A DNA stretch of 12,156 nucleotides from IMG/VR virus record IMGVR_UViG_2663763227_000007; one strand, given 5' to 3'. Each line of letters starts with the position of its first letter. Positions within the stretch are counted from its first letter, which is position 1. The position numbers and the translations under genes were made by a program. This document shows, piece by piece, positions 1 to 12,156 of this stretch. The notes below the pieces were generated by a model. The model saw only the letters and a list, made by a program, of their open reading frames with translations, ran no database searches and was not told the origin of the DNA. Source of the DNA: a virus. Lineage: Duplodnaviria; Heunggongvirae; Uroviricota; Caudoviricetes.

Positions 1-906
1 GAGCGCCTGAACGCGCTGGCGCAGCAGGCGGATAAATTCGCACAGCAGCAACGGGCAAAACGGGCCGCCATTGATGCGAAAAGCCGGGGGCTGACTGACC
101 GGCAGGCAGAACGGGAAGCCACGGAACAGCGCCTGAAGGAACAGTATGGCGATAATCCGCTGGCGCTGAATAACGTCATGTCAGAGCAGAAAAAGACCTG
201 GGCGGCTGAAGACCTGCTTCGCGGGAACTGGATGGCAGGCCTCAGGTCCGGCTGGAGTGAGTGGGAAGAGAGTGCCACGGACAGTATGTCGCAGGTAAAA
301 AGTGCTGCCACGCAGACCTTTGATGGTATTGCACAGAATATGGCGGCGATGCTGACCGGCAGTGAGCAGAACTGGCGCAGCTTCACCCGCTCCGTGCTGT
401 CCATGATGACAGAAATTCTGCTTAAGCAGGCAATGGTGGGGATTGTCGGGAGTATCGGCAGCGCTATTGGCGGGGCTGTTGGTGGCGGCGCATCCGCGTC
501 AGGCGGTACAGCCATTCAGGCAGCTGCGGCGAAATTCCATTTTGCGACCGGAGGATTTACGGGAACCGGCGGCAAATATGAGCCAGCGGGGATTGTTCAC
601 CGTGGTGAATTTGTCTTCACGAAGGAGGCGACCAGCCGGATTGGTGTCGGCAACCTGTATCGTCTGATGCGCGGGTATGCGGAAGGTGGTTATGTCGGCG
701 GTGCCGGAAGTCCGGCGCAGATGCGGCGGGCGGAAGGTATCCGGTTTGAGCAGAACAACAGCGTGGTGATTCAGAACGACGGTATCAACGGACAGGCCGG
801 GCCGCAGCTGATGAAAGCGGTGTATGAGATGGCCCGTAAAGGTGCGCAGGATGAGATTCAGGCGCAGATGCGTGATGGCGGCGTATTTTCCGGAGGCAGG
901 CGATGA
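1..906 (+). CDS. H: Tail tape measure protein (lambda gpH-like), C-terminal portion; 5' end lies outside the window
   Basis: Frame 1 is open from base 1 with no stop until TGA at 904-906 (the first ATG, at 178, is internal). Gly/Ala-rich segment (GSIGSAIGGAVGGGASASGG). Stop overlaps the M start (ATGA), and the order H-M-L-K-I-J matches lambda. Confidence 0.8.
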   Translation, partial: ERLNALAQQADKFAQQQRAKRAAIDAKSRGLTDRQAEREATEQRLKEQYGDNPLALNNVMSEQKKTWAAEDLLRGNWMAGLRSGWSEWEESATDSMSQVKSAATQTFDGIAQNMAAMLTGSEQNWRSFTRSVLSMMTEILLKQAMVGIVGSIGSAIGGAVGGGASASGGTAIQAAAAKFHFATGGFTGTGGKYEPAGIVHRGEFVFTKEATSRIGVGNLYRLMRGYAEGGYVGGAGSPAQMRRAEGIRFEQNNSVVIQNDGINGQAGPQLMKAVYEMARKGAQDEIQAQMRDGGVFSGGRR

Positions 907-1232
907 AAACCTTTCGCTGGAAAGTGAAACCGGATATGGAGGTGAACTCGCAGCCATCGGTGCGTGAAGTGCGTTTTGGTGACGGGTACTCACAGCGTAT
1001 GGCGGCAGGGCTGAATGCTGACCTGAAAACATACAGGGTGACGCTTTCCGTGACCCGGGAGGAGGCCCGGCATCTGGAAGCGTTCCTGGCAGAGCACGGT
1101 GGCTGGAAGGCATTTTTGTGGAAGCCACCCTATGCATACCGGCAGATAAAGGTGACCTGTGCCGGGTGGTCTGCGCGGGTCGGGATGTTGCGCGTTGAGT
1201 TCAGCGCGGAGTTTAAGCAGGTGGTGAACTGA
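903..1232 (+). CDS. M: Minor tail protein M (lambda gpM-like), 109 aa
   Basis: 109-aa product MKTFRWKVKP...EFSAEFKQVVN, same length as lambda gpM and near-identical at both termini (recalled from memory). ATG overlaps the H stop; its own stop overlaps the L start (TGATG). Confidence 0.92.
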   Translation: MKTFRWKVKPDMEVNSQPSVREVRFGDGYSQRMAAGLNADLKTYRVTLSVTREEARHLEAFLAEHGGWKAFLWKPPYAYRQIKVTCAGWSARVGMLRVEFSAEFKQVVN

Positions 1233-1930
1233 TGCAGGATATTCACGAAGAAAGTCTGAACGAGTCGGTTAAGTCAGAGCAGTCACCGCGGGTGGTACTC
1301 TGGGAAATCGACCTGACGGTGCAGGGCGGTGAGCGGTATTTTTTCTGCAATGAGCTGAATGAAAAAGGGGAGCCGGTGACCTGGCAGGGGCGTGAATATC
1401 AGGCGTACCCGATTGAGGGGAGTGGCTTTGAGATGAACGGGAAGGGCAGCAGTGCCAGACCATCGCTGACGGTGTTCAATCTGTTTGGTCTGGTCACCGG
1501 GATGGCGGAAGACCTGCAGAGTCTGGTGGGGGCCACGGTGGTCCGCCGCCGGGTGTATGCCCGTTTTCTGGATGCGGTGAATTTCGTTGCGGGCAATCCG
1601 GAGGCGGACCCGGAGCAGGAGCTGAGTGACCGCTGGGTGGTGGAGCAGATGTCGCAGCTGACAGCCATGACGGCCTCGTTTGTGCTGGCCACACCGACCG
1701 AGACGGACGGGGCGCTGTTTCCCGGTCGTATCATGCTGGCGAACACCTGTATGTGGACCTACCGCTCTGATGAGTGTGGTTACACGGGCGGGGCTGTGGC
1801 GGATGAGTTCGATAAACCCACCACGGATATCCGTAAGGACAGATGCAGCAAGTGCATGCGCGGGTGTGAACTGCGCAGGAATGTCGGCAATTTTGGCGGT
1901 TTCCTTTCCATTAATAAACTTTCGCAGTAA
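1232..1930 (+). CDS. L: Minor tail protein L (lambda gpL-like), 232 aa
   Basis: 232 aa, same length as lambda gpL. C-terminal cysteine cluster (CMWTYRSDEC...CSKCMRGC) consistent with the Fe-S-binding C-terminus of gpL. Translationally coupled to M. Confidence 0.92.
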   Translation: MQDIHEESLNESVKSEQSPRVVLWEIDLTVQGGERYFFCNELNEKGEPVTWQGREYQAYPIEGSGFEMNGKGSSARPSLTVFNLFGLVTGMAEDLQSLVGATVVRRRVYARFLDAVNFVAGNPEADPEQELSDRWVVEQMSQLTAMTASFVLATPTETDGALFPGRIMLANTCMWTYRSDECGYTGGAVADEFDKPTTDIRKDRCSKCMRGCELRRNVGNFGGFLSINKLSQ

Positions 1931-1940
1931 ATCCCGGTTT

Positions 1941-2606
1941 ATGACACAGACTGAATCAGCGATTCTGGCGCATGCCCGGCGGTGTGCGCCTGCGGAGTCG
2001 TGCGGCTTCGTGATAAGCACGCCGGAGGGGGAGCGGTATATCCCTTGTGTGAATATTTCCGCGGAGCCGGAGGCGTATTTTCGTATCGCACCGGAAGACT
2101 GGCTGCGGGCAGAGATGCAGGGGGAGATTGTGGCGCTGGTCCACAGTCATCCCGGTGGTCTGCCCTGGCTGAGCGAGGCGGACCGGCGGCTGCAGATAAA
2201 GAGTGCCCTGCCCTGGTGGTTGGTCTGCCGGGGTGACATTCACAAATTCCGCTGTGTGCCACATCTGACAGGACGGCGCTTTGAGCACGGGGTGACGGAC
2301 TGTTACACGCTGTTCCGGGATGCTTATCATCTGGCGGTCACCGGCTTTTACCGGGTGCCCCTGTCCTCTGCACAGGCGGGCGATATTCTGCTGTGCTGCT
2401 TTGGTGCTTCGGTACCGAACCATGCCGCCATTTACTGCGGCAACGGTGAGCTGCTTCACCATCTGCCTGAACAACTGAGTAAACGGGAGAGGTATTCCGA
2501 AAAATGGCAACGACGAACGCATTCTGTCTGGCGTCACCGCCACTGGCACGCATCCGCCTTTACGGGGATTTACAACGATTTGGCCGCCGCCTCAGCCTGT
2601 ATGTGA
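1941..2606 (+). CDS. K: Tail tip assembly protein K (lambda gpK-like); JAB/MPN metalloprotease plus NlpC/P60-like domain
   Basis: ATG at 1941 inside the longer ORF-track frame 1680..2606; N-terminus MTQTESAILAHARR as in lambda K. JAMM motif visible (HSHP-x7-S-x2-D in VALVHSHPGGLPWLSEAD); NlpC/P60-type Cys context (DCYTLFRDAY). 3' end overlaps I by 103 nt in another frame, as in lambda. Confidence 0.9.
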   Translation: MTQTESAILAHARRCAPAESCGFVISTPEGERYIPCVNISAEPEAYFRIAPEDWLRAEMQGEIVALVHSHPGGLPWLSEADRRLQIKSALPWWLVCRGDIHKFRCVPHLTGRRFEHGVTDCYTLFRDAYHLAVTGFYRVPLSSAQAGDILLCCFGASVPNHAAIYCGNGELLHHLPEQLSKRERYSEKWQRRTHSVWRHRHWHASAFTGIYNDLAAASACM

Positions 2607-3184
2607 ACACGGCAGCGGAAGCCATTCGCGCCCTGTCGATGCAGATGCCGGGCTTTCGCCGTCAGATGAACGAAGGCTGGTACCAGATACGTATTGCCGG
2701 TGATGACACGGCACCGGAGGCGGTGTACGCCCGTCTTCACGAACAGCTGGGTGAGGGAACGGTCATCCACATTGTGCCGCGACTGGCCGGGGCCGGAAAG
2801 GGTGGACTGCAGATTGTGCTGGGGGCGGCAGCCATCGTGGGCTCTTTCTTCACGGCCGGTGCCTCGATGGTGTTATGGGGTACAGCCCTGAGTGCCGGCG
2901 GTTTTTCTGCCACCACGATGCTGTTTTCACTGGGGGCCAGCATGATACTGGGCGGTGTGGCCCAGATGCTGGCCCCGAAGGCAAAAACACCGGATTACCG
3001 CGCAACGGATAACGGCAGACAGAACACGTACTTTTCCTCACTGGATAACATGATTGCCCAGGGGAACCCGATGCCGGTGCCTTACGGGGAAATGCTGGTT
3101 GGCTCCCGCCGTATATCCCAGGACATCAGCACCCGTGATGAAGGCGGGGGCGGAAAGGTCGTGGTTATCGGGCGGCAGGGGTAA
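2504..3184 (+). CDS. I: Tail tip assembly protein I (lambda gpI-like), 226 aa
   Basis: 226-aa product with ...ICLYGDLQRFGRR...QNTYFSSLDNM...VVVIGR motifs matching lambda gpI as recalled. GAGAGG Shine-Dalgarno about 12 nt upstream. Hydrophobic Gly/Ala-rich central segment. Confidence 0.9.
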   Translation: MATTNAFCLASPPLARIRLYGDLQRFGRRLSLYVNTAAEAIRALSMQMPGFRRQMNEGWYQIRIAGDDTAPEAVYARLHEQLGEGTVIHIVPRLAGAGKGGLQIVLGAAAIVGSFFTAGASMVLWGTALSAGGFSATTMLFSLGASMILGGVAQMLAPKAKTPDYRATDNGRQNTYFSSLDNMIAQGNPMPVPYGEMLVGSRRISQDISTRDEGGGGKVVVIGRQG

Positions 3185-3230
3185 AAAGAATAAAAAAATC
3201 CCGCAGTGATCGCGGACAGGAACTGCGGGA
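3185..3230 (-). terminator. Intrinsic terminator on the minus strand (hairpin plus U7 tract)
   Basis: Inverted repeat tcccgcagt (3199-3207) / actgcggga (3222-3230), 9-bp stem with a 14-nt loop. Immediately followed on the minus strand by T7 (complement of A-run 3192-3198). Not T-rich on the + side, so oriented for leftward transcription. Confidence 0.5.
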
Positions 3231-3289
3231 GAGTTACGAAGATTAAGTGTAAGGAATTATTCTTATATCACGACAAAAAAATTAACGCA
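3190..3289 (-). ncRNA. Candidate ~100-nt small RNA (antisense moron between I and J), bounded by a sigma70-like promoter and the intrinsic terminator
   Basis: Minus-strand TTCACA - 16 bp - TATAAT promoter (plus coordinates 3322-3295) lies about 65 nt upstream of the 3199-3230 terminator hairpin. No ATG in the predicted transcript; a GTG is followed immediately by a stop. AT-rich insert not present in lambda (as recalled). Ends are approximate. Confidence 0.3.
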
Positions 3290-3294
3290 GAGAA

Positions 3295-3322
3295 ATTATA
3301 CGCGCCACAGTCAGTTTGTGAA
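3295..3322 (-). promoter_or_regulatory. Sigma70-like promoter on the minus strand (-35 TTCACA, 16-bp spacer, -10 TATAAT)
   Basis: Reverse complement of 3317-3322 is TTCACA (5/6 match to TTGACA); reverse complement of 3295-3300 is TATAAT (6/6); spacer 16 bp. Confidence 0.35.
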
Positions 3323-3393
3323 AATGTGAAGATATTCAGAATTTTTATGCCATTACCGGTTTTAACCAACAGGATTATCGGTGGGCATGAAAG

Positions 3394-3425
3394 AAAACCC
3401 CGGTATCTGCTGATACCGGGGTTTC
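3394..3425. terminator. Strong near-perfect hairpin (13-bp stem, 4-nt loop) with T-rich flanks on both strands; bidirectional terminator-like
   Basis: aaaccccggtatc (3395-3407) / tgct loop / gataccggggttt (3412-3424). Followed by tttctgttt on the + strand; on the minus strand followed by ttttctttcat. Confidence 0.45.
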
Positions 3426-3527
3426 TGTTTAGCATGGCAGAAATGTGTTTCATGCTTTTCGGGCGAAGGATATCCGACTTCTGTACGGAATGGCAAGTGG
3501 CGGTTAATTTATTCAGGGGAAGGCTGT

Positions 3528-6500
3528 ATGGGAAAAGGTGGCGGTAAGGCACACACGCCTCGCGAGGCGAAGGATAATCTCAAATCCACGCAGATGATGA
3601 GTGTGATTGATGCGATTGGTGAGGGACCGATAGAAGGTCCGGTGAAGGGACTGCAGAGTATCCTGGTGAACAAAACCCCGCTGACGGACACGGACGGTAA
3701 TCCCGTGATACACGGTGTGACCGCGGTCTGGCGCGCCGGGGAGCAGGAGCAGACACCACCGGAAGGCTTTGAGTCCTCCGGAGCTGAAACCGGACTGGGC
3801 GTGGAAGTGACGAAGGCAAAACCGGTGACGCGCACCATTACGTCCGCGAACATTGACCGCCTGCGGGTTACCTTCGGGGTGCAGTCACTGGTGCAGACCA
3901 CGTCAAAGGGCGACCGTAATCCTTCCTCTGTCCGGATTTTGATTCAGTTACAGCGTAATGGTCGCTGGGTGACGGAAAAGGACGTCACCATTAACGGCAA
4001 GACCACCTCACAGTTCCTGGCCTCGGTGATTCTGGATAATCTGCCTCCCCGGCCCTTTAACATCCGGATGGTCCGGGAGACAGCGGACAGCACCACGGAC
4101 CAGCTGCAGAATAAGACGCTGTGGTCGTCATACACCGAAATCATCGATGTGAAACAGTGCTACCCGAACACGGCCATTGTGGGGCTGCAGGTGGATGCGG
4201 AGCAGTTCGGCGGCCAGCAGATGACGGTGAACTACCATATCCGCGGTCGCATCATTCAGGTGCCGTCAAACTATGACCCGGAAAAACGCACGTACAGCGG
4301 TATCTGGGACGGCAGCCTGAAACCGGCATACAGCAACAACCCGGCCTGGTGTCTGTGGGACATGCTGACTCACCCGCGCTACGGCATGGGAAAACGTCTG
4401 GGGGCGGCGGATGTGGACAAGTGGGCGCTGTATGCCATCGGGCAGTACTGCGACCAGACGGTCCCGGATGGTTTCGGGGGGACCGAGCTGCGGATGACCT
4501 TTAATGCGTACCTGGCACAACAGCGTAAGGCGTGGGACGTTCTCAGTAATTTCTGCTCTGCGATGCGCTGTATGCCGGTATGGAACGGTCAGACGCTGAC
4601 GTTCGTTCAGGACCGCCCGTCGGATGTGGTGTGGCCGTACACCAGCAGCGATGTGGTGGTGGATGATAACGGCGTGGGTTTCCGCTACAGCTTCAGTGCC
4701 CTGAAGGACCGGCACACGGCGGTGGAGGTGAATTACACCGACCCGCAGAACGGCTGGCAGACCTCCACGGAACTGGTGGAAGACCCGGAAGCCATACTGC
4801 GCTACGGACGCAACCTGCTGAAGATGGACGCGTTCGGCTGTACCAGCCGCGGTCAGGCCCACCGTGCCGGGCTGTGGGTGATAAAGACCGAACTGCTGGA
4901 AACGCAGACGGTGGATTTCACGCTCGGGTCACAGGGGCTGCGTCACACACCCGGTGACATCATTGAAATCTGTGATAACGACTATGCCGGGACCATGACC
5001 GGCGGACGTGTCCTGTCCATCGATGCCGCCAGCCGTACCCTGACGCTGGACCGGGAGGTGACACTGCCGGAGACCGGCACGGCCACTGTTAATCTGATTA
5101 ACGGCAGCGGTAAGCCGGCGAGCGTGGCCATCACCGCACACCCCGCGCCTGACCGGATACAGGTCAGCACCCTGCCGGATGGTGTGGAGACATACGGTGT
5201 GTGGGGACTCTCCCTGCCGTCACTGCGTCGTCGTCTGTTCCGCTGTGTCTCCATCCGGGAAAACACGGACGGCACCTTTGCCATCACGGCGGTGCAGCAC
5301 GTACCTGAAAAAGAAGCCATCGTGGATAACGGGGCCCGCTTTGAGCCGCAGTCAGGCACCCTGAACAGCGTTATCCCACCGGCAGTGCAGCACCTGACGG
5401 TGGAGGTGAGCGCAGCTGACGGCCAGTATCTGGCGCAGGCTAAATGGGACACGCCGCGGGTGGTGAAGGGCGTGCGCTTCAGTCTGCGCCTGACCAGTGG
5501 TAAGGGAACGGATGCCAGACTGGTGACCACCGCCATCACCGCAGACACGGAGCACCGTTTCAGCGGCCTGCCACTGGGGGAATACACCCTGACGGTCAGG
5601 GCGATTAACAGTTATGGCCAGCAGGGCGAATCGGCCACCACCACCTTCCGGATTAACGCGCCTGCAAAACCCGCCACCATTGAGCTGACGCCGGGGTATT
5701 TTCAGATAACGGCGGTACCGGTGCTGGCGGTGTATGACCCGACGGTGCAGTTTGAGTTCTGGTTTTCGGAAAAACGCATCACGAACACGGCACAGGTGGA
5801 AAAATCTGCCCGTTATCTGGGGACCGGCAGTCAGTGGACTGTCCAGGGCGATCGGATTAAGCCGGGGATGGATTTCTGGTTTTATGTGCGCAGTGTCAAC
5901 CTGGTGGGCAAGTCTGCATTTGTGGAAGCCAGCGGGCAGGCCAGCAATGATGCAAAAGGGTATCTGGAATTTTTCCGTGGTCTGATAGATGAGACGCTGC
6001 TGGGGCAGGCACTGAAAAAGCGCATTGATGCGTCAGCCCTGCGATCGGATGTCACTCAACTGGAAGAGAATATCGGACAACTGGAAGAAGACATCCGTCA
6101 GCGGATGGACACGGATATTGCGGAAGTGACCCGGAAAATCGGGGAGGCGGAAAACAGCCTCACGCAGCTGGTTGCGAAAAAGAATGAGGATCAGACGCTG
6201 GCCATCGCGCAGGTGAGTCAGAAAGTGGACCGTGTCAGCAGTGAAATCTCACAGACGGTCAGTCAGAGCAGTGAGGAAAATACCCGACAGATAGCACAGG
6301 TCCGCCAGTACGTGGACAAAAAGCAAAGTGAAATCAAGCAGACAGTCAGCCAGGGCCAGTCAGAAAACGCCCGGCAGATAGCACAGGTCCGTCAGTACGT
6401 GGATGAAAAAGGGAGTGAAATTGCCTCGACCACGGATAAAAAACTGGGTGACCAGGCCGTGACCATACAGCAAATCCAGCGGGTTCAGTCAGACACGCGC

Positions 6501-7328
6501 GATAATCTGAATGCCATGTATATGCTGAAGGTGCAGAAAACGAAGAAGGGTATTCCGTATGTGGCCGGGATTGGCGCGGGGATCGAGGATGTCGATGGTC
6601 AGACGCTGAGTAACATTCTGCTGCAGGCCGATCGCATTGCGATGATTACTCCGGAGAACGGTAACACCACGCCGTTATTTGTGGCGCAGGGGAATCAGCT
6701 GTTCATGAACGACGTGTTCCTGAAGCGACTGTTTGCGGTGAGCATCACGTCATCCGGCAATCCTCCGACGTTTTCCCTGACGCCGGATGGCAGGCTGACA
6801 GCCCGCAATGCGGATATCAGTGGAGCCATCACGGCGAATACCGGCACGCTCAATAATGTCACCATTAACGAGAACTGTGTCATCAGAGGGAAACTGTCTG
6901 CAAACCAGATTGAAGGCGATCTCGTTAAAACAGTGGGTAAGGCTTTCCCCCGTGACTCCCGTGCACCGGAGCGTTGGCCATCAGGAACCATTACCGTCAG
7001 GGTTTATGACGATCAGCCGTTTAACCGGCAGATTGTTATTCCGGCGGTGGCTTTCAGCGGTGCCAGACATGAGCGGGAGAACAGCGATACTTATTCGTCA
7101 TGCCGCCTGATAGTGAAGAAAAACGGTGCTGAAATTTATAACCGTACCGCGATGGATAATACGCTGGTTTACAGTGGTGTTATTGATATGCCTGCTGGTC
7201 GCGGCCACATGACGCTGGAGTTTTCTGTATCAGCATGGTGGGTAAATGGCTGGTATCCCACAGCAAGTATCAGCGATTTGCTGGTTGTTGTGATGAAGAA
7301 AGCCACTGCAGGCATCACGATTAGCTGA
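3528..7328 (+). CDS. J: Tail tip / host specificity protein J (lambda gpJ-like central tail fibre), 1266 aa
   Basis: N-terminus [22 protein letters not shown] and long collinear similarity to lambda J as recalled (e.g. [70 protein letters not shown]). GGGGAAGG Shine-Dalgarno upstream. About 134 aa longer than lambda J (1132 aa). Confidence 0.95.
6240..6425 (+). repeat. In-frame 87-bp tandem repeat (2 full copies plus a partial) inside J, encoding a 29-aa repeat
   Basis: Copies start at 6240, 6327 and 6414 (agtgaaatc...), period 87 bp and in frame. Encoded repeat SEI(S/K)[19 protein letters not shown]. Confidence 0.8.
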
Positions 7329-7345
7329 ATTTTATAACCCCAATA

Positions 7346-7371
7346 CGGGCGCCAGAAATGGCGCCTTTTTT
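7346..7371 (+). terminator. Rho-independent terminator downstream of J
   Basis: GGCGCC (7348-7353) / agaaat loop / GGCGCC (7360-7365), followed by ttttttatt. Confidence 0.7.
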
Positions 7372-7395
7372 ATTGCAGAAAAGCGAGAGGTAATT

Positions 7396-7995
7396 ATGCG
7401 TAAATTATGTGCTGTTATTCTGTCCGCAGTAGTCTGGCTGGTTGCCGCTGGTACGCCAGCGAGCGCAGCAGAGCATCAGTCCACACTAAGCGCCGGGTAT
7501 CTTCAGACCCACACTGATATGCCAGGAAGCGATAATCTGAACGGGATTAACGTGAAATACCGTTATGAATTTACGGACACGCTGGGGCTGATTACGTCTT
7601 TCAGTTATGCCGACGCAGAAGATGAACAAAAAACGCATTACAGCGATACCCGCTGGCATGAAGATTCCGTGCGTAACCGCTGGTTCAGCGTAATGGCGGG
7701 GCCGTCTGTGCGCGTGAATGAATGGTTCAGCGCGTATGCGATGGCTGGTGTGGCTTACAGCCGTGTGTCGACTTTCTCCGGGGATTATCTCCGCGTAACT
7801 GACAACAAGGGGAAAACGCACGACGTGCTGACCGGAAGTGATGACGGTCGCCACAGCAATACCTCTCTGGCGTGGGGGGCTGGCGTGCAGTTTAACCCGA
7901 CCGAATCCGTGACCATTGACCTTGCTTATGAAGGTTCCGGTAGTGGCGACTGGCGAACGGATGCATTTATTGTTGGTATCGGATACCGTTTCTGA
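7396..7995 (+). CDS. lom: Lom-family outer membrane protein (Ail/Lom/PagC family beta-barrel), 199 aa
   Basis: N-terminal signal peptide (MRKLCAVILSAVVWLVAAGTPASAA). C-terminal AYEGSGSGDWRTDAFIVGIGYRF ends in aromatic F and matches the lambda Lom C-terminus as recalled; internal INVKYRYE and YAMAGVA motifs. GAGAGG Shine-Dalgarno; flanked by terminators (moron). Confidence 0.9.
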   Translation: MRKLCAVILSAVVWLVAAGTPASAAEHQSTLSAGYLQTHTDMPGSDNLNGINVKYRYEFTDTLGLITSFSYADAEDEQKTHYSDTRWHEDSVRNRWFSVMAGPSVRVNEWFSAYAMAGVAYSRVSTFSGDYLRVTDNKGKTHDVLTGSDDGRHSNTSLAWGAGVQFNPTESVTIDLAYEGSGSGDWRTDAFIVGIGYRF

Positions 7996-8098
7996 CAACA
8001 GACGCCGATTTATCTTCTGTAAATATTGTTATGATACGCAGGTTCATCCGCCTTATGGGGTGAACTGCGTTTGAGGAAACGTAAAGTTACACTGTCCT

Positions 8099-8133
8099 GA
8101 AGCCCGTGGCGTCACTGCTGCGGGCTTTTTTTA
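8099..8133 (+). terminator. Rho-independent terminator after lom
   Basis: agcccg (8101-8106) ... cgggct (8121-8126) stem followed by T7 run (8127-8133), just upstream of the stf start. Confidence 0.6.
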
Positions 8134-8146
8134 TTGGTGGAAAAGT

Positions 8147-12156: not shown

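Follow-up and report, generated by a model that had tools for sequence, protein, structure and literature searches.

A diverged and previously uncatalogued allele of the small RNA PasB in the I-J spacer of a lambdoid prophage

The stretch of DNA analysed here (the window, 12,156 nt) belongs to a lambdoid prophage and covers its tail-tip genes. By Pfam domains, its plus strand carries the C-terminus of the tape-measure gene, M, L, K, I, J, Lom and the N-terminus of a tail fibre (Table 1). The counterpart of gene I in CFT073 is annotated as a tail assembly protein; RefSeq homologues of this gene begin at the equivalent of position 2603. Genes I and J are separated by 343 nt (3185-3527, between the end of I at 3184 and the start of J at 3528), and the corresponding interval of phage lambda measures 60 nt (end of I at 15444, start of J at 15505). 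Both figures agree with the initial annotation, which had also described the spacer of the window as visibly AT-rich. Indeed, the GC content is 0.35 at 3225-3374 versus 0.55-0.65 in the flanks.

Table 1. Features of the I-J spacer and its flanking genes (window coordinates; a dot marks features assigned to neither strand)
Feature	Position	Strand	Remarks
Tail assembly gene I	2504..3184	+	Pfam Lambda_tail_I, E=3e-16
Tip attachment / host specificity gene J	3528..7328	+	seven GpJ Pfam domains
PasB-family cassette	3185..3348	-	extends from the terminator to promoter position -60 (approx.)
Upstream promoter element, CRP-like TCTGA-N6-TCACA	3325..3340	-	invariant; centre near -44.5; weak lead only
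-35 hexamer TTCACA	3322..3317	-	kept in 47/48 unique variants
-10 hexamer TATAAT	3300..3295	-	16-nt spacer from -35; variants TATAAT, TAATAAT or TGATAAT
Predicted primary transcript, PasB-family sRNA, 97 nt	3288..3192	-	covariance model match to E2348/69-type PasB
(AAN)3 motif AAG-AAU-AAU, RNA nt 25-33	3264..3256	-	candidate Hfq distal-face site; periodic conservation
Putative seed region UCCUUACACUUAAUCUUCGUAACU, RNA nt 34-57	3255..3232	-	conserved UCCUU and AUCUU cores, variable flanks
Rho-independent terminator hairpin	3230..3199	-	core stem CCCGCAG/CUGCGGG
U7 tail, 3' end	3198..3192	-	likely Hfq proximal-face site; U6-U8 in all alleles
J-proximal spacer module ('long' type)	3349..3527	.	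separate from the sRNA cassette
Candidate bidirectional terminator or insulator	3398..3421	.	just upstream of J; 10-bp hairpin, U-rich tract on each side

The minus strand of the spacer had been proposed to hold a near-consensus sigma70 promoter, and the two hexamers with their 16-nt spacer match the consensus at 11 of 12 positions. TTGACA-N16-TATAAT with at most one mismatch occurs at this site only in the 12-kb window; 0.04 such sites are expected, and 8 of 200 shuffled sequences contain one. The same promoter is the top-scoring promoter-like site of the whole window. Directly upstream lies an element that hardly any allele alters, even among those retrieved by the terminator word alone. Its identification as a CRP site was rejected: TGTGA-N6-TCACA with at most one mismatch is unique in the window, but 0.48 occurrences are expected by chance and the position of the centre is non-canonical. 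With its suggestive position and its conservation, the element has been retained as no more than a lead.

Transcription is predicted to start at the G at 3288, seven nucleotides past the -10 hexamer. The terminator hairpin begins 65 nt after this hexamer and is followed by the U7 tract, as the first reading of the sequence had it, and the predicted transcript also conforms to the expectation that it contains no ATG-initiated ORF: no AUG is present in its 97 nt, and the sole GUG and UUG frames end after two codons. Every element of a self-contained unit (promoter, 97 nt lacking an ORF, terminator and U7) is thus found where it had been placed. The unit resembles phage morons such as lom in its autonomy, having a promoter and a terminator of its own amid the late genes (Juhala et al. 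2000, cited in PMC4104026), and it differs from them in being noncoding and antisense to the operon. The comparison with morons made at the outset is supported for this unit.

The proposal that the insert is a discrete cassette is borne out by comparison with relatives. Only 3185-3348 is common to Stx phages, and this segment alone matches Stx1a/Stx2c phages and PhiR5_1, at 95-98%; what is left of the spacer forms a module of its own. Across loci, the cassette recombines independently of the J-proximal module. The J-proximal position holds two unrelated module types, of 197 nt and about 95 nt, both of which pair freely with the sRNA alleles. A coding reading of the spacer was rejected on two grounds: the transcript contains no AUG, and the long ORFs at 3206..3547 (plus strand) and 3268..3552 (minus strand) cross modules that are swapped between relatives.

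No Rfam family matches the sRNA, either in the whole window at the gathering score or in 3100-3620 at E<=10. Sub-threshold hits (SSRC34_2, PK-repZ and others) were dismissed as chance matches driven by the terminator. The initial annotation had left the family of the RNA open; comparison with published prophage sRNAs supplies a name, PasB of enteropathogenic Escherichia coli (EPEC) E2348/69. PasB (E2348CN_0006; NC_011601, 1466343..1466261, minus strand, 83 nt, Table S6 of PMC8550237) belongs to the five accessory sRNAs of this strain that were defined by RIL-seq (Pearl Mizrahi et al. 2021, PMC8550237). A covariance model built from nine E2348/69-type PasB sequences only matches the predicted transcript over its full length (positions 1-98 of 98, 56.7 bits, E=6.9e-13), and the second-best match in the window has E=0.44. 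The lambda I-J spacer gives no match to this model. Over the primary transcript, the window RNA and PasB share 74% global identity, and the first 20 nt of the PasB northern probe (AATCCCGCAGTGATCGCGGAGCT) are identical to window positions 3197-3216. In E2348/69, PasB sits between E2348C_RS07635 (tail assembly, ending at 1466255) and gpJ (starting at 1466496). The arrangement of I before and J after an antisense sRNA is repeated in CFT073 and Sakai. The window unit is a positional and sequence homologue of PasB and represents a diverged allele. By this homology, the mature RNA may begin near 3275, at the equivalent of the annotated PasB 5' end, and would then measure about 84 nt.

The two alleles share a common plan. 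Both lie in the I-J spacer of a lambdoid prophage on the antisense strand, with promoters that are near-identical from -55 to -7, a 5' GCGUUA, an (AAN)n tract at the equivalent place, central UCCUU and AUCUUC cores, the terminator stem and the U7 tail. They differ in the repeat itself, where PasB has AAC-AAA-AAC-AAC and the window allele AAG-AAU-AAU, and in the seed flanks, which read UCCUUACACUUAAUCUUCGUAAC in the window allele versus UCCUUCACAUUGAUCUUCAUUUG in PasB. The best target pairings of PasB are absent from the window allele. Its carriers are also mostly other strains than those of PasB and include the extraintestinal pathogenic (ExPEC) strains CFT073, S88 and ATCC 25922, in addition to CE10 and others.

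[quoted passage not shown] Repeating that search (megablast, 83-nt PasB) detected the gene in 956 of 5426 complete E. coli genomes, with all hits at 90% identity or above. The longest exact word common to the window allele and the 83-nt PasB is 25 nt, shorter than the word size. Because of this short shared word, and because the 83-nt query retrieves only hits of at least 90%, the window allele is a divergent allele outside the published set of variants. A sensitive search with the window unit found 1836 of the same 5426 genomes. From these two counts it follows that about 880 genomes or more have no allele which the published search could seed. Assigning each record by its best place, 636 records (about 12% of genomes) carry the window allele at 99% identity or above, and 809 fall in a band of 60-80% identity to the window unit. 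The window allele is the commonest of the alleles missed by the published search and the most frequent single allele in the IMG/VR sample. Conservation of a discrete cassette in 1836 genomes also places the unit beyond chance, in line with its initial description as a self-contained transcription unit. When one genome per species was scanned, the promoter word was found in E. albertii only, apart from two short contaminant-like contigs labelled as Asaia and Streptomyces. The family has been reported to be restricted to Escherichia/Shigella, with which the scan is consistent. None of the RefSeq and phage records listed carries an annotation at the sRNA locus. The kind of gene is therefore already known, and what is new is a common, diverged version of it, an uncatalogued PasB allele. 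With 1836 versus 956 of 5426 genomes, the family occurs in about twice as many genomes as that survey indicates, and the gene merits an Rfam family and annotation.

PasB itself was characterised in the RIL-seq study (PMC8550237). It was validated by northern blot, is more abundant in overnight static LB than in DMEM and drops about 100-fold in a delta-hfq strain (log2FC -6.8, padj 2e-40). Few accessory sRNAs bound by Hfq in EPEC are as abundant, and it occupies the RNA2 position in about 99-100% of its chimeras.

A third allele very probably provides a second case of expression. The PasB covariance model finds members in the I-J spacers of the prophages Sp15, Sp14 and Sp11 of EHEC Sakai, antisense to the tail genes and scoring 69.7 bits each. 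In Sakai, Hfq-CRAC peaks named EcOnc22, EcOnc23 and EcOnc24 were reported in Sp15, Sp14 and Sp11, respectively (Tree et al. 2014, Table S2, PMC4104026); these RNAs are mutually homologous, measure ~85 nt by northern blot and are described there as 'destabilised' in delta-hfq. Peaks and PasB-family genes match in prophage and strand, and the peaks lie 122-124 nt lower than the genes relative to NC_002695.2. The published coordinates of AgvB1, used as an anchor, are likewise about 137 nt lower than in NC_002695.2. Given the genome-version coordinate shift deduced from these offsets, the Sakai allele very probably corresponds to EcOnc22/23/24, an equation that is not stated in the available text of either source (PMC8550237, PMC4104026). 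This allele (…AAAAAUAACUCCAUAACGUUAAUCUUCAUCG…) is distinct from that of the window. Should this correspondence be correct, the promoter and terminator of the window unit recur in two alleles that are expressed as Hfq-dependent RNAs.

For the window allele, a literature search that included a full-text search with the terminator sequence found no transcript, Hfq-binding or target data. The UTI89 sRNA C271 (Khandige 2015) was considered as evidence of expression in ExPEC and discarded, its probe sequence being unrelated. That this allele is expressed and bound by Hfq is inferred, and so are its targets. A silent or decaying relic, with a promoter and terminator that look good and an allele that is unexpressed or functionless in its carriers, is nevertheless extremely improbable. 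Such a reading would fit the reliance on homology for expression, the IS insertion within the promoter that destroys some copies (L122, L130) and the frequent location of PasB outside PHASTER-predicted prophage regions (bioRxiv 10.64898/2026.05.13.724894). It is opposed by the preservation of the promoter as the best-conserved part of the locus, by the identity of at least 99% across the 636 records, by the high-level expression of two other alleles with a like promoter (one of them by the probable equation with EcOnc22/23/24) and by the occurrence of the window allele in phages that are inducible or free (PhiR5_1, Stx phages and PPompW phages). Degenerate promoter and terminator elements in most relatives had been named as evidence against a functional unit. 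The -35 hexamer and the U tract are preserved in relatives to the extent given in Table 1.

Conservation is unevenly distributed along the locus. Mean pairwise identity among 66 unique units is 93.7% for the promoter (-60..-1) and 80.9% for the terminator, both inflated since the loci were fished by exact promoter or terminator words, 71.6% for the RNA body and 87.8% for the adjacent 150 nt of gene I. In an alignment of 48 unique units from phage contigs, two elements stand out from the RNA body. The A positions of the (AAN)3 tract are kept in 46-48 of the 48 variants, four of the six being invariant, and the third positions are split about 28/19. Of the two cores, AUCUU (nt 46-50) never changes and UCCUU (nt 34-38) is kept in 43-48 of the variants, with variable bases between and around them. 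The tract and the two cores are two signals of selection within the RNA body. Across alleles, promoter, (AAN)3 tract, cores and terminator are conserved and the flanks of the putative seed vary. The consensus fold leaves the 5' 65-75 nt unpaired, including the putative seed region, and ends in the terminator. This fold has no covariation support because the terminator stem never varies: its 7 bp are invariant in 15 diverse alleles, which have no other helix in common.

The (AAN)3 tract has the periodicity that an A-R-N site for the distal face of Hfq should show. Class II-like Hfq-dependent trans-acting sRNAs carry such repeats together with at least six U after the terminator hairpin, and the window RNA has AAG-AAU-AAU and U7 at these places; it is probably a class II-like trans-acting Hfq sRNA.

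An A-R-N tract is also a feature of anti-sRNAs. AgvB and AsxR (Rfam RF02702 and RF02703) are likewise short Hfq-binding RNAs of lambdoid prophages in pathogenic E. coli. They carry ARN motifs, are transcribed from a promoter of their own up to a terminator of their own, and join a conserved scaffold to a variable pairing part. The window RNA could by analogy bind the distal face of Hfq via its ARN tract and act as a sponge that titrates a core sRNA or Hfq itself. Its conserved (AAN)3 tract, as described for AgvB and AsxR, is compatible with this role. So are its derivation from a prophage and its modularity, the 3' part being conserved and the 5' part variable like those of the EcOnc01-03 group. 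AgvB and AsxR, however, show no sequence or structure match to the window unit; Rfam detects AgvB in Sakai but finds neither family in the spacer even at E<=10. They are also encoded elsewhere, downstream of PR' beside the stx and lysis genes and not in the tail operon. Identity with AgvB/AsxR was rejected on position and on the missing RF02702/RF02703 match. In addition, AgvB and AsxR act on core sRNAs, whereas the partners of PasB are almost all mRNAs (PMC8550237, available part), the sole sRNA-locus partner seen there being a pasA-adjacent intergenic region. A sponge function is accordingly very unlikely. The initial annotation stands where it proposed a noncoding regulatory sRNA of a prophage, which position and covariance model match assign to the PasB family; its suggestion of an anti-sRNA finds no support in the window, where AgvB/AsxR have no match, or in the mostly mRNA partners of PasB.

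The RIL-seq partners of PasB suggest pairing near translation start sites. Of 37 partners, 30 are CDS or 5'UTR (PMC8550237). In the available part of Table S3 of that study, those with the most chimeras are E2348C_2648 (71 chimeras), the napF 5'UTR (70), map (67), yhhX (57), the nlpD intergenic region (56), hflX (55), fabR (50), bfpB (33), caiF (27), the tolC 5'UTR (26) and rplX (25); yrdD.smg.IGT and the ydbJ 5'UTR have 19 each. A target motif shared by the PasB partners was not identified in that study, whose Table S7 has 0 occurrences for PasB (PMC8550237). Eleven of these sites were analysed here (E2348C_2648, napF, map, yhhX, hflX, fabR, caiF, tolC, rplX, yrdD.smg.IGT and ydbJ; the nlpD intergenic region and bfpB were left out). 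Ungapped helices were scored, as global RNAduplex predictions gave long, loop-rich and uninformative duplexes. A start codon or ribosome binding site (RBS) is overlapped by seven of the 11 sites, namely those of napF, caiF, tolC, ydbJ, yrdD, yijD and the gene after E2348C_2648. The gene yijD lies downstream of fabR. For eight of the 11 sites the best ungapped helix falls within PasB nt 37-60 (UCCUUCACAUUGAUCUUCAUUUGU), a segment that overlaps the seed proposed from conservation alone by Zhu, Shabalina & Storz (bioRxiv 10.64898/2026.05.13.724894). The strongest pairings are a 16-nt duplex with the napF start region, 15 of its pairs being Watson-Crick, which none of 60 shuffles reaches, and uninterrupted complementarity of 11 nt at the Shine-Dalgarno sequence of yijD; these two are the only helices of the 11 that individually exceed shuffled sequences. 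For the window allele, no trans target better than chance was found inside the window, the best score away from its own complement being 10.5 versus a shuffle mean of 11.5.

The location of the gene opposite the tail operon raises the alternative of an RNA that is mainly cis-acting. It would pair with the late tail-operon mRNA, leading to processing or decay (e.g. by RNase III) or to transcription interference, and thereby tune J, lom and stf, trans partners being secondary. Complementarity to this mRNA is perfect by construction (36/36 nt of the seed-region query at 3229-3264). The I-J position is kept in all alleles and in free phages, and PasB has the lowest synteny diversity among the Pas sRNAs (bioRxiv 10.64898/2026.05.13.724894). 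The RNA body is also more variable than neighbouring genes, which a cis-antisense RNA would tolerate, both strands changing together. Against this, the overlap is limited to noncoding spacer, from 8 nt after the I stop to about 240 nt before the J start, so that the transcript (3192-3288) overlaps neither a coding region nor an RBS of an opposite gene, as a cis-antisense RNA would. In RIL-seq, moreover, PasB has the profile of a classical trans sRNA, by its CDS and 5'UTR partners, and the available part of Table S3 shows no partner from the I-J sense strand (PMC8550237). The conserved (AAN)3 tract and UCCUU/AUCUU cores would further be superfluous for perfect antisense pairing. A mainly cis-acting RNA is thus considered unlikely.

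The preferred reading, which we hold with good confidence, is that the window unit is a PasB-family gene for an Hfq-dependent trans-acting sRNA that most likely acts by RBS pairing on a target set differing from that of PasB. By homology to the two expressed alleles, the constitutive-looking sigma-70 promoter would fire in the lysogen and yield the 97-nt RNA, possibly trimmed to about 84 nt. This RNA, largely unstructured 5' of the terminator, would then bind Hfq through its U-tail (proximal face) and the (AAN)3 motif (distal face), as the conservation of these motifs suggests. The segment UCCUU...AUCUUC would subsequently pair with purine-rich GAAG/AAGGA sequences at or near the RBSs of host and prophage mRNAs and alter their translation or stability, an outcome proposed from the location of the PasB RIL-seq partners. 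In ExPEC-type carriers, the window allele probably controls other targets than PasB, since the nucleotides flanking the cores differ between the two. A distinct regulon for this uncatalogued allele, with which the family grows to roughly double its size, is in our estimate about as likely as not.

The alleles form a natural series for the study of PasB function, with a common Hfq scaffold and differing seed surroundings. Such a series could test whether prophages re-program host post-transcriptional networks differently in intestinal versus extraintestinal pathotypes. PasB-family RNAs may be built on a fixed scaffold of promoter, (AAN)3 Hfq site, UCCUU/AUCUU cores and terminator, in which the pairing flanks are exchanged by recombination. 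It is a doubtful extension of this model that they are allele-specific regulators with a dual role, each controlling its own host regulon and pairing with the late transcript of its own phage. If true, each allele would give its lysogen another host regulon, and its perfect pairing would be confined to the late tail transcript of the phage that carries it. More speculatively, the hypervariable body could also serve cis control of J, lom and stf or discrimination between co-resident lambdoid prophages.

Two further features of this part of the tail operon lie outside the sRNA cassette. The hairpin just upstream of J is very stable, with a dG of about -27 kcal/mol and z-scores of -5.3 on the minus and -5.9 on the plus strand. 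At the equivalent place, the short J-proximal module carries a different hairpin, which shows a compensatory change and has a T-tract on the plus strand. Downstream of J, lom is bounded in the window by plus-strand terminators at 7347-7366 and 8099-8128.

The J-proximal half of the I-J spacer could contain another small unit on the minus strand. A weak promoter is followed on this strand by two hairpins, the second of which is very stable (see table) and runs into UUUUCUUUC. The built-in terminator scan does not include this second hairpin in its output. Alternatively, because the plus strand also carries UUUCUGUUU after this 10-bp hairpin, the element may be a bidirectional terminator or an insulator placed before J. 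The J-proximal module of the window shows almost no variation among its relatives, and conservation therefore favors neither the minus-strand unit nor the bidirectional terminator or insulator.

Features of the J-proximal spacer half, the lom region and the cargo region (window coordinates)
Feature	Position	Strand	Basis or remark
Possible second small unit	3389-3480	-	weak promoter, then two hairpins
Weak promoter (TTGCCA, 18-nt spacer, TATCCT)	3496..3467	-	sequence
6-bp hairpin (AGCAUG/CAUGCU)	between weak promoter and 10-bp hairpin	-	sequence
Very stable 10-bp hairpin	3398-3421	-	dG about -30 kcal/mol, z = -5.3
Strong intrinsic terminator	7347-7366	+	directly before lom (7396-7995)
Strong intrinsic terminator	8099-8128	+	directly after lom
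150-aa ORF	11427-11879	+	Pfam R_equi_Vir, E=5e-34

Relatives with the short module (~95 nt) carry a different hairpin at the same position, as in the PasB strain E2348/69 (L001, 3400-3450); equivalent modules occur in L125, L136, L009 and other loci. This hairpin exists in two forms, CAGGCACC...GGUGCCUG or CAGGCAUCC...GGAUGCCUG, which represent a compensatory change, and is followed by TTGTTTTTGTG on the plus strand. The combination of hairpin and tract makes it a candidate plus-strand terminator inside the late operon, ~40 nt ahead of J's start codon. Further downstream, lom lies between two plus-strand terminators, as is classic for a moron. Counting the hairpin before J as well, these predicted elements would provide the late operon at its tail end with several terminators, which should be passable only by anti-terminated polymerase.

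The sRNA gene itself is interrupted in L122 and L130 (IMG/VR and genome contigs), where an insertion sequence splits its promoter immediately past the -35 hexamer (…TTCACAAACTGA|ACCGCCCCGGGAATCCTGGAGACTAAACTCCC…). L122 comes from a contig of 546 nt listed as Asaia platycodi, and another match, the 3.4-kb contig L124, is assigned to Streptomyces flavalbus. Both appear to be E. coli sequence contaminating the two assemblies.

The ORF matching R_equi_Vir, the virulence-associated protein (Vap) family of Rhodococcus equi, is located downstream of the tail-fibre genes, and this family is unexpected in the cargo region of an E. coli prophage. Unlike the window, the CFT073 prophage bears a methyltransferase and tail-fibre assembly remnants in the corresponding region. 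At its spacer (L166, 9001-9343), the RefSeq tag of the tail assembly protein, C_RS06865, is followed directly by that of gpJ, C_RS06875. As C_RS06870 is missing from this series, a spacer feature may have been annotated at one time and subsequently removed.

In Sakai Sp10 (L171, 428-682), STnc100 (Rfam, 145.8 bits) directly adjoins the anti-sRNA AgvB (96.5 bits) in a tail-to-tail, convergent orientation, and ECs_1960, annotated as a 'hypothetical protein', overlaps STnc100 on the opposite strand.

Follow-up and report, generated by a model that had tools for sequence, protein, structure and literature searches.

Bidirectional intrinsic terminators of Escherichia coli, which were reportedly recognized by full-length RNA profiling, are said to have an A-run before and a U-run after the stem of a symmetric hairpin. 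They usually sit between convergent genes. In lambdoid phages, the moron concept, which is said to come from genome work on HK97 and HK022, denotes a gene that, together with a promoter and a terminator of its own, has been inserted between two late genes. A third described system is PasB (E2348CN_0006), a published Hfq-dependent sRNA of an EPEC prophage with a length of ~83 nt in strain E2348/69, where the homologues of I and J in prophage PP6 flank it and are both encoded on the opposite strand. In EPEC, PasB is reported to be more abundant in non-activating medium and lower in glucose-containing activating medium. The EPEC lysogens express PasB (base means of about 480–1080) and have almost no transcripts of the tail genes I and J (about 5–15). 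Here we describe a stem-loop located between genes I and J in a stretch of 12,156 nt, referred to as the window, which represents the tail end of the late operon of a lambdoid prophage.

A perfect 13-bp stem-loop in the I–J spacer

The window contains L (1232–1930), K, the tail assembly gene I (2603–3184), the tail-tip (host specificity) gene J (3528–7328), lom (7396–7995) and a tail-fibre gene (8147–10210), all of them on the plus strand. Gene I was assigned by its Pfam match (Lambda_tail_I) and by the RefSeq annotation of a locus with a 100% identical spacer, and J by its Pfam J domains. Between the two genes lies a spacer of 343 nt (the ‘I-J insert’, 3185–3527) that is composed of two modules. 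The left module (3185–3348) shows 70–100% identity to many Stx and lambdoid phages; the right, J-proximal module (3349–3527, plus strand), which we call type A, forms one nearly invariant block of the hairpin and the leader up to the J start.

The hairpin occupies positions 3395–3424 and is formed by the arms aaaccccggtatc (3395–3407) and gataccggggttt (3412–3424) with a 4-nt loop, tgct (3408–3411). The initial annotation had described it as a near-perfect 13-bp stem ending at 3394 and 3425; the hairpin is real and has this length, but the stem is perfect and its true ends lie one base further inside on either side. Six of the 13 pairs are G-C pairs, and the G+C-rich core reads CCCCGG..CCGGGG. 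When T residues are counted from where this core ends, the plus-strand tail TTTCTGTTT (3422–3430, including three T of the stem base) and the minus-strand tail TTTTCTTTC (complement of 3389–3397, read on the plus strand as the A-rich run GAAAGAAAA) each contain 7 T in 9 nt, in line with the T-rich tracts that had been noticed after the stem on both strands. Elsewhere, in phage and metagenome contigs, the commoner allele of the plus-strand tail is TTTCTCTTT.

The hairpin lies well past chance expectation. It is the longest perfect short-loop inverted repeat of the window, and 300 dinucleotide-preserving shuffles of the whole window never yielded a 13-bp stem and yielded a 12-bp stem only twice. 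The folding energy of the region as RNA is −27.5 kcal/mol for the plus strand (z = −7.7) and −24.0 kcal/mol for the minus strand (z = −6.6), and for neither strand did any of 200 shuffles equal this value. The stem had also been called unusually long for an intergenic terminator, which does not hold for the window itself, where the terminator-like hairpin at the lom/tail-fibre junction (8099–8128, plus strand) has 13 pairs as well. Another terminator-like hairpin is located at the J/lom junction (7347–7366, plus strand). Terminators thus punctuate three consecutive junctions of the distal late operon, namely before J, between J and lom and between lom and the fibre gene.

In the predicted plus-strand fold the helix of the hairpin extends to about 21 pairs with two bulges. 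Directly before it, a second and imperfect helix (3347–3392, plus strand) pairs ATGCC..ACCGGT with ATCGGT..GGCAT, and together with the hairpin it makes up a two-hairpin fold on this strand. The distance from the hairpin to the J start codon (3528) is 102–103 nt and that to the −35 element of the minus-strand sRNA promoter described below is 73 nt, which agrees with the distances of about 100 and 70 nt given by the initial annotation.

We then evaluated both strands by a d’Aubenton-Carafa style terminator score that is taken from the G+C core and represents a relative measure only, because the old formula was fed with modern energy parameters. On this scale the hairpin reaches +22.3 on the plus strand and +32.9 on the minus strand, and the PasB terminator reaches +30.1. 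A simple terminator scan had missed the hairpin because it extended the stem into A-T pairs and so left too few T in the tail. The anatomy is that of an intrinsic terminator: a G+C-rich stem within the range of roughly 5–14 bp, a short loop and, on both strands, a U-rich tract immediately 3′ of the stem. The succession of GAAAGAAAA, stem and TTTCTGTTT, with a positive score on both strands, has in addition the shape of a bidirectional terminator, and the hairpin resembles those of E. coli in its G+C-rich stem, its short loop, the A-run before and the T-run after the stem and the two-strand score. It differs from them in its surroundings, as the flanking genes I and J are codirectional on the plus strand and no convergent units meet at the hairpin. 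None of the annotated minus-strand units has its end at the hairpin; on that strand the start of PasB is downstream of the hairpin, and a weak candidate promoter is all that we observed upstream of it. With respect to the plus strand the hairpin follows gene I, yet it is situated within the Q-dependent late operon, and a promoter scan found no plus-strand promoter near the hairpin that would need a stop.

Two open reading frames cross the spacer over the hairpin, 3206–3547 on the plus strand (113 codons) and 3268–3552 on the minus strand (94 codons). A coding role was rejected, as there was no Pfam match (66-aa ATG-started version) and no visible ribosome-binding site, and as the frames are absent from PasB loci with the other hairpin type (type B, below); we treated them as chance occurrences. 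A comparison with Rfam 15 gave no match at gathering thresholds in the whole window and only sub-threshold matches within 3100–3650, the best one with 26.8 bits against a gathering score of 48.

The neighbouring PasB gene and its control region

A candidate sRNA had been proposed on the minus strand of the spacer, and it turned out to be a published one: the Northern probe used for PasB of EPEC E2348/69, AATCCCGCAGTGATCGCGGAGCT, matches the window at 3198–3217, and the sRNA locus of the left module aligns throughout with the PasB locus of this strain. The PasB variant of the window (3192–3288, minus strand) has a predicted start near 3288 and a terminator hairpin at 3199–3230 that is followed by seven U, which gives a predicted transcript of ~97 nt compared to the 83 nt reported for E2348/69. 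Its promoter, TTCACA-16-TATAAT (3322..3295, minus strand), matches 11 of the 12 consensus positions and is conserved across PasB loci. The I–J hairpin is an immediate neighbour of PasB and not a part of it, as it lies upstream of the PasB promoter and outside the transcript.

Just upstream of the PasB −35 element, all PasB loci collected share a conserved block, AATGTGAAGAnnTTCAGAAnTTTTAT. By its likeness to the CRP consensus, we take this block to contain a putative CRP site. The CRP-like site, AAATGTGA-AGATAT-TCAGAATT (3322–3343, with the core TGTGA-N6-TCAGA at 3325–3340), is found between the PasB −35 element and the hairpin module, and the block is kept throughout the PasB loci collected, including those whose PasB body shows no more than about 70% identity. 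The centre of the site is at about −44.5 from the predicted PasB start, which is an unusual spacing. The lower PasB level of EPEC in glucose-containing activating medium would fit a control by cAMP-CRP. We rejected the alternative that an sRNA of the plus strand starts in the conserved block, since no acceptable plus-strand promoter was observed; in the searchable part of the EPEC supplementary text no Hfq-bound plus-strand RNA is given for the spacer. A CRP-like site for PasB accounts better for the block than the start of a plus-strand sRNA would.

Other described sRNAs were also compared with the locus. AgvB, AsxR and HnrS (EcOnc10–12) were rejected as the neighbouring sRNA, since none of them maps to the tail region: they are found at the PR′ moron site or at a distance of about 5 kb from this site. 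As judged from AgvB, the coordinates in Table S2 of Tree et al. (2014) lie about 137 nt below those of the current Sakai record. After correction by ~137 nt, the positions of the Hfq-CRAC peaks EcOnc22, EcOnc23 and EcOnc24 (Hfq-dependent, about 85 nt) coincide with PasB homologues in Sp15, Sp14 and Sp11, to which the peaks probably correspond, a link that is unstated in the papers examined. The same shift led us to reject an assignment of these three peaks to the analogous hairpins of Sp15, Sp14 and Sp11.

Distribution of the module and pre-J hairpins of other phages

Of 5426 complete E. coli genomes, 1446 (about 27%) carry the type A module (3349–3527), always with at least 95% and mostly with at least 99% identity. 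E. coli 55989 is one of the strains that have it. Carrier genomes have it in prophage-type loci at a median of 1 place and at most 4, and a REP/BIME-like dispersed repeat or mobile element was rejected on the basis of this median. The hairpin module is found in 1445 of the 1662 E. coli genomes with PasB loci. Among representatives of species outside E. coli, the exact hairpin was observed in one E. albertii genome, and among phage records the module is restricted to PPompW-type and a few other prophages. The stem is identical in 86 of 91 phage-contig loci of this hairpin type. For metagenomes, at least 120 contigs were picked by their flanking anchors only, and among the matches listed 119 of 120 contigs have the identical stem; the lone variant weakens the bottom pair. 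Because the stem is almost invariant, the covariation test suggested at first is inapplicable to this hairpin and selection on its pairing cannot be shown directly.

Several loci have lost the hairpin or are interrupted close to it. In one phage contig it is cleanly deleted between short direct repeats, in one genome a deletion spans from I to the hairpin, and prophages that carry sodC have no pre-J hairpin of any kind. An IS3-family element (orfA, orfB) was observed in one phage contig ~20 nt upstream of the hairpin, where it splits the right module. From the clean deletion, the nearby insertion and the hairpin-less sodC prophages it follows that the hairpin is dispensable for the prophage. 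E. coli Sakai is without the hairpin of the window: Sp10 has sodC in the slot, Sp9 has another hairpin type, the tail region of Sp6 is disrupted and Sp13 is P2-like. In Sp10 sodC, on the minus strand, lies between J and a PasB remnant, in place of the PasB promoter and the pre-J hairpin; the PasB of this prophage might be made, if at all, only as the tail of a sodC transcript. The type A module is found in the nleA/nleH/nleF prophage of O157:H7 strain 86-24, and the corresponding Sakai Sp9 has a truncated L gene, no K and I and the other hairpin type. Since their hairpin types differ, the spacer must have been exchanged between close relatives, and the hairpin type in the nleA-carrying prophage varies among O157:H7 strains.

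After the conserved PasB block only two kinds of sequence were found in the PasB loci collected, either the module of the window or a shorter module with an unrelated hairpin, CAGGCAYCC-TCCG-GGRTGCCTG-TTGTTTTT, which we call type B. Type B occurs in PP6 of E2348/69, in Stx1 and Stx2c phages and in Sakai Sp9, Sp11, Sp14 and Sp15. It takes the same slot, between the CRP-like block and J, and is likewise terminator-like on the plus strand, but it shows no sequence similarity to the hairpin of the window. Its stem has 9 bp and scores as a terminator on the plus strand only (+12 to +29, compared to −13 to −38 on the minus strand, which fails). Whereas the stem of the window is invariant, type B is variable: in 20 distinct sequences 98.9% of the cells are paired, the T-run is essentially invariant and one pair shows a compensatory change, from C-G to U-A through U-G intermediates. 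In type B loci the hairpin and the adjacent conserved block are the most conserved parts, and both flanks occur in several alternative versions.

Hairpins before J are not limited to PasB loci. In its I–J spacer of 60 nt, phage lambda carries GAAACCGCC-TGCG-GGCGGTTT-TGTCATTT (lambda 15459–15494, with the hairpin at about 15463–15482), and close relatives vary only in the loop (TGCG or TCCG). In HK022, GCCACC-TTCG-GGTGGC-T7 is located 12 nt before J, after two annotated morons, and Serratia phage Bonzee has GCCCC-TATCCT-GGGGC-T7 before J. The lambda hairpin is unannotated in the RefSeq record and so is that of HK022 in its record. In a literature search that covered little of the older lambda work, no description of a lambda terminator between I and J was found. 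Phage phi80 and one Erwinia phage have neither a spacer nor a hairpin before J. The hairpin of the window shares with those of lambda, HK022-like phages and Bonzee the position before J, a G+C-rich stem, a loop of 4–6 nt and a T-run on the late strand. In contrast to them it has an unrelated sequence, a stem of 13 bp instead of 6–9 bp and a distance of 103 nt from J instead of 12–25 nt, it follows an inserted sRNA gene, and it alone scores on the minus strand.

For a broader view we defined a pre-J class, to which the hairpin of the window belongs, as hairpins that score as terminators on the late-operon strand and lie no more than about 140 nt before J, and sampled phage contigs via three J types, with loci not de-duplicated by contig. 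A plus-strand hairpin of this class was found at 73 of 80 loci with a lambda-like J, at 78 of 80 with an HK022-like J and at 186 of 196 with a J like that of the window. Minus-strand positives numbered 0, 0 and 86, respectively, and essentially all of these 86 have the hairpin type of the window, which is the only type with a positive minus-strand score among the pre-J hairpins examined.

The I–J junction is also a site of cargo: PasB in the window, the minus-strand sodC in Sakai Sp10 and, in HK022, gp22 and srb, at a site for which ‘moron gene product’ is annotated. In this respect, and in the terminators that border the cargo, it resembles the junctions of lambdoid morons. The hairpin is not the cargo's own terminator, however, as PasB ends at 3199–3230, and hairpins of this kind are found in cargo-less phages as well. 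The initial annotation had rightly placed the hairpin inside the I–J insert; within the insert it is to be assigned to the J-proximal side and not to the sRNA cassette, since PasB-less lambda and HK022-like phages carry a plus-strand terminator-type hairpin at this place. From these sequence comparisons, PasB looks like cargo that was inserted upstream of a pre-existing kind of pre-J terminator.

Proposed function and alternative explanations

We propose, with a probability of about 0.6, that the hairpin is an intrinsic (Rho-independent) terminator and represents this prophage's version of a recurrent pre-J terminator of lambda-like phages. The sequence anatomy, the scores on both strands and the positional analogues all support the terminator-like, bidirectional character that had been suggested at first. 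The plus-strand hairpins at the next two junctions and the low level of I and J transcripts in EPEC lysogens that express PasB speak for the proposal as well. The late transcript of the plus strand would fold into the G+C-rich stem followed by UUUCUGUUU, and a polymerase without Q modification would be released at the hairpin before it reaches J, lom and the fibre genes. In the lysogen, rightward transcription that is stray or that starts in a moron could be the source of such polymerases, and so could transcripts running antisense through PasB. Q-modified polymerase would pass the hairpin during lytic growth, as we infer from established lambda biology. Because the element is symmetric, with an A-run before and a T-run after the stem, it should stop leftward transcription too, and transcripts coming out of the J region would end before the CRP-like site and promoter of PasB. 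The late-operon orientation is shared by the analogues and the plus strand is for this reason probably the primary one; the variant of the window alone may, in addition, insulate the antisense unit. Points against a terminator role are that no nearby plus-strand promoter in need of a stop was found, that prophages can do without the hairpin and that the polymerase of the surrounding operon is expected to ignore terminators.

This last point would be accounted for if the hairpin acted as RNA within the read-through late transcript, as a barrier to 3′-to-5′ exonucleases that stabilizes the tail-gene segment before it or as a processing site, either of which would set the level of the J message against that of the upstream genes, since under Q antitermination the hairpin is transcribed and is not a stop. 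Intercistronic stem-loops control segmental mRNA stability in other operons. RNase III needs a helix of about 20 bp or more, which the plus-strand helix of ~21 pairs with two bulges approaches, and the lambda hairpin extends in a similar way. An extended helix is absent in the HK022 type, however, and seemingly also in type B on reading its sequence. Moreover, a stability element needs no T-run, yet all of the unrelated pre-J hairpins keep one on the plus strand, and this retention argues for termination rather than for RNA stability alone. We therefore regard a role at the RNA level as unlikely.

Another explanation starts from the minus strand, where the terminator score exceeds that of the plus strand. 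There an unannotated sRNA of ~70 nt, in tandem with PasB and antisense to the J leader, could have its 3′ terminator in the hairpin and its weak promoter shortly before the J start. A candidate promoter, TTGCCA-18-TATCCT (3496..3467, minus strand), is present, and the putative RNA from about 3460 to 3390 would fold into a 5′ stem, a single-stranded linker and the hairpin with UUUUCUUUC behind it, a shape typical of sRNAs. In addition, only the hairpin type of the window is competent on the minus strand, and only this type has a long J spacer (102 nt) with room for a promoter. The candidate promoter, however, matches just 9 of 12 consensus positions with an 18-nt spacer, and such matches occur in the window at chance frequency (8 found compared to 10.0 expected). 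As the whole module is invariant, its conservation says nothing specific about this promoter. There is no matching Rfam family, and the minus-strand T-run is absent from the analogous hairpins of lambda, HK022 and the other PasB loci. A second sRNA thus appears quite improbable; if true, it would make the I–J spacer a two-sRNA locus in about a quarter of E. coli genomes.

It is also conceivable, though very unlikely in our view, that the palindrome acts as DNA, as a site for a dimeric protein or a linker for recombination of J cassettes, or that it is a hitch-hiking remnant of the donor of the module. The perfection of the palindrome, its tolerated loss from prophages and the type B loci, where the hairpin and its block are most conserved between alternative flanks as for a recombination linker, would be compatible with this. 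However, the element is not dispersed (median 1 place per carrier genome), one of the analogues has a compensatory pair, and the positional analogues differ in sequence but share structure and T-run polarity, so that structure and not sequence would be recognized. That unrelated stems share position, structure and T-run polarity argues for a structure-based function on the late-operon strand, and the conservation of T-run and polarity across them is more in keeping with termination than with recognition of a specific sequence. The terminator reading and its three rivals are not mutually exclusive.

Taken alone, the hairpin is a predicted terminator of an ordinary kind. In about 27% of complete E. 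coli genomes it forms the border of the PasB locus on the side of J, and it is relevant to work on PasB expression or deletion, as a strong predicted two-way stop lies 73 nt upstream of the PasB promoter. In a broader reading, the pre-J terminator, which is predicted even in lambda, could be a conserved checkpoint that meters or silences J expression. The finding of plus-strand hairpins with unrelated sequences before J in lambda, HK022-like phages and EHEC/EPEC prophages suggests a selected role within an antiterminated operon. This role, which appears unannotated so far, may be the silencing of J and the downstream cargo in lysogens or the setting of J dosage.

Follow-up and report, generated by a model that had tools for sequence, protein, structure and literature searches.

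An expanded alpha-helical shaft with 29-residue repeats in the central tail fibre protein J of an E. coli prophage

Results

Gene J and its neighbors

The window analyzed here is a 12,156-nucleotide stretch of an E. coli prophage, and all features described below lie on its + strand. Gene J, encoding the tip attachment or central tail fibre protein, is an open reading frame of 1266 aa at 3528..7328. The product matched lambda J (PDB 8IYK, 1132 aa) at E = 0 in a phmmer search, contained six Pfam families above cut-offs (FNIII-A_GpJ, Phage-tail_3, Ig_J, Ig_J_second, Phage_Tail_Tip, and Ig_GpJ_C), and matched PHROG 31, 'central tail fiber J'; the same J is annotated in CE10 as gpJ (WP_000514741.1). 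The full lambda-type domain set is present, comprising hub domains, two FNIII/Ig domains, a beta-prism, and a C-terminal Ig receptor-binding domain. The second FNIII/Ig domain (aa 714-816, 5667..5975; Ig_J_second, E = 3.5e-40) lies directly 5' of the shaft that is the subject of this study. The beta-prism or 'central straight fibre' domain (aa 980-1107, 6465..6848; Phage_Tail_Tip, E = 1.1e-23) and the Ig-like receptor-binding domain (aa 1136-1266, 6933..7325; Ig_GpJ_C, E = 1.3e-37) complete the protein. Open reading frames and the CE10 annotation give the gene order M-L-K-I-J-lom-stf, with a side tail fibre gene downstream of J at 8147-10210, annotated in CE10 with a lambda-type 'prophage tail fiber N-terminal domain'.

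The extra residues lie within the alpha-helical shaft

In the phmmer alignment, residues 1-836 of the window J paired with lambda 1-838 and residues 975-1265 paired with lambda 840-1131, leaving J 837-974 (138 aa, 6036..6449) unaligned. A preliminary description of this DNA had reported that J is longer than lambda J and that the extra length falls between the GYLEFF and YVAGIG motifs, after the conserved body and ahead of the receptor-binding part of the protein; the alignment bears this out and places the segment after the second FNIII domain and before the beta-prism. Cryo-EM has shown that residues 809-861 of lambda J form an alpha-helical shaft, a three-helix bundle between these same two domains, which flips and partly refolds upon receptor binding (PMC11101478). 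An upper part of the shaft is common to both proteins (J 807-836, 5946..6035, equivalent to about lambda 809-838 by phmmer and the published lambda boundaries; AlphaFold2 helices at J 809-822 and 824-834), as is a lower shaft helix (6450..6515) that aligns with lambda 840-861, the portion of lambda J that refolds to beta-strands on LamB binding (PMC11101478). Since lambda 838 and 840 border the extra residues and both belong to the shaft seen by cryo-EM, the alignment identifies the 138 residues as an expansion of J's existing alpha-helical shaft. The earlier description of the segment as an insertion is corrected on this point: rather than a foreign module having been inserted, lambda's own shaft has been expanded, and lambda carries the short version.

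The window and lambda shafts (lambda 809-861; PDB 8XCJ/8XCK and 8IYK) thus share a protein family, a position, and homology at both ends (J 807-836 and 975-996), but the flanking motifs are 62 residues apart in lambda and 199 apart in the window J, which adds a 29-residue repeat array with neither a lambda counterpart nor a Pfam model. No PDB chain aligned to the extra segment, a PDB search with the shaft alone returned only lambda J at the shaft's two ends, and neither Pfam nor PHROGs contained a model specific to aa 817-979. Matches of the shaft to apolipoprotein A-IV and a short tail fibre were non-significant (E >= 0.1) and reflect generic helical similarity. No competing open reading frame of at least 60 aa overlaps the shaft on either strand, and an Rfam search of the window gave no match.

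The shaft contains five 29-residue units

Tandem Repeats Finder (TRF) detected an array of period 87 at 6240-6411 (2.0 copies, 82% matches, score 237). Among 300 codon-shuffled J genes, the top TRF score was 58 and no array had a period of at least 21 together with a score of at least 100. The 87-bp tandem repeat proposed in the preliminary description is therefore real; it occupies 6240-6413 in the frame of J and encodes aa 905-933 (copy 1, 6240..6326) and aa 934-962 (copy 2, 6327..6413), which are identical at 65/87 nucleotides without gaps. The partial third copy that had also been proposed (aa 963-991, 6414..6500) fared less well as DNA, with only 36/87 nucleotides identical, but keeps the 29-residue register as protein; by register and phmmer alignment, it overlaps the lower shaft helix common to lambda. 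Two more degenerate units 5' of the repeat, aa 847-875 (6066..6152) and aa 876-904 (6153..6239), hold the register at the protein level as well, the second of them with 43/87 nucleotide identity to copy 1. The register table and autocorrelation thus give five 29-residue units in the segment, of which units 3 and 4 are the two TRF copies. BLOSUM autocorrelation at lag 29 had a z of 10.3, with peaks at lags of 29, 58, and 87 and also at 11, 22, and 40.

Sequence comparison revealed a smaller repeat, a tandem heptad pair (LEENIGQ / LEEDIRQ, 6060..6101) encoded by 21-bp units identical at 15/21 nucleotides. The first of these heptads is missing from the AR_0013 and S88 alleles, and other alleles carry 11 or 22 additional residues at this site. 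Alleles of the S88/ST131 type have one copy only of the 87-bp unit, which mixes features of units 3 and 4.

The expanded shaft is predicted to be one continuous helix

By FFT, hydrophobicity in the segment has its strongest period at 3.625-3.65 residues, with the phase maintained from one end of the insert to the other (power 198, compared with a shuffle maximum of 52+-13; 0/300 shuffles were as strong). A period of 3.625 residues equals 29/8. In alleles of different shaft length, the length-normalised power at this period was 116, 172, 194, and 236 for the 163, 199, 232, and 301 classes, respectively; this climb with shaft length indicates that phase is kept over every repeat junction. AlphaFold2, run as a monomer on J 714-1135, predicted a single unbroken helix at J 837-990 (6036..6497; 154 aa, about 23 nm; DSSP helix 124-277 of the modelled segment), with pLDDT of about 90 for residues 844-943 and neither a kink nor an inserted domain in the shaft. 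The segment contains no proline. The coherent period, the continuous predicted helix, and the absence of proline support the proposed coiled-coil-like character, and the structure prediction gives an extended helix rather than a globular domain. By analogy with the lambda and F2 pyocin structures, three such helices would most likely come together in a parallel three-stranded coiled coil. Several residues of the core are polar (S, N, Q), which may make this bundle weaker or more dynamic than canonical coiled coils are.

Shaft length varies among alleles in register-preserving steps

If the repeat contributes to length variation, as had been suggested, homologues should differ in this segment, and they do. 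Between the two conserved motifs that flank the shaft, other alleles have 90, 163, 192, 232, 243, or 301 residues, and wherever an indel could be read exactly, the step was 7, 11, 29, or 58 residues. The 192 and 163 classes, for example, are exactly one 29-residue unit apart, and intact J proteins of 1169, 1180, and 1238 aa, which are 99-99.6% identical outside the shaft, are separated by steps of exactly 11 and 58 residues. The J shaft therefore shows both head-to-tail in-frame units and whole-unit differences between alleles. A variant with three 58-residue units was first encountered in a frameshifted J (P0022) and then confirmed in an intact gene of a complete genome. The 163 class alone is present in about 600 complete genomes. 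Different length classes can have near-identical flanks, and a single class can be paired with different beta-prism, receptor-domain, and downstream fibre types.

An exhaustive search of 1.84 billion representatives yielded only 21 matches, mostly fragments, which indicates that the repeat unit does not extend beyond a narrow set of J proteins; P0139, among the 21, is an unrelated repeat protein. A search of genome contigs with narrow patterns found 14 loci, and in the nine for which spacing was readable, all were of the 90 class. Our literature search, whose incomplete coverage does not prove absence, found no account of J repeat polymorphism.

Old copies in the window and recent change in a sister family

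The two 87-bp copies in the window are 75-82% identical, differ with a dS of 1.19, and share no exact run longer than 17 nt; by these measures of sequence divergence, they are old. In all 12 complete genomes with the window allele, which may be clonally related, the region has the same length (611-bp span), and no three-copy allele was present among the top matches listed from 5,426 genomes. The age of the copies and their uniform length make slipped-strand change, which the preliminary description had considered plausible, unlikely for this allele. Near-identical copies combined with variation among close relatives, the features of an unstable locus, were found only in a sister allele family. 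There, 174-bp units are 90-96% identical, 33-bp units are 97% identical, and three length states occur among alleles 97-99.6% identical by DNA, a pattern that points to recent copy-number change. With respect to a recent crossover between diverged alleles as the source of the window's two copies, both flanks match the S88 type at 98-100% identity, the units are 86% and 91% identical, and there is no clean breakpoint. Within the shaft, dN/dS is 0.14-0.26.

Discussion

J decides which cells a lambda-like phage infects, and attention has centered mostly on its C-terminal receptor-binding domain. Our results show that the helical shaft bearing this domain varies as well, in its length: among natural alleles the spacing of the two flanking motifs runs from 62 to 301 residues, and it changes in discrete steps that preserve register. 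We conclude that the segment probably represents an expansion of the alpha-helical shaft in the trimeric central tail fibre, serving as a length-setting spacer whose length changes between alleles by in-frame units. The short three-helix bundle of lambda (809-861), which links the second FNIII domain with the beta-prism and receptor-binding domain, would here be lengthened by 138 residues. Each 29-residue unit would make eight helical turns, with a core spacing equivalent to 7+11+11 residues; because 29/8 is 3.625 residues per turn, the hydrophobic stripe would run almost straight along the helix, and indels of 7, 11, 29, or 58 residues would leave the core in register. A three-stranded bundle of this kind would act as a stiff spacer. 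With a rise of about 0.15 nm per residue, it would grow by about 4.3 nm for each unit and by about 20 nm for the extra segment as a whole. Allele lengths would differ through gain or loss of whole units in frame, the likely cause being unequal homologous recombination among repeat units or, when prophages share a host, among their J alleles.

Shaft length may set the reach of the receptor-binding domain through O-antigen or capsule to its outer-membrane receptor. O-polysaccharide forms a layer about 20-30 nm thick and blocks lambda infection. If length does govern access through O-antigen or capsule, then it would help explain prophage host range in pathogenic E. coli and would offer a simple handle for engineering phages and tailocins. 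Since the lambda shaft is the part that refolds, the allelic series also provides a natural test of how a receptor signal travels along the fibre. A signal of this type, involving flipping and refolding of the shaft, would have to cross a 20-nm rod, which we count against the spacer model.

How far length itself is adaptive divides the readings of these data. It is possible that the J shaft is a tunable molecular ruler. Lambda-like prophages of wild E. coli would gain or shed coiled-coil units and in this way match fibre reach, within a range of about 35 nm, to how thick the O-antigen or capsule layer is; steps of 7, 11, 29, and 58 residues would then be the only ones to survive because they keep the three helices in register and the receptor signal transmissible to the tail tip. 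Perhaps, instead, the shaft is a structurally constrained but neutral linker, in which any length is tolerated if register is kept and length classes are a by-product of recombination with no adaptive role. Low dN/dS and register conservation could be explained by structural constraint alone, and the near-identical flanks of different length classes also speak for this reading. The combination of one length class with different beta-prism, receptor-domain, or fibre types fits neutral shuffling equally well and counts against the spacer model. Neutrality is harder to reconcile with the persistence of long forms as intact genes in many genomes, such as those of the 163 class, and it can be argued that a three- to five-fold length change in a shaft that remodels during infection, as lambda's does, is unlikely to be without effect.

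Two further explanations appear improbable. In the first, accessory or side fibres would dock on the extended shaft, much as three trimers of the F2 pyocin side fibre sit at a glycine kink of its long shaft (PMC13455828); the window shaft has glycines at unit boundaries (aa 943, 962, and 974) and a side tail fibre gene downstream, but that fibre is annotated with a lambda-type N-terminal domain, this domain in Ur-lambda forms a collar around the gpV/gpM junction rather than on the J shaft, and AlphaFold2 predicted no kink or inserted domain. Slightly less credible still is a fast-switching contingency locus, in which replication slippage of the 87-bp repeat within a population would generate mixed fibre lengths. 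The repeats are tandem and in frame, and the sister family, with its near-identical units and three length states, shows what such a locus might look like; the divergence of the window's copies, the constant span in 12/12 genomes, and the lack of a three-copy allele among the top matches all argue against it here.

The shaft taken as an expanded spacer has partial parallels in other systems. Repeat-number size variants are known in streptococcal M proteins, in the collagen-like repeats of Streptococcus thermophilus phage host-specificity proteins, and in phage tape-measure proteins, elongated proteins in which recombination between in-frame tandem repeats alters length; these are other proteins with other folds, however, whereas the J units, of 7, 11, 29, and 58 residues, belong to the tip protein of a siphophage. 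Beta-giardin is a segmented coiled coil with a 29-residue repeat. The same is true of SF-assemblin, in which the repeat consists of four heptads plus a skip residue (PMC2119799). Both share the 29-residue period with the J shaft but are eukaryotic cytoskeletal two-stranded filaments of unrelated sequence, and the likeness is one of coiled-coil geometry only. Closer in family is the central fibre of F2-type pyocin, PyoF10 (PDB 25vf and related), a J homologue whose 'exceptionally long' shaft was solved as a three-stranded coiled coil (PMC13455828). Its N-terminal 850 residues align with the window J at E = 5e-120 and its shaft is also markedly elongated, but the pyocin shaft carries an insertion domain and the glycine kink that docks side fibres, the protein has no C-terminal receptor-binding domain, and no sequence similarity between its shaft and the window repeat units was detected.

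The extra residues of J elongate an alpha-helical shaft

The J ORF of the window (3528–7328) encodes 1266 aa. When compared with PDB chains by phmmer, residues 1–836 aligned to residues 1–838 of lambda J and residues 975–1265 aligned to lambda 840–1131, leaving residues 837–974 (138 residues, nt 6036–6449) as extra. Cryo-EM of lambda gpJ shows, after the FNIII domains, an 'alpha-helical shaft' (809–861) made of three bundled helices, which leads to a beta-sheet prism and then to the receptor-binding domain; when LamB binds, this shaft turns over by about 180 degrees, and its residues 841–861 become beta-strands (PMC11101478). Because the extra residues sit between lambda 838 and 840, mid-helix, they elongate this shaft. 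Hence, the insertion proposed in the preliminary description has the location claimed for it, but is better described as a lengthening of lambda's own shaft. J itself is an ordinary member of its family, with a shaft that is an element already known.

The extra segment is proline-free and rich in Gln, Glu, Ser, and Lys. In a Pfam scan of J, Ig_J_second ended at residue 816, Phage_Tail_Tip started at residue 980, and no family covered residues 817–979. AlphaFold2, given J 714–1135 and a 48-sequence alignment, predicted an FNIII-like domain, two short helices (809–822 and 824–834), and then an unbroken helix from 837 to 990, with a pLDDT of about 90 over residues 844–943. Residues 837–990 are thus one continuous predicted helix, in keeping with the extended form first supposed for this segment; as a monomer model, the prediction speaks for the helix and not for its oligomeric state.

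The shaft is built of 29-residue units

Tandem Repeats Finder detected an 87-bp period at 6240–6411 (2.0 copies, 82% matches) with a score of 237, whereas 300 codon-shuffled J genes scored 58 at best. Being in frame, its two copies specify 29-residue units at aa 905–933 and 934–962. The coordinates, lengths, and motifs that the preliminary description had reported for this part of J proved correct. Laying out the protein in a 29-residue register revealed that the array exceeds two copies, as five consecutive units (aa 847–991) have common conserved positions, with hydrophobic residues mainly at positions 3, 7, 18, 21, and 25. BLOSUM autocorrelation peaked at lags of 29 (z = 10.3), 58 (5.4), and 87 (4.5), and further peaks at lags of 11, 22, and 40 point to an 11-residue sub-period. 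The hydrophobicity spectrum of the insert had a single dominant peak at 3.65 residues, that of the whole shaft peaked at 3.625 residues (29/8), and none of 300 shuffles gave power as strong as that observed. SF-assemblin is a known coiled coil with the same 29-residue period. The repeat sequence itself is narrowly distributed, with matches to no more than 21 representatives in a search of 1.84 billion proteins, and we found no description of a shaft built of 29-residue units in the literature searched. A 15-bp tandem repeat in the beta-prism part of J (6699–6733; 2.3 copies) scored 47, within the codon-shuffled range, and probably reflects chance.

Shaft length varies in discrete steps

As a measure of shaft length, we counted the residues separating two conserved motifs, YLxFF and YVAGIG/YIAGIG, in homologues. 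This spacing was 62 residues in lambda; 90 in Stx phages, Shigella, E. albertii, and Salmonella; 163 in S88, ST131, and others (roughly 600 of 5,426 complete genomes); 192 in two genomes; 199 in the window and 12 genomes; and 232, 243, or 301 in a sister allele family. The 163 and 192 classes differ by exactly one 29-residue unit, and the single unit of S88 resembles unit 3 of the window in some features and unit 4 in others, these being the two 87-bp copies. The repeat-number variation anticipated from the window sequence therefore exists among J homologues. The window is one heptad (LEENIGQ) apart from the 192 class. Every exactly readable step (163 to 192, 192 to 199, 232 to 243, and 243 to 301) was 7, 11, 29, or 58 residues, and the 163-to-232 gap equals 58 + 11 residues; the more diverged steps from 62 to 90 (28 residues) and from 90 to 163 (73 residues) had no confident decomposition. 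Length-normalised spectral power at a period of 3.625 climbed with length, from 116 (163 class) to 172 (199), 194 (232), and 236 (301), showing that the hydrophobic stripe keeps its phase through every junction. An allelic length series of J with register-preserving steps was likewise not described in the literature searched.

Intact J genes of the sister family (L011 1109–4825, L012 1109–4651, and L013 1109–4618), which are 58-residue-unit alleles, encode 1238, 1180, and 1169 aa and are 99–99.6% identical outside the shaft. The differences in length are exactly 11 residues (QLENAINREMT) and 58 residues, the latter being two 29-residue units. At the DNA level, the units closely resemble one another (174 bp, 90–96% matches; 33 bp, 97%), indicating that these events are recent. 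Judged from length, the C-terminal Ig receptor-binding domain appears to be absent from sister-family J, as little sequence follows the beta-prism. As in T5, and as has been proposed for F2 pyocin, a gene other than J may encode the receptor-binding part; downstream of J at these loci lie conserved ORFs of 74 and 220 aa.

The two 87-bp copies of the window share 65 of 87 positions without gaps (dS 1.19, dN/dS 0.16) and either are old or derive from diverged alleles. All 12 genomes with the window allele, possibly clonal O7:K1 strains, have the same length, and there was no three-copy version among the top matches in a search of 5,426 complete genomes. Window J and the S88-type allele are 98–100% identical elsewhere but 80–94% identical inside the shaft, making it a local diversity hot spot. 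Despite this diversity, the shaft is under purifying selection (dN/dS 0.14–0.26).

Database fragments show further in-frame duplications in or beside the shaft, some of which may be assembly artefacts. P0121 duplicates another 29-residue frame (IAEVTKKITASENSITELVAKKSGEQSLA twice) and, within the beta-prism, a further 29 residues; P0026, from a contig of 756 bp, repeats a stretch of 54 residues; and P0095, a single-sequence variant, has a 3-residue QIQ duplication.

A putative spacer

At about 0.15 nm per residue, helix geometry predicts that each 29-residue unit would lengthen the fibre by about 4.3 nm, that the 138 extra residues would add about 20 nm, and that the 301 class would be about 35 nm longer than lambda. 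The O-polysaccharide layer, which blocks lambda, has been put at 20–30 nm. Based upon this comparison, we propose that the shaft is a putative length-setting spacer, whose unit number would tune the reach of the receptor-binding domain. A neutral linker accounts for the sequence data nearly as well as this spacer. A docking site for side fibres, as in pyocin, is unlikely, as the downstream Stf has a lambda-type N-terminal domain, which forms a collar on gpV/gpM.

Genomic surroundings

The window carries the lambda-like tail genes M, L, K, I, J, lom, and stf. Over the shaft region of J, E. coli CE10 (O7:K1), IAI39, and eight further complete genomes are 100% identical to the window, and the gene is annotated there as gpJ. 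The window matches CE10 completely over 5950–6560 but differs upstream, from about 582 onward in the 3′ end of the tape-measure gene, and thus comes from a strain other than CE10 or from a mosaic relative. In CE10, a truncated ompW (14378–14503 of the locus) lies downstream of the prophage end, which fits an ompW-integrated ('PPompW'-type) lambdoid prophage.

The gap between genes I and J is only about 60 bp in lambda. In the window it is 344 bp (3185–3527) and contains a plus-strand, GTG-initiated ORF of 113 aa (3206–3547), which is not annotated in CE10 and had no match in Pfam or PHROG. By tblastn, it matched 56 phage records; those listed were mostly 'PPompW' prophages, at about 87% protein identity.

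Most listed database matches to the shaft part of J were incomplete proteins from contigs about 1 kb long. This suggests that short-read assemblies often break within J, probably owing to its presence in several lambdoid prophages, with as many as 8 matching places in one genome.
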